This document shows, piece by piece, positions 1-64,000 of a DNA stretch of 64,000 nt; within the stretch, counting starts at the first letter, position 1, and the number at the start of each line of letters is the position of its first letter. This DNA comes from Candidatus Marinacidobacterales bacterium (GTDB lineage: Bacteria; Acidobacteriota; Vicinamibacteria; Marinacidobacterales; SMYC01): the NCBI GenBank assembly GCA_965224085.1, contig CBDCYI010000011.1, positions 608,001-672,000 of the forward strand, given 5' to 3'. The position numbers were made by a program, and so were the translations under genes. Below the pieces are notes generated by a model. The model saw only the letters and a program-made list of their open reading frames with translations, did not search any database and was not told the origin of the DNA.

Positions 1-1716
1 CGGACTGATCTCGGTCCAGTGCTCGCCCCGGTCGACCGACTTGAGGAGCACCTCGCCCCCCGTATAAATGGTGCTTCCGTTGTGCGGGGACATATGCAAG
101 GGAGTCCCCCAGATGAACCGGTAGGGAGCGTCTCCCCCCGGCCTGGAGGGCCTGACGCTGACCCGGTACCCGAGCTTTTGATCTGTTCGGAAAATTCCTC
201 CCCATTCGCTTGTTGTGTATGCCCATCGGCTGTCTTTCGGATCGACGCGGGTGAACATGCCGTCGCCGCTGCTGATCGCCACCCAGTCCAGGATGCTGAT
301 GTTTCCCCTGGGGCCAATCGAGGGCGCTTTCCAATCCTCGTGGTCCTGTAGGGAGACGTAGATATTGTAGGGGTCCTCCATATCCACACTGACGCCATAG
401 GCCTCGCCGACCGGGAGATGGGAAATATGGTCGCTGCTCTTCCCTCCGTCATGTGTAAGATAAAAGCCTGCGTCGTCTCCGATGATCATTCTGTCGGAAT
501 TCTGAGGGTCGATCCACAATGTTCGGACATCGCCGAATATCCCGGGGAAAAGATCCGACCTACGCGAATTTCCGCCTCGCCAGGTCTTTCCTCCGTCGGC
601 CGATTGCCACAGCTCGTTGCTCACGGCGAAGACGTTCTGGTCGTTGTTGGGATCGACTCTGACCTGCGCAAACCCGTCGCAATCTTCGTCTCCGGAGCCG
701 ATATAGCCACTGCCTTTGGGAGACAGGTCGACATCCGGGGGATTCATCTTGGTCCAATTCCGGCCCCCGTCCTCGGTGCGATAGAGCTCTCCGCCGATCA
801 ACCCCGCTCGCTGTCCGCCTCTACATCCCCGCGCCGTTCCTGCTTTCGTCCCCGGGTTGCCGTTATTCACAAGAGCGTACAAGATCTCGGGATTCTTGGG
901 ATAGATATCGAGGCCGATCTTGCCGACCCGTCCCTCGGGCAATCCACCCGAGAGCCTCCTCCATGACCCACCACCGTCCACGGTTTTATGAATGCCGCTT
1001 TCAGGACCCGCGTTGACAAAGTTCCAAGGCGTCCTCCGCATATCGTATGTTGCGGCGTAGAGGATATTTGGGTTCTGAGGATTTATGACCAGATCGATCA
1101 CTCCGAGCCTGTTACTAACGAACATGACTCTTTCCCAGCTCCGGCCTCCATCTGTGGTCTTGAATACCCCTCTCGCTTCGTTCGCGGAATAGAGATGGCC
1201 CATGGCCGCCACATAGACGATGTCGGGATTCGTGGGGTGGATCACGACTCGCGAAACATGATGGGTATCTCGGAGGCCCGTGTTCGTCCACGTCTCACCT
1301 GCGTCTTCGGACTTGTAAACGCCGTCTCCGGGGAACGAACTGCGGGAGCCGCGTGTGTCTCCTGTCCCAACCCAGACGATATCAGGATTCGAAGGAGCCA
1401 CGGCGATGGCGCCGATCGTCGCTTTGTTCTGGCCGTCGAACACCGGCTTGAACGTTGTCCCGTTATTGGTTGTCTTGAAGACGCCGCCAGTCCAGGTAGC
1501 TACGTAGAATGTGTGGAGATGGTCAATGGCCGGAGAAGCCGGAGCAGCGATAGTGGAAGCTCTCGCTGACATTCTGAACGGCCCAACATTCCTGAATATG
1601 AAGGCCTGGAGCAGGTCCCTGTTGAAGAGATCTTGATCTTGGGCCTCCGCTCCGGCAGCCGAGACCAGAGCTAGTAAGACAACCAGGGAGGCTAGCAACA
1701 CTCGTTCAAGTTTCAT
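1..1716 (-). CDS. VPS10/BNR-repeat (sortilin-like) secreted beta-propeller protein, runs off the window start
   Basis: Manual translation from ATG 1716: signal peptide MKLERVLLASLVV..., then FRNVGP, GGVFKTTNNGTTF, GDGVYKSEDAGETW and further Asp-box (SxDGGxTW) repeats; open to position 1; not in the ORF track. Confidence 0.85.
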   Translation of the reverse strand, partial: MKLERVLLASLVVLLALVSAAGAEAQDQDLFNRDLLQAFIFRNVGPFRMSARASTIAAPASPAIDHLHTFYVATWTGGVFKTTNNGTTFKPVFDGQNKATIGAIAVAPSNPDIVWVGTGDTRGSRSSFPGDGVYKSEDAGETWTNTGLRDTHHVSRVVIHPTNPDIVYVAAMGHLYSANEARGVFKTTDGGRSWERVMFVSNRLGVIDLVINPQNPNILYAATYDMRRTPWNFVNAGPESGIHKTVDGGGSWRRLSGGLPEGRVGKIGLDIYPKNPEILYALVNNGNPGTKAGTARGCRGGQRAGLIGGELYRTEDGGRNWTKMNPPDVDLSPKGSGYIGSGDEDCDGFAQVRVDPNNDQNVFAVSNELWQSADGGKTWRGGNSRRSDLFPGIFGDVRTLWIDPQNSDRMIIGDDAGFYLTHDGGKSSDHISHLPVGEAYGVSVDMEDPYNIYVSLQDHEDWKAPSIGPRGNISILDWVAISSGDGMFTRVDPKDSRWAYTTSEWGGIFRTDQKLGYRVSVRPSRPGGDAPYRFIWGTPLHMSPHNGSTIYTGGEVLLKSVDRGEHWTEISP

Positions 1717-1876
1717 GTGTCGTTCTTATCACGGGACAGGCACGCTCGTAGCTACGACACCCCAGCGCTTGGTCGACTTCTTCCTCGAGCACAACCTCGA
1801 TCGCCTCCAGTACCCGCTTACGCAGCCGAAGTTGGACGAACTCCCGTTTCAAACCGATTTTCATTTTAGCTTTCAT
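1706..1876 (-). pseudogene. IS256-family transposase N-terminal remnant
   Basis: RBS AAGGAGG then MKAKM...RKRVLEAIEVVLEEEVDQALGCRSYER, typical of an IS256 N-terminus; cut off at a CCTGTCCC-type element end near 1740. Confidence 0.55.
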
Positions 1877-2129
1877 AAGTCCTCCTTTTTGTCGCGATTT
1901 GGAAGAGGCGCTAATTTTAGATTTTGTGGAAACGAAACGTTCCTCGTATCTGGATATATGACCGACGAGTAACGCAGACAGACGGGATGCATCGGCGTTC
2001 GAATGCCACCGTAGTTATGAAACAGGGTGCTTAGCGAGCCAGAGAAGGCGGGAACCCCCGGCCCGAGCCCCTTCACTGTGATAAGCTCCGCTCGCGTGAC
2101 CGACCGCTTCAATCCAAAGGAGAGGAGAA

Positions 2130-4493
2130 ATGAGTTTCGCAACGACTCTCTTGCTTCTAGGCCTCCTCGGAGTGGGGATCTCCGAGGCTCAGACTAGCGC
2201 TCGACGCGCCCAAAGCGATCACCTGCTCACATTGGAAGGCATCGCTCGCGACCCCGCCGAGTGGATCGGCTCGTCGCCCGCCGAGGTGGCGTGGTCCGAG
2301 GATGGGCAGTCGATTTATTTCATGTGGAACCCCGAAGCCAAGGAGGAGGCGGAGCTGTTTGTGATTTCTCGCGACGGTGGGAGGCCGATCAGGGTCGAGC
2401 AACGCTGGCTCGTCCCGACCCGCGAAGGGGAGACAGACAAGGACAGCACCCTCAAAGTCTACGAAGCCCACGGCGATATCTTCCTGTTCACCATCGCCAG
2501 TGGCGCGGTTCGACGGCTGACGCAGACCGAGGCCGAAGAGCGCAACCCACGCTTCACTTTCGATCAGAAGGCGATCACCTTCGAACAGGACCAGAATTTG
2601 TTCCGCATCGCCGTCGAGAGTGGCAATCTCAGCCAAATTACCAACTTCAAGACCGGCAAAGACCCCGAGGCGAAGCCGAAACACACCCAGCTCCAGGAGT
2701 ACCTCGAAGTGCAGCAGCAGGAGCTCTTCGAGTACCTGCGCAAAGAAGATCGCCTCGAAAAGGAGCGAAAAGAACGGGAGAAGGTCGAGCGGGGCAACAG
2801 CCTCGACCCCGTCTACCTCGAACAAGGCCAGCGGGTATCGGATCTTGCTTTGTCACCGGACGGGCGGTTCGTCACGTTCATTCTCAGCGATCGGTCGAAG
2901 GCCGAGGACGGCCGGGTGGTCGACATGCCCAAGTACGTGACTAAGAGCGGCTTCGTGGAAACCGAGAACCTCCGCAGCGGGTTCGGCATCGGGAGAGTCA
3001 AAGCCGGCGAGCCGGTGGTGAGCTATCGTCTCGGAGCCCTGAGCCTCGCCAATAACCAGATCGCCTGGGTGGACCACGGGCAGGGAGATCGCGCCATCAA
3101 TTTCAATGCGCCGACCTGGTCCGAAGATGGAACCAAAGCTGTTGCCTGGGCGGGGTCGGTCGACCACAAGGACGCTTGGCTGCTGCTTCTCGACCTGGCA
3201 GCGGGAACGGCGCGGCCCATCGTACACGAGCACGACGACGCCTGGGTCCGTGGGTTTCGGGCCGGCCGTGGTGGGCGTGACGGTCTCACCTACGGCTTCC
3301 TGCCCGACAACGAGGGCGTCTATTTCTTCTCCGAGCGCGACGGTTTCTATCACCTGTATGTGACCGACGTGCAGGGCGGCGAGCCGAAACAGCTCACGCG
3401 CGGGAATTTCGAGCTCGCGGACCTTCGCTTGTCCAAGGACAAAGACACGTGGTACTTCACGTCGACGGAAGTCCACCCTGGAGAGCACCGGCTCTATTCG
3501 ATGCCATTGGCCGGCGGTCCGCCGACGGGCCTCACATCAAGGCCGGGATGGTACACGTACGAGCTCTCTCCCGACGAGCAGATGGTCGCTTTGACCTACA
3601 GCTCGCCGACGGAACCGGCGGAGCTCTTCGTCATGCCCAATCGGCCCGGCGCGGAGGAGAAGCGGCTGACGGTCTCAACGACCGAGGAATTTGGAAGCTA
3701 CCCGTGGCGATCGAGCGACATCGTCACTTTCGACGATGGCGAGGGGCATACGATTCATGCCGACGTCTGGCAGCCCGAGCAGCCACATCCGTCGCGACCG
3801 GCTATCATTCGCGTGCATGGAGGCGGGTGGTCACAGGGCGTCTATCGTCGCTGGTCGAACGGCGTCCCGTTCTATCACTACCTGGTTCAAGAAGGCTTCA
3901 CCGTCCTCAACATCGATTACCGTGGCAGCCGCGGCTACGGCCGCGATTTCCGGACCGGAATATACCGGCACATGGGGGAGACCGAGATCAAGAGCGTGCT
4001 CGCTGCCGTCGAGGTCTTGGTCGAGCAGTATGACGTCGACCGTCGTCGGATCGGCATTTTTGGTGGAAGCTACGGGGGTTTCCTGACGCTCATGGCGCTG
4101 TTCAAGCATCCGGGAGTATTCGCGGCGGGGGCGGTACGGGCACCCGTGACCGACTGGGCTCATTACAGCCACGGCTATACGACACGAATTCTCAACAACC
4201 CCTACGACGACACGGAGGCCTACGAGCGCAGCTCACCGATCTTTTTCGCGGAAGGCTTTCAGGATCACCTCCTCATTCAACATGGCGTGGAAGACAACAA
4301 CGTGCACTTCCAGGACTCGGTGCGATTGGCGCAAAGACTCCTCGAGCTCAAGAAGGACAACTGGGAGATTATGCTGTATCCCATCGAAGCTCACAGCTTG
4401 CGGGGAGAGGAGTACAATCGCCTCGACGTCATGCGCCGGCGGGTCAAGTTGTTCAACCGGGTTTTGAAGGGCCCGAGGCCGGGTGAAAGCTAG
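2130..4493 (+). CDS. S9 family peptidase (DPP IV/prolyl oligopeptidase-like)
   Basis: Signal peptide, beta-propeller N-terminus, HGGG, DYRGSRGYG, nucleophile GGSYGG, HGVEDNNVH, C-terminal His. Confidence 0.92.
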   Translation: MSFATTLLLLGLLGVGISEAQTSARRAQSDHLLTLEGIARDPAEWIGSSPAEVAWSEDGQSIYFMWNPEAKEEAELFVISRDGGRPIRVEQRWLVPTREGETDKDSTLKVYEAHGDIFLFTIASGAVRRLTQTEAEERNPRFTFDQKAITFEQDQNLFRIAVESGNLSQITNFKTGKDPEAKPKHTQLQEYLEVQQQELFEYLRKEDRLEKERKEREKVERGNSLDPVYLEQGQRVSDLALSPDGRFVTFILSDRSKAEDGRVVDMPKYVTKSGFVETENLRSGFGIGRVKAGEPVVSYRLGALSLANNQIAWVDHGQGDRAINFNAPTWSEDGTKAVAWAGSVDHKDAWLLLLDLAAGTARPIVHEHDDAWVRGFRAGRGGRDGLTYGFLPDNEGVYFFSERDGFYHLYVTDVQGGEPKQLTRGNFELADLRLSKDKDTWYFTSTEVHPGEHRLYSMPLAGGPPTGLTSRPGWYTYELSPDEQMVALTYSSPTEPAELFVMPNRPGAEEKRLTVSTTEEFGSYPWRSSDIVTFDDGEGHTIHADVWQPEQPHPSRPAIIRVHGGGWSQGVYRRWSNGVPFYHYLVQEGFTVLNIDYRGSRGYGRDFRTGIYRHMGETEIKSVLAAVEVLVEQYDVDRRRIGIFGGSYGGFLTLMALFKHPGVFAAGAVRAPVTDWAHYSHGYTTRILNNPYDDTEAYERSSPIFFAEGFQDHLLIQHGVEDNNVHFQDSVRLAQRLLELKKDNWEIMLYPIEAHSLRGEEYNRLDVMRRRVKLFNRVLKGPRPGES

Positions 4494-4523
4494 GATAGGA
4501 ACAGTCTGGAGCCGCCCTCCTGG

Positions 4524-4770
4524 CGCTTACTGAGCTTCAAAAACGCTCTCCTCGAGTCTCTATCGGTACGGCTCGGACTTGAATCTACGGATACCCGACC
4601 ACACCACGTTGTCGCGTCGAGCGAAGTGCCTCAGTGTACAGGTCGTCCATCGTCGCTCCGGTGAACCTCTTCATATGTTGGTGGATAGCACCGGTTTGAA
4701 CGTGTACGTTGACAGCGAGTGGAGAAAGTACAGTAGCCGCCGGCTGTGGCGAAAACTTGATTTGGTGGTC
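4524..4770 (+). pseudogene. IS5-family (IS903-like) transposase fragment
   Basis: Motifs IPDHTTLSRR, LVDSTGL, RRLWRKL; no start or end of gene. Confidence 0.7.
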
Positions 4771-6507
4771 TTATCGCTTTTTCATGTAGTCGGCGACTAC
4801 ACCAATAAACTCCGCGTAGGTCATTTGTCGTTCGGGCTCGACGGGACTGTGGCCTATCCAGGAGTGATGTCCTCGCCAGCCGTACTGAAATGTGGCCATA
4901 GCAGGGGGGGCCGTGGTTGAATCGAGAAACTCTTGGATCATGTGAACTCCCTCGTTGAGATAGGAGTTGTCCGTGATCCCTACCGCGAAATGAAGCTTCC
5001 CTTGAAGATCGGGTCCTAGAGTGGACCAGTTGTCTTTGAGCTTTTTAGCAATGTCGAAATGGTCGCCCCAGTGCTGCGCAACTGTGCGATCGATCGCTCC
5101 CGTCTCGGGATCCCATAGCGGAGCGGGGTAGCCGTTGTCACCCACTGGGCTGTAGAGTGCTTCCCAAGCGGCCAGTTGCCCACCCGATCTTCCTTTGTCC
5201 CCGATGGTTTGGTCGTAGTGGAAGGCGTTACGGATGGTGAATCGCACCAAACCGTCGATATCCCGCCTGCGAGGACGCTCCGTTCGAAGCCAGGCGTACT
5301 CCCGGTAGAAGGCGTTAGTGTCTTCGTAGATGTTCATCTGTGTGTATTTTCGAAAATCGATCGGATCCGGCGCCCAGACCCAAGTGCCGCCGAAAAACTC
5401 TGGATACCACACCATCATGGCCAATGCCTCCCACCCACCGGTGGAGCGTCCCGCTAGGGCTCGCGCCCAAGGCTCGCGAATGATGCGGAAGTTCTCTTCG
5501 AGGTAGGGAATGAGCTCTTCTATGATGCCATCGCCGTAGGGTCCGAGATTGGCGGTGTTGACCGAGTAAGACGTATCGAAGTACGGATTCGAGTCTCGGA
5601 AGGTCACGACGATCATCTTGGGAAGAGCACCACTCGTCCAGGCTTCGTAGAAGCCATCGAGTTGGTTGTCGATTCCCGGATTGTCGATCGTGAAGCCTTC
5701 CTTGAACCAGGGGTCGGGCGCATAGGGAACCGGCGTAAAACCGGACGAGTGCCCTTGCATGTAGAGAACCGGGTAGTCAACGTCGGGATTTTCTTCGTAA
5801 TCCTTCGGGAGAAGCACGTTGGCGCCGATATACATATCGTGACCCCAAAACTCGGAGACCTTTTCGCTCTTGACCTTGACGTACTTCACCCACTCCGTGT
5901 CATCGTAGAGGCCTTGCTGTAACACCTCGCCCGACTTCAAGGGACGGGAAGGAAGAATGACCTCGGTCAGCTTTAGTTCCACCGTCTCGTTGCGACTTGG
6001 ATCCAAATGGAGTTTTTGCGGTTCGCTGTAAAGGTTTCCCGGCGAACGGAAAAGTTTCTGATGCGCTCCGCTGTTGAGATGCATCTCGACGACATGCCCG
6101 TCCGCGCGGTGGAAGGTGGTGTAAACGTTCAAAAACGCTTGAATGGTGTAGTCCTCCGGCGGAATATCTCGGATGTTTTCTAACAGATATCCTCGAATGG
6201 AAGGGTCGCCGTCGGAAAAGACGACGCGGTCGCCGCTCTCGAGCTCGCGCACATCCTTGCCCCATAGAGGCACACCCATGATGCCGGCTTGCTCGCGGGG
6301 CTCGGACTCCTCGTCTCGGGTGATAATGACGAAAACGCGCCCCGTCACGGGAACCTTCAGAGCGAGATCGGCAATCCTCGACGCAGCTCGCTCGGTGAAA
6401 TGCACCTCGAGCTTGAGAGGAAATTCCGTTTGTGAGCCTCTACATCCTACGGCAAGAATCAGAAGGGAAAGAGCGACACCGGGCAATCTCCGACTCTTCT
6501 TTGTCAT
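4771..6507 (-). CDS. Putative esterase, alpha/beta hydrolase-fold lipoprotein
   Basis: Lipobox-like LAVGC; YPVLY; NxGPYGD; nucleophile GRSTGG. Confidence 0.8.
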   Translation of the reverse strand: MTKKSRRLPGVALSLLILAVGCRGSQTEFPLKLEVHFTERAASRIADLALKVPVTGRVFVIITRDEESEPREQAGIMGVPLWGKDVRELESGDRVVFSDGDPSIRGYLLENIRDIPPEDYTIQAFLNVYTTFHRADGHVVEMHLNSGAHQKLFRSPGNLYSEPQKLHLDPSRNETVELKLTEVILPSRPLKSGEVLQQGLYDDTEWVKYVKVKSEKVSEFWGHDMYIGANVLLPKDYEENPDVDYPVLYMQGHSSGFTPVPYAPDPWFKEGFTIDNPGIDNQLDGFYEAWTSGALPKMIVVTFRDSNPYFDTSYSVNTANLGPYGDGIIEELIPYLEENFRIIREPWARALAGRSTGGWEALAMMVWYPEFFGGTWVWAPDPIDFRKYTQMNIYEDTNAFYREYAWLRTERPRRRDIDGLVRFTIRNAFHYDQTIGDKGRSGGQLAAWEALYSPVGDNGYPAPLWDPETGAIDRTVAQHWGDHFDIAKKLKDNWSTLGPDLQGKLHFAVGITDNSYLNEGVHMIQEFLDSTTAPPAMATFQYGWRGHHSWIGHSPVEPERQMTYAEFIGVVADYMKKR

Positions 6508-6600
6508 TGGATCGGCTCCCCTGTTTATTTCATGCGCGAAGGATTGTATTCTTCTTCGTCGTAGGGATCCAATCTCAGACCATTCAGGAGAGACTGAAAC

Positions 6601-6925
6601 ATGCTGACAAGCTATCTTTCGAACCTCATCACACGTCAGCTGCGCGCTTTGAGTCGTGAGATCCTATCGTTTCCCGACGATGATGCTGAATGGCGTACGC
6701 CGCCCGGCGTCACCAATTCTGCTGGCACCCTGGTATTGTCAAGTTGGCGGATCGGGCCCCAATATAATGGAGCTCGAGCGTACACCGTCAACGACATCTT
6801 GCGGTCGGATTCGCCTGGGAGCCCTCAACTTGACAATACGGTTCGACAGGATCGCCCTCGAGTGGTTCGACAATTATCTGAAGGGCGAGCAGGGGGGCTG
6901 GGCGGAGCGGATCGCCGGGAAATGA
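6601..6925 (+). pseudogene. DinB/DUF1572-like N-terminal fragment joined to a hydrolase C-terminal fragment
   Basis: WRTPPGVTNSAGTLVL resembles a DinB-like N-terminus; another frame gives ALEWFDNYLKG, a typical S9/CocE C-terminus. Confidence 0.45.
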
Positions 6926-7051
6926 ACCTGGCAAAACAACAATGGCTGGGAATCCGCTCGAACGATTGAGCGCCTTCGGAAAGTGAAGATGGTTTTCAAG
7001 GGAGGAATCCGCTATAAGTAGGCGCGCTAGATAACCACAGGGGGGTCGACG

Positions 7052-10000
7052 ATGTTGGCAACGCGTGGCGTTTTGTCGGTTACGGTCTCGGTGGCGCTGG
7101 CCGCCGCGGCGTTCGCGAAGGGATCGGCCCAAGGGATCGCGCCGGAGCAGTACCAGGAGCTTCCCTACCGGTTCATCGGGCCGGAGGGGAGCCGTGTCAC
7201 CTCGGTGGTCGGTGTGCCGGGCGACCCGAAGGTCTACTATGCGGGAGGGGCCTCCGGAGGGATCTTCAAGAGCACCGACGGTGGCACGCACTGGGAGCCG
7301 ATTTTCGACGATCAACCGGTCTCCTCCATCGGCTCACTGGCGGTGGCCGCCTCCGACCCCAACATCGTCTGGGCCGGGACGGGAGAGAGCTTCATCCGCA
7401 GCAACGTCTCCCTCGGCAACGGCATCTACAAGAGCACCGACGGTGGCGAGACCTGGCAGCACATGGGGCTCGAGGCCACTGGTCGGATCGGGCGTGTCAT
7501 CATCCACCCCACCGATCCCGACATCGTGTTTGCCGCCGCTCAAGGACACAGCTACGGCCCACAGCCTGAGCGCGGCGTGTTCAGGACCAAGGACGGCGGC
7601 GACAGCTGGGAGCGTGTGTTGTTCGTGGACGAAAACGCCGGGGCCTCGGACATCGCCATGGATCCCAACAACCCCAGAATCCTGTTCGCCGGCATCTGGC
7701 AGCTCGAGATCCACACCTGGGGCCGCACCAGCGGCGGTTCGAGCAGCGGCCTCTGGGTCTCCAGGGACGGCGGCGATACCTGGGTGGAGCTCACCCGTCC
7801 CGTGGAAGACGGTGGCGCTCCGGGCCTTCCCCACAAGCCCCTCGGCAAGATCGCCGTGGCGGTGGGGCCCTCCGACTCGAGCCGCATCTACGCCCTGATC
7901 GAGACCGGAGACGGGGTCCCCTGGGAGCACGGCGAGACCGACACCGGCGAGCTGTGGCGCTCCGACGACGGCGGCGACGCCTGGATGCTGGTGAGCTACA
8001 ACCGCAACCTCGCCGGCCGCACCGCCTACTACTCTCGGGTGGTGGTGAGCCCCGACGACGCCGACGAGGCCTACTTCGTGGCCGGCGCCTTCAGCAAGAC
8101 AAGCGACGGAGGCGAGACGGCGACCAGCATGACCTACGTCGGCGAGCGGCCCCTGGGCGACAACCACGACACCTGGATCGACCCCACCGACGGCGATCGG
8201 ATGATCGTCGGCAACGACGGCGGCCTCGCCATCACGGTGAACCGGGGTCGTACCTGGCGCCGCGTCCACCTCCCCAACGCCCAGATGTACCACGTGGCGG
8301 TGGACAACCGGATTCCCTACTACGTCTATGGCAACCGGCAGGACGGACCTTCCGTCCGGGGCCCGAGCAACAGCCGGCTGCAACCCGCCCCCGGGATGGC
8401 GTTCCACGGCATCCCCAAGTCGATGTGGCACTCGGTGGGTGGAGGCGAGAGCGGATTCGCGGTGCCCGACCCGGTGGACCCCGACATCACCTGGGCCACC
8501 GCCAGCGGCTCTGGCGCCGTCGGTGGGATCGTGGAGCGCTTCAGCGAGCGAACCCGCCAGTTTCGCAGGGTGGAGGTCTGGCCGGAGGCTACCCGAGGCC
8601 GGCCGGCAGCGGAGCTCGTGTACCGCTTCAACTGGACCTTCCCCATCGTGATCTCACCACACGACCACAATACGGTCTACGTCAGCAGCCAACACGTTCA
8701 CCGGACCACCGACGGGGGAAACAGCTGGCAAGTGATCAGCCCGGACCTCAGCACCAACGACAAGAGCAAGCAGCAGATCTCCGGGGGCCTCACCCCTGAC
8801 AACATCGGGGTGGAGTACTGCTGCGTGGTTTTCGCCATCGACGAGTCGCCGCTTCAGGAAGGAGTCCTCTGGGCTGGCAGCAACGACGGCCTGGTGCAAG
8901 TCACCCGAGACGGGGGCCAGAGCTGGACGAACGTCACCGAGAACATCCCGGGCCTGCCGCCATGGGGCACCGTGAGCAACATCGATGCCTCGCGGTATGA
9001 GGCTGGCAAGGCCTACATCACGGTGGACTTCCACCAGGTGAACGACCGCCGCCCATATGTTTACAAAACCGACGACTACGGTCGGACCTGGACGAAGATC
9101 GTCTCCGGCATCCCCGAGAGCCCACTCAGCTACGCCCACTGCGTGCGCGAGGACCCGGTGCGGCCGGGGCTACTGTACGTGGGCACCGAGAACGCTTTGT
9201 ACGTCTCCTTCGACGACGGGGCGAGCTGGCAGTCGCTACAGAACAACCTGCCGCATGCGCCGGTGCATTGGATCGAGGTCCAGGAGCACTTCAACGACCT
9301 GGTGGTGAGCACCTACGGCCGCGGTTTCTGGATCCTGGACGACATCACGCCGCTTCAGCAGCTCAACGACCCGGTGCGGGGCGCGGCCGCGCACCTGTTC
9401 GAGCCCCGGGCTGCCTACCGCCTACGACCGATCACCCGCCCCACAAGCGCCTCCTATTTCGCCGCCTACGACCCCACGGCAGGGGAGAACCCGCCCAACG
9501 GGGCGTCGATCAACTACTGGCTGGGCGCCGAGCCCGATGGCGAGGTGACGGTGGAGATCCTCAGCCATACCGGTGAGGTGATCCGCACCCTCGAGGGAAC
9601 CCGCAACGTGGGTATCAACCGGATCTGGTGGGACCTTCAGAACGAGCCCTCCAGCGAGATCCGCCTGCGCACCAAACCCCTCTACGCCCCCGAGGTGAGG
9701 CTCGGCCCCGACCGCTGGCGGCCCTTTCCCGGGGGCGGGCGCATCTCGGTGCTGATGCCGCCCGGCACCTACACAGTGCGGCTGACAGCGGCCGGGCGTA
9801 AGCTCACCCGGCAGCTCGAGGTCCGCAAGGATCCCATTACCGAGGGAACCGAGGCCGACATCGCCGCCCAAACCGACCTGCTGTTCGAGATCCGTGACGA
9901 CCTCGACGTGGTCGCGGGCATGATCAACGAGATCGAGTGGATCCGCCGCCAGCTCTACGATCTGACGGACGTCCTTAAGGGCGACGACAGGGCCGCCGAC

Positions 10001-10318
10001 ATCCGGGCCGCCGCTACCGACCTCGACAAGGATCTCATGGAAGTGGAGCAGCAGCTCTTCCAGATGAAGCTCACGGGCCGGGGAGACGGCATCCGATGGC
10101 CGGCCCAACTGGCGGCGAAGCTCACCTACCTGGCCGGCAGCGTCGCCCAGGCCGACTTTCCCCCTACCACCCAGGCTCTGGCGGTGCACGATCAGCTCGG
10201 GGAGCAGACCGGCACGCTCCGCTCGGAGCTGGACGAAGCGCTGCGGGACAACATCGCCGCCTTCAACCGAATGCTGCGGGAGCGGGACCTCGGCAAGATT
10301 ATCGCCGACGTGCGCTGA
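7052..10318 (+). CDS. VPS10/BNR-repeat secreted protein (glycosyl hydrolase-like), 1088 aa
   Basis: YRFIGP, GGIFKSTDGGTHW, many SxDGGxTW Asp-boxes, YRFNW, THGR-like TYGRG. Confidence 0.9.
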   Translation: MLATRGVLSVTVSVALAAAAFAKGSAQGIAPEQYQELPYRFIGPEGSRVTSVVGVPGDPKVYYAGGASGGIFKSTDGGTHWEPIFDDQPVSSIGSLAVAASDPNIVWAGTGESFIRSNVSLGNGIYKSTDGGETWQHMGLEATGRIGRVIIHPTDPDIVFAAAQGHSYGPQPERGVFRTKDGGDSWERVLFVDENAGASDIAMDPNNPRILFAGIWQLEIHTWGRTSGGSSSGLWVSRDGGDTWVELTRPVEDGGAPGLPHKPLGKIAVAVGPSDSSRIYALIETGDGVPWEHGETDTGELWRSDDGGDAWMLVSYNRNLAGRTAYYSRVVVSPDDADEAYFVAGAFSKTSDGGETATSMTYVGERPLGDNHDTWIDPTDGDRMIVGNDGGLAITVNRGRTWRRVHLPNAQMYHVAVDNRIPYYVYGNRQDGPSVRGPSNSRLQPAPGMAFHGIPKSMWHSVGGGESGFAVPDPVDPDITWATASGSGAVGGIVERFSERTRQFRRVEVWPEATRGRPAAELVYRFNWTFPIVISPHDHNTVYVSSQHVHRTTDGGNSWQVISPDLSTNDKSKQQISGGLTPDNIGVEYCCVVFAIDESPLQEGVLWAGSNDGLVQVTRDGGQSWTNVTENIPGLPPWGTVSNIDASRYEAGKAYITVDFHQVNDRRPYVYKTDDYGRTWTKIVSGIPESPLSYAHCVREDPVRPGLLYVGTENALYVSFDDGASWQSLQNNLPHAPVHWIEVQEHFNDLVVSTYGRGFWILDDITPLQQLNDPVRGAAAHLFEPRAAYRLRPITRPTSASYFAAYDPTAGENPPNGASINYWLGAEPDGEVTVEILSHTGEVIRTLEGTRNVGINRIWWDLQNEPSSEIRLRTKPLYAPEVRLGPDRWRPFPGGGRISVLMPPGTYTVRLTAAGRKLTRQLEVRKDPITEGTEADIAAQTDLLFEIRDDLDVVAGMINEIEWIRRQLYDLTDVLKGDDRAADIRAAATDLDKDLMEVEQQLFQMKLTGRGDGIRWPAQLAAKLTYLAGSVAQADFPPTTQALAVHDQLGEQTGTLRSELDEALRDNIAAFNRMLRERDLGKIIADVR

Positions 10319-10349
10319 GGGCCTGAATCTGTTGTGAAAGGAGAACGAA

Positions 10350-11801
10350 ATGTTCGTTTGGCAGAAAGCCGTTCGTCTGTGCAGTTTACTTTGTGCATCC
10401 GCCCTCTGTTGCTGTCAGCCCACGGATGCGATTGTCCCCGAGGCGACACTCGCGATCGTGGGTGGCACGCTGATCGACGGCACGGGAGGCGAGCCTCAAC
10501 CGAATTCCGTCATTCTAGTGAATGACAAGCGAATCGTGGAAGTCGGAGCCATGGGAGAGCTAAAGGTCCCGGACGGCGTGAAAACGGTGCCGGCTACAGG
10601 TAAGTACGTCACCCCCGGCCTCATCGACTCGAACGTTCATCTCGCGATGAACGGGCTGTCGGACGCCAAGCATTGGGTGAGCATCGCGGGGCGCTTCGAG
10701 GAGTACGCCGCCGTGCATGCCCGCGTCAGCTTGATGACTGGATTGACCACGGTTCGGGACACCTGGGGGCCTACGGACGCACTGATTTCCCTTCGCGACA
10801 AGATTGACCGGGGGGAAGTAGAGGGAGCACGTATCGTGCTTTCCGGACCCATCGTCCAGCACAAAGCCCCATTGCGGAAGCTCGAGCCTCATGAGGAAGC
10901 AGAGGTTGATCCGAAGACCCAGGAACTTGTCTGGGCACAGATGGAGTGCAATGTCGAAGGCCCCGTCGAGGAGGGGCGCGAGGAAGTGCGTAGACTCATT
11001 GCCAAAGGCATTGATTTTGTCAAGTTCTCCTCCACCGGTGACGACTACGGGGATGAGCCGATTCTTCCGCAGGAGAGCCTGGACATGATTGTCGAAGAGG
11101 CACACCGTGCGGGCCTTACTGCCGAGTCCCATACGATGGAGGCGGAGGGGTTGCGAATGGCTTTGCTGGCGGGTGCCGACGCCATGCAACACCCGGAGGT
11201 CATGACAAAAGAGATGCCCGATGACATTATCGATATGATTGTCGAACGGGGAGTTATTTCTGTGCCGATCATTCTCGCCTTGCAACGCCACACGTTGGAA
11301 TTGGACGATCCTTTGGTTATGAAAACGCTGCCGGTGAACCTGCAGGATGAATACGAGCGGTTCGTCGCGAATGTGCGGAAGGCACCCGAGCGCCGGCGCA
11401 AAACGATCGAGGAATTTCAGCAGAACTTCGACATTTCAATCGAGAACGTCCGCAAGCTGATCTCCGCAGGGGCGGTGATCGCGATGGGCACCGACGCCGG
11501 CACAACCAAGAACTTTCACGAGGCGGCGAATCATTTCGAAGAGCTGGAATGGTACGTCGAGCTAGGGATGACTCCAATGGAGGCTTTGCTGAGCGCCACG
11601 AGGAACGGCGCGCAGTTGTTGCGGCGGGACGATCTCGGAGTCATCGAGCCCGGCGCAATAGCGGATATTCTCGTTGTTGATGGCGACCCACTTGAGGATA
11701 TCGGCAACATGCGGCAGCTGCTGGTAGTGATCAAAGAAGGCGAGGTGATGCTTGACCGGAGTGCCTCCGAGCAGACGTCTTCGCGCGATCTTGTCCCGTA
11801 G
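10350..11801 (+). CDS. Metal-dependent amidohydrolase family protein
   Basis: GKYVTPGLIDSNVH, GTDAG, GMTPMEALLSAT, ADILVVDGDPLEDI. Confidence 0.85.
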   Translation: MFVWQKAVRLCSLLCASALCCCQPTDAIVPEATLAIVGGTLIDGTGGEPQPNSVILVNDKRIVEVGAMGELKVPDGVKTVPATGKYVTPGLIDSNVHLAMNGLSDAKHWVSIAGRFEEYAAVHARVSLMTGLTTVRDTWGPTDALISLRDKIDRGEVEGARIVLSGPIVQHKAPLRKLEPHEEAEVDPKTQELVWAQMECNVEGPVEEGREEVRRLIAKGIDFVKFSSTGDDYGDEPILPQESLDMIVEEAHRAGLTAESHTMEAEGLRMALLAGADAMQHPEVMTKEMPDDIIDMIVERGVISVPIILALQRHTLELDDPLVMKTLPVNLQDEYERFVANVRKAPERRRKTIEEFQQNFDISIENVRKLISAGAVIAMGTDAGTTKNFHEAANHFEELEWYVELGMTPMEALLSATRNGAQLLRRDDLGVIEPGAIADILVVDGDPLEDIGNMRQLLVVIKEGEVMLDRSASEQTSSRDLVP

Positions 11802-11820
11802 TGTGCCAAAACCCGATCGA
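11798..11820 (+). repeat. Orphan mobile-element end, copy of 41622-41643
   Basis: GTAGTGTGCCAAAACCCGATC vs GTAGTGTGCCAAAACTCGATC. Confidence 0.55.
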
Positions 11821-11973
11821 GCGACTCCATCATTATCAGAAGGCCATTCTCGGCGTTGAGAATGCGGAGACGGCTGTCGGGAAACGAGGGCATTACACCT
11901 CTTCAAGGCTACATCGTGATGCCTCTGACCAACTTCGGCCTCACCGCCCTCACTGGTCTGGTAGCCGCCGTGG

Positions 11974-12663
11974 TCATCGGACCGGTCGTGCTATGGATCC
12001 GTCGCCGCTGATGGCTCTCAACTGAGCCAGCCCCTCCTCCACCTCCTCGCGGGGCAGCTTGCCCTGCTCGAGCGCATCATCGGGTTTCCTGAGCAACCGC
12101 TCGTAGAACTCGATCCCCTCGGGGACGAGCTCGGCGTGTCCCGCGTCGATGAGCTCGAACAACGTGTCTTCGGCATCCGCATAGGCGCCTTCGCGCTCGT
12201 AGTGCCACATGAGCCGTTTTTGGATCTCCGGTACGGGTGCTTCGGCGGCTAGCTCGTCGAGCAACGTCTCGATCTTCTCGAGATAGCGGTCCGCATCGGG
12301 AATGCGCGCGAGGCTTTCACGCCCAGAGACTTCGAGATAGAGCCCGAGCGCGCGCACCCGCGATTGGTACGCGCCGCCGTCCTCCCCTTTGAGCGTTTTG
12401 ACCTCGCCATCTTCATAAAGAAGCTCGGCGACGACGAGACTTTTCCCGGGGTCGAGGATTCCCCCCGGGCTGAAGAGCGCGACGATCTGCTCGAGCGGTA
12501 GAGCGTGCAACGTGCGGACATCGAGCCCAACGAGGTTCTTGGCGGCCGTGGTGATGGCGTCTTCAGCCTCGTTGTACCGTTTGGCTTTTCGGAGCGTGAG
12601 GACGGCGCCGAGGGTCTTGGCGAGCTGTTCGACGAGCCTGAGTATGTAATCGCGCTGGAACAT
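11974..12663 (-). CDS. DUF6483-like helical protein
   Basis: MFQRDYILRLVEQL N-terminus; YADAEDTLF; GxLPREEVEEG. Confidence 0.7.
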   Translation of the reverse strand: MFQRDYILRLVEQLAKTLGAVLTLRKAKRYNEAEDAITTAAKNLVGLDVRTLHALPLEQIVALFSPGGILDPGKSLVVAELLYEDGEVKTLKGEDGGAYQSRVRALGLYLEVSGRESLARIPDADRYLEKIETLLDELAAEAPVPEIQKRLMWHYEREGAYADAEDTLFELIDAGHAELVPEGIEFYERLLRKPDDALEQGKLPREEVEEGLAQLRAISGDGSIARPVR

Positions 12664-12703
12664 CCCGCCTCGAGATCCGATGTCGATGTCGAAATCAGTG
12701 GTC

Positions 12704-13445
12704 TCAATGGGTCAGTGCGTAAATGACGTAATTGACTCCGAGCTTGTAACCTTCGTTCGTGAGCTCGATTGGGTAGTAGCCGTGTTCGGACCACTCCCAG
12801 TATTCCCCGATATCATTGTTAAAATTGGCGACGACCACTAGCCGGCCGTCGTCGTCGCGAAGTCCCCAGAACGAGGAGGCTTCATAGGAGCCATAGCCGG
12901 CCGGCATTTCGAGGGTCTTGATATGGAAGAAGCTCTGGAACACAGGGTCCTCGAGCTCGAGCCTCTCGAAGTGACGCCCGGGTAAGACGCTCGCCATGCA
13001 CGCTTCGAAGTTCTCCCAATCCCAAGGCCCGTCGAAGTCGTCGAAGATGGCAAATCCGCCTTTCGCGAGATAGTGGCGAAAGTTCGCGGTTTCCTCGGGC
13101 GTGATCGCCCAAGTACCAGGCTCGCTGAAATAGGCCAGCGGATAGAGCATGAGATCCGGGCTGTCGAGCCGGACGATCGTGTGCGCCGCGGGCTCCGTAT
13201 AAACGTCGGTGACCTCGGACAAAATGCGCAGGAGGTTGCGCTCGGCGCGCGGGTAATCATGAGACCAGCCGGGGCGTCTCCCTTCACGATGGGACTGAAA
13301 CCTCACGCGTGCGAAGGAGAAATTCGGCGCGATGGTGGGCGTGAGGTCGACCGGCGGTGGTTCGCGCCGCCGGCGGCGCTCCCATTGCGCCCCCTCGGCC
13401 ACGAGCGAAATCAAGCGCTATGATTGCAAGCGCTCTGACGAGCAT
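12704..13445 (-). CDS. DUF4159 domain protein (likely 5' frameshift near 13415)
   Basis: WSHDYPRAERN, YLAKGGFAIFDDF, LGVNYVIYALTH; a signal-peptide ATG at 13445 is out of frame with the 13414 ORF. Confidence 0.8.
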
Positions 13446-13514
13446 GCTGGCCTCCCTAGTCTTACTGTGGGATCATACGCCAGCCTTGCCATCTGAACAA
13501 AGGAGGTTTTGTCG

Positions 13515-13910
13515 ATGAAACGTGTTGCCGTCAATCCCTGGGAGTGGTCCAAACAGTATCAATTCAATCAAGGCGAAGTCCTCGAAGGCGTGAGCCGCCA
13601 ACTCGTCTGCTCGGGCCAGACCTCCATTGACGCCGAGGGCAGCGTCCAACATCCGGACGATTTGAGAGGCCAGATTACGGCGGCCATGGATAATCTCCGG
13701 GCCGTGTTGAACGTCGCAGGGATGGGCTACGAGAACCTCACCCGCGTCACCGTGTACACGACCGATGTGGACGAGATGATCCAGAATTGGGACGCCTTTG
13801 CGGGACCGCTCGCGGCCGCGAACGTCATGCCCCCCAACACGCTGATCGGTGTAGCTCGCCTGGCCTTCCCCGAGCTAAAAGTGGAAATCCAAGCCGACGC
13901 TGCCGACTGA
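13515..13910 (+). CDS. RidA/YjgF/UK114 family protein
   Basis: SGQT, VYTTDVD, TLIGVARLAFPELKVEI. Confidence 0.9.
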   Translation: MKRVAVNPWEWSKQYQFNQGEVLEGVSRQLVCSGQTSIDAEGSVQHPDDLRGQITAAMDNLRAVLNVAGMGYENLTRVTVYTTDVDEMIQNWDAFAGPLAAANVMPPNTLIGVARLAFPELKVEIQADAAD

Positions 13911-14016
13911 GTTTCCGGGAACCATCCGCCCCGCAAAACCGTAAAACCCGAGTAGGCGTCGAAATACGCCCAGGCCAGCAGTCAGCAGGTAGCACCAACG
14001 AAAATACGGAGACAAA

Positions 14017-14640
14017 GTGCAGGATCTCGCAGGCGATATTCGATACGCGTTGCGGACGCTCGTCCGTCAGCCAGGCTTTACCCTCGTGGCGGTGCTTTCG
14101 CTCGCCCTCGGGATCGGTCTGAATACGACCATCTTCAGCGTCGTGAACGCGATCCTTCTCAAGGAGCTTCCCATCGAGGACCCGGGCCGCCTTGTCGAGA
14201 TCTACTCGAGCCCCGCCGAAGAATTCCCGCATTTAACGTCGTCCTATCCGGACTTTCTCGATATCCAAAAGGAGACCGAGGCCTTCGAAGGACTCGCCGC
14301 GCATGCCATGGTCCGCGGCATCGTGACGACCGAGGGACAATCCGACGTCGTCACCGGCGAAGTTGTCACCGCGAGCTATTTCGAGCTGCTCGGGGTGAGG
14401 CCTGTCCTCGGACGCGGTTTCCATGCGGAGGAAGATACGAGCGAAGGCACGCATCCCGTGATGGTCGTGAGCCACGGCCTCTGGCAGCGCCGCCTTGGCG
14501 GGGACCCCGATGTGGTCGGAAAGTCACTTCGGCTGAGCGGCGTGGACTACAACATCGTCGGCGTCGCGCCCGAATCCTATACGGGCACCATTCCTGGAAT
14601 CCGTCCCGAGTACTGGGTGCCGACCGCGATGGTGGAAGGT
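14017..14640 (+). pseudogene. ADOP/MacB-like ABC permease N-terminal fragment, fused in frame to the next gene
   Basis: DIRYALRTLVRQPGFT, LALGIGLNTTIFSVVNAILL, SYPDF; similarity ends near 14640. Confidence 0.8.
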
Positions 14641-14647
14641 ATCGACA

Positions 14648-15474
14648 TGAAGTTCCTCGTCGCGCTGATGGCGCTAGGTTGCACCGTCGGTTCGGCCCAT
14701 GCCGAACAGACAGTACGGGAGATCACGTGGACGGGCTCGTTGCCCGATGGCGCCGAGCGCGGCCCGCAAGGGTCAGGCTCAGTGACGGTCACTTCGATGA
14801 GCGACGGCGGGCTCACAGTGACGCTTCTGGAGCTCGAGGATCCGGGCATAACCAAGCTTCGCTACGCACTGAAGGGCCGCGTCCGCTACGAAAAGGTCGA
14901 TGGCAAAGGCTTCGTCGAGATGTGGAATGTTTTCGATGACGGACGTTACTTCACCCGCACCAATCTCGACCAGGGGCCGATGCGCGCGATCTCCGGAAGC
15001 TCGGGCTGGCGCGACATTGTTTTGCCTTTCGACGCGACGGGCGGGAACGCGCCGCCCAAGGGACTTGTTATTAATGTTGTCTTGCCCGGACGTGGCATGG
15101 TGACACTCTCGCCGATGACGCTCGTCGAGCTCGAACAAGGGGAGTGGCCGTCCGGAAGCGGCGTGATGTCTGGTCTATGGGGCGGTATTACCGGCGCGGT
15201 CGTTGGAACCCTCTGCGGGCTTCTCGGCTGGCTCGGCGGAAAAGGCCAAGCGAAAACGGTCGTGCTCTTCGGCTTTCGCGCGATGATGACGGCCGGCGCG
15301 GTCGCGCTCGTGATCGGCATCTGGAGCTTTACGAAGGGTGCCAGCTACGACCTCTACTACCCGCTCGTTCTGATCGGCGGGATCTCATTCCTCGTATCCA
15401 TTTCCGCCTTGCCGCGTCTCCATAGACGGTACGAAGCGATCGAGCTTCGACGCATGTCCGCGCTCGATGCGTAG
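14648..15474 (+). CDS. Hypothetical secreted/membrane protein
   Basis: Own signal peptide MKFLVALMALGC..., beta-rich domain, three C-terminal TM helices. Confidence 0.6.
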
Positions 15475-15503
15475 CGTCCTGGAAGCGGGTATGATCCGCT
15501 GCC

Positions 15504-16647
15504 ATGACGTACCGACTTCCCATCCTCGCGCTGGTCGCCTGCGCGGCCTGCCAGCCCGAGCCCGAACAACATCTCGCAGACTGGGTGCTGAGAAGCGGCA
15601 TCGTCTACACCGTCGACGCGGAACGAAGCGCGGCTGAAGCCATTGCGATTACCGGCGATCGCATCGCCTATGTCGGCGACGATGGCGGCGCCGGGGTCTT
15701 CATCGGGCCCGAGACCCAGGTAGTCGATCTCGATGGGAAGATGTTGCTTCCCGGATTCTTCGACGCTCACTCGCATCCGTCGCACGCGCCCGTGGATTCA
15801 CTCTCCGTACGCCTCTACGGGCAGACGTCGCTCGAAGGCTACCTCGACACGCTCCGCGAATATGCGCGTGCCTATCCCGACCGAGCGGCGATTCAGGGCG
15901 CGGGTTGGAGTAATACACTGTTCCCGCCGAGCGGACCCAGGCGGCAAGACCTCGACCGCGTTGTTTCAAATCGCCCTGTGCTATTCTCCTCTGAAGATGG
16001 TCACTCGAGTTGGGTAAACTCGAAAGCGCTCGAGCTGGCGGGTGTCACCAAAGACACGCCGGATCCGGAAGGCGGCATCATCGAGCGCGACCCCAATACG
16101 GGCGAGCCGAGCGGCACGCTGCGCGAAAGCGCCTCGGGACTGGTGGCGGATGTCGCGGCGCCCGCAACGGTCGCGGAGCGCCTCCTCGCGCTCGAGATTT
16201 TTCAGGAGATGGCGGCACAGGGCGGCGTGACGACTGTGCGAGACGCGTATGTGGGGCTCGATGACGTTGCGAGCGACGCCTATGTGCGCGCGGATCTCAC
16301 GGTGCGCTTCCGTGCGAACTTGCTCTTCGGGCCGGAGGAAAGCCTCGATAGCGTGAGCCGCTATGTTGAGGAGTGTTCTGAGGAGCGACGATCCTGACGA
16401 TCCTGCTCGGACGCTCGGGCCTGAGCAGAGCGCCAGCCTCGAAGACATGATCGCGAGCTTTACGATAAACGGAGCTTTCGCGAGCTTTCTCGAGGACGAG
16501 ACCGGTTCTATCGAGACCGGTAAGCTCGCGGACCTCGTCGTCCTCGAGAGCAACTTGTTCGACATACCCTTCGAAAACATTAGCGAGACCCGTGTGCTCA
16601 TGACGTTTTTCGAGGGTGAGCCCGTATTCCGCGCAGATGGATTCTGA
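15504..16647 (+). pseudogene. Amidohydrolase 3 (YtcJ-like), internally deleted near 16370
   Basis: PGFFDAHSH, DGHSSWVNSKALELAG, GTLRE; the C-terminal TINGA...GKLAD part is in another frame and the middle is missing. Confidence 0.8.
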
Positions 16648-18458
16648 TCATGAGAGCCATAATTGCCATCGCACTATTATCGGCTGCCGCAGCCGCGCAA
16701 GACGACGCGAAGGACGATGCTTGGGACGTGGGCGCCACTTTCGGCCCCACGAGCCCGCTCGAGTTCGAGACCACCGAAGGTACGTGGATGAACCTCGACA
16801 TCAGCCCCGACGGTACCCAGATCGTCTTCGACCTTCTCGGAGATCTCTACGTGATGCCCGTTTTGGGCGGCACGGCGACGCGGCTGACCGAGGGCGCCGC
16901 GTTCGACATGCAGCCGCGTTTTTCCCCGAACGGAGAGAGCATTGCCTTTGCGAGCGACCGCGACGGGGCGACGAATCTATGGATCGTGGACCGGGACGGC
17001 GCGAACCCGCGCCAGGTTTCGAAAGAGAAGAAGTGGTTCATCAACAGCCCGACGTGGTCGGCGGACGGTGACTATCTGTTCGCGCGCCATCATTTCGTCG
17101 CCCAGCGTTCGCTCGGCGCGGGAGAGATCTGGCTCTACCACATCCGCGGCTCCGGCGGTCTTCAAGTCACCGAGAAGGTCACGTTCCAGAAGGACGCGGG
17201 CGAGCCTTCGATCTCACGCGACGGCCGCTATCTTTATTACAGCAAGGACGTCACACCGAGCCCGAAATTCGAGTACAACAAGGATCCGAACGGAGCCATC
17301 TACGCCATCGTGCGGCGCGACCTCGCGACCGGCGACGAGCGCCGCGTGGTGGACATCCAGGGAGGTGCTATGAGCCCTGCCATCTCTCCCGACGGCAAAC
17401 ATCTCGCCTTCATCCGCCGCATCCGACTTCAGAGTCATCTCTACCTCCAGAACATGGAGACGGGCGAGCAGTGGTCGATCTTCGACGGCCTCGACAAAGA
17501 CCTACAAGAAGCCTGGGCCATCCACGGGCTCTACCCGCAATACAGTTGGACCCCTGACGGGAAGAACATTTTCATATGGCGGCACGGCAAGATCTGGCGC
17601 GTGGACGTCGAGGCACAAAAGGGCGCGGAGGTGCCCTTTCGCGCCCGGGTCGAGCAGACGATCCACGACGCTTTGCGCTTTCCTCAAAGAGTCTTCGAGC
17701 CCGAGTTTCCCGTGCGGATGCTGCGCCACGTTGCGACCTCTTCGGACGGTGGGGAAGTCGTCTATAGCGCGCTCGGGCGTCTCTATCGCAAAGTCTTGCC
17801 CGACGGCGCGCCAGCTCGCCTGACGGAGGACGAGCACATCGAGTACGCGCCTTCTTATTCTCCGGACAAAAACACGATTGTCTACGCGACGTGGTCCGAT
17901 GACGAGAAAGGGAGAATCCGCACCATCGCGCCTGACGGCTCCGGAGCGCGTGAGCTCGTCTCGGTGCGTGGGCACTACACCGACCCTTCGTTCTCGCCGG
18001 ATGGGAAGCACATTGTCTATCGCCGGACGACGGGCGACTCGCTTCGCGGCGAGACCTTTGGGACGGATCCCGGTATCTACGTCGTTTCATTGGATGGAGT
18101 GGATGGCGGTGAGCCGTCTCTCGTTCGCGAGTCGGGTGTAGCGCCCCGTTTCGACCACACGGGCGAGCGCGTCTATTTCGCCGAGCGGCGTGACGATAAG
18201 ACCCTGCTCGCGAGCGTCGAGCTCGACGGTAGCGAAGAGATCGTCCATCTGGAATCCGAGAACGCCACTCAGATCGTGCCGTCCCCCGACGGGCGTTGGG
18301 TGGCTTTCGTCGAGCGGTTCAAAGTGTTCGTAGCGCCTTTTCCTCGCACGGGCCGTACGGTGAGTATCGGGCCGGAAGGATCCGCGATCCCCATCAAAGA
18401 AGTCTCGGGCGATATGGACTCCCCACGCCGGATCAAGAGAAAACGTTCTTCGTAATAG

Positions 18459-19716
18459 TCATCCGCGATTCGCTTTTTTTGTGGGCCACCGGGAGGGGTC
18501 GTAAAGGGTTCCTTGTCGAAGCATCGCAATGGCGATGGGGAGAATGCGGTCCATGACGCCTCTGAGAGCTCTGGCATGGCTGTGGCCTCTGTCACGAAGC
18601 CGGTCGTAGTGTTCTTTGAAGTGGGGGTCGTGCAAAACGGCAGTGCGTGCCCAATGGTGGAGAGCATTATTGAGGGGCAAAGAGCGAGCTCTCCTCATCA
18701 GGATCGTTGGTCGCAACTGACCGCGCTTGCCGCTCTTTTTTGTGACAGGAGCAATGCCGCCGAGAGTCCTGAAGGCGTTGAGATTACGGAGCCGAATGGG
18801 GTCGTGGGCATAGCAGAGCACGGAGGCGAGCACGTAAGCACCGACGCCGGGCAAAGAGGCAAGAATGGCAGGGTCGGAGCAATGCTCGTCGGTTAGTGCT
18901 TGCACGCGCTTGAACCACTTCTCGAGATGCTGGTCGGAGGCACGACGATGTTGTCGAACGAGGAGCAACTGCTGGAGTAGTAGTTGGAGATGCTCGGCGG
19001 TAGCTTGAGTGGTTGCGGTTGCGACCCGGAGAGGTTTTTGTTTGAGGGTATCGAGGATCTTCTCGGGTTTTAGACGTCGGATGCGGTGTTTTTGAGCGAG
19101 GGTCTCAATGGAGTGGCGGCTAAGAGGGTTGGGGCTGGATTCGAAGAAGAGTTTTAGGAGCTCGCAGAAAAAAGCGTCGAGAGCCTTGTCCTTTGGCGCG
19201 AGCGAGACGAGGTGAGGCCAGCAACGAGTAAGGAGTTCTCGGATCTGCGAGCTGAGGGCCACATGGTTTTTGACGAGTTGGTCGCGGGTACTCAGCAACC
19301 CGCGCATAGCGAGGATCTCCGTAGGTGGGAGATGCAAGCGCTGAAAGCGGTGGCCGTCGGTTCTGAGCGAATCGGCGAGAACGAAGGCGTCTCGCCGATC
19401 ATCCTTGGCGCCGCTCATAGAATGCCGGTCGCGGAAACGGTCGACCTGCTTGGGATTGATGGAGAAAATGGCGATGCCGTGGTCAAGAAAGAGCTCGACG
19501 ACGGCCCCATGAGGTTTTTCGATCGCCACCGCGATGCGCTCGGTATCTTGCGAGGTCTCTTCCAAAAGCCAGTCGATGGTTCCCGATAGTCCTTCGCGGC
19601 TATGGGGGGAAGCCTCTCTCCGCCAAGAAGTTACCTTTGGCATCGACCACACTGGCCAAGTGAAGCCATTGACCCAGGTCGATACCGACGAAGAAGTCGT
19701 ATTTGAGTTGATTCAT
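18459..19716 (-). CDS. IS110 DEDD recombinase/transposase (frameshift in the G6 run at 19604-19609)
   Basis: FFVGIDLG, AVAIEKP, KDDRRDAFVLAD, SLPGVG, GIAPVTKKSGK, HARALR. Confidence 0.92.
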
Positions 19717-19734
19717 GGAAGAACTCATTTCCGC

Positions 19735-19885
19735 CAGCGCATGTGATGTTTCATCGGCCCCTGTACTGGCGCTCGAAGCGCAACTCCCCACTGGATGTCC
19801 ATCACAAAAGAATTGCCGGCACGCATGTCCATTCCTGGCGCTAGGAGCGCAGGGCGACGTATGGCGTTGCCGGCAAGCTGCTGAC
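19735..19885 (-). ncRNA. Putative IS110 bridge RNA (target- and donor-binding loops)
   Basis: Two stem-loops (19742-48/19800-06 and 19813-21/19868-76), each with an inner hairpin flanked by segments that match the element ends or the insertion site. Confidence 0.8.
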
Positions 19886-19923
19886 GAAATCGAAAATAGT
19901 CCAAGCTCATCGTGATATTTGCT

Positions 19924-20340
19924 CTACCATGGCAATCGGAGTTGTCGCGCGATGCCACGAGTTCGTGCTCGGTTTTTTCTCGGTAGTTTCGGGCGAAGCA
20001 CGTCCGAGAGTTTTTCTCGAATGTAAAGAACATAAGGCGGGTCTAGATATTGACTTTGCACTTCCTGGAGCACAGGTGAAAAATAACGAAGGGAGCGAAT
20101 GGGCTGCAGTGGCTCCTCATGTTCTTGTAGCTCCCTACGAGCGCAACCCAGAAGTAGGGCACACTCGAATTCGTGTAACGGGACTCCTTGGCGGTAGAGC
20201 TGCGTCGCGATGAAGCGGTCGTCGCGCCGTGGCCGCTCAGGTGTGTTCGGAATGGAAAGATAGAGGTCCAAAATCGTCCGGACGTAATTGTTTTCTGTCA
20301 GAGCATCGCTCGTGAGCGGTTCATTACCCAGCTTCGACAT
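19924..20340 (-). CDS. IS110 accessory hypothetical protein, 138 aa
   Basis: Intact ORF (YVRTILDLY...ALLLGCARR...PIRSLRYF) whose start overlaps the upstream ORF; lies inside the element. Confidence 0.7.
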   Translation of the reverse strand: MSKLGNEPLTSDALTENNYVRTILDLYLSIPNTPERPRRDDRFIATQLYRQGVPLHEFECALLLGCARRELQEHEEPLQPIRSLRYFSPVLQEVQSQYLDPPYVLYIREKLSDVLRPKLPRKNRARTRGIARQLRLPW

Positions 20341-20738
20341 CCTTTAGCCTCCCGCGTCGGCCGCAGATACAGCATTTGGCATATCTGATACTGTCAATCT
20401 TCGTTTTCATTGAATGAGCCATCGGGCCACTAGCTTGAATTTCACGAACTCCTAGACTGCCAGAATTACTGGGGTGAATGAACCCTTGCTCCGTCACTAT
20501 TTTCGCCGCCTGGCGTAGACGATAATTCTGTTGCCGAGCCGCGTGGAGTTTTCGTGAGTTGAAACCTTTCTGGTAATTTCGGTTATTTTCGCGCTGGTTC
20601 TTATCGCCGGGTTTCGTCACGGCAGGTTGGACCGCAGTAGCACTGTCCCTGGTAACATGACTTGCAGATGAAGAAAGGCATCCCACAGCTTTTGTTGCGG
20701 CAGAAAAGCCGGAGAAGAACGACAGGTTTGGTGGCCAT
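20324..20738 (-). CDS. IS110 accessory Cys-rich (putative Zn-binding) basic protein, frameshift near 20603
   Basis: CRNKSC..FFICKSC..CYCGPTCR, then NRNYQ..HAARQQNYR and a C-terminal CCICG. Confidence 0.65.
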
Positions 20739-22445
20739 TCGGAACTCAGCAAAGTGCTGGACGATGGCCGCCCGGATGTGAGAGGCTAGCTTCAACTTGT
20801 AGTGGAGCGCCTCCTCCGGGGGCCATCCAAACATCAGAACCCCGGTCGTTTGTAGCGGCTGGGGCTCACTATTGTCGCACAGCAGGTTCACCCTCTTCTT
20901 GCCGGCGCGAGACGATCTGACTGACTCGCGCCAAAGGCGCGAGAGGATGCTGGCCTCGCGCCAGAGGCGCGGGATGAGGCCTTGTACACAGACATTTCCT
21001 ACCGACTCTTCCCGCAACACACGCTTTCGCTGCACTGATGCTTCGGCAAGCGTACAGGGCTACTACGTCCATTGGTCCGGTGACAGCGGGAAGATCCACT
21101 GGAGTCTCGGACCGGAGCTCTACACGCTTTCGCTCGACCCGACCCTCGAGCTCGAGGGCGAAGCGGCGCGGACTGCAATCGGTTTCATGACCGCGAGCGA
21201 CCAGCCGTCCGGGAGCATCACGCTCGTCGGTGCCCGCATCGTCACGATGGACGGGGACCGTGTGATCGAGAACGGGACCGTGGTCGTGGACGAGAACCGC
21301 ATCACGGCGGTGGGACCGTCCGATTCCGTGTCGGTGCCGTCCGGCGCCACGCGCATCGATGTCTCTGGCCGCACGATCATTCCGGGCATCGTGGACGTCC
21401 ACGCTCACGTCGGAAGCGAGAGCGGGGGTATCCTCTCGGAGCAAAACTGGAGATTCGTCGCGAACGTGGCCTATGGCGTGACCACCTCGCACGATCCTTC
21501 GAACGGTACGGAGATGGTGTTCACCAACTCCGAGATGATCCGCGCGGGCAAGAAGCTCGGCCCGAGACTCTACTCGACCGGCACGATTCTCTACGGCGCC
21601 GAAACCCCGTTCAAAGCCGTCATCGAGAAATACGACGACGCGCTCGCGCATCTCCGGCGCCTGAAGGCTGTGGGTGCCTTCTCCGTCAAGAGCTACAACC
21701 AGCAGCGTCGTGATGTACGCCAGATGATCATCAAAGCGGCGCGCGAGCTCGAGATGATGGTCGTCCCCGAAGGCGGCTCGCTTCTCTATATGGACGAGAC
21801 CTTCGTCTATGACGGCCATACCGGGCTCGAGCATTCGCTCCCCGTGCCGGTTTTATACGACGACGTCGTGAACTTGTACGGGAGAAGTCGTACCGGCTAC
21901 ACGCCCACGCTCATCGTCGGCTATGGCGGTCTCTCGGGCGAGAATTACTGGTACCAGCACGACGAAGTTTGGGCGAACGAGAACCTGCTCCAGTACACGC
22001 CGCGAGAGATCGTGGATGCGCGCGCACGTCGCCGCACGATGGCGCCCGAGGACGATTTCAACCATGTCCTGATCTCGGAAGGCGCGAAGAAGATCCTCGA
22101 CGCGGGAGGGCTCGTCCAGCTCGGCGCCCACGGACAGCTGCAAGGTCTCGGTGCGCACTGGGAGCTCTGGATGCTCGAGCAAGGCGGGATGACGGAGCTC
22201 GAAGCGCTCCGATCCGCCACGCTCATGGGTGCGGAATATATCGGCCTCGACGGCGAGCTCGGCTCGATCGAGGAAGGCAAGCTCGCCGACCTCGTCGTGC
22301 TCGGCAAAAACCCACTCGAGAACATCCGGAACAGCGAGAGCGTTCAGATGGTCATGCTCAACGGCCGGCTCTACGACGCGGCAACGATGAGCGAGATCGG
22401 GAACCATCCCAAGGAGCGAAAGCCGTTCTACTGGCAGTCTGCGCG

Positions 22446-22733
22446 ATGAGCCTGCTCATGCTTCTGCTGCTTGCTCAGTTCAACTACGATGCGAAAGAGG
22501 CGCTCGCTGTGGACGCGTCGGAGGTCGAGCTCGTCGAGGGCGCGCGCTTGCAGGAAATCTCCTATGCGAGTCCCAAAGGCGGGCGCGTCCCCGGATATTT
22601 GATCGCGCCTCAAGGCGCCGGACCGCATGCGGGCATCGTGTTCGTTCACTGGGGCCAGGGAAACCGTACCGAGTTCGTCGCGGCCACCCAGGCCGCGATG
22701 AGGCGTATCGCTTCCGACGCTACCCAGCCATAG
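22446..22733 (+). pseudogene. Alpha/beta hydrolase N-terminal fragment
   Basis: Signal peptide, ISYASPKGGRVPGYL, VFVHWGQG; truncated. Confidence 0.55.
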
Positions 22734-22872
22734 GATCCTCAGGAAGTCGACCGGTGCGGTCGCGCAGCGCTTTGTAAGCCAGCGGTTTTCGAAGTGAGAT
22801 TTGCGGAGTCTTGCAGGTCTCGCTGCTTCGCTGATAGTATGACCCATTCTCGCGGACGGTAGCGGAGGTTCG

Positions 22873-23406
22873 ATGCTACGCGCAGTTTCTTCCTTGCTCG
22901 TCGTACTCCTGGAGAGTCTCGGGGGATTGTGCTTCCTTCCAAAGATGCTCCTCGCCGACGAGGGCATTCCAGTCGAGAGCGAGTTCGTCCGCAACGCCTG
23001 CGGATCCTGCCACCCCACCGACGAGCGCAACCTGGTGAGTCGCGTCTCCTATTTGAGGAAGACACCGGAAGGATGGCAGCAGACTCTGAAACGGATGATT
23101 CGTCTTGGTCAACCAGAAAATGGAATGGCCCGCCTCGGCGGCGTCCAGTTCCCGAAGCGCTTCGTTCAATTCGAGGCGGTAGCCCTTCATCGCGGACCGG
23201 ACGGGAAGCGGTTCACGGATGACGATATCGACCTGGGACCGGTGAAGGCTGACTGGAGCCTGGAGGAGTCCGGTGCGGGGGACGCGATTCTCGTCTACGA
23301 CACCTCCACGTTGAACCTCATGCAGTCGGTTTTTGCCGGAGGCGACGTCATGCTTCCCGCGCGAGCACTTCCTCGCTCCGTGCTCACAGGGACCGACCAG
23401 TTTTGA
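22873..23406 (+). pseudogene. Collapsed quinohemoprotein amine dehydrogenase alpha (and possibly beta) subunit remnant
   Basis: CGSCH heme motif followed by RKTPEGWQQTLKRM, then MARLGG..QFEAVA..GPDG..TDDD, then a propeller-like tail. Confidence 0.65.
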
Positions 23407-24350
23407 CCAGACAGATAGCCGCCGCGCTCGTTTTGCTGGCGTCAATATGCGTCATGGGTCAAACGCAGTCGAAACCCCCGCGCACACCTGACGGACAGCC
23501 CGATCTGCAAGGGCTCTGGACGAACGAGACCATTACGCCGTTCGAGCGACCCAGTCAGCTTGCCGGAAAAGCGTTCTTCACGGAAGAAGAAGCCGCTGAA
23601 TTGGAGCAGCGAACGGCTCGACGCCGCGCCGAAAGCGACAGCACCCCTAGACCCGGCGTCGTCGGCAGCTACAATCGGATCTGGTTCGACTCGGGAGAGA
23701 AGGTGCTCTCGACGCGGCAAACGTCGCTCGTCGTGGATCCACCCGATGGAAGAGTTCCCGTTCGGCCCGAAGCGGAGCAGAAACGGGACTTTAACTTTGC
23801 CCACAACGCCGATTCCTACGAGTACATGAGCGTGTGGGACCGCTGCCTCTCTCGCGGGATACCGGGCTCGATGTTTCCCGCCGGCTACAACAACGCCTAT
23901 CGGATTCTGCAGGTCCCCGGATATGTCGTGATTCTCTACGAGATGATCCACGACGCGCGCATCATCCCCATCGACGCACGCCCGCACATCGCACCGAACA
24001 TCCGACAGTGGATGGGAGACGCACGCGGCCGCTGGGAAGAGGATACGCTCGTCGTCGAGACGACGAACTTCCACGACCGGGGCTGGATTGCGTCGAGTAG
24101 CGCGGGAGGACGCATCAAGGGTATTCCCACGAGCGACGCGCTTTACGTGGTCGAGCGCTTCACCCGCGTCGACGAAGACACTATCCAGTACGAAGTCACG
24201 ATCGAAGACCCGAACGTTTACACGAAACCCTGGACCGTGGCGATGCCGTTGACGCGGGATCCGGACTATCGGATCTTCGAGTACGCGTGTCACGAGGGGA
24301 ATCGAGCCGTGACGAACGTCCTCGCTGGAGCCCGCGCCCAGGAGAGGTGA
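23403..24350 (+). CDS. Secreted conserved hypothetical protein (PRTPDGxPDLQG family)
   Basis: PRTPDGQPDLQGLW, GRWEEDTLVVETTNF, FEYACHEGN. Confidence 0.8.
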   Translation: MTRQIAAALVLLASICVMGQTQSKPPRTPDGQPDLQGLWTNETITPFERPSQLAGKAFFTEEEAAELEQRTARRRAESDSTPRPGVVGSYNRIWFDSGEKVLSTRQTSLVVDPPDGRVPVRPEAEQKRDFNFAHNADSYEYMSVWDRCLSRGIPGSMFPAGYNNAYRILQVPGYVVILYEMIHDARIIPIDARPHIAPNIRQWMGDARGRWEEDTLVVETTNFHDRGWIASSSAGGRIKGIPTSDALYVVERFTRVDEDTIQYEVTIEDPNVYTKPWTVAMPLTRDPDYRIFEYACHEGNRAVTNVLAGARAQER

Positions 24351-24354
24351 CGCG

Positions 24355-25016
24355 ATGCGTAAGAGCGTTCCGGCGGGCGTGACGATGGTGCTCTTGTTGG
24401 CGGCTGGGCCCTCCACCGGCCAGACGACCGATGGGACGCGGCCGCGCACCGCGTGGGGTGAGCCGGACCTCCAGGGAATCTGGACAAACGCGACCACCAA
24501 TTCACCGATCGAGCTCCCAGAGCCGGCGATCCCGGCACCTACAATCAAGTCTGGTTCGACCGGGGAACCCAGGTGGTGGCGAGCGGGCGGACGTCCCTGA
24601 TCATCGATCCCGCTCGATGGTCGTGCGCACCTCGGACCCAAAACTCCCCAGTGGCTCGGGGATGCGCGCGGACGTTGGGAGGGCGACACGCTGGTCGTCG
24701 AGACCACGAATTTCGCCGACAAGACGCACTACTGGTGGGCCGCATCCTGGCGAGCATCGCGTCCGTCCTTGCGCCTCGTCGAGCGTTTCACGCGCATCGA
24801 CGACGAGACGATCGACTACCAGTTCACGATGCACGATCCCGAAAGCTTTACGAAGCCCTGGACAGCGTCGATCCCATGACGACGAACCGGGCCGCTCGCG
24901 GCGTGACGGTCGGACAGTTGTTCGAATATGCATGCCACGAAGGGAATTACAGTATCGTGAACGTCCTCAGTGGCACACGCGCAGGGGAGCGAGCCGCGGA
25001 GACGGAACGCCGTTAA
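24355..25016 (+). pseudogene. Degraded tandem paralog of 23403-24350
   Basis: PRTAWGEPDLQGIW, RTSLIIDP and FEYACHEGN are spread across frames. Confidence 0.75.
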
Positions 25017-25117
25017 CGAAAGCCAAACCCAAGCCACTGAATTCGTCGACCGAACTGTGCCCGGACACAGTTGAGCAAAAGACGAACCAAATCGGCAACA
25101 TCCCTCGTCAACGACGT

Positions 25118-25696
25118 TCATCCGCGCGGGGCAAGAACCTCGCCGATCCTTTGGACGAGCACGTCGACTTCATCGTCCTTGAGCATCGCGGCGCCGACTT
25201 CGAGCTCTTCGACCGTCTCCACCTCGACGAACTGGACACCGGCGCTGCGCACGCCGTGGTCATAGGTATAGCGATGCGATTTCTGGATGATGACCTAGTT
25301 CTTCATGCCGCGTAGATCCGGCACCTGGCGGATGAGCTCTTCGTTCGTCCCGGTGATGCATGCGGCGGTGCCTAGCGTCATGGAGGACGTCGCTCCACCG
25401 GTCACCATCGCGGCTTCGCACCCTATTAATGATGCGAGGCGCTTGCCGACGGAATCCTGGAGCTCTTCCATGATGACGTTCCGCTGGCGGGCATATTCCA
25501 TGGCCTCGACGACTTCGGGCCACATGTTCCGTCCGCCGAGAGCGGAGTAGGCGGCTGCCGCATTGATGAAAGGCTGCACGCCGATGTCTGCAAAGTAGTC
25601 CCGTCCGATTTCCTGGGCGAGACCCGTCTGCGAGCCAATCATGGTCGACGCCGGGAGAGCACCCAATCCTTTGAGGAAAGACCTTCGGTTCGTCAT
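25118..25696 (-). pseudogene. SelA-like PLP-dependent enzyme with Tat signal; frameshifted and internally deleted
   Basis: NRRSFLK, PFINAAAAYSALGG, EAAMVTGGA; continues as VIIQKSHRYTYDH in another frame. Confidence 0.7.
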
Positions 25697-25707
25697 AACT
25701 ACCACGG

Positions 25708-27024
25708 TCACTCTTTCGTGATCCGGTAGAGCTTCGAAGCCGTGCGGATCAGCAAGCTGTCGCGCACGACGGCGGGCGTCGAAAGCACGACCTCGTCGAG
25801 CGAGTTTTCGCCCACGACCTCGAAGTCTTTGCCGGCTTGAATCACGTAAGTCACGCCTTCTTCACTCAGGCAAAAGATCTTTCCGGCGTAAGCCCAAGGC
25901 GAAGTCGTGAAAGCGCCGGCTGTGGGAGCGATGCGTTTTTTTCCGTAGATCTCTTCACCCGTTTTCGCGTTGTGCGCTGTGAAGAAGCCGCGGTCGAAGA
26001 GCGTGTAATACGTGTCGCCGAGGATGACGGGCGAGGGGTTGTAGGAACCCGCGGTTTTTAGGTGCCAGACGATGGAGCCGTTGCTCGTCTCGCCTGTCGC
26101 GAGGCTGATGTCGCCCGAAGCGCCGGGCTTGATCGCGTAGACTGGGCGCAGGTCGTCCCCCACATAACCTGAAGAGATATAGAGAAGACCGAACTTCGAG
26201 AACGGTGTCGGGATCGCGATCGTCGACATGCCGGATAGAGACCAAAGCTCCTTGCCGCTTTGATCGTAGGAGCGGTTTTTCTTGCTCCCCGTCGTGATGA
26301 TCTCGGTTCGCAGGTCATTCTTCCAGATATAAGGCGTCGAAAAGTTGCTTCCCTCGTCGCGGCTCACGCGCCAGACGGCGTCGCCTTTTTGAGTGTCGAA
26401 CGCCGCGATGTAGGAAGCGGTCTCGTTGTCGTTGACGATGTAGAGGCGCTCGCCATCGGAGACCGGAGAGGCGGACGTTCCCCAGCCGTTGCGCGTCTCG
26501 ACCGGCTCGAGGCGTTGGTTCCAGAGAGGCTCGCCGTTGTGATCGAACGCGAACACGCCGAGATTGCCAAAATAGGCGTAGACGCGATGAGCGTCGACGA
26601 GCGGCGTCTCGGATGCGTAGCTGTTTTTGAGATGGCGCGCTTGGCTCGGATAGCCGCGATGCACTTCGCGTTCCCATAGGATCTTCCCCGAACTCCAATC
26701 GAGTGCTAAGACGATGAAGCGATGCTCTCCGGCCGGGATGTCCTGAGGGCCACCGGAGTAGAGCCCGGTCTTCGGCGCGCTGGCGGACTGACTCGAAACG
26801 ACGGAGGTCAGGAAGATGCGGTCCCCCCAAAGGACGGGTGAGGACCATCCTCGGCCCGGTATCGTGGTTTTCCAAGCGACGTTGTCCGTCGTGCTCCACG
26901 TATCGGGGAGGCCGGAAGCCTCGACTTCGCCCGATGAATGCGGGCCCCGGAACTGCGGCCAATTGTCTTCGGCGAGAGCGGTCGAGCTAGCGAGGGCGGT
27001 GAGCGCTATCCATCGAATGAGCAT
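25708..27024 (-). CDS. PQQ-binding-like beta-propeller protein
   Basis: DNWPQFRGP, WSSPV, ASETP, SASPV, STP repeats. Confidence 0.9.
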   Translation of the reverse strand: MLIRWIALTALASSTALAEDNWPQFRGPHSSGEVEASGLPDTWSTTDNVAWKTTIPGRGWSSPVLWGDRIFLTSVVSSQSASAPKTGLYSGGPQDIPAGEHRFIVLALDWSSGKILWEREVHRGYPSQARHLKNSYASETPLVDAHRVYAYFGNLGVFAFDHNGEPLWNQRLEPVETRNGWGTSASPVSDGERLYIVNDNETASYIAAFDTQKGDAVWRVSRDEGSNFSTPYIWKNDLRTEIITTGSKKNRSYDQSGKELWSLSGMSTIAIPTPFSKFGLLYISSGYVGDDLRPVYAIKPGASGDISLATGETSNGSIVWHLKTAGSYNPSPVILGDTYYTLFDRGFFTAHNAKTGEEIYGKKRIAPTAGAFTTSPWAYAGKIFCLSEEGVTYVIQAGKDFEVVGENSLDEVVLSTPAVVRDSLLIRTASKLYRITKE

Positions 27025-27032
27025 GATGGAGG

Positions 27033-27599
27033 TTATTGACTCTGGCTCGAGCGGTCAAGCGTCGGCGCTGGTAGAGACCCGAGGACTTGCTCGACCGCAA
27101 GACCGATCGCGAGAATCTCGCGATCGTTTCCAGTGGGACCATCCAGCTCAATGGACACCGGCAAGCCTTCGTTGCTGAGTCCAGCCGGTAACACGACGCC
27201 GGGGAGGCCCGCGGTGCTGCCCGGTGCGATGTTTCGGGACATTGCCTTCGTGAACTCGATCGTCTCGCCGCCGATCTCGATGACGGAGTCGTCGGAGCTC
27301 TGGTCGATCGGGACTGCAGGAACGAGCGTCACCGGAAACAGCCTTGCGTCGACGCGGTGGTGTGCGAAATAGGCGCGCAACGTCTCTCGGAGCGCGGGTA
27401 AGTGGACGTCTTTCGCTTCTTGGTAGGCCTCGTCGGACACGCCGCTCGAGGCGCCGGGCAGGGTGTAGAGCTCGAAGCTGTTCTTGATGTCGGTGCTGAC
27501 GGCTGCGAACAGCTCCTCGAAAGAGATCCCGGCGTCGAACTCTTGTAGGTATTGCGTCACCATCGGGAGCCGAGCCTGCGTCACGACCCAAAGCAGCAC
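27033..27599 (-). pseudogene. Amidase C-terminal fragment
   Basis: RNIAPGSTAGLPGVVLPAG..GLPVSIELDG..DREILAIG; catalytic N-terminus absent. Confidence 0.7.
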
Positions 27600-27600
27600 C

Positions 27601-28030
27601 CAACGCGACGCCCGAGCTCGAAGCGGACCAAAAGCGACAGGCTGCGACGAAGAGCTATGTAGAAGCCCGCCGCCTGTTCAACAAGCAGCATTACCGCGAG
27701 GCGTTCGGGGCACTCGAAGAAGTGATTTGCCTCGACCCCGCGGAAGCGCCTTACCAGCGACTACTCGGGCGCGCTTGCTCGACGAATCCCAAGTTGAGAG
27801 CGGCCGCGGTGGAACATTTTGAAAAAGCCATCGAGCTCGACGCTCTCGACGCCAGCTCTTACTGGTATCTGGGTGAGCTGTACGAAGACATGGGAAAACA
27901 CGGCGAAGCCAAGAACATGTTCCGCCACGTCCTTGGGCTCGACAGGAAACACACGGGCGCGAGGAAAAAGCTCGCAGCGCGCGGCGGAGTCTTCTCGGGG
28001 CTCAGATCACTGTTCAAGCGCAACCACTAG
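27601..28030 (+). pseudogene. TPR-containing protein C-terminal fragment
   Basis: HFEKAIELD..YLGELY..AKNMFRHVLGLD. Confidence 0.55.
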
Positions 28031-28117
28031 CGCACGCGACTGCGCCGACGTCGGCCTCGACCGGCAGCCCTTCCTAAGTCAGCATACTCCATCCGTTCGA
28101 GAGAGAGGGGCAGAACC

Positions 28118-29073
28118 ATGCAATTTCGCATTCCATTAATCGCCGCAGTTTTTGCCATCGCGTCGCACGTCGCCCAGGCGCAGGATTTCGCCAGCTGGGC
28201 CGTCGAAATGAACCAGAACTACAAGATCGTGCCAGACGTCACTTATCTAGTCGCCGATGGATATGAATCGAAGCTAGACGTCATCGCGCCGCGCGACACG
28301 AGCCGGCGCCTGCCGACGCTTCTCTACATTCACGGCAGGGGTTGGGTCGGCGGCGTCAAGGACACCCACTTTCTCGACTTCCTCCCCTATCTCGAAATGG
28401 GCTTTGCGATCGTCAACGTCGAGTATCGGATGGGACGGGTGGCGTTGGCACCTGGTGCGGTCGAAGATTGCCGGTGCGCTTTGAGGTGGGTTCTCAAGAA
28501 TGCCGAGGAGTACGGTATCGACACGGGGCGCATCGTGGTGAGCGGGCACTCGGCCGGCGGCCACCTTACTCTGACGACCGGCATGCTCACCTCGAGTGTG
28601 GGCCTCGACCGTCGCTGTCCGGCCATCAATCCGGAATCTGCGGGCCGCGTGGACGCGTACGAGCCCGAGATGCCCGTCGCCGCGCTGGTCAACTGGTTTG
28701 GCATCACGGACGTGGCCGTCCTAGTGGAGGGACCCCATGCAAAAACCTACGCGGTGGCGTGGATGGGCGGCCTCGCCAATTGGCGGGAAGTGGCACGCCG
28801 GGTCTCGCCCCTCGAATATGTGCGCGCGGATCTTCCGCCGATCCTGACCCTGCACGGGGATGCGGACGACATCGTGCCTTACAGCCACGCTACCCGCCTC
28901 CATGCGGCGCTCGACAAAGCGGGTGTTCCGAACCAGCTTCACACGATCCCGGGAGGAAGTCATGGCGGCTTCAATCTGAACGAGACCTCGAAGCCATGCG
29001 CATCATCCGTGCTTTTTTGGAGCAGCACGGCATCGTCGCCGGGGCAGCACCGTCCGACAACGGTGCGCATTAG
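28118..29073 (+). CDS. Alpha/beta hydrolase (HSL/BD-FAE-like), frameshift near 28985
   Basis: IHGRGW, GHSAGG, HGDADDIVP, HGGF. Confidence 0.8.
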
Positions 29074-29116
29074 GCGGCGCTGGCGAGGACGTCCGCGCGT
29101 GACGCCGACTACGGGT

Positions 29117-29485
29117 TCATGTTTCGTGTTCCTTGAACACCGCTAGAGCGGTGCCTTGTCCGCTCGCGCCTGCGGCCCAGCCGGCGTAGTGCGCCACGTG
29201 GATCATGAGCTCGAGGATCTCGTCTTTCGTGAGCTTGTCCTCGCCCGTCAGGGCGCCGCGGATGTGCGATTTCAGTTGATCCGGCCGACCTTGCGCGGCG
29301 AGAAGTGCGAGGGTCACGAGCCGGCGATCGCGGATGGAGAGGCCGGGCCGCGTCCAGATCTTGGCGAAGAGGTGGTTGATAGAGGGCTCACGAATCCCTG
29401 TCAACGGTCGATCGGCGGGCTCCGGCTCGCCGAGAACTTTTTCGTACATTTCGACGCCGGCGGGGTCTTTTGGAAGTTCACTCAT
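29117..29485 (-). CDS. Carboxymuconolactone decarboxylase family protein
   Basis: FAKIWTRPGLSIRDRRLVTL, HIRGAL, HVAHYAGW. Confidence 0.85.
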   Translation of the reverse strand: MSELPKDPAGVEMYEKVLGEPEPADRPLTGIREPSINHLFAKIWTRPGLSIRDRRLVTLALLAAQGRPDQLKSHIRGALTGEDKLTKDEILELMIHVAHYAGWAAGASGQGTALAVFKEHET

Positions 29486-29839
29486 GGATAGTCTCCTTAG
29501 CAAAAACGCTTGGCTCGACTCTTTTACCCTGCCAAGGACTGCGATAGAGGATGCGAACAGGCTTCGTACCCATGGCGCTTATAAGCTCGACCACCGCCGG
29601 GCTGAATAAGTTGTCGTCGGCGTGTGGGCGAGTGATGGCCCGTCACCCGATCCCTCTCCCCAGAGCGGAGAGGGACAGCTCGAGCGACGAGGCAATGATG
29701 TCGATGCCACCTCGTCGGGGTCCAATAACGGCGACCTCACTCATGCCAGCTACACCAATGGCAGAGACAGTTTCGTAGGTGGCCTGCTTGGTCCCAGGCA
29801 CGCGGGTCATGCGGATTTGTTCGCACTCGTCGTCTTTTA

Positions 29840-30643
29840 TCACAGAAATTGATGGCCCTCGCAGTCGGCCGGATTTCGGAAAGGAAGGCGGATCGCTACG
29901 GACGTACCCCGGCCGGGCTTGCTGTCCACTTCGATACGCCCACCGTGGTCGTCGACGATCTTGTGAGCGAGGAACAGACCGAATCCCATTCTCACTCGCG
30001 ATTCCTGGCGGAAACCGAAATCGAAGATTTTTCTCACGACCTCCGGCGACATCCCCGATCCCGTATCAGTGATTCGTATCTCGGTATCGCCGTCCGTCAT
30101 GAGCGTCGTGATTTTGATGATGCCCTCGCGCTCGATCGCTTCGATGGCGTTTCGGATCACGTGCATGAACACCTGATTCATCTGAGCCGAGGCGCAGTAC
30201 AGACGGTCGATCGTGCCGCAGCTTCGCTCGAGGGTGATGCGAGCTCCGATCTTCGATTGCAGTAATGCCAGCGCACTCTCGATCCCCACGTGCACATCGA
30301 CGGTCTGATAGGTGGCCTGGTCGACGCGTGAGAAGCTCATCAAGCTGCCGACGATCGTTTCCACGCGATCCGTCGCGGTCGTGATGACTTCCGTGGAATC
30401 GGAAATGATGTCGATCACAGCGTCGAGTCCATTCGCTCGCGTAGTTTCTTCGGACACGGTTGCCTTCAGCTTCTTTGCCGCTTTGAGCACCGTGTCATGC
30501 CCAGCGGTGAGCGCACCCAGTGGTGTATTCAGCTCGTGCGCCACGCCTGCCACGAGATTGCCAAGCGACGCCATCCTCTCTTGCACGAGCATCCAGCACT
30601 CCAGCGCCCTCATCTTTTCGACGTAGCAAAGCCTCTCCTTCAT
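29840..30643 (-). CDS. Sensor histidine kinase (HisKA + HATPase), N-terminus probably damaged
   Basis: MASLGNLVAGVAHELNTP, NQVF..NA, DTGSG, GFGL. Confidence 0.8.
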   Translation of the reverse strand: MKERLCYVEKMRALECWMLVQERMASLGNLVAGVAHELNTPLGALTAGHDTVLKAAKKLKATVSEETTRANGLDAVIDIISDSTEVITTATDRVETIVGSLMSFSRVDQATYQTVDVHVGIESALALLQSKIGARITLERSCGTIDRLYCASAQMNQVFMHVIRNAIEAIEREGIIKITTLMTDGDTEIRITDTGSGMSPEVVRKIFDFGFRQESRVRMGFGLFLAHKIVDDHGGRIEVDSKPGRGTSVAIRLPFRNPADCEGHQFL

Positions 30644-30650
30644 CTCTTTC

Positions 30651-30980
30651 TCAAGCTTCGTGCGCCATCTGCGCCCGTCGCATCTTGCCAGAGAAAAGGT
30701 GGAATGCCAGCGAGAAGCCCTCGTCCTGCAGGTCCCGTTCGAAATCGAAATCCTCCGCGGCCAGGATCAATGGCTCGAGCGCAGCTCGCGTCACGATCTC
30801 GATGGCGACCCGGTAAGATCGCGGCAGTTGCACGAGCGCCTCGCCCTCGGTCAAGCGGATCAGATCCTCGCAGGTGAGGGTTTTGTCGAGCTCGAGCGCG
30901 GCATGCCCATGCAGAGCAGTGCAGTAGTGGTTGCCTGCCCGAGAGGAAATGTTGAAAAGAACGAGCTGCTTGAGCAGCAT
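30651..30980 (-). pseudogene. AhpD/CMD-like domain fragment
   Basis: LKQLVLFNISSRAGNHYCTALHG. Confidence 0.4.
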
Positions 30981-31083
30981 GGTAGGCGGTGGTTGTTCAC
31001 TTGAAATTTGAAACGGCTCCCCCTCGAGTGGTTTGATGACGTTGTCAAAAAGCGAAATCAAGCCGCTCAAGAAAGGAGCCGAT

Positions 31084-32419
31084 ATGGGAAGTCTGCTACG
31101 AAGGGTCAAGAATCGCAAGAAGACGCGTCGTCTAGGTGAAGTAGAGGTCATGGAGCGTGAGGAATATCGGGAGCTGGAGGCGGACTCGAAGATCGAGATG
31201 ATCCGTGCGCTGGTACCTCTCGGCCTGATGCATGTTCACGAGTTGCTGGACGCGGAGGTCAGTGAGTTGGCGGGAGAGCGATACGCTCGGAAGTCGGAGA
31301 CGGTGCAAGGACGACGGCACGGGACGAATCCGGGGACGGTGAAACTCGCGGGTCAGCGAGTTCCGATCCGTGTTCCCCGTGTTCGCGGCTGCGAAGGAGA
31401 GATCCCGTTGAGTTCGTACGAGAGTCTGAGTCACGGCGGAGACGTTGATGAGCTGCTTCTACGACGAGTGCTCTACGGGATCTCGTGCCGCAACTACGAG
31501 TCGGCGGCGGAATCGGTCCCAGGCGCGATCGGTCTATCGAGTTCGACGGTTTCGCGAGGCTTCGTCGAAGCAAGCGCAGCGAAGCTGCGTGAGATGCAGG
31601 AGCGTGATCTCTCCGGTGAGGACGTGGTGGCAATGGTCCTGGACGGCAAGACGTTCGCCGACGCGACGATGGTCGTGGCTCTAGCATCACGTTATCCGGG
31701 GACAAACGCTTTCTCGGCTTTGTTGAGACGGACACCGAGAACGCGCGGGTTCTCAGGCCGTTCCTGCGCTCATTGGTCGAGCGGGGTCTCGATATCTCTG
31801 AAGGGTTGCTGGTGGTCATCGACGGCAGCAAGGGTTTGCGAGGAGCCGTGCTGAAGGCCTTTCGCAAGCGGGTTGTCGTGGGCCGTTGCCAGTGGCACAA
31901 ACGAGAGAATGTCGTGAGCTATTTGTCCAAGAGCGAGCAGTCGTTGTGGCGCAAGCGGCTGCAGAGAGCGTACGGCCGCCCGACGCACAAGGAGGCGCTT
32001 GAGTCCCTCGAGCAACTCCACCGCGAACTGGAAGAGAGGAATCAGTCCGCGGCCTCTAGCCTCGAAGAGGGACTGGAGGAGACCCTGACGTTGCATCGTC
32101 TCGGGGTGTACGGGGTGCTCGGTCACTCACTAAAGACGACGAACTGCATCGATTCCGTTAATGCGCTTGTCGAGGAACGTTGCTCGAAGGTCGATCACTG
32201 GAAGACTTCGAACCAACGCCAACGCTGGCTCGCGACCGCGCTCGTAGACATCGAGCCGCGCCTTCGGAAGGTGATGGGTTATCGACACCTTCCAAAGCTA
32301 CGCGAAGCGCTCAAGCGTGAACTGAAGATCGAGACCGCGAAAAAGATTACACCGAAAAAGAATGTTGCCTAAAACAATCGGGAGCCGTGAAGAGTTTCAC
32401 CTAAGAATGGGCTTGACTC
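31084..32419 (+). mobile_element. IS256-family element; transposase 31084-32372 frameshifted near 31680
   Basis: LYGISCRNY, VLDGK, VIDGSKGL, RCQWHKRENV, TTNCIDS; putative right IR near 32392-32419. Confidence 0.85.
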
Positions 32420-32429
32420 GGTTGAATTC

Positions 32430-32961
32430 CTACTTCTCGTGGAAGCGGCTGTCGATGGGGACCATGATGTGAGCGTATGGTGTATCGGGCCACATGACCC
32501 AAGGACCGCCATTGCGGTGATCCGTGGACATGTTCTTCAACAGGCTGTGGTCCGGCACCACGATCATCATGTGGGCGTGCAAGTTGGTGACCCAGTCCTC
32601 AGGACCGGTGGGCGTGGTGGCGTAGGGGTCTTTGTTGCTGACAGGCGTGTCGCCGGCAAGCATGTAGGCGAACCCCATCTCCGTGTAGCTCGGCTCCGTC
32701 TTGTTCACGTAGGCGTTCAAGAAGTTGAGCCACGGCTCGTTGACGCACCAGGGATCGACGCCCGGCGTGTCCGGCCGGTCGGGGAGGCAGGTCCACTCGT
32801 TGCTGCCTTTGCGCAGCGTTTTCATGTTCCAGTCCTTGACGGTGGCATCGGCACTGATGGAATCGGGTCCCGCGCTCATCGCACTTTCGATGGCCTTGTC
32901 CTTTTGTATCGTTAGAAAGGCCGACATAACGAGGGCACAGAAGCCCAAGAGTGACTTTCAT
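32430..32961 (-). CDS. Secreted hypothetical protein
   Basis: SAMSAGPDSISADATV, GSNEWTCLP, PWVMWPDTPYAHIM; RBS AAAGGAGG upstream of 32961; possible 5' frameshift. Confidence 0.65.
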
Positions 32962-33004
32962 TGGTTTTTCCTCCTTTGAAACTCGATACTGAGACTAGCC
33001 CAAA

Positions 33005-33658
33005 TCAAGCCGCGCGCAACGTGCGCACGGCATCCTCGGTGCTCACGACGGCATTGGCGAGAAAGCCGAAGTTGGTGAGCGCCGCGGTGTAGCCATCGCC
33101 GAGCTCGGGATGCTTCGCGGCCGCGGTGGCGTCCTTGACGACGGAGACCTCGAAGCCTTGCTCCAAGAGCTCGCGCAGGTGGCTCTCGAGGCACAGATTG
33201 GCCGACATCCCGCAGAGCAGCACTTTGGAGATGCCGCGTTTGCGAAGTTGCAGCACGAGGTCATTGCTCTCGGGCCCGTACACCTTGTGCGGACTCACGA
33301 TGACGGTGTTGCCGTCGTCGATGTAGGGCTTGTACACCTCGAGCCAATCTGCGCCCGACCCCTCAAGGCCATCGACCGAAAGGGCCCCGACGCGATCGAA
33401 CATCTTGATCTCGTGCATCATCTTTTCGACGGTGCCGCCGAACTGCCAGCCGTGATCGGTCGGGTAGTAGTAGTGAGGCGAAACGAAGACCTCGCAGCCG
33501 GACTGCTTCGCCGCCTTCAAAAGCGCCTCGATGTGCTCGACCGTCCCGTTCTCCCGAACGCTCTCGCCGACGAGGCCCCACGTGACCCCCGAGGGACTGA
33601 GAAAATCGTTCTGCGGATCGGTGATGACGAGCGCGGTTGCCTTCCGATTCGTGTCCAT
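33005..33658 (-). CDS. Cysteine hydrolase (isochorismatase family)
   Basis: ITDPQNDFLS, SPHKVYGP, GMSANLC. Confidence 0.88.
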   Translation of the reverse strand: MDTNRKATALVITDPQNDFLSPSGVTWGLVGESVRENGTVEHIEALLKAAKQSGCEVFVSPHYYYPTDHGWQFGGTVEKMMHEIKMFDRVGALSVDGLEGSGADWLEVYKPYIDDGNTVIVSPHKVYGPESNDLVLQLRKRGISKVLLCGMSANLCLESHLRELLEQGFEVSVVKDATAAAKHPELGDGYTAALTNFGFLANAVVSTEDAVRTLRAA

Positions 33659-33808
33659 GACTCTCCTCCTTGGTTTGATTGACACTCTTGTGCTTTCGAC
33701 CATGGGGATACTGTGCCGGCAAGCATGTGCGATAGGGTCCGGATGACGTGCTAAATCGTCTCGATCCCGCGTGTTGAAACTCCACCCGTATTCGCATAGC
33801 ATGGCCGC

Positions 33809-34003
33809 ATGCTACTGGAGCGCCTCTTCGAGAATTTGGCACTGTCCGTCGAGCCCTTCGCCACCTGCCGGGTGGCTCCTGGTTGGAGGCTCCGCCTCCC
33901 ACTCCGTGACTGGGTGATTCTCCACTTCGTTTTGCAGGGCGAGGGCCGAACAACGCTGGCCTGTCACGCTCTTTCCGCGCTTCGTGTCATTCCGATGAGC
34001 TAA
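33809..34003 (+). pseudogene. AraC-family regulator N-terminal cupin fragment
   Basis: VEPFATCRV..ILHFVLQGEG; divergent from the hydrolase; no HTH. Confidence 0.55.
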
Positions 34004-34359
34004 AATCGATGTCGAAGAGGAGTTACCCGGTAACACGGACTGTGAGTAAGACTTCGGCGTTTCCGTGGACTTAGGGCCAAAAACTCTGGGTTCATGTCTG
34101 AAGGCGGCAACTAATCGGGGTCGTCCTCCTCGGAGTCGCACTCGGGCTAATAGCACCTTTTGTCGACAAGTGGACGGATAGTCGGTTGTGGTTCTGGCTG
34201 GTTATGACGTTGACGTTTCTTCCGTTGTTTGTGATTACCCATGCCGTGGCCGACTATATTGTACGGAAGTTGTTCTAACTGGGCCGCTCACCTCCTGACG
34301 TTATTTCGGCGCTACGAAATCGCGTTACTGATGTCTTTCCGAAGAGAGGCGTTCCCGCG

Positions 34360-34665
34360 ATGAGTGCTATGCGAGATCTCGTTAATCCGAGATGGATGTA
34401 CCTAAAAGCCGCGCTGCTGCTCGTAATATTGCTCTCCTGCTGTGTCCTGCTCTTGGTGGAGGCGCCAAGTTGGCGCGCCGCTCTGTTGCTTGCTCTCGTC
34501 GTCTGGGCATCCGCACGACTTTACTATTTCATGTTCTACGTGATCGAACGATACTTTGATCGGTCTTATCGCTTTTCCGGGATCGCTTCTGCGCTGTGGC
34601 ACCTCCTGAGTCGAAGTGCGAACCGGCCGGTAAAAGAGGCGGTGTCAAAAAGACCGGACAAGTAG
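34360..34665 (+). CDS. Small membrane protein
   Basis: Two hydrophobic helices; RLYYFMFYVIERY. Confidence 0.6.
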   Translation: MSAMRDLVNPRWMYLKAALLLVILLSCCVLLLVEAPSWRAALLLALVVWASARLYYFMFYVIERYFDRSYRFSGIASALWHLLSRSANRPVKEAVSKRPDK

Positions 34666-35394
34666 TCGCGATTCAGGAGTGAGCGGCGTGCGTCTTGAGA
34701 GCAGCAGCGCCCCCACCCGCCGCTAAGGCGCGCAGGGTCAACCGTACTTCGCCCGCCGGTACGTCTGGCTATCAAAGCGCCCCGGGATGCAACCCACCTA
34801 GTCACGCCACCTCCGTATGCCTCCACATCAAGCCGCTTAATGGAAAGAGGTATCTCGTCCTTTCTAGGCTTCGAACCCGTGGCACGCGGCCCGCTGGCCG
34901 GTCCCGTCAGTACGTCGTGTGGTACCATCCCGCCTCGGCACTCGCGAGTCCCAGCATACGCGGTCCCATGAGGGAGGGCGGGATCATGCGCTTCGTACGG
35001 CGACACAAGGCTTTTTTCGCCTGTTGCTAACGTTGTCGTCGTTTCGCTGATTCGCCTGCTTCTCCGCGCCGCGCCCGCTACCATCGCGATCTCTACCGCA
35101 ACCAGGGGCGGGGCTCGGGCAGCAGCTCGCGCGCATCCTGGAAGATCTGCCTGACCAACCTTTCGAGCACGTTGATGTGATGCCCTCGGGCGGGACCCAG
35201 GAGAACATCGACAGGCTTCTCGATGGGGAGGCGGACGTAGCCTTCGCTCGCCGATCCCAATCTGGACGAGGGGACACGGCGTGAGCGGCTCGGGGCGCTC
35301 GAGAAGCGCATCTGGAGCTCGCTGGAGACAGGAGCGCTGGATTCGTCGCAGCATGCGATGTTCGCAGCTCTGCTGGAATGTGCGCAAGAGCTGC

Positions 35395-35729
35395 CAGTTG
35401 ACGCACGTTCGTCAACAGCTTGTCGATGGCCTGCTTCTTCCTGGGTGGGACGTACAAAGAGCATTGATGTCTTTCTCGAGAAGACGCCCGACGCGGTTCT
35501 CTTTGCTCACGCGGCCGAACAAGGACGCGTGTTTGCGACAAACGACGAGCCTTTGAGAGTGAGAGCCGACCAATGGCTCACGGAAGGCAAATCGTTCAAA
35601 GGACTCGTCACCTGGAAGCTCAAGCTTCATGACCGCTTGAGGGACGGCTGGTTTATCGAAAGGTTCGAGAGACTCGCTGACGAGGACGACGCCTTCTCCT
35701 ATCCCATCCGATACCTTACTAAAGACTAA
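35395..35729 (+). pseudogene. DUF5615/PIN-like protein fragment
   Basis: D..VRQQLVDGL..GWDV, then D..LFAHAAEQGRVFATND in a shifted frame. Confidence 0.55.
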
Positions 35730-35820
35730 CACTCATGCGAAGGGCCTCTCAGAACCGGTGTGGATCCGTAAGCACCAGCTCACCGTACGCCGATCAGAGG
35801 CTCGTGATTGAATGTTGGCG

Positions 35821-36964
35821 CTATTGCGGGCCGCCGCCATGAACCGTGAACTTCTGGACGCGCCGGCCGGTGGACGCTTCCCCCACGTAGAGGTTGCCCT
35901 GCGAGTCGGCGCTCATACCGTGGGGACGCAGGAACTGGCCTAACTGCCGCCCGCCGCGACCGAACTCACCCACCACCTCCAGGTCTTCCCGCCGGAGCGT
36001 CCAGACCTTGTGATTCGTGCCGTCCGCCATGTAGAGCCACCGTTGGTCGGGATCGGGCGACAGTGCGAAGACGAAGGCGGACCCGGAGGCCAAGGTGGCA
36101 GGTGCGACGATCTTCTCCGCGACGAACGCGCCGCTGTGGTCGAAAACCTGGATGCGGTTCGCGCGGCGATCCGCGACGTAGATCCGTCCGTCTTTTGACC
36201 CGATGATGCCGTGGACGGTCGAGAACTGGCGCGGGGGAAGACCCTCCGGATCGCGGTTTTGGTAGTCGTACTCCTCGTCGTCATCCGGCGTCTCGCCATA
36301 GGCGCCCCAGTGACGGAGGTATTTGCCCGTCTCGCCTTCATAGACCACCACCCGGCGATTCCTGTAACCGTCCGTCCGCGATATAGGCCTCGTTCGTTTC
36401 AGGGTCCACCCAGATCCCTGCCGGTCCGCCCAGGAAGTCGGGGTCGTTGCTCCCGGCGTTCTTGTCGTACTCACCGATGGTCATCACGTGCTCGCCGTTC
36501 GGGTGAACTTCATGACCCGATGATGCCTGAAGGTACCCACCCAAACGTAGTCGTTGTGATCCACGAAAATCCCATGAGGGTTCCGGGGATAGTGGGACAT
36601 ATCCTCGGAGGGCTCTCCCCAAGCCTGCACGACCTCGCCCTGCGGGTCGAGCTCGATCACCACCGGCGCCGGTGCGCAGCATGTGCCTATTGGCGGCTCC
36701 TGAACAGCGGATGTCTCTTCGGGGGTCAACGTTTCTGGAAGGTGTGCGACCCAGACATGGTCCTTGGAATCCACGAAGACGGCAATCACGGAGCCGAGAA
36801 TCCAGTTGTTGGGCATCTCCCGGGGCCAGGTGGGGTCGACCTCGAACGTGGGTACCCCTCCATCCGTAGAGACGACGGGCGCCTCTCCGTCGCCTCCGGT
36901 GTGATGGAGGAATCGCCGGAGTTGCGTGCACTCCCTCGTTGAAGGGGTCGGGGCGATCTGACAT
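35821..36964 (-). pseudogene. NHL-repeat protein, frameshifted
   Basis: VFVDSKDHVWV, PHGIFVD, YVADRRANRIQVF, PHGMSADSQGNLYV across three frames. Confidence 0.8.
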
Positions 36965-36999
36965 GATAAGCGGCTGCGCGGGCTGTTGAGGTCTGGTCC

Positions 37000-37172
37000 G
37001 AACTCAGAGAATCAGCCAAGTGGAATCTGCATACAGTGTGTTTTTCAGCGGCATGGTCGGCGTTTTTGCCGGCATGGGGGCGCTTTACGTCACCATGAAG
37101 GTCAATGCTTTCGTAGCGGGCGTGGTCGCCCGGAAGCCGGCTAAGGCTGACAAAACTGAGAAGTCTGACTGA
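37000..37172 (+). pseudogene. OadG/GcdD-like small subunit (5' end unclear)
   Basis: Hydrophobic GMVGVFAGMGALYV and a Lys-rich tail directly before the beta subunit. Confidence 0.5.
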
Positions 37173-37174
37173 CC

Positions 37175-38278
37175 GTGGCTTTTCTCGACCAGATCGGTTT
37201 TTCTTCCCTGACCCCCGGGATGGCGTTTACGGGCTTCATCGGGCTCGTGCTCATCTACCTGGCCATCCGCAAGCAATACGAGCCGCTTCTTTTGCTTCCG
37301 ATCGGCTTTGGTATCCTCGTCGCGAATCTTCCTCTCACGCATCTGATGGAACCTGGGGAGGGGCTTCTGTGGCGGTTTTATCACTACGGCATCGAGTGGG
37401 AGGTGATCCCGCCTCTGATCTTTCTTGGGCTTGGTGCCCACACGGATTTTGGGCCGCTTCTTTCGCAGCCTCGTCTCATCTTCCTGGGGGCTGCGGCGCA
37501 AGGCGGCGTGTACGTGACGTTTTTTGTCGCGCACGCGATGGGTTTCTCGTTGAAGGAAGCGGCCACGATCGGGATCATCGGCGGCGCGGATGGTCCCACG
37601 ACCATTTTTCTCGCGGCGCATATAGCGCCTCAGCTTCTCGGCGCCTGTGCCGTGGCCGCGTACTCTTACATGGCGCTCGTTCCCATCATTCAGCCGCCTA
37701 TCATGCGCGCTTTGACGACGGAGCACGAGCGAAAGATCCGGATGAAGAAGTCCCGCAAGGTGTCGCCGCTCGAAAAGCTTTTGTTTCCGATCGTCGCTAC
37801 CATCGTCATCGTGCTGCTCGTGCCCCAGTCGGCCGCGCTCATCTCCATGTTCATGTTAGGCAACCTCTTTCGCGAGTCCAAGGTTGTCGATCGACTGACG
37901 GACACGGTTCAGAACTCACTCATGAACATCGTGACCATCTTTCTAGGCATCAGCGTGGGCGCGACGATGAGCGCGGAGACGTTTTTGCGGCGCGATGTCA
38001 TGTTCATCTTTTTTCTCGGTTTATTCGCTTTCATGATCGGCACCGCCACGGGAATCCTTTTGGCGAAGCTCATGAATTTGTTCACCGAGGATAAAATCAA
38101 TCCGCTCGTGGGGGCCGCCGGGGTTTCGGCCGTCCCGATGGCCGCTCGCGTCGTGCACAAGGTGGGGGCCGAGGCGGACAAGAAGAATTACTTGTTGATG
38201 TTCGCTATGGGGCCCAATCTTGCCGGCGTGATCGGTACTGTGATCGCGGCGGGGATTTTTCTCACCCTTTTCAAGTAG
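37175..38278 (+). CDS. gcdB: Na+-translocating decarboxylase beta subunit
   Basis: YEPLLLLPIGFG, IGIIGGADGPT, VAAYSYMAL, GVSAVPMAARV, MGPNLAG. Confidence 0.92.
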   Translation: MAFLDQIGFSSLTPGMAFTGFIGLVLIYLAIRKQYEPLLLLPIGFGILVANLPLTHLMEPGEGLLWRFYHYGIEWEVIPPLIFLGLGAHTDFGPLLSQPRLIFLGAAAQGGVYVTFFVAHAMGFSLKEAATIGIIGGADGPTTIFLAAHIAPQLLGACAVAAYSYMALVPIIQPPIMRALTTEHERKIRMKKSRKVSPLEKLLFPIVATIVIVLLVPQSAALISMFMLGNLFRESKVVDRLTDTVQNSLMNIVTIFLGISVGATMSAETFLRRDVMFIFFLGLFAFMIGTATGILLAKLMNLFTEDKINPLVGAAGVSAVPMAARVVHKVGAEADKKNYLLMFAMGPNLAGVIGTVIAAGIFLTLFK

Positions 38279-38300
38279 CAGGTTCTTGGAGGTTTCAGTC

Positions 38301-38516
38301 ATGGCAGAAGAAGTTCGCGCACCTCTTTCCGGGATAGTGTTGTCCTTAGCGGCGGAGGTCGGCTCATCGGTGGAAGAAGACGACGAAGTATTGGTCCTCG
38401 AGGCTCTCAAGATGGAGACAGTCGTCTACGCACCTTGCGATGGTCGTTTGAAGGAATTCAGCGTCAAGGTGGGTGATCAGGTCGAAGAGGACGATGTGCT
38501 CGCCGTGATCGAGTAA
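38301..38516 (+). CDS. gcdC: Biotin carboxyl carrier subunit
   Basis: EALKMET biotinylation motif. Confidence 0.85.
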   Translation: MAEEVRAPLSGIVLSLAAEVGSSVEEDDEVLVLEALKMETVVYAPCDGRLKEFSVKVGDQVEEDDVLAVIE

Positions 38517-38549
38517 CCGATTGCATCGGCAATTTTCAGTGGGGCGAAC

Positions 38550-39707
38550 ATGATTTTCGAGCTTAACGAAGAACAGAAACTGGTTCAGGACACGGCCAGG
38601 CAATTTGCGTTGGACGACATTGCGCCCACGCTCGAGGAAGAGGAAAAGAAGCAGGAATTTCGGACCGAGCGCGTCCGCAAGATGGGTGAGCTGGGCTTTT
38701 TCTCCTGCGCGCTCCCCGAGGAGCTCGGCGGAAGCGGGATGGGCTTCTTCGAGTCCGTTTTGATGGCCGAGCAGATCGCGAAGGTCTCCGCGTCGTGGCG
38801 TTTACCGTTCAACATGCAGAATCTAGGCCCCGCGGTAACCGTCACAAAGTTCGGCACTGAGGAGCAGAAGAAAAAGTACGTTCCCGGTTGGGTCGAGGGT
38901 ACACAGATCGGCTTTTTTGCCATGACGGAGCCCGATAGCGGCTCCGATGTGGCGAGCATGAAGACCGTAGCGCACGACCGGGGCGATCATTATGAGCTCC
39001 ACGGGACCAAGATCTGGGCATCCAACGCGGCGCAGGGCGACGCGGGGTTGCTCTATGTCTCGACGGATCCGGAGAAGAAGCACAAGGGCATGACGGCCTT
39101 CATCCTCGAGCCGAAACAACTCGAGAAATTCAGCGCCCGTAACATCGAGACGAAGCTCGGGCTCCATTGCGCACCGACCGGGGAGCTCGTCTTCAGCGGT
39201 ACGAAAATTCCCAAGGAAGCCGTTCTCGGTGAGCCCGGTCAGGGGTTCAAGATCTGTATGTGGCAGCTGAACAACACCCGTCTCGGCTGCGCGGCGGGGG
39301 CTCTGGGCGTGGCCGGAGGCGCTCTCGATTTGGCGATCAACTACGCCAACGAGCGTACTCAGTTCGGCAAGCCCATCTCGAAGCATCAGATGATCCAGGC
39401 TCAGATTGCAGAGATGACCGTCGAGCACGAAGCGGCGCGCCTTCTCGTCTACCGAGCCGCGTGGTTGAAGGACAACGGCAAACCCAATCAGTACGAAACG
39501 TCCATCGCCAAGTACCACGCTTCCGAGACCGCGGTGCATGCGGCCAACGAGTGCATGAAGATCTTCGGCTCGTACGGTTTCTCCTCGGAATATCCCGCTG
39601 AGCGCTTTTATCGCGACGCGAAGTCGCTGCAGATCGTGGAAGGGACGTCGAACGTGCAGAAGCTCATCATCTCCGGAATTGCCTGCGGGCACACGCCCAA
39701 TCGTTGA
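38550..39707 (+). CDS. acd: Acyl-CoA dehydrogenase, likely non-decarboxylating glutaryl-CoA dehydrogenase
   Basis: FAMTEPDSGSD, RTQFGKPI, IVEGTSN (Val before the catalytic Glu), RxxxN; sits in the gcd cluster. Confidence 0.8.
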   Translation: MIFELNEEQKLVQDTARQFALDDIAPTLEEEEKKQEFRTERVRKMGELGFFSCALPEELGGSGMGFFESVLMAEQIAKVSASWRLPFNMQNLGPAVTVTKFGTEEQKKKYVPGWVEGTQIGFFAMTEPDSGSDVASMKTVAHDRGDHYELHGTKIWASNAAQGDAGLLYVSTDPEKKHKGMTAFILEPKQLEKFSARNIETKLGLHCAPTGELVFSGTKIPKEAVLGEPGQGFKICMWQLNNTRLGCAAGALGVAGGALDLAINYANERTQFGKPISKHQMIQAQIAEMTVEHEAARLLVYRAAWLKDNGKPNQYETSIAKYHASETAVHAANECMKIFGSYGFSSEYPAERFYRDAKSLQIVEGTSNVQKLIISGIACGHTPNR

Positions 39708-39714
39708 GGCTCGT

Positions 39715-41448
39715 ATGAAACCTTATTTCGAGAAAATGGACGGCTTCGGCAAGGAGCTGAAAGCGGGACGCGTCAAACGCGCGGCGAGAAGCGCTGAGGA
39801 ACTGCGCAAGGTCGAAGTCGCGATCGACGCCGAGAGTCAGAAGGTCCAGGAGGCTGGCTTTCCGACCGAGAAGATCAACAAGCGCGGCTTCATGACGGTC
39901 TGGCAGAGGCTCGAATATCTCGTCGACCCAGGGACCTGGCATCCGCTCCACACGCTCTATAACCCGCTCGATAATGTTGAGGGGACGACCAACGTCATCG
40001 ACGGTCTCGCGAAGATTTCGGGGCGCTGGGCTGTGGTGATTGGCTTCGACAACAAAGTCATGGCGGGGGCCTGGCTTCCCGGGCAGTCGGAGAATATTCT
40101 CCGCGTCACGGATTTAGCGAAGCGGCTCAACATCCCGCTCGTCTGGCTCGTGAACTGCAGCGGTGCGAAGCTGCCCGAGCAGGAGAAGTTCTACGCGAAC
40201 CGTCGCGGCGCGGGCACACCGTTTTTTCGTCACGCCGAGCTCCAGCAAGCGGGCGTCCCGGTGCTCGCGGGGATTTACGGCACCAACCCAGCCGGAGGCG
40301 GTTATCAAGGTATCAGCCCGACCATCTTGCTCGCGCATAAAGACGCGAACATCGCCGTGGGCGGTGTCGGGATCGTCTCGGGTATGGCGCCGAAAGGCGG
40401 GTTCGACGCGGAGATGCTCGAAGAGCTCATTGCCAAGACGCGCGAATTCACCGCTCGGCCTCCCGGCGATGTCGAAACGCATTACGAGCATACGGGCTTT
40501 TTCTCCCGCGTCTATGAAGAGGAGACCGGCGTTCTGGATGGCCTCAAGGAGTTCATGTTGGGCGTCCCGGCTTACGGGCCCGAGTTCTTTCAGGCGGCCG
40601 AGCCGGCCGAGCCCGAATTCTCCGGTGACGATCTCTATCACTTACTCCCGTTCAATCAGAAAGAGGTCTACGACTTCGACGAGGTCCTCGCCCGCCTCGT
40701 GGACGGCAGTGAAGGAATGGAGTTCCGTCCGGACTATGGCCCCGAGATGTATACGGGTCTTTGCAAGATAGACGGCAAGCTCATCGGCTGCATCGGCAAC
40801 CGGCAGGGCTATCTGGGGAAGGGATATCCGGAATACGCGGATTACCCGGGGATGGGGGGCAAGCTATACCGCCAAGGCCTCATCAAGATGAACGAGTTCG
40901 TCACCTTGTGCGGGCGCGATCGCGTTCCCGTCATCTGGTTCCAGGACACGTCGGGTATCGATGTCGGCGACGTCGCGGAGCGGGCTGAGCTTCTGGGTCT
41001 TGGGCAGTCGCTAATCTATTCCATTCAGCAAACCGATGTTCCGATGATGCTCGTCGTCTTGAGAAAAGGCACGGCCGCGTCGCATTACGTGCTCGGGGGA
41101 CCGACGGCCAATCGCCACAACGCCTTCACGTTGGGGACGGCCGCGACAGAGATCGAGGTGATGCACGGCGAGACAGCGGCCGTTGCCACTTACGCGCGCC
41201 GCGCGGTCAAAGAAAAAGACGCGAGCCGGCCTCTCGAGCCTGTGATCGAGAAGATGAACGAGCTCGTGAAGCGCTATTACGACACGTCACGTCCGGAATA
41301 TTGCGCGCGACATGGTTTCGTCGACGAAGTGGTGAAGCTCTCGGTCTTGCGCAGCTATCTGGCGGCGTTTGCGGGCGCGGCTTATCAGAATCCGAAATCG
41401 GTCTGCCCGCAGCACCAGATGGTTCTTCCCAGAATCATCAAGGGCTGA
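39715..41448 (+). CDS. gcdA: Glutaconyl-CoA decarboxylase alpha (carboxyltransferase) subunit
   Basis: DNKVMAGAW, GTNPAGGGY, GGKLYRQGLIK, RKGTAASHY, AYQNPKSVCP. Confidence 0.88.
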   Translation: MKPYFEKMDGFGKELKAGRVKRAARSAEELRKVEVAIDAESQKVQEAGFPTEKINKRGFMTVWQRLEYLVDPGTWHPLHTLYNPLDNVEGTTNVIDGLAKISGRWAVVIGFDNKVMAGAWLPGQSENILRVTDLAKRLNIPLVWLVNCSGAKLPEQEKFYANRRGAGTPFFRHAELQQAGVPVLAGIYGTNPAGGGYQGISPTILLAHKDANIAVGGVGIVSGMAPKGGFDAEMLEELIAKTREFTARPPGDVETHYEHTGFFSRVYEEETGVLDGLKEFMLGVPAYGPEFFQAAEPAEPEFSGDDLYHLLPFNQKEVYDFDEVLARLVDGSEGMEFRPDYGPEMYTGLCKIDGKLIGCIGNRQGYLGKGYPEYADYPGMGGKLYRQGLIKMNEFVTLCGRDRVPVIWFQDTSGIDVGDVAERAELLGLGQSLIYSIQQTDVPMMLVVLRKGTAASHYVLGGPTANRHNAFTLGTAATEIEVMHGETAAVATYARRAVKEKDASRPLEPVIEKMNELVKRYYDTSRPEYCARHGFVDEVVKLSVLRSYLAAFAGAAYQNPKSVCPQHQMVLPRIIKG

Positions 41449-41621
41449 GTGAAGACGCGAGAACCCGCAACGAAGACGCGTAGCCTAGTCGTGCGATTCG
41501 ACGACGAAACCGAAGAGGCTGTCGCTTCGCTTGCGTTCATCGGGAACGCACCGGCCGATATCCTCGAGAAGGGTATTCTGGCTGTGCAGACGGAGGTCGT
41601 GCAGGCGGCCACGCCGACCAC

Positions 41622-41810
41622 GTAGTGTGCCAAAACTCGATCAACGCCGGATGCTGAGTGTTGGCAGGTCGTTGAAGCGTCCGGGAGCAAGCCTGCCGGA
41701 CTCGATGGGCGGCTAGAATCCGTGCCCATGCAAGCGTACCTCTGGCAGTTCTTCGTTATGGCCTTCGCCGGATGGTCAACCGGTTCCAACAGGACGTCGT
41801 CGTCCTCACT
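41622..41810 (+). mobile_element. Left end plus N-terminal remnant of an integrase-core transposase
   Basis: End motif shared with 11798; WQFFVMAFAGW/VNRFQQDV. Confidence 0.5.
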
Positions 41811-42051
41811 GCCGTTCGAGATCTGCTTGGTCCCTGCGCATCCGGCGAATGCGAAACATACGGAAACGATAAAAGCGCGTCGTATGGAAATCTCTCGAAA
41901 ACGGTGTGTTCTCGAAGAGAGACCCTACCACGCCGGCGGAGACGCTTTCCCCCACAACTCCGGGTGTGCTAGTTTCACCCTCGAAAGAACGGGCTCGTAC
42001 CTCGAAGCAAAAAGAGGCGTCTTCGCTCTTTCTCTAGGAGGACTCGGAATC

Positions 42052-42777
42052 ATGCGATACACAATCTTTTTAATCACCATTGCTGCCCTGGTGTGCTGCC
42101 AACTGGCCGAAGAAGCCGGCGAGCCCGCGGCTACCGAAGAGATGCCAGCGGACTCCCCTTCAGCAACGGAGCCGATGGACGCGACCGCGGTGGCGCCGGA
42201 TCACTACAAAGTCGAGTTCGAAAACGATCATGTGCGGGTGCTGCGAATCACCTACGCGGCCGGCGACGAGACGCCCCTGCACTCGCATCCAGATGGAGTC
42301 GTGGTCTTTCTGCAAGACGCCGACGCCGAGATGACGCTCCCGGACGGCACAACGCAGGCACGACCGGGAAAAGCCGGTGATGTTCTCTGGGCCGGCCAGG
42401 AGACGCACGGTGTCAAAGCTATCTCGGACATCGCGGTCGTCTTGGTAGAGCTCAAGGATGGCGGGGGCGACGTCGGCATGGCCGATCCCGACGCGGCCGA
42501 GGTGGCGCCGGATCACTACAAAGTCGAGCTCGACAACGATCATGTGCGGGTGCTGCGAATCACCTACGCGGCCGGCGACGAATCGGCCATGCACGCGCAT
42601 CCGGACGGAGTCGTGGTCGTCCTCCAAGATGGCAACGGCGAGATGACGTTAGCTGACGGTACGAAGCAAGAACGGCCAGGACAGGCGGGTGACGTTCGCT
42701 GGGCCGGCCACGAATCGCACGGCGTCAAAGCTCTCACCGATGTCGCAGTCGTCCTGGTAGAGCTCAAGGGCAGCTAA
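42052..42777 (+). CDS. Secreted tandem cupin-domain protein
   Basis: Two near-identical repeats VAPDHYKVE.NDHVRVLRITYAAGDE..HxHPD. Confidence 0.8.
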   Translation: MRYTIFLITIAALVCCQLAEEAGEPAATEEMPADSPSATEPMDATAVAPDHYKVEFENDHVRVLRITYAAGDETPLHSHPDGVVVFLQDADAEMTLPDGTTQARPGKAGDVLWAGQETHGVKAISDIAVVLVELKDGGGDVGMADPDAAEVAPDHYKVELDNDHVRVLRITYAAGDESAMHAHPDGVVVVLQDGNGEMTLADGTKQERPGQAGDVRWAGHESHGVKALTDVAVVLVELKGS

Positions 42778-42790
42778 TCCCGGCCTCGCG

Positions 42791-42890
42791 TCAGCTCCCG
42801 GTCACGGCTTGCAGCACCCGCAGGAAGTTCTCGCCGAGAATTTTATCGATGTCGGCTTCGCTGTGGCCCCGCCCGATCAGGACTTCCGGA
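42791..42890 (-). pseudogene. Membrane dipeptidase (M19) C-terminal fragment
   Basis: RGHSEADIDKILGENFLRVL. Confidence 0.55.
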
Positions 42891-43086
42891 CCCGAGTGGT
42901 GGTCCGGCTGAGTTGGCCGGTAGCCACGGCGATCCAGAAAATGATTGGCAGGAGAAGCGGGAGGGTGAAAGAGGTGATCGTCCACGGAAAACGCCACATT
43001 GGGATGTAGAAAAACCCAACTCCGACGAAGAAGTGCGTCACGCCGATCCCGATGCGAACCCACGCTCGCTCGCTGCCGCTGCTTCA

Positions 43087-44064
43087 TTACGCCGCCCCGG
43101 TGTTCCGCGCCATCGACGCGGCGCCCTCTCGCCACCGGTCCACGAGGTCCGTGACCGCGTTCGGCCAAGTCGGAAATTCGAACGGGAACCCCTCGTCGCG
43201 CAGACGCGAAGGAATCACGCGCCGACTCTTGAGGATCAGCTCGCTATCCGTCCGAAGGAAAAATGCACCGAGCTCGACCATCCACTTCGTCGCCGGCAAC
43301 CCGACGGGAGCGCCCCACGCGCGGCGCATCGCTGCCATGAAGTCGCGTTGCGGAAGCGGGTTCGGCGACGCGAGATTGACGGCACCATCGAGCTCCGTCT
43401 TCTCGAGGAGGAACTCGACAGCGCGCACGAAATCGTCGCCGTGGATCCATGAAACGAATTGGCCTCCGCCGGCAATCGCGCCACCGAGACCTAAACGCGT
43501 CAGCCGCGACAGGACATCGAAGATGCCACCGTGAACGGCGCTCATCACCATCGCCGTCCGGAGGGCGACCTTCCGAGTCTCAGGCGTCGCGGCATAGCGT
43601 TGCGCGCGCTCCCATGCGCGAGCGATGTCGACGCTGAACCTCCAATAGTCCGGCGCGTCCGGCTCATCGCCGCCGAGGAGCCCGCTCGCCTCATCATTGG
43701 CCGCGTCGAAGCGGTGCCCGTATATCGTGGCCGTGCTCATCTGGAGCCAGACGCGTGGAGGCCGGCTGGCTCTTTCGATCGCCTCGCCCACAGCCCGCGT
43801 CGAATCCACACGTGACGCCATCATCTGCAGCAAGTTGGTCTTGTTGTATCGACAGTCGACGCTTCGCCCGGCGAGGTTGATGACGGCATCGGCGCCGTCG
43901 ATCTCGCCTGCCCATTCGCCGACGGTGCGACCGTCCCACCCCACCACGCCGGCAGAAGCGTTCGCAACGCGACTGAGCACCACGACCCCATGACCCCGAT
44001 CGCGTAAGGCTGGGACCAATATCCTACCAATATGTCCTGTGCCCCCTGGTATGACCACTTTCAC
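43087..44064 (-). CDS. TIGR01777/YfcH-like NAD-dependent epimerase (DUF1731)
   Basis: GGTGHIG, VINLAG, SWIHGDD, KSRRVIP. Confidence 0.88.
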   Translation of the reverse strand: MKVVIPGGTGHIGRILVPALRDRGHGVVVLSRVANASAGVVGWDGRTVGEWAGEIDGADAVINLAGRSVDCRYNKTNLLQMMASRVDSTRAVGEAIERASRPPRVWLQMSTATIYGHRFDAANDEASGLLGGDEPDAPDYWRFSVDIARAWERAQRYAATPETRKVALRTAMVMSAVHGGIFDVLSRLTRLGLGGAIAGGGQFVSWIHGDDFVRAVEFLLEKTELDGAVNLASPNPLPQRDFMAAMRRAWGAPVGLPATKWMVELGAFFLRTDSELILKSRRVIPSRLRDEGFPFEFPTWPNAVTDLVDRWREGAASMARNTGAA

Positions 44065-44123
44065 GGTTCGACCTCCATCGGTCTTGTTTGGCGGGGGTTA
44101 GCCTGGTATAAATAAGTATAAAC

Positions 44124-44849
44124 ATGTTTACTAAAAAAAGTAAAGTGGCTCCTGAGCCTCGGAAGCGCGGTAGGCCGCGGGGCCGTTCCGCCCAGGGTGA
44201 CCAGAGCCGGCGCCGCCTCTACCTCACGGCGATGAAAATGTTTTCGCAGCGGGGCTACGAGGCGACCACCCTTCGGGAAATCGCTCGCGTGGCCAGCGTC
44301 AGCCCTGGGCTTCTATACCGCTACTTCCCAAGCAAACGCGCCGTGGTCTTGGAGCTCTACGAGACGCTGTCGGCCGAGTATGCGGGACGGGCTCTCGAGA
44401 TGCCCGAGGGCAAGTGGCGCGACAGGTTTCGTTTCGCGCTCGACACGAGCCTCGAGGTGCTCGGCCCGCATCGAACGACGCTCGTGGCTCTCGTCCCCGT
44501 CCTCGTCGGAGACCTCGATGACGGCGTGTTCTCCGACAAAATGACTTTCTCCCGCCAACGCGTACAACGGGCTTTCACGGATGCCGTAGGCGCCGCGAAC
44601 GACGCCCCGTCAGCGGATATCGCGGCAGCGCTCGGTGGACTGCTCTACCTGATTCATCTCGCCATCATCCTCTGGTGGTTGCTCGACAAGAGTCCTGGGC
44701 AGCGCGCCACGGCCGGGCTCATCCGATTGGTCGGTCAAACTCTACCTCTCGCCGCAATGACGCTGAGGCTCCCGTCGGCGCGCTCGTGGGTGCTATCCGC
44801 GGAGGCGTTGGCGAGCGACGCGCTGCTCCACGAGGGACGCGACCTATAG
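44124..44849 (+). CDS. TetR family regulator
   Basis: GYEATTLREIARVASVSPGLLYRYFPSK. Confidence 0.9.
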   Translation: MFTKKSKVAPEPRKRGRPRGRSAQGDQSRRRLYLTAMKMFSQRGYEATTLREIARVASVSPGLLYRYFPSKRAVVLELYETLSAEYAGRALEMPEGKWRDRFRFALDTSLEVLGPHRTTLVALVPVLVGDLDDGVFSDKMTFSRQRVQRAFTDAVGAANDAPSADIAAALGGLLYLIHLAIILWWLLDKSPGQRATAGLIRLVGQTLPLAAMTLRLPSARSWVLSAEALASDALLHEGRDL

Positions 44850-45075
44850 AAAACACGGGTTGTGCCACGAGCTCCCATCCGCAATACGCTTCGTGGAGGT
44901 ACTGTCGAGTTGAGGGAGTCAAGCCCGATTCGACCCCAAGATACCGACGACGGCGCGTTTTCGAGTCCCACGATATTGTGGCGCGATTCGCGAACTCGAC
45001 AGTACCGCTGAACCGGCTCGTCCGGCCCGTTAACGAACTAGCTTTCCGTCTCACAGAATTTGAACGGTACATCCC

Positions 45076-45106
45076 TTGACGCGTATATGCGGTTATTGGT
45101 ATATAC
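45076..45106 (+). promoter_or_regulatory. sigma70-like promoter overlapping a palindromic ArsR operator
   Basis: TTGACG...GTATATgcggttattggtATATAC directly upstream of the ArsR gene. Confidence 0.5.
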
Positions 45107-45111
45107 AAGTC

Positions 45112-45462
45112 ATGGAAACCGTTTTCAACGTGCTCGCCGAGCCCAACCGCCGGGAGATTCTGCGATTGCTCGTCGAGCGTGACCACTCCGTCGGCGAGCT
45201 CGAATCACAGCTCGATCGTCCCCAACCGACGATCTCCAAACACCTCCGCGTTCTGCGCGACGCGGGGCTCGTCGAATCGCGCACCGAAGCACAAAAACGC
45301 GTCTATCGACTTCGACCCGAGCCGCTTCAAGAGCTGAACGAATGGCTCGAGCCGTTCCGTCGCTTTTGGGCGGAGCATTTGGACGCGCTCGAGCGCCACC
45401 TCGATCGCATGCCGGATGTGCCCCAGAAGACTCAGAGGAAAAAGAAAGGACGCAAGCGATGA
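45112..45462 (+). CDS. ArsR/SmtB family regulator (followed by a truncated SRPBCC start at 45459)
   Basis: LAEPNRREIL, QPTISKHLRVLRDAGLV. Confidence 0.9.
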   Translation: METVFNVLAEPNRREILRLLVERDHSVGELESQLDRPQPTISKHLRVLRDAGLVESRTEAQKRVYRLRPEPLQELNEWLEPFRRFWAEHLDALERHLDRMPDVPQKTQRKKKGRKR

Positions 45463-45578
45463 AGCCCAAATACCAACCGGGCGGTGCGGGCGACGCCGAG
45501 GTGCGAACGGATGGCGGTCGATCGACGTTGGTCGCTTCTAAGGATAGACATTTAATTAAAAGGATAGTCGGTAGATAC

Positions 45579-47280
45579 CTATAGGTACGCGGCTCGGCTG
45601 CCAGCGCCTCTTCTCTTTCCGTCCCGATCCACCCAGACGAGCGTGCGGCTCTCTAGGCCGCGGCCCGAGACATAGACCAGAGACCCGGTGTCCGAGACGC
45701 TGAACTGTGCGGCCCCCGTTGTCGAACCAGCGGTCATGGCGCCCTCGGCCATGGGTCTGGGACCGCCCGTCACCTCGAGCGTGTCCACATCAAACGGCAC
45801 CGCCAAAAGCGTTCGACCCAAGTCACGAGCGTCGCCCCTCGATACAACGTAGACGAGGTGCCCCGTGGGAACGTAGCGGGCGTCTCTACCGCCTTCGATC
45901 AGAACCTTTCTCTCGTCGGTCTCGAGAGAATGCACCACGATCTGCGCGTCCTCCCAGTTCGCACCGTCCCCGAGCGTAAAGAGCAGGGTTTTTTCGCCCG
46001 GCAAGACCTGGGGGCCATGGCCAACCTTTTCGGTTCCCTCCAGCGGGATGAGAACCTCGGGCGTGCCTCCATCGGCGGACACGTGCATGATGCCCTCCGG
46101 TTGTCCGAAAACAATGGTGTCATCGGCTTCCCACCGAGCGCCCCACAAAGCTGTAGCTTCACATAGACGCACGGGTGCACCACCACGGATGGCGACCTTC
46201 TTGAGTTGGCCGTTTGTATAGAATCCTACCCACTCCCCGTCGGGAGAGAAAAAGGGACTTCGGGCACCGCCATCAGTGCCCCGGACGGGAGTCGCCTCCG
46301 TTTGGTCCATGGCGCGGAGGTAGAGCTGATTGTTCGCACTATAAACGAAGCGGGTACCGTCCGAAGAGAGAGCCACGACGTGACGATCCGTATATGACAG
46401 TGAGTCGCCCGAGGGCAACGGAAGCGAAGACCGTACGACGGGTCGTGGCGGTGGCTCGCGATACATTACGCTCCAAACCTGTTTCGGATATTTTTCCAAG
46501 CAGCGGGTGAGAAACATGCGAAGCGTGGGATCGAGATCCGCCGGTAACGCATCCCAGTCCGGCTCCTTCGTCAACACGTACGCGAGTGTGTCGGATACAT
46601 CCTCGCCCGCAAACGCACGCTTGCCCGTGAGCATCTTATACAGCACGACACCGAACGCCCAAACATCCGCCCTCTTATCGACCCGCTTGCCCTTTGCTTG
46701 TTCGGGGCTCATATACGCGGCGGTCCCAAGAATCACTCCAACTCGAGTCGCATCTCGTGTGAGTGTGGGTGACGTCGAGCTGTCGGCGTCAGCTGTTCCC
46801 TCCTGAAAGACTTTCGCCAAACCGTAGTCCAAAACCTTGATCTTGCGGTCCTCGGTCTGCTTTACGTTCGCGGGTTTTAGATCACGGTGAACGATCCCTC
46901 GTTCGTGCGCTTCCTCTAGCGCTTCGGCGATCTTGGTTGCGATGTCGAGAGCCTCTTCCAATGGGATGGGTCCTCGTAAGATCCGCTCCGCCAGAGTCTC
47001 TCCAGGAACGAGTTCGAGGACGAGGTAGTGCGTGTCGTCCGAGTGCTCTAGGCCGTAGATCGAGGCGATGTTCGGGTGGTTCAGCGAGGCAAGGATCTTC
47101 GCTTCTCGCTTGAATCGGGCTAGGCGTTGTTCGTTCTCGGCGAACTCGTCAGGCAAGACCTTGATCGCCACATCCCTACCAAGCTTCCCATCTCTTGCGC
47201 GATAGACCTCACCCTGTACGCTTGCCGATGGGCTCGAGGATCTCGTAATGGGCGAGGCGCGTTCCGGCGGCGAGTGATAT
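45579..47280 (-). pseudogene. Hanks-type Ser/Thr kinase with TolB/PD40 repeats; start ATA, frameshift in the Gly loop, internal deletion
   Basis: LAAGTRLAHYEI, GEVYRA, VAIK, HRDLKPAN, DYGLAK, GTAAYMSPEQ, FSPDG repeats. Confidence 0.88.
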
Positions 47281-47643
47281 CGAGAGAACGTAGCGGTTCG
47301 ACGGGGAAGTTGCAAGCCGTCACTGCTCCTTCGTAGCTCTGGGCGTAAAAAACCCTGCTGACCCTGAACTGACCCCGTGCTGGTGGCGCGCAGGGTCACA
47401 CCTGGCACTTAGACGCGCTGATAAACGCCGCAAGTTGTCGATTCTGTGACAAGAGTGATCCTGTGTGACACTATTTCCCAACCGCGTGACGACTGAATAT
47501 CTTCGCACATTTCTCGGACAGGGGGTGCGAAAAGTAGCTCTAGACGCGGCGATTCCTTCGCACACAGCTTTGCGAGGCCGGTGGTCCGCGAGTTGCGTCG
47601 CCCTAATCATCCGGGCGAGGTGGTAAACGTGGGCCGCTCTTTT

Positions 47644-48273
47644 CTACGGCGAGCGCATGCGCCGGATGCGTTCACAGCGACACCGGCGCTGAGCGAAGCC
47701 CAACAGCATGATCGCGCTCAATGAGAGCGTCGATGGCTCTGGCATCGTGGCGACGGGCGCGCGGCTTCCTTCGAGCCGAAACGCGGCGTCCTGGTCGGCG
47801 AACTGAAAGAACGTACCGTTTTGTCCGGACGCGTTGTCCGAATAGAGAATTCCGTCGGCGTAGCTGCCATTCAGCTCCCCGGCAAGCAGCCCCGCCTGAC
47901 TCGCGTAGGCGAAGTACTGCGTGTTCGGGTTCAAGATCACAAGCGGGTCGAACACATACTGGCCGGCGGCGATCCCCGTTGAATGACCTACGAACCCGAG
48001 GGTCGCAGCGCTCAGAGCAGCCGGCGTGCCAAGATATTCCTGATCCAAAAGCGTGAGCGTTCCAAACGCTGTTGGCATCGTAGTCGCGATATCGGAAAAC
48101 CAGTTGAACCTCAATTGGTTCCACCCCTACGGGCCCGGGGTCAGGAACGACTGCCCGGGAATGAACAGATTCTGCTGAAACACGGCCGATGGATGTTCGA
48201 CGATCACGACCGCGACGCTGTCTCTCGCGCCCAGCGCGCACGCGCCAATCACGACGAACTGAGCTATCTTCAT
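47644..48273 (-). pseudogene. PEP-CTERM protein with an in-frame stop near 48129
   Basis: Signal peptide; C-terminal MPEPSTL, TM segment and Arg cluster. Confidence 0.65.
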
Positions 48274-48599
48274 CGAAGAACGCATCGATCGTCCCCCTTC
48301 CCCGCGAGCAAGAAATCAAGCAAATACTATGCCGGTGACATAAGCTATTGGTTCAAAAAGAGTTCGTTCCTAACACCAATCGGTGCGACGACGCCAATGT
48401 GTAAGTTTTTCCGACACCGCGCGCGGTCGATCTCCGGCGTAAACTCTTGTCCTAGAGGCGTTACGTCGACCCAATCCACGCGGCACCTGTGTTGGCAGAG
48501 CTTACAACTTCGAAACCGCCCGCTCTTCTTGCTCCTCACTGGGAGGACCGCTTCGAAAAAGCTTTATGGGTATTGGCGCGGGTTCGTCGACAACGTGGT

Positions 48600-49092
48600 A
48601 CTACGCTACCTTGACTGCGGGGTTCCAGAGGGAGGGGACCGGTGAAGCACGGCCGTTTCGCGATTCTGCCGCTACCGAGGGTGGGGCTCAGTTCTCACCA
48701 GATGGCCGCCTCCTGAGTTACGTGTCGGATGCGTCCGGCCAACGCGAGGTCTACGTCGCCGCCTACCCCGGACCCGGTGCGCTGTGGCAAGTCTCCACCG
48801 ATGGTGGAACGCAACCGGTCTGGAATCCTCGAGGCGGCGAGCTCTTCTACCGCGTGGACTTCCGGATGATGAGCGTGAAGGTCGGTGACTCTCCGGAGAC
48901 GACTCGAGGCCCGAGGTCGTGTTCGAGGGGGACTATTCGTACGGAGGAGCGCGCACGTTGCCCAGCTACGACGTTGCGGCCGACGGAGAACGATTCCTCA
49001 TGGTCAAGGACCTGTCCGCGAGTCGCGGGAACGTCCGTGTGGTGATCAACTGGTTTGAGGAGCTAAGGCGTCTCGTTCCAGCCGACCATTGA
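48600..49092 (+). pseudogene. C-terminal fragment of a kinase-TolB protein
   Basis: FSPDGRLLSYVSDASGQREVYV, YDVAADGERFLM, VINWFEEL. Confidence 0.75.
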
Positions 49093-49307
49093 GAGAATGT
49101 TTGTCGGTGGTGGTCAGAAAGGGAGCCAAAGTGGCGGGCCACGGGGACCGGTCCTGGCGCTGGTTAACGGCGGAAAAAAGGGAACCAGCTGCGACAGTGT
49201 CGCGACGTGAGCTAAAGTAGCGGGGCGTCCGCTAGCATAGAGACGCCTCGGAGAGGAACAAGCATTTCCTCTCCGAGACTTGAGCGTTCGGGAGTAAACC
49301 CACTCCC

Positions 49308-49798
49308 TTGGCCCCGCGACAAGATCCCCCAGCCCCAGCCAAAGATCAACCGCGTAGATCTGCGCAGAGCGGTCGAAGTCCGCGCAAGAGAAAGTGTTTG
49401 CTGAAGGGATGCGAGAAGTGGTTCCGCCCGGAGGAGGCGATGGAGCGGTATTGCGGTGAGAGCTGTCGGGAAGCGGCCCGGGCTTGGTCAGTGTTGAAGG
49501 CGCAGCACCGATATCGAAAAACGCAGAAGGGCAAAGAGAAACGTCGCGAGCAAAATCGTCGGCACCGACGACGTCGACAAGAACGACAAGAGGCGCGAAG
49601 TTCGGTTTCGGACGGCGTCGCGAGGGTGATCACCAGAGATTGTGGAGATTTTTTTTGTGTTGGTGTGATCGGCCCGGCTGCTATGAGTGGTTTTGCCGCA
49701 CGCGGCGGTCGCCGCTGCAGCGATTCTGCGCTAGAAGCTGCCGTCGAGCCGTGGAGAGAGTGCAAGAGCGTGAGAAGAAGTGGAAAAAGAGAAAGTAG
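49308..49798 (+). CDS. IS21 accessory Cys-rich basic protein (frame change at the T8 run 49649-49656)
   Basis: CLLKGC..F..YCGESCR, then CDRPGC..F..FCARSCR. Confidence 0.55.
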
Positions 49799-49967
49799 GC
49801 GAGAGAGTGAGTCGCGAAACTTGAAGCGAAGTTCGTCTGGACATATTGCCGAGAGCGAGAAGGGATCCTAAGGTGAGTTTGCCCGAGCAAGAAGAAGAGG
49901 GGATGCAGAGCACTTTGAGCTGTGCGTCCTCTCTTTTTCGATGGGGTTGTTTCTCGGAGCTAAGAAA

Positions 49968-50879
49968 ATGCTTTGCTGGTCGGAGGAAGTTCGCCTCGTT
50001 CCACTGGAAGATATCGGGGGTCACTACGCTCGATACCGTCTGTACTCGCCGGATGCCGAGCGAGCGATGTCGCGCTCGCTTCAGCGCTACGGGCAGCTAT
50101 CTCCTGTGGTGGTATGCGAGCGCTCGGGAAGACACGAGCTCATTGATGGATTCAAACGATTGGGAGCTGCACGCCAACTGGAAAGATTCGACAGACTCGA
50201 AGCTCGACTTCTGGAGGTGGACGAGCGAGGAGCGAAGGCGGCGATCTACGGGCTCAATCACGTTGGCGGTCGTACTCGAGAGCTCGAGGAGGCGTGGATC
50301 GTCCACGCCCTGGTGCGCGAAGACGGACTCACTCAGGTCGAAGTAGCCGAGCTATTGGGACGGCACAAAAGCTGGGTATGCCGTCGTCTGGCGCTCATCG
50401 AGAAACTCTGTGCCGAGGCTCGTGAGGAGCTTCGGGTCGGCTTATTGTCCGCCACCGCGGCGCGGCACTTGGTCCGGTTGCCCGAAGGCAACCAACCCCG
50501 GGTTTTGGAACTCATCCGCCGCGAAGCGCTTTCCACCGAGGAGCTCAGCCGGGTGGTGGACTTGTTGCTTCGCTCGGCCAATGCGACTGAGCAGCAATAC
50601 GTTCTTCACCAACCGCGCGAAGCGCTTTGTCAGTCAGACGGCGTTGAGCTTCCTCATCGGGACCCGAGGCTGAGCGTAGCCGGCAATCTGGTTTTCAAGC
50701 GCCTGGGCGCGCTGCTTGCCATGCTCTCGCGTATGGAGCAGTGGCTCCAGCATCAGGGTCGAAGCGGACTCACCGAGCAAGACCAAGCCTTTTTGTTTCC
50801 TCATTTCGCGAAACTCTCGCAAAGGGCTCAGCTGGTAGCAGGTCTAGCTCAGGATCTTGCCTCGGAGATGGGGCCATGA
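49968..50879 (+). CDS. ParB/Srx N-terminal domain protein with HTH
   Basis: SLQRYGQLSPVVV, LIDGFKRL, LTQVEVAELLGRHKSWVCRRL. Confidence 0.85.
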   Translation: MLCWSEEVRLVPLEDIGGHYARYRLYSPDAERAMSRSLQRYGQLSPVVVCERSGRHELIDGFKRLGAARQLERFDRLEARLLEVDERGAKAAIYGLNHVGGRTRELEEAWIVHALVREDGLTQVEVAELLGRHKSWVCRRLALIEKLCAEAREELRVGLLSATAARHLVRLPEGNQPRVLELIRREALSTEELSRVVDLLLRSANATEQQYVLHQPREALCQSDGVELPHRDPRLSVAGNLVFKRLGALLAMLSRMEQWLQHQGRSGLTEQDQAFLFPHFAKLSQRAQLVAGLAQDLASEMGP

Positions 50880-52397
50880 ACGAGCGAACGCAAAACGAAG
50901 TCATCCGTTTGTTCTACACCAGAACCTCCCAGAGGCGGATCGCCAAGCTAGTCGGCATTAGTCGCAAGAGCGTCGCCAAGATTGTCGAAGCCCACCAGAA
51001 TCAAAGAGCGGGAATATCGGAACCCGCAAAATCAAAACGTCTCAGCTTGCTCGACTCCTTCGACGAAAAGCTCACCGAGCTTATCGAGCGCTATCCTGAT
51101 ATCACCGCCGTGAGACTACACGAGGAGCTGCGGCTTTCGGGCTTCACTGGCGGATACACCATCGTCAAAGAAAGACTCCGGCAGTTGCGCCCGAAGTCTC
51201 TCAAGCCCTTCGTCGAGCGTTTCGAAACCGGCCCGGGACTCCAGGCCCAGATGGACTACTCCATGTACCGCATCGACTTCACCGCCGAGGGGGCCCCGTA
51301 AGGTCTACGCATTCGGTTTGATCCTTGCCTTCTCTCGCCGTCAGTTCCTGCGCTTCGTGCAAAGCCAAGACCTACCCACCACCCTCAGAGAGCACCAGCG
51401 TGCCTTTGACTACTTTCAGGGAGTGCCCGCCACCTGCCTATACGACAACATGAAGGTGGTAGTGAGCGGTTTCGATGGCTCCCAACCCGTGTTCAATACC
51501 CGCTTTCTGGCCTTCGCTACCCACTACGGTTTTCAGCCACTTTTGTGTCGCCCCGCTCGGCCTCAAACCAAAGGCAAGGTCGAGAGACCCTTTCACTTCA
51601 TCGATAAAAATATCCTCAATGCACGTCGCTTCTCAGACTTGAACCATCTCAATGACGTCGCCGAACAATGGCTTGCCGAGGTCAGCGACAAGAGAGTTCA
51701 CCGTACCACCGGACAACCCCCCATCGACCGGTTTCAACAAGAACGCTCTCACCTGTTGGCTCTTCCCCACAAACCCTTCGATACCGCTGAAGTCCTCTAC
51801 CGCACCGTGGACGCCGAGGGATACGTCGCCTACCTGCAGAACTTCTACTCTGTTCCCTGGCAACGCACCGGCGAGTTTGTTCCGGTGCGAATCACCGACA
51901 ACGAGCTCGTCGTCTACGCTCCCAATATCAAGGAGATCGCGCGCCACAAACTCTTCGCTCGGTCGGTCTCGGACGAAAAAGCCACAGAGCAAAGCCATCG
52001 ATCCCCGCACTCGCTCAAGCAGCGCATCGAAGTACTCCGAAAACGCTTTGCCGAGTTCGGTGCCCTCGGAGAACGCTTTTTCGACGAACTGCTCCGCAAT
52101 CGGCGATTCGGCAAAGATGAAGCTCTCCGAATCCTCGCCCTTCACGCCTTTTATCGCTTCGACGACCTCAAGACTGCACTGGAGAGGGCCACTCGATACC
52201 GTGCCTTTTCCCGTTCTGCCATCGAGCGCATCCTCGCGGCTCAGGCTCAGCCCAAAACCACTTTCGAGTCTTTGAGTGAAACTGCACGACAAAGCCTCGA
52301 CGAGCTTCTGCGAAAACCCGCCGTGTCACCGCGGCCCGCATCCGAGTACCAACAACTGCTTGACGGATCTAAAACCGATGACGACGAACCACAATAA
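50876..52397 (+). CDS. istA: IS21 transposase IstA (frameshift near 51295)
   Basis: RFETGPGLQAQMD, LYDNMK, PQTKGKVERP. Confidence 0.9.
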
Positions 52398-53214
52398 ATC
52401 CAAGAGCCCCGATGAGCTCCGCGAGCGTTGTCTTGCTCACTTTGCCACCTTGAACATCCCCTTGCGCTCAGCTCAGCTCGACCAAGCCCTCGAAAAAGCT
52501 GACCACGATGCACTCTCTCACCTTGCTTTTCTCGAAAATCTCATCGGACACCAGGTCGACCAACGCCGTGAACGCTCCACCGAGCGACGCATTCGCCAAG
52601 TCAGATTCCAAGAACGAAAAACTCTCGAGACTTTCGACTGGAAGTTCAATCCAAAGGCTTTCGACAAATTACAGATCGAACAGCTCGCCTCCGCCGATTT
52701 CATTCGCCGACGCGCTAACTTGATTTTCGTCGGTCAATCCGGGGTGGGTAAATCTCACATCATGCAGGCCATCGGCATCAGGGCTTGCGCCCTGGGCTTT
52801 CGTCCCCTTGACCGAACCTCCGCCGATCTCATCGCCGATCTTACCGCCTCGCTCGCCGACAAAACTCTTCCTCAAAAACTCCGCCGATATAAAAGCCCCG
52901 ACCTGCTCATCATCGACGAGTTCGGCTTCGACAGAATCGAACGCTCCGAATGCCCCGAAGCCGCACATCTCCTCTACAAGATCATCGCTGCCCGACATCA
53001 GTACCGTTCCACCGCCCTCGTTACCAACGTCGACTTCGAAAAGTGGGCCGACTATCTCGCCGACGGACCCCTCGCCATGGCCTTTCTCGACATACTCGTT
53101 GAGGGCGCCATCATCCTCAAAATCAACGGCAAGTCCTTCCGCGCTCGGAGATCTCATACCGCCCACGCTAAAGACACTTCTTCTGACTCTCCTCGTTCCA
53201 CCACGCAACCGTAA
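52378..53214 (+). CDS. istB: IS21 ATPase IstB
   Basis: Walker A GQSGVGKS, Walker B LLIIDE, GKSFR. Confidence 0.92.
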   Translation: MTTNHNKSKSPDELRERCLAHFATLNIPLRSAQLDQALEKADHDALSHLAFLENLIGHQVDQRRERSTERRIRQVRFQERKTLETFDWKFNPKAFDKLQIEQLASADFIRRRANLIFVGQSGVGKSHIMQAIGIRACALGFRPLDRTSADLIADLTASLADKTLPQKLRRYKSPDLLIIDEFGFDRIERSECPEAAHLLYKIIAARHQYRSTALVTNVDFEKWADYLADGPLAMAFLDILVEGAIILKINGKSFRARRSHTAHAKDTSSDSPRSTTQP

Positions 53215-53335
53215 GCCTGGATACCTTCCCGCCGCCACTTTGGCCTCCTTTTTCAACGCCACCGATAGAATGTTGGCACCACGTTGGCTTTTTCGTGGCG
53301 TCGGGGTTGGTTTGGCTCCGGGCTGCGAGCGCGAC

Positions 53336-54360
53336 TTACTGATACCCATGGTATCGACGACCGTCGGGCTGGTCGGCGGGCGGCTCCGGTCGTTGATAGC
53401 GGCCCGACTCCTGGTCGAACCATCGTTTGGTCAGCGCGTCGCCATAGGCTCCGAAGATCTCATCCGCATCGCCCCTGCTCCGAAGGACTTCCTGTAGCAC
53501 GCCCACGTACCCGATCGCGGCCAGTCCGACGATCTCGATAGTCCGTCGTACGCCTCGCGCATGTCGTTCGTCACGAAAGTGAACGTGTCATCGTGATAGT
53601 CGATACCGGGAATTCCAGCGAGGGATCGCAGGCTTGCCGGGGGCACGGCGTGCAGTGACGCGTAGATCGGGGTTGAGATCTTCATCACTTTCGCGGACGC
53701 CATGTTCTGAACGGCCCGTCTCGCGCCTTCGCGGAGTGCCGCCCGGGCCTCATTCACGGGGCGGGGAATCGTGTCGTCTGCGGCGGTCGCTTCCTTCACG
53801 GTCACGAACTCGATCCACGGCATCGTTTCGAGGTCGGCGGCGAGCCGGTCGTCTCCCGAGGCGAAGATCACCGGAACGCCCACACGTCCCCAGGAGAGGG
53901 CACCCAGCTCCGTTTCGGTGATGGATTGACCATTGATGAGTAGATCGACCCCGAGCGTGAACGTGTGCGATGCAAAGCCACCGCTCCCGGTCTTCGCATG
54001 CATTCCCACCACCGCCACGGCGTCGATTTCTTCCGATTCCGGGAGATCGAAATACGTGTCGTAGGGTTCGTCCCGGATGAGCTGGGTAGCCCGCTCGTCC
54101 AGGAGGTCCCGCCTAAAGTCGGGGTCCGGATTGCCGCTCCCGTGTCCGTCGGCGATGACCACCTCCGTCGCACCGCCGGCGAACAGCCCGTCCGCCACCG
54201 CATTCACGTCGGCGGCGAGCCATTCCTGCCCCGTGGGATACATCTCGGTACCGAAGTCGAACGAGCTGGGATCGCTCTGGCCCGCGAGGCCTTCCATATC
54301 GTGGATGATGAGAACCCGGATGCCGTTTTCCGAACGCGGTGTGAAGTCGGCGAGGGTCCA
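53336..54360 (-). pseudogene. M55 family D-aminopeptidase (DppA-like), frameshift near 53530
   Basis: HDMEG, ADGHG, GMHA, SHT, SGDD. Confidence 0.75.
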
Positions 54361-55634
54361 CGCCCTTATTAGTCGGCACAGAGTGTTGCGTCCCCCTTGG
54401 GCGGCGATAGTGAAACGGGCGGGATCGGGACCTGTCCCTCGTCAGAACTCGTCCACGTGTGAAATCAAGGACTTACAGACTGCCGTTGGTTACAAACATA
54501 TAACGTCGCTTCGGGCGCGTATCACGGGCGACGCGTAGAATCAAGCCCCGGTTCCTGCTTCACGGAGGATCTACGACGCGAGCAACACCATTGTCGCTGC
54601 CGATCTCCGCACTCACAGACCAACAAACTTTGTGCGGAAAACGCATGTCACTGCGTCCCATCCCCGCGAACCAGGGCTGCCGCGCCGCGCAAGATGCGGA
54701 GCAGTCGTTCTTGGGGACCCACGCTTGGCAGGCCGATTCACCCATCTCGTGCAGTTGAGCGCACCCACATCTGGGCGTTCGGGTGCTGTTTGTATGAAGC
54801 GCTCACCGGAAGAAAGCGTTCCAGGGCCAACCGGCTCAACTCCACCGAGTGACTATAGAGGCAATCGATATGGTAGAATATACGCAATTCAGCTTAAAAT
54901 TCGTCAAAGTCGGAGCCGTGATCATGGAACTCCGAGAGCTACTTCGCGAAGTAGATTCTCACGCTGTCGATATTCTAGGCGCTACGGCAGCACCTGATCC
55001 TGCTACAACCACTAATAGAGCGCTCCGAGCATCCCAAGCGATCGGACACATCACAGAATTGTGCCGCGATATCCATCTGTACGAAGAGATCCAAAAGCTG
55101 AAAATCCATGAAACGGTGGATTGATGAAAGTAGATAAGGTAAAGCATCTTCTTAGGGAGTTGGATAGCTTCTTCCTGCTCTGCGAACGAGATCGCTCCGA
55201 AGTCTTCAGCTCGATCCTGCGAGGAGATTTGGGAGAGGCTACGAGGGTCTCCATGCGTCTCGACACGGCATGCTCTCATGTTCGATCGCTTGCAAAGGAG
55301 ATCGGAGAGCTCTTGCGCGCGAATAAGGAGCGAGTCCATTGATCGAGTTTGAGTTTCCAGATGCTTTACAGCCGAACGCTCGACAAGAAACGTCGTTCGG
55401 CTCGACCGAGGCACGGCATCCAGCTGTCGCTGGGGCATGCTTCCGTCGTCACGACGGAGAGGTTGTCCCTCGTCAATATTGATCGGGGCGGGGCTTAGCC
55501 CTATGCGAAACGACGAACGAAGGAACGAGCGTTCGACGCGTGCATGCAGTCGCTATGATCGCACCCACCGGTTCAGTGCGTTGAGTTCGTCGTTGAAGGG
55601 ATCGAGCTGAGCGACACGCGGCGACGAGAGCGGC

Positions 55635-58041
55635 TTACGCCGCTTCCCGCCATTCGTATCGGTGGTGAAGTCCGCCGACTCGCGGCAGCGCGACGACCTT
55701 CGCAGTGGGTGACGGTCTTGGGATGACCGGTCTTTTGTCTGGCGTGTCTTTGTCGAGTCCCAAGTGACCACGGTCCTCGTGATAGTAGTTGATGTATAGA
55801 CGTGCGAGCCGGACGAGATGCCGCTCGCCAAAGATGACCACGTGCTGGAGGAGCTCGCGCCGACAGTTCCCGATCCACCTTTCAGCGGTGCCGTTTTGCC
55901 ATTGGCTTCGAAACGAAGTGCGAATGGGCTCGATGCCGAGCGCCCGGACGCACTCGACGACGGCTGGGCTGAAGATGGCATCCCGGTCTAAAATCAAGTA
56001 TCGAAGCGTAGTATCGTAGGGAAACGCCTCGCGCAATTGCTGCATCACCCATGCCGCCGTCGGATTGAATGTGGCGTTGAAGTGCACGATGTGGCGACGG
56101 CCATGCTCGATGACGAAGAAACCGTATAGGAGCTGGAGCGACGCCGTCGGTACGGTGAACAGATCCATCGCCGCGATGTCGTCCTTGTGGTTGCGAAGGA
56201 ACGCCATCCATCGCTTCACTTGGTCCGGCTCGGCAGGTCGCCGCGGCAGATACCGTGACACCGTCACCTCCGACACGATGAAACCGAGCTTAGGGTCTGT
56301 TACATATTAATGTTGACAATACACTGTCATTGCTTCTATCCTCTGCTAGTTGCGAGACTATACGAGGATGGCAACCAATCGAAAGGTACCAGAGTCTGAA
56401 CGTCACTGGTTGAAGGTGCTGGGAGCGTTGAACGAAGCGCAAGCGCGTGTTTTTGTGGCTCAACGGGCGCTTGAAGAAGGTCGCGGTGGGATCAATCGGC
56501 TGTAGCGACTGACGGGGATGTCGCGCCCGACCATCATGAAGGGCGTGGCGGAGCTGAAGGGGAAAGCGCCGATTGTTGATAGCGAGAGCGCCCGAGTGCG
56601 CAAGCCCGGAGGGGGGAGAAAGCGGGTCGAGGAGTTAGACCCGAGAGTCGAGCGGGAGCTGAAGAAGATCCTCTACGAAAGAACCGCCGGCGACCCGATG
56701 AAGCATCTCAAATGGACGAACAAGTCCACGAGAGCGATGGCGGAGGAGCTTGAACGCAAAGGCCACGATGTCTCACACGTGACGGTTGCTCGACGCCTAG
56801 GAGAAATGGGTTACTCGCTGCAAGCTAATGTGAAGAGATTGGAAGGGGATCAGCACCCGGATCGGGACAAACAGTTTCGTTACATCAACAAGCAAGTAAG
56901 CAAGTTCATGCGAAGCAAGGATCCGGTCGTGAGCGTCGATACCAAGAAGAAGGAATTGATAGGAGCCTTTGAAAACAGGGGTAAAACGTGGAGGAAGCAG
57001 AAGGGCGGAGGTGAGCCGGTTGTTGTACACGACTTCCCCAGTATGGCTGAAGGCAAAGCAATTCCCTATGGGACTTACGATGTGTCTCGCGACGAAGCGC
57101 TGGTCAACGTCGGCATTACTCACGAGACTGCGGAATTCGCGGTAGAAAGCATCCGGAGATGGTGGCGCATACTCGGGAAGAAGTCTTATCCGACGGCGAA
57201 ACGTCTGCTTGTTTGCGCGGACGCCGGTGGAAGCAACGGAAACCGGCTGCGAGGTTGGAAGCTCCACCTCCAAAAGCTATCGGACCAACTGAAGATTCCC
57301 ATCACCGTATGCCACTATCCGCCGGGAACCAGCAAGTGGAACAAAATCGAACATCGACTATTCTCGTTTGTCAGCATGAACTGGAAAGGTCGGCCTCTCG
57401 TGAGCTACGAGGCGGTTGTCAATCTTATTGGCAACACCAAAACCCGAACTGGATTGAAGGTAAAGGCCATGCTGGACAAGAACTCCTACGAGACAGACCA
57501 AAAGGTCAGCGATGAAGAGATGCAGGAGCTTCGACTCAAAGCTCACCCCTTCCACGGCAACTGGAATTACACTCTACATCCCCGACGTGCTTGAATTGAG
57601 GGTATGCATCTTCTTGTATTTGTAAATATTATTGTGTAACATGCTCTTAGTGAACTCGGCATGGATACGCGGCGCTCCCCAGCCGTCCTGAGCCATCGTC
57701 CGGATCAATTGACGAATCTCGGCGTCAACCCGGGGACGACCCGGATGGCGTCGCCTCGATATCTTCGCCCAGTAGCGGCGGAATCTGTCGCGATTCCACT
57801 GGGCGACCGTGTCGGCCTTCACGAGGACCAGTCGATTCGCCCAGCCCGGCCATGAATTCCGAAGAGCGACCCAGAATGCTCGGTCCTTGTCATCGAGCGC
57901 CGGCCGTGGACGCTCTTTCTTCAGCGCTGTGACTTGCTGCCGCAGAGCCAGATTCTCCAGCACAAGGTTCGCGCGGCGACGGCACATCGCTCGGATTGCA
58001 TGCGCACCAACGGAAACGAGGAAAACGACGACGCGGAGCAT
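55635..58041 (-). pseudogene. Integrase-core DDE transposase interrupted by ISAzo13
   Basis: ENLALRQQ, WGAPRIHAEFTK|LGF, MDLFTV, LDRD, NGTAER, GGLHHRY. Confidence 0.88.
56293..57646 (+). mobile_element. ISAzo13-family element; transposase 56368-57594 with an in-frame TAG at 56503
   Basis: IRs GGGTCTGTTACA / GAGCATGTTACA, TTA TSD; SVDTKKKELIG, DAGGSNG, TSKWNKIEHRLF. Confidence 0.9.
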
Positions 58042-58264
58042 AACGGCGGAGTTTGCCCTTCCCGGGCTGGGATCTCAAGTGACCAAGAGTCTTGAAGCGA
58101 CTCGAAGCCGGGGCTCGTAAGTGTTTGATTCTAGAAGCCGACGAGTTTTGATGAGGGACAGGTTGTTTCACGAGGTTTCACGCCGTTTCACGCCGTTTCG
58201 TCCTTGCGAATAGGTACATTTTACGAAACGAACCCAATCGAAAACAAGACAACGCCAAGACGCA

Positions 58265-58355
58265 CGCTTACCGGGACGGGACTCTCACCCGCTGGAGTAG
58301 TGCAGCTCGCAAACGGTAGCTCGTACTGACGCTCTTCGTCTGCTTCACGACGCAC
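58265..58355 (-). other. Probable group II intron 5' fragment
   Basis: Begins GTGCG; contains TGCACTACTCCAGCGGGTGAGAGTCCCGTCCCGGTAAG, resembling domain I from recall; no RT or domain V seen. Confidence 0.5.
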
Positions 58356-58481
58356 CATCGAGAGAATTTATCGATTCGACGGGGAAGTTACAACCGTGTC
58401 ACTGTGCGAAATAGCCTACGCGCGCCGGCAATCGCGGTCGCGTCGTTCTCTACTAAATAGGGAAGCACCTGGCAGGCTACA

Positions 58482-59744
58482 ATGGCGTGCATGACAAAGT
58501 CGCTCGATCAGGCCCAAGGGACCGGTCAGCTGCTGCGCTCGCTCTTCGAGGCTACCGCCGGCGAGACGGGCGATGATTTCTTTCGTGCGCTCGTGAAGCA
58601 GCTCGCCGTGCTGCTCGAGAGCCGGCACGCGTTCATCTCGGAGTTACTTCCGAGCGGCATGCGTGCCCGTTCGCTGGCCTATTGGGCGGACGGCCGGTAC
58701 CTCGACCCTTTTGAGTATGACCTGGCCGACAGCCCTTGCGAGACGGTGCTCGAGGGCAATATCGTGCACGTGCCGGACAACCTCCTCGTCCTGTACCCCA
58801 AAGACAAGATCCTGGCGAAGCTGGAGTTCGAGAGCTACCTCGGGATCCCGCTCCTATCGCGAGATGGGGTCGTGCTCGGTCACGTCGCAGCGACAGACGA
58901 CAAGCCGATGTTCGACAAGAGCAGGGACTACTCGACGTTCGAGGTATTTGCTTCGCGTGCGACTGCGGAGCTCGAGCGACGTCGCGCGGATGCCGCGCTC
59001 GCGAGAGTCCAGTCCAAGCTCCTCCAAACCGAGAAGTTGGCGAGCCTGGGTCAGCTCACCGCCGGTGTGGCGCACGAGATCAACACCCCCACTGGCATTA
59101 TCCAGAGCAACGCCGATCTGGCGAAGCGTCTGTTGGAGAAGCTACGCGGTTCCCTGGCAGGCATTGGGCTGAACGCTGAAGCCGAGAGGTATTTTGCTGC
59201 GCTTGTCGACGCGACCGAGGCGAGCTTCGCCGCGAGCGCCCGCATCACGGGTATCGTCTCGAACCTGAAGAAGTTCACTCGCGTAGACACCGCCCAATAT
59301 CAGGAGACCGACATTCGCGACTGTATCGAGAGCACTTTGGCGCTTCTCGAGCCTCAGTTGCGGGATGGCGTCGTGATCGACAGGAAGTACGGGGAGATCC
59401 CCAAGATTCACTCGCATCCCGCGGAGCTGAACCAGGTGTTCATGACGCTGTTGCAGAATGCCATCGAAGCCATCGACGGCGAAGGAACGATCACCATCAC
59501 GACCTCATCGGACGAAGAGCACGTTTACGCCGCCGTCGGTGATGATGGACCCGGCATTCCTCGGGAGACGTTTAACCATTTGTTCGAGATCGGTTTCTCC
59601 ACGAAGGGTGCACGCATAGGCATGCGCGTTGGTCTCTCCACCGCTCACAACATCATCAAGAACCACGACGGCGACATTTCCGTGGAGTGCGGGGAGGCCA
59701 GCGGCACGAAGTTCAAGATCGCCTTGCCGATACACCAGAACTAG
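58482..59744 (+). CDS. GAF-domain sensor histidine kinase
   Basis: ESYLGIPL GAF; EKLASLGQLTAGVAHEINTP, LNQVF, DDGPG. Confidence 0.9.
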   Translation: MACMTKSLDQAQGTGQLLRSLFEATAGETGDDFFRALVKQLAVLLESRHAFISELLPSGMRARSLAYWADGRYLDPFEYDLADSPCETVLEGNIVHVPDNLLVLYPKDKILAKLEFESYLGIPLLSRDGVVLGHVAATDDKPMFDKSRDYSTFEVFASRATAELERRRADAALARVQSKLLQTEKLASLGQLTAGVAHEINTPTGIIQSNADLAKRLLEKLRGSLAGIGLNAEAERYFAALVDATEASFAASARITGIVSNLKKFTRVDTAQYQETDIRDCIESTLALLEPQLRDGVVIDRKYGEIPKIHSHPAELNQVFMTLLQNAIEAIDGEGTITITTSSDEEHVYAAVGDDGPGIPRETFNHLFEIGFSTKGARIGMRVGLSTAHNIIKNHDGDISVECGEASGTKFKIALPIHQN

Positions 59745-59754
59745 ACTAGACTCC

Positions 59755-60459
59755 TTATTCGCCGCGATTCCTCTCCGCCGCAAGCACACGCTCGACCAAA
59801 TCCGAGTAGCGGGACCCCTTCCGGATGTCTGCCTCTTTCGGAATCGATCTCAAGAGCGAGCGTACGCGTTCGATCTGGCGTGTCGTGAAAACAGCGTTTT
59901 CAATAAGCGAGAGGCAGGCGTCAGCCATGGTTACCGTCTCTTCTTCAGTCTTGTTGGGGACGTGAAAAAGTGATTCGTAGACCTCACGGTGGCGTGCAAT
60001 CCCTTGTTGCTGTTTTCGACATTCAACGCAGCGAACGCAATCGGATTCGAGTCCAAAGCCGAGCTGCTCGTACCAATGCTTCTGTTCTTCGGCAAAAAAG
60101 ATGAACGGGCAGTGGCAATCACGACATCTTCGTTCGAGGTCGAAGTAGTGGGTTACCGGAACCGTTGTGCGCGTCTGTTTGGTGAGGTCAGCAGCAATCG
60201 CCGTGTTTGCGATCCTTCTAGTGTGATTCAAATAAGCACCTGGATCGCCGTACGGCCACTGCGTTCCGGTGACGGCTTCGAACTGAGCAGCGATCTCGTG
60301 GTGCGTTGTTGCATTCCAATGCAGGTGAACACCTGGGTCCGTCGGACTTGGATTCAATCTGGTGAAGTTGGGTCGACGACCATATCTGGGGTGGTCGGCA
60401 AACATAGCGTATTTGTCGGACTTGCGTCTCATCGGTTGGCCAACCCTGTGCGTCGTCAT
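59755..60459 (-). CDS. Zinc-ribbon (zf-trcl-like) protein
   Basis: CRDC..FIFFAEEQKHWYE..RCVECRK. Confidence 0.75.
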   Translation of the reverse strand: MTTHRVGQPMRRKSDKYAMFADHPRYGRRPNFTRLNPSPTDPGVHLHWNATTHHEIAAQFEAVTGTQWPYGDPGAYLNHTRRIANTAIAADLTKQTRTTVPVTHYFDLERRCRDCHCPFIFFAEEQKHWYEQLGFGLESDCVRCVECRKQQQGIARHREVYESLFHVPNKTEEETVTMADACLSLIENAVFTTRQIERVRSLLRSIPKEADIRKGSRYSDLVERVLAAERNRGE

Positions 60460-60678
60460 TATTGATCCGACCAGGGACGTCCGTCGAAAACTAGCGACCA
60501 AGCGCGCGCGCCTGAACGACAAGGTCGAACACGATTGGCTTCATCGGACACCGCACACGTGGTTTCTTGTCGTCCTCATCCGTATCGCGCCCTGAGTTGT
60601 TCCAGGGGGACCGTGAATCCGGTTTCAACCGGGTCAAGTGCACTCAGTGCCGAACCTCCGCTCCCGGAACCCGCGGTA

Positions 60679-61975
60679 TCAACTCGGCGGAGTCCCCGCC
60701 ATCGCCTCGACGGTGCTCACGAGATCGTCGAAGCCGACCACGCCGCCGTGCACGGGTACGATCCGGTCCACGCCCAAGTTGCGACGTTGGACGTTCTCCA
60801 GCACGTTGGCTGCGAACGGCTGGTAGTCTCTTCCCGGGCTGTACGCATCGGCTTGAACGAGCAGTCGTTGCTGGGGGAAGTAGGCCATCAGCAGCGCGTC
60901 GCCGTGCGGATTGCCTTCGATGTGGTAGAGCTCGACTGTCATCGAGTCGTCCTCGTAGGTCCTGGCGTCGTCGACGGTCTCCAGAGACAGAGGCCGCGGA
61001 CTGTTTTCCAGGGCGTCGGGCTCGATGCTGCTCGACCGTTCCGCTAGATCCCGGTAGAAGGACTCGTTGGCGGCCTGAGTAATGATGGTGAGCCCTTCCG
61101 AGATGGCGGCGCGCACTCCGCCCGAATGATCGAAGTGATGGTGGGAGTTCACGAGCTGCGTGAGCGGTTTGTCCGGCACGAGCTCGCGCGCTTTTGCAAT
61201 CACCGCCAGGGTGCGAGCCTCGTTGGGCGCCTCGATGAGCATCAGGTGATCGCTGAACTCCACCAGAACGCAGTGATGTGATTCACCGGCCAAAAACCAC
61301 ACGCCATCGGCCACTTCCTCGGCTGTGACGTTCGCAGGAGGCGGTCCGGTGATCGGCGCCGCCGAGCGCGCCGCTTCCGGCGCCGACAAGTCTCCCACGT
61401 CGGCATTCAGGCTGTAGGACGTGATGCGAAAATCTCGAGCGTGGTAATCATCGATCGTGCCGGACATGCCCGTCGGGAGCATCAGCCCCTCCACTTCCTC
61501 GTAGTCGGAGACTCTCGTGCGCATCGAGACGTCGCGCAAGTTCGGATGGTTGACCAGCGAGGTTACGGAAGTTGGAAGGTGAGTCGTGGCATCGATCGCC
61601 AGCCTGAGCTCGACGCCGTCCGCCGTGGTGATATCCACGAGGCGCTCGCCCCCTTCCGTGCGTGCATTCGCCACGGTCGCTGCTGCGTCGAAGGCGGCTC
61701 GAACCGCCGAAAGCGGGTGATGATAATGTTCCAGCCGCATGTTGCGCGCGGTCGCGTTCGGCGCCCGACTCCCGCTGCCGTCCGTCGCCACGTTGTAGGC
61801 AATGTCGCCGTCGATGCCGAACGTCTGCTGCATCGGATCTCTGCCCCGAAAATAGTTGAAGTTTGGCGTGCGGGTTTGCTCGATCCGCGTGCTGCCCGTG
61901 GCGACATCGACGGATCGCCGGTAGTTGCTGATCGTGAAGGTCTGCCCGGTCGCCTCGGGCGTCATATCCTGGCCG
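60679..61975 (-). pseudogene. MBL-fold metallo-hydrolase, N-terminus lost
   Basis: SHHHFDHSGG, ADAY, VPVHG. Confidence 0.8.
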
Positions 61976-61979
61976 ATGT

Positions 61980-62378
61980 TTTTTGTTTCAGCTGCAGGAG
62001 GGCGACATCGGCGCCCCCTTCGCTGAAGAGTAGCGAAGCAGGCCGTAGCTCACCATCCTGGGTCTTGACGACGATGGCATCGGCGCCGTCCACGACATGC
62101 GGCGCCGTGAGAATGTGGCATTCGGGAGAAACGAGGACGCCACTGCCCACTCCTTGTTGCTCCTCTCTCCCGTTGTCGGTGAGACGCTGTTGGCGAGTGA
62201 AAACGGTGACGACGGCCGGGAGAACCCGCTCATAGAGCTCGGCCGCTCTCGCCTCTCGCCCCGAAAGATAACTCGGCGCCCGTCGAATCTTGGGGGCCGC
62301 GTGATCCTGCGCGGGGCTCGCAACGTTTTGAAACATAAGGGCGGCGCTCGCCGCACACATTAAGGACACCGCCCGCAT
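61980..62378 (-). pseudogene. Trypsin-like (HtrA) serine protease N-terminal fragment
   Basis: GSGVLV..ILTAPHVV..DVALL; catalytic Ser absent. Confidence 0.7.
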
Positions 62379-62490
62379 ATTGCCACTCCTCTCGGCCCGG
62401 GTATCGGCATCTGTAGGCTAGCGCGGGCTCGGATACCGCGACGTGAAAGACACCACTTCAGGACGAAAAACGGTGCGCGGCCTTCGCTTT

Positions 62491-63207
62491 TTAGACCAAA
62501 CGGCTCAAAACCGTCAAGAACTCCGGCAGCATCCGGCCCATCAACTCGAAATAGGACGCAAGCACGGGCACTCTCTCGTTTGGTCGGTAGAAAACTCTCT
62601 CGGTAAACCCGGCGCGGCGAATGATTTTGCCAGTGCTTCCGTCGATGAAGTAAAACTCCGCCGATAGTGCATAGCCGACCCTCTCCTCGAATGCCGAGTC
62701 GCGAACGAGTCGCGGCGCACCTGCTTCGTCCTGCACGTAACGGTTCCGTAGCATGAAGCCGGAGTGAAACACTTTGGCGAAGTGCAGCTTTCCGCTGACG
62801 ATGAGCGGTGCGTGATACGTGGCGCCGAGCTTTCGCCAATAATCATCGTCGTTCAGGTGCTTGTCTCGATCCAGATCCATCCATTCTTGACGCGAGATTT
62901 CAGGTCCTGCCGACGATGCTTTTGCCTCCAGATGGTCGAGCTTCTCTTCCTTGTCCGATACGACGTGAGCCGAGCGAGCGCGAAGCTGATTCCGAAGAAT
63001 GCGCACCGTCTCCAAATCCAGGTCCAGCTCCTCATCCGTCCGAGCTACGAAGCTCGTGACCAAAACGCGTTCGAATCTCGAAGCCGCCGGCCCGGGGTCG
63101 ACGGGCGCCGCGACCGAGATCTCGTGGGAGCTCCCGCAAGAGACGAAAGCGCCCGCCTCAAGCAGGACAATGAACGCTCCGGCCAGTCTACCGTTGAATT
63201 CTCGCAT
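62491..63207 (-). CDS. Hypothetical lipoprotein
   Basis: Lipobox-like FVSC; open 238-aa ORF. Confidence 0.6.
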   Translation of the reverse strand: MREFNGRLAGAFIVLLEAGAFVSCGSSHEISVAAPVDPGPAASRFERVLVTSFVARTDEELDLDLETVRILRNQLRARSAHVVSDKEEKLDHLEAKASSAGPEISRQEWMDLDRDKHLNDDDYWRKLGATYHAPLIVSGKLHFAKVFHSGFMLRNRYVQDEAGAPRLVRDSAFEERVGYALSAEFYFIDGSTGKIIRRAGFTERVFYRPNERVPVLASYFELMGRMLPEFLTVLSRLV

Positions 63208-63239
63208 TTGTCACCTACCAGGAGTCCGGGTCTCCGCGA

Positions 63240-64000
63240 TCAGTTCATGTGCAGCGTGATAGACCGGCTCGTGATTTCCCCAGTCTCCAGATCATGAACG
63301 GTGACTTGGATCGTGTGCACTCCCTTGTCGAGCTCGCTCAAATCCGTTTCCAAGGATTCCAGGATGGTGTCCTCCGCGGGTCTCTCGACGACGCGCTTGG
63401 TGACAAGGTCTTCGTTTCCAGAATATTCTGAAAGGAACAAGCCCTGTGCTGCTGCAGCGGCGGCGGTATAGATAGGGAAAAATGCACCCGCCATTTGTGA
63501 TCCCATGTGGGCGAGATTCGACCAGACGCTAGGCTTCTTGTGGAGAGTCACCACGCGCTCCTCAATCTCGTAGCAGGCAAGGCCGTCCTCGTTGACCTCG
63601 GGGTTGTAGAGCTCGAAGTAGATGCGCGAGGGACTCGATTTTTTGATCACTCGAGTGGGCACGGGGTGCCACAGGATATTCTCATCGGGCGTTGCGAGCT
63701 TTGCATTTGGAGCGTCGCCGTCGCGCTTCGAATCTTTCTGATCCCCCATCTGGAGAAACAAATCGCTCAGCCCCAAGTCGCCCGAAGGAAGGTTGGTCGC
63801 AAGATGGCTGCCACGGGCGAGGCCGTACCGGTCGGTATCGGGCTGGTGAAGCTCGACGGCGATGCGGTACTCCGCGGGCTCCAGATCGTAGATCTTCATG
63901 CTGGCCATGAAGACCTTGGGCCCCTTGGAGCGGATGTCTCCCAGCCGGAAGCGTTGCTCGTACCGCCTTTCTACCTTTTCCCACTCGTCATCGTAGACGA
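63240..64000 (-). CDS. C-terminal part of a large protein (GWxTD-family-like), 5' end outside the window
   Basis: LGLSDL, IYFELYN, GVHTIQVTVHDL Ig-like tail. Confidence 0.5.
   Translation of the reverse strand, partial: VYDDEWEKVERRYEQRFRLGDIRSKGPKVFMASMKIYDLEPAEYRIAVELHQPDTDRYGLARGSHLATNLPSGDLGLSDLFLQMGDQKDSKRDGDAPNAKLATPDENILWHPVPTRVIKKSSPSRIYFELYNPEVNEDGLACYEIEERVVTLHKKPSVWSNLAHMGSQMAGAFFPIYTAAAAAAQGLFLSEYSGNEDLVTKRVVERPAEDTILESLETDLSELDKGVHTIQVTVHDLETGEITSRSITLHMN

Follow-up and report, generated by a model that had tools for sequence, protein, structure and literature searches.

An IS110-group insertion sequence with an IS21-related module and a candidate two-loop bridge RNA: a probably inactive copy in a Marinacidobacterales genome

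The window analyzed here, a stretch of 64,000 nt of contig CBDCYI010000011.1 from a Candidatus Marinacidobacterales bacterium, contains an amidohydrolase gene that is split by DNA encoding a recombinase and two small proteins. This raises the question of what kind of mobile unit interrupted the gene and whether, and how, the two small genes belong to it. We consider it very likely that the locus holds a probably inactive copy of a non-canonical insertion sequence of the IS110 group, which carries a probably IS21-derived module and is guided by a two-loop bridge RNA.

Insertion site, boundaries and copies of the element

The interrupted gene lies on the plus strand and encodes a PD40 beta-propeller/amidohydrolase protein, with PD40 repeats in its 5' part (16650..18417) and the Amidohydro_1 domain in its 3' part (21059..22449; both Pfam). 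It is separated by an element of 2641 bp on the minus strand (18418..21058). As the first-pass annotation of this DNA had claimed, GG is present at both junctions (GATATGG/ACTCCCC at 18417/18418 and GTACAGG/GCTAC at 21058/21059; slashes mark junctions), which corresponds to a 2-nt CC core on the element strand. The span of the element includes one copy of this core (21057-21058), while the second one (18416-18417) is located in the flank. Also as claimed, removal of the element restores an ORF of 1052 aa: when checked by script, 16650-18417 and 21059-22449 were joined in frame to 3159 nt with a single, terminal stop, and the protein reads ..SGDMGYYVHWSG.. across the junction. The proposed check for an empty site was run on Logan contigs and contigs from two runs of two studies were found in which 18415 is joined to 21057, with 2641 nt skipped and an ambiguity of 2 nt (X4: depth 5.67, side 83; X6: depth 32.9, side 30). 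Since contigs from two studies join exactly at the predicted point, the insertion was precise.

A search for further copies, which had likewise been proposed, identified three more full copies in the genome (2639 bp, 99.85% identical), all in different flanks, so that four full copies with identical ends are present. They are bounded by ..C/CC-TGTACGCT....GGGGAGT/CC-AT.., and because the three additional copies end identically in different flanks, the boundaries of the element are fixed. Older, diverged copies (77-91% identity) have the same ends and CC core, and this core flanks full copies in the genome in 5/5 cases. Deletion derivatives were also detected, one of which is devoid of part of ORF1 and ORF2. 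The sole copy beginning near 19929 (C4:1482119-1483630) has neither left end nor core and lies between two different kinase genes in opposite orientation, which identifies it as a rearranged remnant. No related copy thus ends near 19925 with a core of its own, nor was an inverted repeat pair found around ORF1 and ORF2, in line with the single unit that had been proposed.

Compared to the three other full copies, the window copy contains two frameshifts, one in ORF1 (an indel and a substitution at 20602/20603) and one in the recombinase gene (insertion of a C into a run of Cs near 19604-19609), and is probably defective. In copy E, ORF1 is also broken. Frameshifts in homopolymer runs are often produced by long-read assemblies, and as one of the two frameshifts is of this kind, the possibility was considered that the arrangement is an artefact of assembly or came together by chance in one genome. 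However, the same unit occurs four times in the genome, in the named MAG L013, in 28 metagenome contigs and in public-run contigs of several studies, and the artefact was rejected on these grounds, its probability being practically negligible.

Recombinase, bridge RNA and target sites

The recombinase gene (18459..19716, minus strand) is frameshifted in the window copy and encodes a protein of 418 aa in intact copies. The intact protein matched PF01548 (2.8e-31, profile positions 1-155 of 155), PF02371 (1.1e-11) and NF033542 (162.9 bits, cut-off 140), so that a DEDD (RuvC-like) domain at the N-terminus is combined with a Tnp domain at the C-terminus. Upstream of the gene, a bridge RNA core of ~150 nt (19735..19884, minus strand) is predicted, with a target-binding stem-loop at ~19813-19878 and a donor-binding stem-loop at ~19742-19808. 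When 21 relatives were aligned, 99.6% of the cells in 34 base pairs were paired and four pairs were changed on both sides, whereas slid alignments, which served as controls, were 16-43% paired. Variable positions of the RNA among metagenomic relatives were confined to the guide segments. No Rfam family matched the bridge RNA.

The donor loop contains GTGGGGAGT, which is identical to the right end, and GTACAGG, which is complementary to the left end CCTGTAC. The right end itself (..TCTCTTGATCCGGCGTGGGGAGT, 18418..18458, minus strand) is identical in its last 9 nt to the 5' donor guide, and the left terminus (CC-TGTACGCTTGCC...) is located at 21029..21058 on the minus strand. Within the 28 metagenomic relatives, the donor guide was found to co-vary with the distal left end in 16/16 and with the right end in 16/17 cases; a guide GTATAGG pairs with a left end CCTATAC in 4/4 loci and GTACAGG with CCTGTAC in 12/12. 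Every end recognized in the relatives (21 left, 17 right) is adjoined by the CC core, at which the DEDD recombinase, guided by the two-loop RNA, would recombine. The first-pass annotation had correctly placed the RNA about 1.2 kb inside the left end, between ORF2 and the recombinase gene, and the donor guides still specify the distal end. A bridge RNA is thus able to specify a donor end that is more than 1 kb distant, with genes in between.

Joining of the two ends gives, as had been claimed, TTGATC-13 nt-CC-TG-TACGCT, in which a candidate -35 element from the right end (18431-18436) and a candidate -10 element from the left end (21049-21054) are separated by a 17-nt spacer. These motifs are kept across the clade as TTGAC(A/C) or TTGATC, 17-18 nt and TAnnnT. 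The -35 element is well conserved, and of the -10 element only TAnnnT is conserved, with 3/6 positions matching. The junction of the window element itself, with its weak -10, fails the criterion of the promoter tool. When contigs of four public runs were inspected, none contained a circle junction, although rare forms are dropped from such assembled data. From these motifs we only infer that the ORFs might be co-transcribed from a circle-junction promoter.

With its DEDD and Tnp-domain recombinase, its 2-nt core and its lack of terminal inverted repeats, the element resembles the canonical IS110 group as described for IS621 (PMC11208160), as it does in the position of a bridge RNA with target loop and donor loop 5' of the recombinase gene and in having candidate -35 and -10 elements, in the right and left end respectively, that would be brought together in a circle. 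In the window element a short 2-nt core takes the place of a longer target duplication, and one 14-nt sub-terminal inverted repeat (18512-18525 / 21037-21050) is present. Elements of the IS1111 group, which have the recombinase family and RNA guidance in common with it, are described as carrying the RNA in a long right end together with sub-terminal inverted repeats of 7-17 bp (PMC11208160), whereas the RNA of the window element is found upstream of the recombinase gene. Unlike canonical IS110 elements, which have ~1.3-1.6 kb and one gene, the window element comprises 2.64 kb and three genes. While the RNA of such compact elements lies beside the terminus, here ~1.1 kb with a leader and two genes intervenes, and transcription from the junction promoter, if used, would have to cross the 290-nt leader and both ORFs to arrive at the RNA.

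In the target loop, the guides are ACGTCGCC and GGAATGG. When translated, the flanks of copies B, C and E match Pkinase from profile position 13 onwards, and all 21 left flanks read in relatives contain the motif ..tagacctc(g/a)c directly before the CC core. As shown by sequence comparison, the predicted guides direct insertion, antisense, into DNA encoding a stretch of Ser/Thr protein kinases, the Gly-rich loop (G-x-G-G-M-G-E-V-Y), and the conserved codons of this loop are an unusual choice of target. The site of the window copy in the amidohydrolase gene, GATATGG/GCTACTAC, is a poorly matching look-alike. Scored by eye, the variable base of the right-target guide matches the flank in just 8/16 loci, and a scan of the genome for free targets yielded no perfect one and no excess of near-matches.

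A leader and two small genes shared with IS21-type elements

The ~1.1 kb that separates left terminus and bridge RNA comprises a structured non-coding leader of 290 nt (20739..21028), ORF1 (20324..20738) and ORF2 (19924..20340), all on the minus strand. Hairpins of the leader are conserved (a duplicated CGCGCC-N3-GGCGCG and a 9-11 bp hairpin, GAGCCCCGG..CCGGGGCTC); RNAalifold predicted 44 pairs, five of them with compensatory changes, for a 16-sequence alignment (A4), and the reading frames across the leader are not the same between relatives. ORF1 is a Cys-rich basic protein of 137 aa in intact copies, starting with MATKP, and is probably zinc-binding, as suggested by conserved cysteines at positions 13, 18, 25, 28, 35, 39, 122 and 125 (positions 13 and 35 at 90% or more). 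ORF2 comprises 138 aa, is intact in the window copy and overlaps the stop of ORF1 with its start by 17 nt; an all-helical protein with five helices was predicted by AlphaFold2 (pLDDT 78). Neither protein matched a family in Pfam or NCBIfam. With dN/dS values of 0.28-0.57 for ORF1 and 0.16-0.56 for ORF2, and stops absent in the 11 loci checked, both genes are, as judged from these ratios, under purifying selection. The gene order given by the first-pass annotation, leader (320 nt)-ORF1-ORF2-RNA-recombinase, was correct, but its Cys-rich ORF of 144 aa was not: this ORF is an artefact, because ORF1 is frameshifted in the window copy and the leader was translated along with it.

The same annotation had described both ORFs as dedicated accessory proteins of an IS110 element. 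That they belong to the mobile unit holds, as the layout ORF1-ORF2-RNA-recombinase was found in 28/49 metagenome loci. However, another 20/49 loci were IS21-type, and in 23/27 genome loci fetched the order was ORF1-istA-istB-ORF2 or istA-istB-ORF2, so that the two ORFs are neither dedicated nor specific to IS110. The IS21-type elements have a size of 3.36-3.39 kb, TGT...ACA inverted repeats and the order leader-ORF1-istA-istB-ORF2; in two genomes ORF1, istA, istB and ORF2 all lie within the inverted repeats. The leader profile matched the region 5' of ORF1 in 5/28 IS21-type loci (E 4e-12 to 1e-3). Thus homologues of ORF1, ORF2 and the leader occur inside IS21-type elements, whereas the window element is devoid of istA (DDE transposase), istB (AAA+ helper) and TGT..ACA inverted repeats and would be mobilized by IS110 chemistry. 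The parts of the literature searched yielded neither a four-gene IS21 subgroup nor a description of this conserved cross-family module.

In the ORF2 tree, the IS110-linked sequences group in a single derived clade (99/98) that lies among IS21-linked rows; an exception is L098, an IS110-type locus placed apart from the main clade, and ORF1 was not seen in the 281 nt available from it. Among the IS110-type relatives, ORF2 has co-diverged with the recombinase, down to 55% identity.

Origin and possible role of the module

The nearest canonical IS110 relatives (recombinase identity 34-44%) have a size of 1.59-1.79 kb and do not contain the module. They retain CCTGTAC(C/G) as left terminus, GG(G/A)AGT as right end and GTACAGG as donor guide, and their left end shares CCTGTACC with the window element. 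In these relatives the donor guide is located 168-331 nt from the left terminus, whereas the bridge RNA of the window element starts ~1.17 kb away. Because they share the ends and lack the module, ~1.1 kb was apparently inserted between left terminus and bridge RNA. We infer that the source would have been an IS21-family lineage with ORF1 before istA and ORF2 after istB, and that a canonical IS110 ancestor received the module in its left end, after which the module co-diverged with the recombinase under purifying selection; that the transfer went from IS21 to IS110 is suggested by midpoint rooting and by diversity.

Alternatively, a canonical IS110 element could have landed downstream of an IS21 remnant from which istAB was deleted, with mutations in the donor guide recruiting a new distal left end. 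Copies of IS110 lie within 1.5 kb of IS21 genes at 4/24 loci of the canonical relatives, and flexible, half-matching end recognition has been described as a driver of expansion (bioRxiv 10.64898/2026.08.14.744561). Nevertheless, this origin is improbable: since termini and donor guide are the same in canonical relatives at 34-44% identity, the left end is ancestral and not newly recruited, and within the leader region only the terminus at 21029..21058, about 30 nt, lacks homology to IS21-type leaders, as the nhmmer match begins at profile position 32.

Starting from the preferred insertion of the module into a canonical ancestor, two roles are about equally likely. On the one hand, with a chance somewhat short of even, ORF1-ORF2 could be a selfish or host-directed passenger (an addiction pair, anti-defence or regulatory cargo) with no part in transposition. 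Small overlapping gene pairs such as these are a typical layout of toxin-antitoxin systems. Moreover, the module is found with at least two unrelated transposases, ORF1 is mosaic and has been exchanged between lineages, and in the library protein P0160 an N-terminus resembling ORF1 is fused to a Phage_integrase domain. The module is also not needed for IS110 chemistry, because the canonical relatives work without it. Furthermore, cargo is described as common in IS110 elements (bioRxiv 10.64898/2026.08.14.744561). On the other hand, no PADLOC or PHROG match was obtained for ORF1 or ORF2, just as with Pfam and NCBIfam, and in IS21-type elements the two genes are separated by istA-istB, lie in tight packing and overlap the adjacent genes, which would be odd for an autonomous two-gene cassette. 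The non-coding leader travels along with the genes, and in both families the module has retained its place immediately behind the end-junction.

This place, directly downstream of the candidate junction promoter in both IS110 and IS21 architectures, points to the second role, to which we give a similar, rather-under-even chance: the module would bind nucleic acid and act as a helper at a step common to both families, namely the abutted-end or circular intermediate and its junction promoter, from which transposition genes would be expressed. More tentatively, and somewhat doubtful at present, leader, zinc-finger protein and helical protein might form a portable helper module for transposons with such intermediates irrespective of their chemistry, serving DDE IS21, DEDD IS110 and perhaps a tyrosine recombinase, and gating expression from the junction promoter or stabilizing or replicating the excised circle. 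ORF2 faintly resembles helical domains known from replication-initiation proteins.

Expanded, cargo-bearing IS110 loci that exceed 2 kb and, like the window element, carry additional genes within limits defined by the bridge RNA have been reported by Hu, Xie, Yang and Rubin (bioRxiv 10.64898/2026.08.14.744561). The cargo described there is variable, mostly plasmid-derived, adaptive (resistance) and progressively added, whereas that of the window element is one fixed module, co-diverged with the recombinase and common to IS21 elements. The terms 'IS21', 'zinc' and 'conserved cargo' have 0 occurrences in the main text of that report, the supplements of which may list such elements.

A natural IS110 lineage has thus retained a structured leader and two additional proteins over long divergence, and the same module is present in an unrelated family. 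The current development of bridge-RNA recombinases into minimal genome-writing tools presumes that the complete system consists of one protein and one RNA. If the module were a portable helper, natural bridge-RNA systems would have accessory factors that minimal engineered ones lack. The lineage raises the question whether its extra factors promote or regulate the formation of circles, expression or insertion.

Insertion site and copies of the element

The element, a three-gene unit of the IS110 group, lies on the minus strand of the window (18418-21058) inside a PD40/amidohydrolase gene, and its plus-strand junctions read GATATGG|ACTCCCC at 18417|18418 and GTACAGG|GCTAC at 21058|21059. In the first-pass annotation it was claimed that the element splits the amidohydrolase gene, that GG is present at both junctions and that its removal restores a 1052-aa ORF. 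This was confirmed in two ways. A scripted join of 16650-18417 to 21059-22449 yielded a single open frame that encodes 1052 aa, the PD40 repeats lying upstream of the joint and the amidohydrolase domain downstream. Furthermore, empty sites were found in contigs of two public sequencing runs from two studies (all read-based evidence consists of assembled contigs), in which 18415 is joined to 21057 and exactly 2641 nt are skipped, with a 2-nt ambiguity. Because of this joint, it can be concluded that the uninterrupted allele exists in nature and that the insertion was precise with a 2-nt core.

The further copies that the annotation had proposed to look for were detected when the 6.87-Mb assembly was searched by BLAST with the element. 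Three more full-length copies were found on three contigs (2639 bp, 99.85% identical). A further full-length copy has 85% identity, and copies of 86%, 91% and 77% identity are partial or rearranged. The boundaries of all full copies read ...C|CC-TGTACGCT ... GGGGAGT|CC-AT..., and since these bounds are shared in unrelated flanks, the mobile unit is the whole 2.64 kb. It was also considered whether a copy beginning at element position 1130 (copy F) is a shorter form that has a left end of its own; this was rejected.

Relative to the other three, the window copy carries changes at four positions: a substitution in the leader, an indel together with a substitution at 20602/20603, and one additional C in the C-run near 19604-19609. 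ORF1 is frameshifted by the changes at 20602/20603 and the recombinase by the one in the C-run. Both extra bases are absent from the collapsed element contigs of three runs, and the frameshifts fit either real lesions or, for the homopolymer, an assembly error. Intact copies encode an ORF1 of 137 aa (start MATKP, element position 321), an ORF2 of 138 aa and a recombinase of 418 aa.

The young family also includes four deletion or truncation derivatives in the genome, identified by BLAST (G000:C5:333088-334698, G000:C9:115784-118249, G000:C5:1945126-1946508 and G000:C4:1703792-1704400). One of them lacks element positions 1335-2363 and thus most of the recombinase, but keeps both ends, the module and the bridge RNA; another lacks positions 650-823, a segment that spans the ORF1/ORF2 junction, and the remaining two are truncated. 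Two old copies (G000:C4:1482119-1483630 and G000:C11:764578-766945, 91% and 86% identical) are rearranged: one is flanked by two kinase genes of opposite orientation and begins at element position 1130, and in the other, position 291 is fused to an inverted 28-nt right end. Recombination between copies, or with pseudo-sites, may have produced them. The element also has a 14-nt sub-terminal inverted repeat with one arm close to each end (window 18512-18525 and 21037-21050, 93% complementary).

Bridge RNA, distal terminus and target choice

The intact recombinase matched DEDD_Tnp_IS110 across the entire profile as well as Transposase_20, and scored above the cut-off of the NCBIfam equivalog 'IS110 family RNA-guided transposase'. 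Across 24 related sequences, no part of the element is as well conserved as the 200-nt spacer that separates ORF2 from the recombinase, in which variation is limited to four short segments. A two-stem-loop structure of 34 pairs was derived for this spacer. In 21 sequences 99.6% of its cells are paired, and four pairs carry changes in both partners; in a control with the 3' partners slid by 1-3 columns, only 16-43% of cells paired. Two guides lie in the second loop: GTGGGGAGT has the same sequence as the final 9 nt of the right end, and GTACAGG is complementary to CCTGTAC of the left end. In the first loop, ACGTCGCC and GGAATGG fit the flanks of other copies (..ACGTCAC|CC|ATTCC..). This two-loop guide layout is the same as the bridge-RNA layout described for IS621 (PMC11208160). 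No Rfam family was matched in window 18000-21500 (evalue mode).

The guide for the left end lies some 1.2 kb into the element. With the ORF2 profile, 49 loci were retrieved from metagenomes, 28 of which (L070-L096 and L098) carry the order ORF1-ORF2-RNA-recombinase, or whatever part of it fits on the contig, as detected by tblastn with identities of 45-89% for ORF2, 47-79% for ORF1 and 58-94% for the recombinase. In these relatives, the left end is located 279-320 nt upstream of ORF1. An RNA with GTATAGG pairs with a left end CCTATAC in four of four loci (L080, L081, L082 and L084), and one with GTACAGG pairs with CCTGTAC in 12 of 12, so the guide co-varies with the far terminus. The 5' donor guide equals the right end in 16 of 17 loci, with L085 as the exception; L092 was left out of this count as its right end is not alignable. 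On the strength of these sequence agreements, we take the bridge RNA to specify the distal left end. L092 has an unusual junction: its right end breaks off right after TTGACA, and next to it lies a kinase-loop target that seems intact, with left flank, CC and right flank.

With respect to the target, the motif ..(t/a)AGACCTC(G/A)C|CC|AT(G/C/T)CC.. was present in all 21 left flanks read in relatives and in four of five full copies of the genome itself; several of the counts in which guides are compared with flanks were made by eye. For copies B, C and E, translation of the flanks gives Pkinase from profile position 13, directly past the glycine-rich loop, and the element is always inserted antisense to the kinase. 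On the element strand, the window site reads GTAGTAGC|CC|ATATCG and fits the guides poorly; the window copy is an off-consensus insertion, in agreement with the tolerance reported in bioRxiv 10.64898/2026.08.14.744561. At its variable base, the right target guide agrees with the flank in only 8 of 16 loci, again by eye. That the target is a highly repeated genomic sequence was rejected, as a 14-mer built from the guides has no perfect and three one-mismatch sites. At up to two mismatches, 107 genome sites were counted versus a mean of 80.7 for shuffled patterns, and only 7 of the 107 fall in GxGxxGxV contexts. Neither a perfect unoccupied target nor an excess of near-matches was found in the genome.

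No sigma-70-like promoter for the bridge RNA was found inside the element, nor any promoter-like site within the integrated form. The junction motifs, TTGAC(A/C) (TTGATC in the element) followed after 17-18 nt by TAnnnT, are conserved throughout, the -10 being weak. No circle junction was present among the contig joints of the public runs X1, X4, X6 and X15.

Two observations concern the bridge RNA itself. The 3' half of the donor-binding stem (19744-19761) shows 78% complementarity to a stretch of the conserved leader (20819-20836); a regulatory role of this 18-nt complementarity was rejected, as no co-variation was seen by eye and matches of equal quality are common in the region. In run X15, whose metatranscriptomic label is a guess, the depth of the contigs was 222 at 19755-19871, 0-13 over ORF1/ORF2 and 0-0.6 just downstream of the bridge-RNA core, and DNA runs peak at the core too. 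This depth was rejected as evidence of expression, since it derives from contigs only, the RNA label is guessed and the segment is the most conserved one.

ORF1, ORF2 and the leader

Searches of ORF1 and ORF2 against Pfam, NCBIfam, PADLOC and PHROGs gave nothing significant, PDB sequence profiles gave no hits and the ESM Atlas returned unnamed clusters only. The ORF2 model, confidently predicted with five helices, matched nothing in the PDB below E 1 (Foldseek). Against BFVD the best E was 0.12, and ranks 4 and 39 were named replication-initiation or replisome-organizer proteins. When Pfam was searched with single members, RepB_primase_C was faintly matched by 3 of 29 ORF2 members (best E 0.0055) and Rhodanese_C, equally faintly, by 7 of 20 ORF1 members (best E 0.0059). 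These faint matches, to helical domains of replication-initiation proteins for ORF2 and to Rhodanese_C for ORF1, are weak leads and not assignments. The ORF1 model was too poor for a fold search (pLDDT 52). ORF1 has a long basic helix and conserved cysteines at positions 13, 18, 25, 28, 35, 39, 122 and 125, of which 13 and 35 are conserved to 90% or more. Prediction of an ORF1-ORF2 complex scored 0.00, which counts neither for nor against binding.

Both frames are open in all 11 loci checked, with dN/dS values of 0.28-0.57 for ORF1 and 0.16-0.56 for ORF2, compared to 0.15-0.26 for the recombinase. The leader folds into conserved hairpins with compensatory changes and is non-coding, since its reading frames differ between relatives. 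An ORF1-profile search of 1.84 billion proteins retrieved 3599 cluster representatives at E <=1e-3, so ORF1 constitutes a large unnamed family. No longer fused forms of ORF2 were found, which is weak evidence, and neither IS21-type ORF1 nor ORF2 matched PLSDB plasmids by tblastn.

A mosaic was noticed between copy B (L002) and the metagenomic locus L070, where ORF1 has a dS of 0.68 and 52% amino-acid identity and ORF2 and the recombinase have a dS of 0.09-0.12; the ORF1 closest to that of copy B is in L073 (79%). An ORF1-like N-terminus is fused to a Phage_integrase domain in library protein P0160 and to Mu-transpos_C_2 and IstB fragments in P0140, which is probably an internally deleted IS21.

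The module in IS21 elements and canonical relatives

Within the same phylum, the ORF2 profile matched 22 of 401 genomes (a tally that takes in the own genome and the unpublished G049), often with 5-10 copies each. ORF2 directly follows istB in 23 of 27 fetched genome loci, and in 8 to 10 of those 23 ORF1 directly precedes istA. The remaining ones are L013, which has the IS110 arrangement, and three Bryobacterales loci (L015-L018) with neither arrangement; no recombinase, istA or istB was detected by tblastn near L015, L016, L017 or L018. The IS21 arrangement was also observed in 20 of the 49 metagenome loci and in loci of one Gemmatimonadota and one Acidimicrobiia MAG. In two genomes with three identical copies each, the IS21 elements measure 3363 and 3392 bp and consist of TGT...ACA inverted repeats around a 291-306-nt leader, ORF1, istA, istB and ORF2.

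The relationship extends to the leader. The IS110-type leader profile matched just upstream of ORF1 in 5 of 28 given IS21-type loci (E 4e-12 to 1e-3), and because the match begins at profile position 32, the unshared part is limited to the initial ~30 nt, which are the IS110 terminus. In a maximum-likelihood tree of 62 ORF2 rows, rooted at midpoint only and with the placement of L098 unresolved, 22 IS110-linked rows group in a single clade (99/98), with IS21-linked rows as neighbours. As judged from sequence comparison, the module is common to the IS110-type element and IS21 elements.

IS110 loci bearing cargo up to ~100 kb have been described (bioRxiv 10.64898/2026.08.14.744561). That cargo is variable and mostly plasmid-derived, whereas the element studied here has a fixed module, and IS21 is not mentioned in the main text of the preprint. 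In our literature search neither an IS110 lineage with this accessory pair or fixed module nor the four-gene IS21 subgroup or kinase-loop targeting was found; supplementary element lists may hold some.

The next-nearest recombinases in the same 401 genomes are only 34-44% identical and occur at 24 loci in 8 genomes, from all of which ORF2 is absent according to its profile. These canonical relatives, IS110 elements without the module, measure 1.59-1.79 kb and share with the three-gene element the left end CCTGTACC, the right end GG(G/A)AGT after TTGACA and the donor guide GTACAGG, which in them is located only 168-331 nt from the left terminus. Since ends and donor guide are the same, the termini of the three-gene element are ancestral, and ~1.1 kb was apparently inserted between terminus and bridge RNA. 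IS21 genes are found within 1.5 kb of 4 of the 24 canonical loci, a proximity that gives an opportunity for module exchange.

Some further arrangements were observed. The window itself holds an ordinary IS21-like istA-istB pair at about 50939-53154 (G000:C11:658939-661154), 26-33% identical to the L019 proteins and without a match to the ORF2 profile. In some IS21-type copies, e.g. L058 (genome G230), istB and ORF2 share one open frame that no stop interrupts between them; the upstream open frame reaches up to 401 aa and sister copies differ, suggesting occasional IstB-ORF2 fusion or read-through. At L146 (G325:C1:4332226-4336461), a canonical IS110 relative of 40% identity with the same end sequences lies ~300 nt from an IS21-type ORF1 start, on the opposite strand and near the left end of the IS21 element.

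What the first reader, a model, noticed from the sequence alone, without database searches (positions are those of the whole stretch)
19735..19885. Bridge RNA readable by eye: donor loop matches both distant element ends
Seen, donor loop: outer stem TGTGATG/CATCACA (19742-48/19800-06) and inner hairpin GCGC-TCGAA-GCGC. These are flanked by ACTCCCCAC (19783-91, identical to the end at 18418-26) and CCTGTAC (19760-66, reverse complement of GTACAGG at 21052-58). Seen, target loop: outer stem TTGCCGGCA/TGCCGGCAA with GGGCGAC (19852-58; 6/7 match to the insertion-site GGGCTAC) and CCAT (19829-32; complement of ATGG). The opposite-strand guide layout is the one described for IS621 bridge RNA. It independently supports 21056 as the true left end.
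Basis: partly seen in the sequence, partly recalled or inferred. Interest (0 to 1): 0.8.

Follow-up and report, generated by a model that had tools for sequence, protein, structure and literature searches.

The report
Bridge RNA of a kinase-targeting IS110
The stretch encodes the guide ("bridge") RNA of an IS110-type jumping gene, a known kind of system, and this lineage aims itself at the DNA coding for the ATP-binding loop of protein kinase genes.

Summary
Confirmed. Window 18418-21058 is a 2,641-bp IS110-group insertion sequence on the minus strand. It interrupts a beta-propeller/amidohydrolase gene. Window 19726-19891 (minus strand), just upstream of the transposase, encodes a bridge RNA with a target-binding loop (19813-19876) and a donor-binding loop (19742-19806).

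Within the window alone the matches are barely beyond chance. The proof comes from other copies:
- Own-genome copies fix the ends and give a target consensus, GGAATGG|GCGACGT, equal to the loop guides (7 + 9 nt).
- 52 of 60 homologous loci carry the same RNA upstream of the transposase. 35 of 38 base pairs show compensatory changes.
- Each RNA predicts its own junctions (0 of 10,000 permutations reach the observed match).

This is a new member of a known kind (IS621-type bridge RNA, 2024). The window copy is degenerate: its transposase is frameshifted and it sits in a poor target (5/7 + 6/9 matches). Three intact copies lie elsewhere in the genome.

Two extras:
- The lineage inserts into the codons of the Ser/Thr-kinase glycine loop (GGM|GEVY), and its guides vary at codon third positions.
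- It carries one or two unknown ORFs between the left end and the RNA.

Transcription was not shown.

The parts
18418..21058 (-). IS110-group insertion sequence, 2,641 bp including one copy of the core. The right end (RE) lies at 18418 and the left end (LE) at 21056/21058.
   Evidence: Three other full copies (2,639 bp) plus partial and diverged copies in the same genome share identity up to exactly these ends.
18416..18417 (.). Core dinucleotide GG (CC in element orientation), target-derived copy at the RE junction.
   Evidence: GG flanks the element on both sides in all 11 low ends and all 9 high ends examined.
21057..21058 (.). Core dinucleotide GG at the LE junction.
   Evidence: Joining 18417 to 21059 restores the reading frame of the interrupted gene.
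19726..19891 (-). Bridge RNA, at the extent of the covariance model. A closing helix pairs 19880-86 with 19732-38.
   Evidence: Model R1 finds a full-length match directly upstream of the transposase in 52 of 60 homologous loci and in 41 of 41 metagenome contigs. 92% of cells are paired, and 35 of 38 pairs show changes on both sides.
19813..19876 (-). Target-binding loop: stem 19868-76/19813-21, a second short stem 19864-66/19822-24, and an inner hairpin 19847-50/19838-41.
19852..19860 (-). Left target guide, RNA ACGUCGCCC. It is identical to the top strand of the left target plus core.
   Evidence: Flanks of the other variant-A copies match 7-8 of 9 (6 of 9 at the partial copy C5:1945126); the window's own flank matches 6 of 9.
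19829..19835 (-). Right target guide, RNA GGAAUGG, followed by the handshake bases AC (+ strand 19827-28).
   Evidence: 4 of 8 variant-A flanks are GGAATGG. 2 of 3 variant-B copies, whose guide is GGUAUGG, sit at GGTATGG.
19742..19806 (-). Donor-binding loop: stem 19800-06/19742-48, a second stem 19794-97/19752-55, and an inner hairpin 19778-81/19769-72.
19783..19791 (-). Left donor guide, RNA GUGGGGAGU, equal to the last 9 nt of the right end (18418-26).
   Evidence: In relatives a changed guide (for example GAAGAGAGU or GUAGGGAGU) is found again at their own right end.
19760..19766 (-). Right donor guide, RNA GUACAGG, complementary to core plus the first 5 nt of the left end (21052-58). It is followed by the handshake bases GG (+ strand 19758-59).
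18459..19717 (-). IS110-family DEDD/Ser recombinase gene. In this copy an extra G in the run 19604-09 breaks the frame.
   Evidence: Pfam PF01548 and PF02371. NCBIfam NF033542 scores 162.9 bits against a cut-off of 140. The frameshift is present in this copy only, of four full copies. The intact 418-aa form is shown.
19924..20340 (-). ORF-B, 138 aa, function unknown. It ends 38 nt before the closing helix of the RNA.
20324..21035 (-). ORF-A, a Cys-rich protein (236 aa as the longest frame; conserved core about 138 aa). In this copy an extra A at 20603 breaks the frame.
16650..18417 (+). 5' part of the interrupted host gene (PD40 beta-propeller repeats).
21059..22449 (+). 3' part of the interrupted host gene (amidohydrolase domain).

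Best explanation
Window 19726-19891, read on the minus strand, encodes the bridge RNA of a 2.64-kb IS110-group insertion sequence (18418-21058).

The RNA has two internal loops.
[quoted passage not shown] - In the second loop, GUGGGGAGU and GUACAGG recognise in the same way the joined right and left ends of the excised circular element.

A DEDD/serine recombinase, encoded just downstream, would use the RNA to bring donor and target together and exchange strands at the shared CC core. This inserts the element without a scar.

Shown here: the anatomy, the structural covariation, and the fit between each RNA and its own element's ends and targets. Inferred from IS621: circle formation, RNA binding by the recombinase and the strand-exchange chemistry.

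This particular copy cannot make its own recombinase because of a frameshift. Its RNA is identical to that of three intact copies, which could act on it in trans.
For: (1) Recombinase. Pfam PF01548 (2.8e-31) and PF02371 (1.1e-11) match. NCBIfam NF033542, 'IS110 family RNA-guided transposase', scores 162.9 bits against a cut-off of 140. The best PDB hit is the IS621 transposase 8wt6 (2.2e-7). D13, D106, D109 and S328 align with its D11, D102, D105 and S241 (with residue roles taken from passages of PMC11208158).

(2) Ends. Four full copies and partial copies in the genome fix the ends and show GG on both sides.

(3) Guides and targets within the genome. The target consensus equals the guides. 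A diverged subfamily whose guide is GGUAUGG sits at GGTATGG in 2 of 3 copies.

(4) Conservation of the RNA. 52 of 60 loci encoding a relative of the recombinase (33-90% identity) have a full-length model match directly upstream on the sense strand. 92% of cells are paired. 35 of 38 pairs change on both sides, 0 of 500 shuffles reach this, and slid controls give 26-39% paired. RNAalifold recovers 30 pairs, 26 of them with compensatory changes. Frequent U-G pairs (19 and 21 sequences at two of the pairs) fit only this strand.

(5) Each RNA predicts its own junctions across those 52 loci. On the right, 32 junctions were found and 16 match 7/7. Over 24 unique pairs the own mean is 5.54 against 3.45 for other loci's guides, and the non-core positions give 3.71/5 against 1.62. 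0 of 10,000 permutations reach the observed value. On the left, 39 unique pairs give 7.13/10 against 4.76, again 0 of 10,000.

(6) Close lineage. 41 metagenome contigs all carry the RNA. The only variable position of the right target guide agrees with the flank in 15 of 23 insertions, against 7.0 expected (2 of 20,000 permutations). The left target guide scores 7.91/9 against 7.46 (67 of 20,000).

(7) Handshake bases. The AC in the target loop is complementary to donor positions 6-7 (GT) in 39 of 41 loci. The first handshake base of the donor loop pairs with target position 7 in 12 of 16 unique combinations.
Against: - No transcript, 5' end or recombinase binding was shown.
- A simple sigma-70 scan found no promoter in 18350-21150 (0 found, 0.9 expected).
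- No conserved motif is visible upstream of the RNA across the lineage.
- No Rfam family matched.
- Folding energy alone is unremarkable.
- The alignments used for the pair counts were fitted to my model, which favours the proposed structure.
- The closing helix (82% paired) was not recovered by RNAalifold.
- The left donor guide does not pair with the core. Its next bases are U and then the stem G, whereas IS621 is described as pairing with the core in all four guides.
- The window's own target fits poorly: 5/7 and 6/9.
- 20 of 52 right junctions and 5 of 52 left junctions were not found. Some junctions that were found are probably chance sites, with scores as low as 0-3.
Confidence: 0.93

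Rival explanations
1. The matches are DNA-level features. On this view they are sub-terminal copies of the element's ends that serve as protein-binding sites, or a structured 5' leader that only regulates translation of the transposase, with no guide role.
For: No transcript has been shown. The region lies directly upstream of the transposase start (19717). The donor-loop sequences are strongly conserved even among recombinases only 35% identical, as protein-binding sites might be.
Against: - The variable first loop tracks each element's target flanks, which are not part of the element.
- The stems covary with compensatory changes and with U-G pairs that would be C-A on the other strand.
- The two sides of each loop match opposite strands of the DNA, as RNA guides do.
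Confidence: 0.04
2. This is chance resemblance. Short GC-rich words recur in a 64-kb window, and the stems are ordinary palindromes.
For: Window-only statistics are weak: 5 of 100 and 12 of 100 shuffles reach the observed counts. The folding z-score is -1.39.
Against: The same architecture occurs in 52 of 60 homologous loci and in 41 of 41 metagenome contigs. Guide-junction agreement was reached by no permutation out of 10,000.
Confidence: 0.01
3. It is an IS1111-type seekRNA system rather than an IS110-group bridge RNA. The principle is the same, but the RNA would lie in the right end, downstream of the recombinase.
For: Both groups share the recombinase domains.
Against: The RNA lies upstream of the gene. 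The right end is only 41 nt long (18418-58). The paper places the IS110-group RNA in the LE and the IS1111-group RNA in the RE (passage in PMC11208160).
Confidence: 0.02

Closest known systems
IS621 bridge RNA and recombinase (IS110 group; Durrant et al. 2024, PMC11208160; Hiraizumi et al. 2024, PMC11208158; passages read)
   Same: - DEDD plus Ser recombinase.
- RNA upstream of the gene, in the left end.
- Target loop first, donor loop second.
- Each loop consists of stem, 5' guide, inner hairpin and 3' guide.
- The 5' guides (9 nt) pair with the bottom strand and the 3' guides (7 nt) with the top strand.
- A shared 2-nt core flanks the inserted element.
- Handshake bases follow the 3' guides.
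- The right end is short.
   Different: - The core is CC, not CT.
- The left donor guide stops before the core.
- A covarying helix closes both loops together (7 pairs, 82% paired). I did not check whether IS621 has one.
- The RNA lies 1,166 nt from the left end instead of tens of nt, because one or two ORFs sit in between.
- The natural target is a protein-coding motif, not a REP element.
- Sequence likeness to IS621 is low (E = 2.2e-7, mostly in the C-terminal domain).
Canonical relatives of this element in Acidobacteriota, Gemmatimonadota, Alphaproteobacteria and Myxococcota genomes (loci L018-L073, record titles)
   Same: They share the RNA model and nearly the same donor guides (GUGGGGAGU / GUACAGG) and CC core.
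   Different: - Their left end lies 9-150 nt from the RNA in most loci, with no ORF between.
- Their target guides are quite different (for example CCGUAACGC / AUCGGGG).
- Several carry cargo on the other side: the right junction lies up to about 3-4 kb beyond the recombinase gene (for example L031, L041, L066, L023).
Cargo-carrying 'expanded' IS110 elements (bioRxiv 10.64898/2026.08.14.744561; abstract and passages read)
   Same: An IS110 element larger than the about 1.5-kb norm that carries extra genes.
   Different: Here the addition is small (0.6-1.2 kb), consists of the same one or two unknown ORFs throughout a lineage, and sits between the left end and the RNA. That preprint describes mostly plasmid-derived and resistance cargo. 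Its supplements were not seen.

Membership tests
IS110-group bridge-RNA system | Recombinase with a DEDD RuvC-like domain and a Tnp domain bearing a catalytic Ser | tested here: met
   PF01548 and PF02371 match. NF033542 scores above its cut-off. D13, D106, D109 and S328 align with IS621 catalytic residues; E66 is assigned by motif only. In the window copy the gene is frameshifted.
IS110-group bridge-RNA system | Non-coding RNA gene in the left end, upstream of the recombinase and on the same strand | tested here: met
   The model match ends 9 nt before the ATG in the window. The same position is seen in 52 of 60 loci. Opposite-strand scores are far lower (27 against 207 bits in L033).
IS110-group bridge-RNA system | Two internal loops, each closed by a stem and holding an inner hairpin, supported by covariation | tested here: met
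   (35 of 38 pairs with changes on both sides; 0 of 500 shuffles). Caveat: the alignment was fitted to the model.
IS110-group bridge-RNA system | First-loop guides complementary to the two halves of the target on opposite strands | tested here: met
   own genome; 52 loci; 41 contigs.
IS110-group bridge-RNA system | Second-loop guides complementary to the joined element ends on opposite strands | tested here: met
   9/9 and 7/7 in the window. Variant guides in relatives are found again at their own ends. The left donor guide does not cover the core.
IS110-group bridge-RNA system | Core dinucleotide common to donor and target, and scarless insertion | tested here: met
   GG lies on both sides in every copy. 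Joining the flanks restores the host reading frame.
IS110-group bridge-RNA system | Handshake bases 3' of the 3' guides, complementary to positions 6-7 of the other DNA | tested here: inconclusive
   Target loop: the AC fits GT in 39 of 41 loci, but neither side varies. Donor loop: the position-7 pair holds in 12 of 16 combinations and the position-6 pair in 6 of 16.
IS110-group bridge-RNA system | The RNA is expressed and bound by the recombinase, and a circular RE-LE intermediate forms | not testable with these tools
   The RNA-library contigs that were laid cannot show transcription, and no joints were seen.
IS1111 group (seekRNA in the right end) | RNA downstream of the recombinase in a long right end | tested here: not met
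   The right end is 41 nt, and the RNA lies upstream.
Rfam families | Match to a curated RNA family | tested here: not met
   Only two chance-level hits to unrelated families, at E = 1.8 and 7.1.

The most novel reading that the evidence does not exclude
This bridge-RNA lineage is specialised on a protein-coding motif, the glycine-rich ATP-binding loop of Hanks-type Ser/Thr kinases (G-x-G-G-M | G-E/D-V-Y).

Its target guides diversify almost only at the positions that face codon third bases: GGN ATG GGN GAN GT. The RNA therefore follows synonymous variation within a large family of paralogous host genes. One variant has moved to G-T-V kinases.

The lineage also keeps a Cys-rich ORF, with or without a second ORF, between the left end and the RNA. 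The RNA starts about 15-45 nt after that ORF's stop codon. It would then be made as the tail of a longer transcript rather than from the junction promoter described for IS621.
Probability: 0.6. Interest if true: 0.55.

Novelty: new member of a known kind. Interest (0 to 1): 0.4.

Why it matters
It shows that a bridge RNA can be recognised by eye and then proven by comparison alone. It also adds a well-resolved natural family: 4 guide variants in named genomes and 41 more in metagenomes, each with known ends and targets. That is the kind of material used to derive rules for guide design.

The kinase-loop target is an unusual case of an RNA-guided element living on a conserved coding motif of a gene family. 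It has consequences for the host: at least 7 kinase genes are hit in this genome. IS110 excision is described as scarless, so such insertions might be reversible. That last point is an inference.

The conserved small ORFs upstream of the RNA are candidates for an unknown accessory role.

Tried and rejected
- **Rfam.** An E-value search of 18300-21300 returned nothing relevant.
- **Thermodynamic folding.** The z-scores were -1.39 (minus strand) and -0.58 (plus strand). I judged these uninformative because of the large loops.
- **Promoters.** The sigma-70 scan found none. A right-anchored listing of the 85 nt upstream of the RNA in 33 distinct sequences showed no shared motif.
- **RNA evidence.** One search for runs and one laying were done. 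The four runs laid are kept as contigs, and two are only guessed to be RNA. Pieces 90-99% alike cover parts of the element, with the highest summed depth over 19755-19851, the conserved donor loop. This shows neither transcription nor strand nor ends. No joints were seen, so there is no circle junction. Shares were small (0.07-0.22), so I name no habitat. Loose ends of one run at 18414 and 21059 continue into kinase-like sequence, which agrees but is not independent proof.
- **The genome of L033.** It has only one truncated copy and a remnant, so it gave no further targets.
- **ORF-A and ORF-B.**
  - Neither has a Pfam or NCBIfam family.
  - ORF-A has 12 relatives in the large protein set, none named.
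  - The Atlas gives only clusters of hypothetical proteins.
  - The ORF-A model has mean pLDDT 73.5. It shows a zinc-ribbon-like start, a 43-residue helix, a disordered linker and a C-terminal hairpin. It has no PDB match at E <= 10.
- **ORF-A as a dedicated IS110 partner.** This is not supported outside the lineage. ORF-A-like genes were found in 20 of 400 other genomes of the phylum, often in several copies. Only 1 of the 26 loci checked has the RNA and recombinase within 1.5 kb, and there the ORF is on the other strand. The count of 20 includes the unpublished genome G049.
- **Literature on kinase targeting.** One search (IS110, protein kinase, target site, Acidobacteria) found nothing relevant. 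The word 'kinase' does not occur in the main text of PMC11208160. I saw no supplements, and those of that paper list thousands of targets. 'Not described' is therefore not established.
- **Rows dropped.**
  - One search used 51 of the 62 sources. I left out three loci whose RNA is identical to another's (L019, L052, L067) and eight without a strong match (L040, L043, L048, L069, L070, L074, L075, L076).
  - needed 30 nt of flank, so they use 22 left and 23 right junctions of 41 contigs.
  - Searches count identical guide/flank pairs once.

Full report
**What is in the sequence**

The region lies directly upstream of an IS110-family recombinase gene on the minus strand. That gene carries PF01548 and PF02371. 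NCBIfam names it 'IS110 family RNA-guided transposase', at 162.9 bits against a cut-off of 140.

Read on the minus strand, the RNA runs 5' to 3' as follows.
- Half of a closing helix: CGUCAGC.
- A first loop: UUGCCGGCA / ACGCCAUACGUCGCCCU / GCGC-UCCUA-GCGC / CAGGAAUGGACAUGCG / UGCCGGCAA.
- A second loop: UGUGAUG / GACAUCCAGUGGGGAGUU / GCGC-UUCGA-GCGC / CAGUACAGGGGCCGAUGAAA / CAUCACA.
- The other half of the closing helix: GCUGGCG.

Within the window alone the by-eye matches are not compelling.
- The 9-mer occurs twice against 0.35 expected, and 5 of 100 shuffles reach that.
- The 7-mer occurs five times against 2.38 expected, and 12 of 100 shuffles reach that.
- The folding energy has z = -1.39.
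- No Rfam family matches.

**Boundaries**

The window's genome (G000) holds three more full copies, two internally deleted copies, several truncated ones and a diverged subfamily at 87-91% identity. Identity among copies stops at ...ATGG|ACTCCCCAC on the low side and ...GCGTACAGG|G on the high side. GG is present on both sides in all 11 low ends and all 9 high ends.

The element is therefore 18418-21058, with one copy of a 2-nt core (CC in its own orientation). Joining 18417 to 21059 restores the frame of a PD40-propeller/amidohydrolase gene.

The window copy differs from the three identical sister copies in four ways: an extra G in the run 19604-09, T for C at 20602, an extra A at 20603, and A for G at 20839. 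The first change breaks the recombinase frame after about codon 37, and the third breaks ORF-A. The sister copies encode an intact 418-aa protein. In that protein D13, D106, D109 and S328 align with IS621 D11, D102, D105 and S241 (residue roles from passages of PMC11208158).

**Guides against donor and target in this genome**

In element orientation the donor (the joined ends) reads GTGGGGAGT-CC-TGTAC.
- The 5' side of the second loop repeats GUGGGGAGU, so it would pair with the bottom strand.
- The 3' side, GUACAGG, is complementary to CCTGTAC on the top strand.

The target consensus from the other copies is ACGTCGC-CC-ATTCC.
- The 5' side of the first loop repeats ACGUCGCCC.
- The 3' side, GGAAUGG, is complementary to CCATTCC.

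This is the arrangement described for IS621: first loop target, second loop donor, 5' sides pairing with the bottom strand over 8-9 nt and 3' sides with the top strand over 4-7 nt (passages read in PMC11208160).

Copy by copy, the other full or internally deleted variant-A insertions fit 6-7 of 7 and 7-8 of 9. The truncated copies fit less well (C4:1704400 5 of 7; C5:1945126 6 of 9). The window copy fits only 5 of 7 and 6 of 9, the poorest of the full copies. The diverged subfamily has the guide GGUAUGG, and two of its three copies sit at GGTATGG.

**Homologous elements**

A scan of one genome per species found 60 loci encoding a relative of the recombinase at 33-90% identity. A covariance model was built from four close sequences with a structure I specified: 38 pairs in 7 helices. 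It finds a full-length match on the sense strand directly upstream of the gene in 52 of the 60 loci at E <= 3e-6.

On the alignment of 51 non-identical matches:
- 92% of cells form a standard pair.
- 35 of 38 pairs show changes on both sides.
- No shuffle of 500 reaches any of the five measures.
- Sliding the partners by 1-3 columns drops pairing to 26-39%.

That alignment was fitted to the model, which favours the structure. RNAalifold on the same alignment predicts 30 pairs of its own, 26 of them with compensatory changes. It recovers all helices except the closing one. U-G pairs are common at several positions, which fits only the transposase-sense strand.

**The decisive test: does each RNA predict its own element's junctions?**

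For each of the 52 loci I took the guide segments from the model alignment.
- The right junction was located using only the donor guide: at most 1 mismatch, fewest mismatches first, then nearest.
- The left junction was located using only the exact complement of the other donor guide, taking the nearest site upstream.
- I then compared the flanking host sequence with the target guides.

Right junction:
- A site was found in 32 of 52 loci.
- The 7 nt after it match the locus's own guide 7/7 in 16 loci, 6/7 in 3, 5/7 in 8 and fewer in 5.
- Over 24 unique pairs with 18 different guides, the own mean is 5.54 against 3.45 for other loci's guides. For the five non-core positions it is 3.71 against 1.62.
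- 0 of 10,000 permutations reach the observed value.

Left junction:
- A site was found in 47 of 52 loci, giving 39 unique pairs.
- The own mean is 7.13 of 10 against 4.76.
- 0 of 10,000 permutations reach it.

Low scores include probable chance sites 1.9-2 kb away and one-base offsets in runs of C.

The donor guides are much more conserved than the target guides. Where they do differ (GAAGAGAGU, GUAGGGAGU, GUAGGAAGU, GUGGGAAGU), the same word is found at that element's right end, followed by the predicted target half.

The handshake bases described for IS621 were tested.
- The AC after the right target guide is complementary to donor positions 6-7 in 39 of 41 loci, but both sides are invariant.
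- The first base after the right donor guide pairs with target position 7 in 12 of 16 unique combinations.

**What the element aims at**

Translating the flanks shows that the preferred target is coding sequence. GGA ATG GGC GAC GT reads G-M-G-D-V.

In this genome 7 of 13 insertion loci lie in the glycine loop of Ser/Thr kinase genes, for example ...YEILSPVGKGGM | GEVYKAKDTRLDRTVAIKVL. For two of them the downstream flank matches Pfam Pkinase from profile position 13 onward, at 3.3e-32 and 4.8e-53. The window copy is one of the exceptions.

The two closest named relatives also sit in kinase genes. They are L033 (90% identity, record titled a Marinacidobacterales MAG) and L017 (62% identity). 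Their guides would read GGA ATG GGA GAG GT and GGG ATG GGT GAA GT.

A metagenome scan with the conserved donor-loop pattern gave 41 contigs, all with a full RNA at 148-203 bits. Junctions with at least 30 nt of flank were found on the left in 22 contigs and on the right in 23.
- All 23 right flanks encode ...G-x-G-G-M.
- All 22 left flanks encode G-(E/V/T)-V-(Y/F/W)-... One of these has a stop at the fourth codon.

Within this lineage the guides vary at three positions, all of which face codon third bases. The single exception is L149. Its guide ACGGUACCC lies next to GGGAACCGT, a G-T-V kinase, matching 8 of 9.

At the variable position of the right target guide, guide and flank agree in 15 of 23 insertions against 7.0 expected (2 of 20,000 permutations). 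The left target guide scores 7.91 of 9 against 7.46 (67 of 20,000).

The genome holds no unoccupied perfect 14-mer for variant A. It holds one for variant B, in a kinase gene.

I found no description of kinase targeting in one literature search, nor in the main text of the IS621 paper. Supplements were closed, so this is not a claim of priority.

**The extra 1.1 kb**

In most relatives the left end lies 9-150 nt from the RNA. In the kinase-targeting lineage the distance is 599-620 nt in 7 of the 24 metagenome contigs with a left junction, and 990-1,203 nt in the other 17. It is 605 nt in L017 and 1,166 nt in L033 and in the window.
- The short form holds ORF-A. It is detected in 23 of the 24 contigs, at 29-80% identity.
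- The long form adds ORF-B, detected in 17 of 17 long forms and 0 of 7 short forms.

ORF-A has a conserved core: C-x2-4-C, C-x2-C, Y-C-x3-C, a basic helix with N-R and R-Q, then C-x2-C-G-R-G. No family or name was found for it. Its model has no PDB look-alike.

ORF-A-like genes also occur, often in several copies, in 20 of 400 other genomes of the phylum. This count includes the unpublished G049. They are mostly without this RNA or recombinase nearby: only 1 of 26 loci has them. ORF-A is therefore captured cargo that the lineage has kept, and its role is unknown.

The RNA starts about 15-45 nt after the stop codon of the last ORF. No shared promoter-like motif is visible there. I infer co-transcription with the ORFs, but this is not shown.

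Cargo-bearing IS110 elements have been reported in a 2026 preprint, of which I read the abstract and passages.

**Verdict**

Both the observation and the interpretation are right. The object is a bridge RNA of the IS621 type, in a degenerate copy of an element that is active or recently active in this genome. It is a new member of a known kind.

The kinase-loop specialisation, the third-base pattern of guide variation and the conserved ORFs upstream of the RNA are the parts a specialist might find new.

Expression, recombinase binding and circle formation remain untested. RNA-library contigs were uninformative.

Noticed in passing
window 19604-19609; 20602-20603; 20839: The window copy differs from three identical sister copies. 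It has an extra G in a G-run, which frameshifts the transposase. It also has T for C plus an extra A, which frameshifts ORF-A, and one substitution. This copy is non-autonomous, but its RNA is intact.
   Followed up: yes
G000:C4:1682517-1685155, C11:289314-291952, C9:115784-118249, C5:1762845-1765446, C11:764578, C4:1482119, C9:747941: 7 of 13 insertion loci in this genome lie in the glycine-loop codons of Ser/Thr kinase genes. All 45 junctions read in 41 metagenome contigs do so too.
   Followed up: yes
window 19924-21035 (minus strand): Two unknown ORFs lie between the left end and the bridge RNA. ORF-A is Cys-rich and ORF-B is 138 aa. ORF-A is kept across the lineage, and ORF-B occurs only in the long form.
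   Followed up: partly
G000:C5:333088-334698: An internally deleted copy lacks element positions 282-1307, which is almost the whole transposase gene. It keeps both ends, the complete bridge RNA and the two ORFs. It looks like a non-autonomous derivative that still carries its own guide.
   Followed up: partly
G000:C11:764578-766945: A variant-B copy is cut short at 766918. It abuts a 28-bp inverted fragment of a variant-A right end, which has its own GGAATGG flank. This suggests nested or rearranged insertions.
   Followed up: no
L031, L041, L066, L023, L067, L056 (loci): In several distant relatives the predicted right junction lies up to about 3-4 kb beyond the recombinase gene. It still shows a perfect or near-perfect match to the target guide. 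These elements appear to carry cargo on the right-end side.
   Followed up: no
G015, G385, G399, G393 (loci L080-L106): ORF-A-like genes occur in 4-7 copies per genome in some other genomes of the phylum, without this RNA or recombinase within 1.5 kb. They may belong to another mobile element.
   Followed up: partly
window 16650-18417 and 21059-22449: The host gene split by this copy encodes a PD40 beta-propeller fused to an amidohydrolase domain. The site, GATATGG|GCTACTA, is an off-consensus target.
   Followed up: yes
window 19880-19886 with 19732-19738: A 7-bp helix closes both loops together. All 7 pairs show compensatory changes in relatives and 82% of cells are paired, but RNAalifold did not recover it.
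   Followed up: partly

What the first reader, a model, noticed from the sequence alone, without database searches (positions are those of the whole stretch)
47212..47228. IS110 guide appears to target the GMGEVY motif of Ser/Thr kinase genes; a scar sits in that motif
Seen: combining the two target guides gives GGAAT[GG]GCGACGTAT = GGA ATG GGC GAC GTA T (G-M-G-D-V-Y), close to the conserved Gly-loop GGMGEVY of Hanks kinases. In the kinase pseudogene the Gly loop reads ATCGGCAAG-CGTACA-GG-GTGAGGTCTAT. Positions 47212-47228 are a perfect 17-nt match to the element left end plus core (21043-21059), and this is where the frameshift lies. Inference: a second copy inserted at AT[GG]GTGAG and was then almost entirely deleted through the shared TCGGCAAG microhomology. 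The element may exploit a large paralogous kinase family as a renewable target pool; the amidohydrolase site would then be a near-cognate target.
Basis: partly seen in the sequence, partly recalled or inferred. Interest (0 to 1): 0.85.

Follow-up and report, generated by a model that had tools for sequence, protein, structure and literature searches.

The report
Kinase-targeting IS110 element and its scar
A family of RNA-guided jumping genes carries guides that spell the conserved glycine-loop motif of bacterial Ser/Thr kinases and inserts there almost every time; the 17 bases at 47212-47228 are the stub left after one such copy was deleted from a kinase gene.

Summary
The 17-mer at 47212-47228 (-) is identical to 21043-21059 (+). 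It lies exactly at the lesion in the Gly loop of a Hanks-type kinase pseudogene.

- The 2.64-kb IS110-family element (18418-21056) encodes a two-loop bridge RNA. Its target guides read G-M-G-D-V-Y in kinase sense.
- In this genome, 8 of 14 distinct insertion sites are kinase Gly loops.
- Relatives in two other genomes also sit in kinase Gly loops.
- Among 47 metagenome relatives (at least 60% transposase identity), 34 of 34 readable right-end junctions and 32 of 32 left-end junctions lie in kinase Gly-loop codons. None of 33 distant IS110 loci gave a kinase hit.
- The variable guide base tracks the third base of the Gly codon at each site (19 of 33, against 9.8 expected).

Intact homologues in congeneric genomes read IGKGGMGEVY where the window has the stub. 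Contigs from four sequencing runs cross the stub without a difference, so it is not an assembly collapse. The most likely origin is an insertion followed by loss of almost the whole element between two 8-bp direct repeats. That deletion step is inferred, not shown.

Three literature searches found no report of kinase targeting by IS110 elements.

The parts
47212..47228 (-). 17-nt stretch identical to the left end plus core of the element. Read on the minus strand it consists of the 8-nt microhomology (47228-47221), 6 nt of element left end (47220-47215), the 2-nt core GG (47214-47213), and the first base of the kinase's next Gly codon (47212).
45579..47280 (-). Hanks-type Ser/Thr kinase + PD40 beta-propeller pseudogene. 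It is broken in the Gly loop (net -2 nt). It also has ATA where homologues have the ATG start (47280-47278). The rest of the frame is open for 609 codons.
   Evidence: (Pkinase 8.5e-47, profile from position 13)
18418..21056 (-). IS110-family element, 2639 bp, flanked by the core GG at 18416-17 and 21057-58. It interrupts a TolB/PD40-amidohydrolase gene. This copy is defective.
18459..19728 (-). Transposase gene (DEDD_Tnp_IS110 + Transposase_20). In this copy it is frameshifted by one extra base in a homopolymer run near 19604. The gene is intact (443-aa ORF) in three other copies.
19731..19884 (-). Bridge RNA with four guides: left target guide 19862-19852, right target guide 19836-19829, left donor guide 19791-19783, right donor guide 19767-19760. 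Each loop lies between an outer stem and an inner hairpin.
19924..20340 (-). Accessory ORF-B: 138 aa, five-helix model, no known family. Conserved across the clade.
20327..20738 (-). Conserved core of accessory ORF-A: about 137 aa, Cys-rich zinc-ribbon-like, no known family (coordinates approximate). In this copy it is frameshifted by an extra base at 20603.
16650..18417 (+). 5' part of the interrupted TolB/PD40-amidohydrolase gene. The 3' part is 21057-22449.

Best explanation
The window holds a defective copy of a 2.64-kb IS110-family element. The element consists of a transposase, a bridge RNA and two conserved accessory genes. The target-binding loop of its bridge RNA is programmed for the codons of the kinase Gly loop (GxGGM|GEVY). 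Recombination occurs at the GG that spans the Met and Gly codons. A copy of this element (lineage A or B) once inserted at that position in the kinase gene at 45579-47280, antisense to the kinase like all other copies. Later, almost the whole element and the last 10 nt of the kinase's left half were lost. The loss ran between two 8-bp direct repeats: the kinase's own I-G-K codons, and an identical 8-mer that happens to lie 8 nt inside the element's left end. This left 6 nt of element plus the core in place of 10 nt of gene, a net -2 frameshift.
Shown: the identity, its position, the guides, the family-wide target preference, what the intact Gly loop looks like, and that the stub is real in reads.
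Inferred: that an insertion preceded the lesion, and that the loss was a microhomology deletion (replication slippage or end joining).
For: - The 17-nt identity is unique in the window and sits at the lesion.
- The stub ends at the exact base where every left-end junction of the family ends: 10 junctions in this genome and 32 in metagenome relatives.
- The right flank of the stub is an ordinary kinase target. It is identical, for the 10 nt after the core, to the intact best homologue in G003. That homologue's left half also carries lineage A's right-target-guide sequence.
- The base before the shared 8-mer is the kinase's, not the element's, so the crossover lies inside the 8-mer.
- Homologues from G001 and G003 align on both sides of the stub, which favours an event within one gene.
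- 8 of 14 sites in this genome are kinase Gly loops, against 29 intact Gly loops left. Prior insertion is therefore a likely event for any kinase here.
- In congeneric G002, a 92%-identical truncated copy sits at the same position in a close homologue of this kinase.
- The lost start codon fits a gene that has been dead for some time.
- Contigs from four runs cross the stub.
Against: - No allele with the full element, and no intact allele, was seen at this locus.
- Only 6 nt plus the core are unambiguously element-derived.
- The native Gly-loop sequence already resembles the element end. After a 2-nt gap, 14 of the 17 positions agree with the G003 homologue (my count). So 3 substitutions plus a 2-nt deletion would give the same string.
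- The 8-bp repeat in the element is specific to lineage A. Lineage B differs by one base there, so the repeat is a coincidence rather than a designed feature.
- The G002 copy is not shown to be orthologous: there is no flank synteny.
- Published work describes IS110 excision as scarless or copy-out. A stub is therefore not a normal product of the transposase.
Confidence: 0.75

Rival explanations
1. Aberrant transposase-mediated event. This could be a one-ended or single-strand (top-strand) insertion, or a 'half-match' recombination. It would have been resolved by the host so that only the tip of the left end was copied into the kinase. No full-length copy would ever have resided there.
For: Abstracts of two preprints report single-strand circles, top-strand insertion, direct transfer and half-match recombination for IS110 elements (abstracts and outlines only). 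The stub ends exactly at the core, as any transposase-made junction would.
Against: The other end of the stub lies in an 8-bp identity between gene and element. That is the signature of homology-dependent joining, not of cleavage at a core. The bases around the GG inside that 8-mer do not match any of the four guides (my reading). No such product is described in the texts I saw.
Confidence: 0.1
2. Ectopic recombination at the 8-bp microhomology between an empty kinase paralogue and the left-end junction of an occupied one. On this reading the two halves of the pseudogene come from different genes.
For: The genus carries dozens of near-identical kinase paralogues: 28-56 matches per genome at E<=1e-60 in three of four congeners. 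Several copies in this genome and in metagenomes look rearranged. L044 and L046 share a right flank but differ in the left flank.
Against: Homologues from G001 and G003 align across both sides of the stub at similar identity, 81-84%, as expected for a single gene.
Confidence: 0.07
3. The change arose in place with no element involved. A 2-nt deletion and three substitutions in a decaying pseudogene produced the match to the element end by chance.
For: The native sequence already agrees with the element end at 14 of 17 positions after a 2-nt gap (my count). The gene also carries another lesion, the lost start codon.
Against: All five changed bases fall within 12 nt, while the 35 and 44 nt on either side differ from G003 at only 3 positions each (my count). 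All three substitutions give the element's base, which is 1 in 27 even if substitutions at those positions are granted. The pattern search expects 0.02 chance matches in the window. The position is the exact family-wide junction.
Confidence: 0.05
4. Assembly artefact: a full-length copy collapsed through the short repeat.
For: The element is a multi-copy repeat of at least 12 copies or fragments.
Against: Contigs built independently from four runs in three studies contain the stub joined to unique kinase sequence on both sides. They show no differences, and depth equals the flanks. Such words cannot exist if only the full-length form is present.
Confidence: 0.01

Closest known systems
IS621 / IS110-group bridge-RNA-guided recombinases (Durrant et al. 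2024, PMC11208160; passages read)
   Same: It has the DEDD RuvC-like and Tnp domains. The bridge RNA lies in the left end, just upstream of the transposase gene. There are two internal loops, each with a left and a right guide that include a 2-nt core. [quoted passage not shown] Both element ends are recognised by the second loop.
   Different: The natural target is a protein-coding motif of a paralogous gene family, not REP or other extragenic repeats. The core is GG/CC. The left end is about 1.3 kb (about 0.7 kb in some relatives) and carries one or two conserved accessory genes. There was no Rfam match at gathering threshold.
REP-, attC- and transposon-end-targeting IS110/IS1111 elements: ISPpu9 (PMC12288879, search listing only); IS4321/IS5075 and REP targeting (seen only as titles in the reference list of PMC11208160)
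   Same: It uses a short sequence present in many copies per genome as a renewable, mostly harmless landing site, and inserts in a fixed orientation.
   Different: Here the repeated sequence is kept constant by selection on a protein, the kinase ATP-binding loop. Each insertion destroys a gene. The guides vary at positions that correspond to codon third bases.
Homing endonuclease genes, inteins and group I/II introns that home into conserved motifs of protein genes (recalled, not from a call)
   Same: It exploits a sequence that the host cannot easily change because it encodes a conserved active-site motif.
   Different: There is no splicing, so the host gene is inactivated. Recognition is by an RNA guide paired with a recombinase, and the target family consists of individually dispensable paralogues.

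Membership tests
IS110 family (IS110 group) bridge-RNA-guided element | [quoted passage not shown] | tested here: met
   6.3e-24 and 9.8e-12 for the window copy, which starts at profile position 26 because of the frameshift; full profile 1-155 in six other copies. NCBIfam NF033542 'IS110 family RNA-guided transposase', 162.6 bits against a cut-off of 140.
IS110 family (IS110 group) bridge-RNA-guided element | Same 2-nt core at both junctions; no longer target-site duplication | tested here: met
   GG lies at both junctions of all 7 copies for which both junctions are present. The flanks rejoin in frame to a continuous Gly loop or amidohydrolase reading frame.
IS110 family (IS110 group) bridge-RNA-guided element | No terminal inverted repeats | tested here: met
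   no inverted repeat involves both termini. The best pair (14 nt, 93%) joins a site 9 nt from the left end with a site about 95 nt inside the right end.
IS110 family (IS110 group) bridge-RNA-guided element | Non-coding RNA upstream of the transposase gene with a target-binding and a donor-binding loop, whose guides match target and element ends | tested here: met
   four guides match the target halves and the two element ends; the outer stem and inner hairpin of the target loop and the outer stem of the donor loop are predicted on 40 distinct sequences, with compensatory pairs (11:74 UA 13 / CG 23; 39:47 CG 27 / UA 4); the guide base covaries with the site.
IS110 family (IS110 group) bridge-RNA-guided element | Strand rule of the guides as in IS621 | tested here: met
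   The rule is quoted (PMC11208160, section 7). The orientation of the guides is read.
IS110 family (IS110 group) bridge-RNA-guided element | Circular intermediate, expression of the RNA, recombination activity | not testable with these tools
   No RNA run was laid. A simple sigma-70 scan found 0 promoter-like sites in the element, which is weak evidence for this phylum.
Rfam-curated bridge RNA or other RNA family | Match at gathering score | tested here: not met
   0 matches in the whole window.
Hanks-type Ser/Thr protein kinase (the target gene) | Pkinase domain with Gly loop GxGxxGxV and VAIK lysine | tested here: met
   Pkinase 8.5e-47, but only from profile position 13. The Gly loop is the part destroyed, and VAIK is present.

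The most novel reading that the evidence does not exclude
This IS110 clade is a dedicated RNA-programmed parasite of the Hanks-kinase gene family, or possibly a switch for it. Its guides are held on the invariant first and second codon positions of G-M-G-E-V-Y. They drift at third positions, so sublineages are tuned to different paralogues or codon usages. Because IS110 excision is reported as scarless, occupied kinases could be reversibly switched off. The two conserved accessory proteins, a zinc-ribbon protein and a five-helix protein that are unknown in other IS110 elements, could be what lets the element use a transcribed coding target. Stubs like 47212-47228 would then be the host's irreversible way out.
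Probability: 0.15. Interest if true: 0.9.

Novelty: new variant of a known kind. Interest (0 to 1): 0.8.

Why it matters
Bridge recombinases are being developed as programmable genome-writing tools, and their natural targets have been described as extragenic repeats. This clade's natural programme is instead a conserved catalytic motif in a large paralogous gene family. Natural guide-target covariation sits at codon wobble positions. There are at least 31 distinct natural target sites in metagenomes, by left flank, that could serve as a ready-made specificity data set. Two conserved accessory genes of unknown function come with the element. The clade also suggests a cost of kinase family expansion in Acidobacteriota-like genomes: about one kinase in five in this genome is occupied or scarred. 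Finally, it gives a concrete example of how such insertions decay.

Tried and rejected
- Rfam scan of the window: no match.
- The search for related loci on genome contigs with the single transposase found only the G002 copy already known.
- Class-wide genome search (401 genomes) found the close clade only in G000 and G009 at E<=1e-90. The clade is therefore rare among reference genomes searched. This does not show absence.
- Synteny between the window and the G002 locus: none beyond the kinase N-terminus. Orthology of the G002 insertion was therefore dropped as an argument.
- The flanks of the G003 homologue also did not align to the window.
- Covariation at the three left-target-guide wobble positions was not significant in the metagenome set (p 0.12-0.43). 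Only the right-target-guide position is significant (p 4.5e-4). Position 6 became significant only when this genome's copies were added.
- PDB fold searches for ORF-A and ORF-B: no match at E<=0.001. Pfam and NCBIfam: nothing credible. The Atlas returned only unnamed clusters.
- The sigma-70 promoter scan of the element found none.
- An ORF reading out of the left end into the target (62 codons in this element) is not conserved; several relatives have stops there. I rejected a fusion-protein idea on that basis.
- Supplements of papers were closed. The supplementary tables of PMC11208160 on natural IS110 targets might already list such a target.
- Scoring all intact kinase Gly loops of this genome against the guides, to ask whether the best matches are already occupied, was not done (see below).

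Full report
OBSERVATION.
The 17 bases at 47212-47228 (minus strand) are identical to 21043-21059 (plus strand). They occur nowhere else in the window, even with two mismatches allowed; shuffles give a mean of 0.02 matches. On the minus strand the stretch lies in a Hanks-type kinase + PD40 gene (45579-47280; Pkinase 8.5e-47, matched only from profile position 13). The N-terminal frame reads ...LAHYEILEPIGK and then runs into a stop. GEVYRARDGKLGRDVAIKVLP... continues in another frame. Intact homologues from three congeneric genomes read IGKGGMGEVY at this place. Relative to them the window has a net loss of 2 nt confined to the codons between IGK and GEVY.

THE ELEMENT.
- Location: 21043-21059 is the end of a repeat that interrupts a TolB/PD40-amidohydrolase gene (16650-18417 and 21057-22449). 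The two gene halves rejoin in frame across a GG present at both junctions.
- Transposase: the element (18418-21056) carries an IS110-family transposase on the minus strand (PF01548 and PF02371; NCBIfam NF033542 at 162.6 bits against a cut-off of 140 for an intact copy).
- Copy number: blastn against the organism's own genome (6.87 Mb, 12 contigs) finds at least 12 copies or fragments. Three are full-length and identical to one another in the aligned positions (99.8% to the window copy). Others have internal deletions, are partial, or belong to a lineage B that is 87-91% identical. There is also a 78% fragment.
- State of the window copy: it differs from the three master copies by an extra base near 19604, an extra base at 20603, and two substitutions. 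The first frameshifts the transposase and the second frameshifts accessory ORF-A. This copy is defective.

THE BRIDGE RNA.
A conserved 155-nt region (19884-19731) lies directly upstream of the transposase start. It has the two-loop layout of an IS110 bridge RNA.
- Target loop: the 5' side (19862-19852) has the same sense as the left target including the core. The 3' side (19836-19829) is complementary to the right target.
- Donor loop: 19791-19783 repeats the element's right end, and 19767-19760 is complementary to its left end.
- Strand rule: this is the rule stated for IS621 in PMC11208160, section 7.
- Structure: RNAalifold on 40 distinct sequences of the clade predicts the outer stem and inner hairpin of the target loop and the outer stem of the donor loop, with compensatory changes.
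- Rfam has no match.

TARGET PREFERENCE IN THIS GENOME.
There are 11 right-end junctions and 10 left-end junctions, the stub among them. Together they define 14 distinct sites.
- Eight sites are kinase Gly loops (...G.GGM | G(E/D/V)VY...). The kinase is always antisense to the transposase.
- Six sites are not kinases: the amidohydrolase, an HNH-like ORF, and others. By reading, they share only the few bases around the core.
- For comparison, a protein-motif scan finds 29 intact kinase Gly loops in the genome, and the Pkinase profile gives 61 matches.
- Lineage B differs from lineage A in both target guides. The changed base of the right target guide is found in 2 of 3 lineage B sites. The lineage A base is found in 4 of 8 lineage A sites.

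TARGET PREFERENCE ELSEWHERE.
- Reference genomes: in 60 relatives and 401 genomes of the class, close relatives of the transposase were found only in G002 (same genus, 92% DNA identity, truncated) and G009 (another genus of the family, 62% protein identity). Both copies sit in kinase Gly loops. The G009 copy shows both junctions (LGAYKIVEAIGAGGM | GEVYRARDTKLDRTVALKIL), and its right target guide carries the base that matches its site.
- Metagenome scan: a scan with an alignment of three transposases returned 80 loci. Of these, 47 have at least 60% identity and 33 have 36-44%.
- Right-end junctions: among the 47, a junction was located in 37, and 34 of those have at least 18 nt of flank. All 34 read a kinase N-terminus ending in G.GGM. 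They form 31 distinct flank groups.
- Left-end junctions: a junction was seen in 32 loci, and all 32 continue with G(E/V/T)V(Y/F). Two of them have under 15 nt of flank, and one has a stop after three codons. The other 15 contigs end before the left end.
- Control: none of the 33 distant loci gave a kinase hit with the same pattern. Many of those contigs are short.

GUIDE-TARGET COVARIATION.
In the alignment of 49 bridge RNAs, the guides vary almost only at positions that correspond to codon third bases of the target.
- The variable base of the right target guide equals the third base of the Gly codon at the site in 19 of 33 metagenome loci. The permutation mean is 9.8 and p is 4.5e-4. With this genome's copies and G009 added, the figure is 27 of 45.
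- The three wobble positions of the left target guide show no significant covariation in the metagenome set (p 0.12-0.43).
- Individual cases are nonetheless telling. L071 matches its site at 11 of 11 positions. L082 has a guide reprogrammed for a G-T-V-Y kinase and matches at 10 of 11.

THE STUB.
In kinase sense, the element always lies to the left of its left-end junction. An insertion in this kinase would therefore have produced the order: IGK codons, the rest of the Gly-loop left half, core, element, left end, core, GEVY codons. The lineage A left end contains, 8 nt from its tip, an 8-mer identical to the kinase's I-G-K codons. Loss of everything between the two 8-mers gives exactly the observed string: the 8-mer, 6 nt of left end, the core, then GEVY. 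That is 8 nt where the gene had 10.
- The base before the 8-mer is the kinase's, so the join lies within the repeat.
- The right flank of the stub equals that of the intact G003 homologue for 10 nt. That homologue's left half carries the lineage A right-target-guide sequence, so the site would have been a good target.
- Homologues from G001 and G003 align on both sides of the stub.
- The gene also has ATA where homologues have the ATG start. This fits a gene that has been inactive for some time.
- It is the only solo remnant of this kind in the genome.
- Contigs from four runs in three studies carry the stub with unique sequence on both sides and no differences. This excludes an assembly collapse as far as contigs can. 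Those runs may include the source sample.

CAVEATS.
- The native Gly loop already resembles the element end. After a 2-nt gap, 14 of 17 positions agree (my count). A 2-nt deletion with three substitutions would give the same string. I rate this low for three reasons: the five changes are clustered in 12 nt within otherwise conserved flanks, all three substitutions give the element's base, and the position is the family-wide junction.
- A transposase-made aberrant product cannot be excluded. Abstracts of recent preprints describe single-strand and half-match reactions. However, the 8-bp identity at the other end of the stub points to homology-dependent joining.
- The G002 insertion is in a close homologue of this kinase, but no synteny was found. 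It shows repeated use of such sites, not shared ancestry.

COMPARISON AND NOVELTY.
The element meets every testable defining feature of an IS110-group bridge-RNA element. It departs from what I could find described in three ways.
- The target is a conserved protein-coding motif of a paralogous family, rather than REP-like repeats. PMC11208160 names REP elements, and its main text has 0 occurrences of 'kinase'.
- Guide variation sits at codon wobble positions.
- The left end is long and carries two conserved accessory genes.
Three full-text searches returned no paper linking IS110 elements to kinase genes. Supplementary tables were closed and could hold such a target motif. I therefore class it as a new variant of a known kind.

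ACCESSORY GENES (side finding).
ORF-A is Cys-rich, with a conserved core of about 137 aa and seven invariant Cys. ORF-B is 138 aa. Both lie between the left end and the bridge RNA, on the transposase strand, and both are conserved through the clade down to about 30-37% identity. Elements with a 0.7-kb left end have ORF-A only. The AlphaFold models (pLDDT 74.5 and 80.6) show a zinc-ribbon-like hairpin with a long helical hairpin for ORF-A and a five-helix bundle for ORF-B. Neither has a PDB fold match at E<=0.001, a Pfam or NCBIfam family, or a named Atlas cluster.

VERDICT.
The stub itself is a small thing. What it points to is a clade of bridge-RNA elements programmed for the kinase Gly loop, which is well supported and, as far as I could check, undescribed.

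Noticed in passing
window 19604 and 20603; compare G000:C11:289310-291953: The window's copy of the element is defective. One extra base in a homopolymer run frameshifts the transposase; the C9 copy shares this change. One extra base splits ORF-A. Three other copies are identical to each other and intact.
   Followed up: yes
window 19924-20340 and about 20327-20738 (minus strand); L001:2020-2436, L001:2423-2833: Two conserved accessory genes of unknown function sit inside the left end of an IS110-family element: a zinc-ribbon-like protein with seven invariant Cys, and a five-helix protein. No Pfam, NCBIfam or PDB match was found.
   Followed up: partly
window 47278-47280 (minus strand): The scarred kinase has ATA where the G003 homologue and many paralogues have the ATG start. 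There is no ATG, GTG or TTG between the upstream stop and the Gly loop.
   Followed up: partly
G000:C11:764573-766949: A lineage B copy is truncated in its left part and is followed by a 32-nt inverted right-end fragment. That fragment's flank is an HNH-like ORF (...LEYHHEDPYGM). It looks like a rearrangement between two copies in opposite orientation.
   Followed up: no
G000:C4:1482115-1483872: Another lineage B copy is truncated after the bridge RNA. It abuts the N-terminus of a second kinase on the opposite strand (Pkinase profile 1-65), which again suggests recombination between copies.
   Followed up: no
L079:1697-1847: In a metagenome relative, the right end is cut about 20 nt short and joined to an apparently intact Gly loop (YKILEKLGSGGMGEVY on the opposite strand). 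This is a different kind of junction from all the others.
   Followed up: no
L044 and L046: Two metagenome contigs share the same right flank (40 aa identical) but have different kinase N-termini on the left. This would be expected if copies in different kinases recombine.
   Followed up: no
G002:C1:5941242-5942545 (L034): Two near-identical kinase N-terminal regions lie 1 kb apart. One has an intact Gly loop, and the other carries the truncated element at the Gly loop.
   Followed up: partly
window 20872-22449 (+): An ORF starts inside the element's left end (62 codons) and reads in frame into the 3' part of the interrupted amidohydrolase gene. The same happens at kinase sites for lineage A. 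It is not conserved in relatives; several have stops there.
   Followed up: partly
whole genome G000: There are 41 matches to the DEDD_Tnp_IS110 profile, falling into several score groups (multi-copy sets at 100.6, 90.1, 89.8 and about 45 bits). The genome therefore hosts several other IS110-family lineages, whose targets were not examined.
   Followed up: no
G001-G004 (same genus): The kinase + PD40 architecture is hugely expanded in the genus. Three of the four genomes have 28-56 matches at E<=1e-60 to the scarred kinase, and G004 has 6.
   Followed up: no
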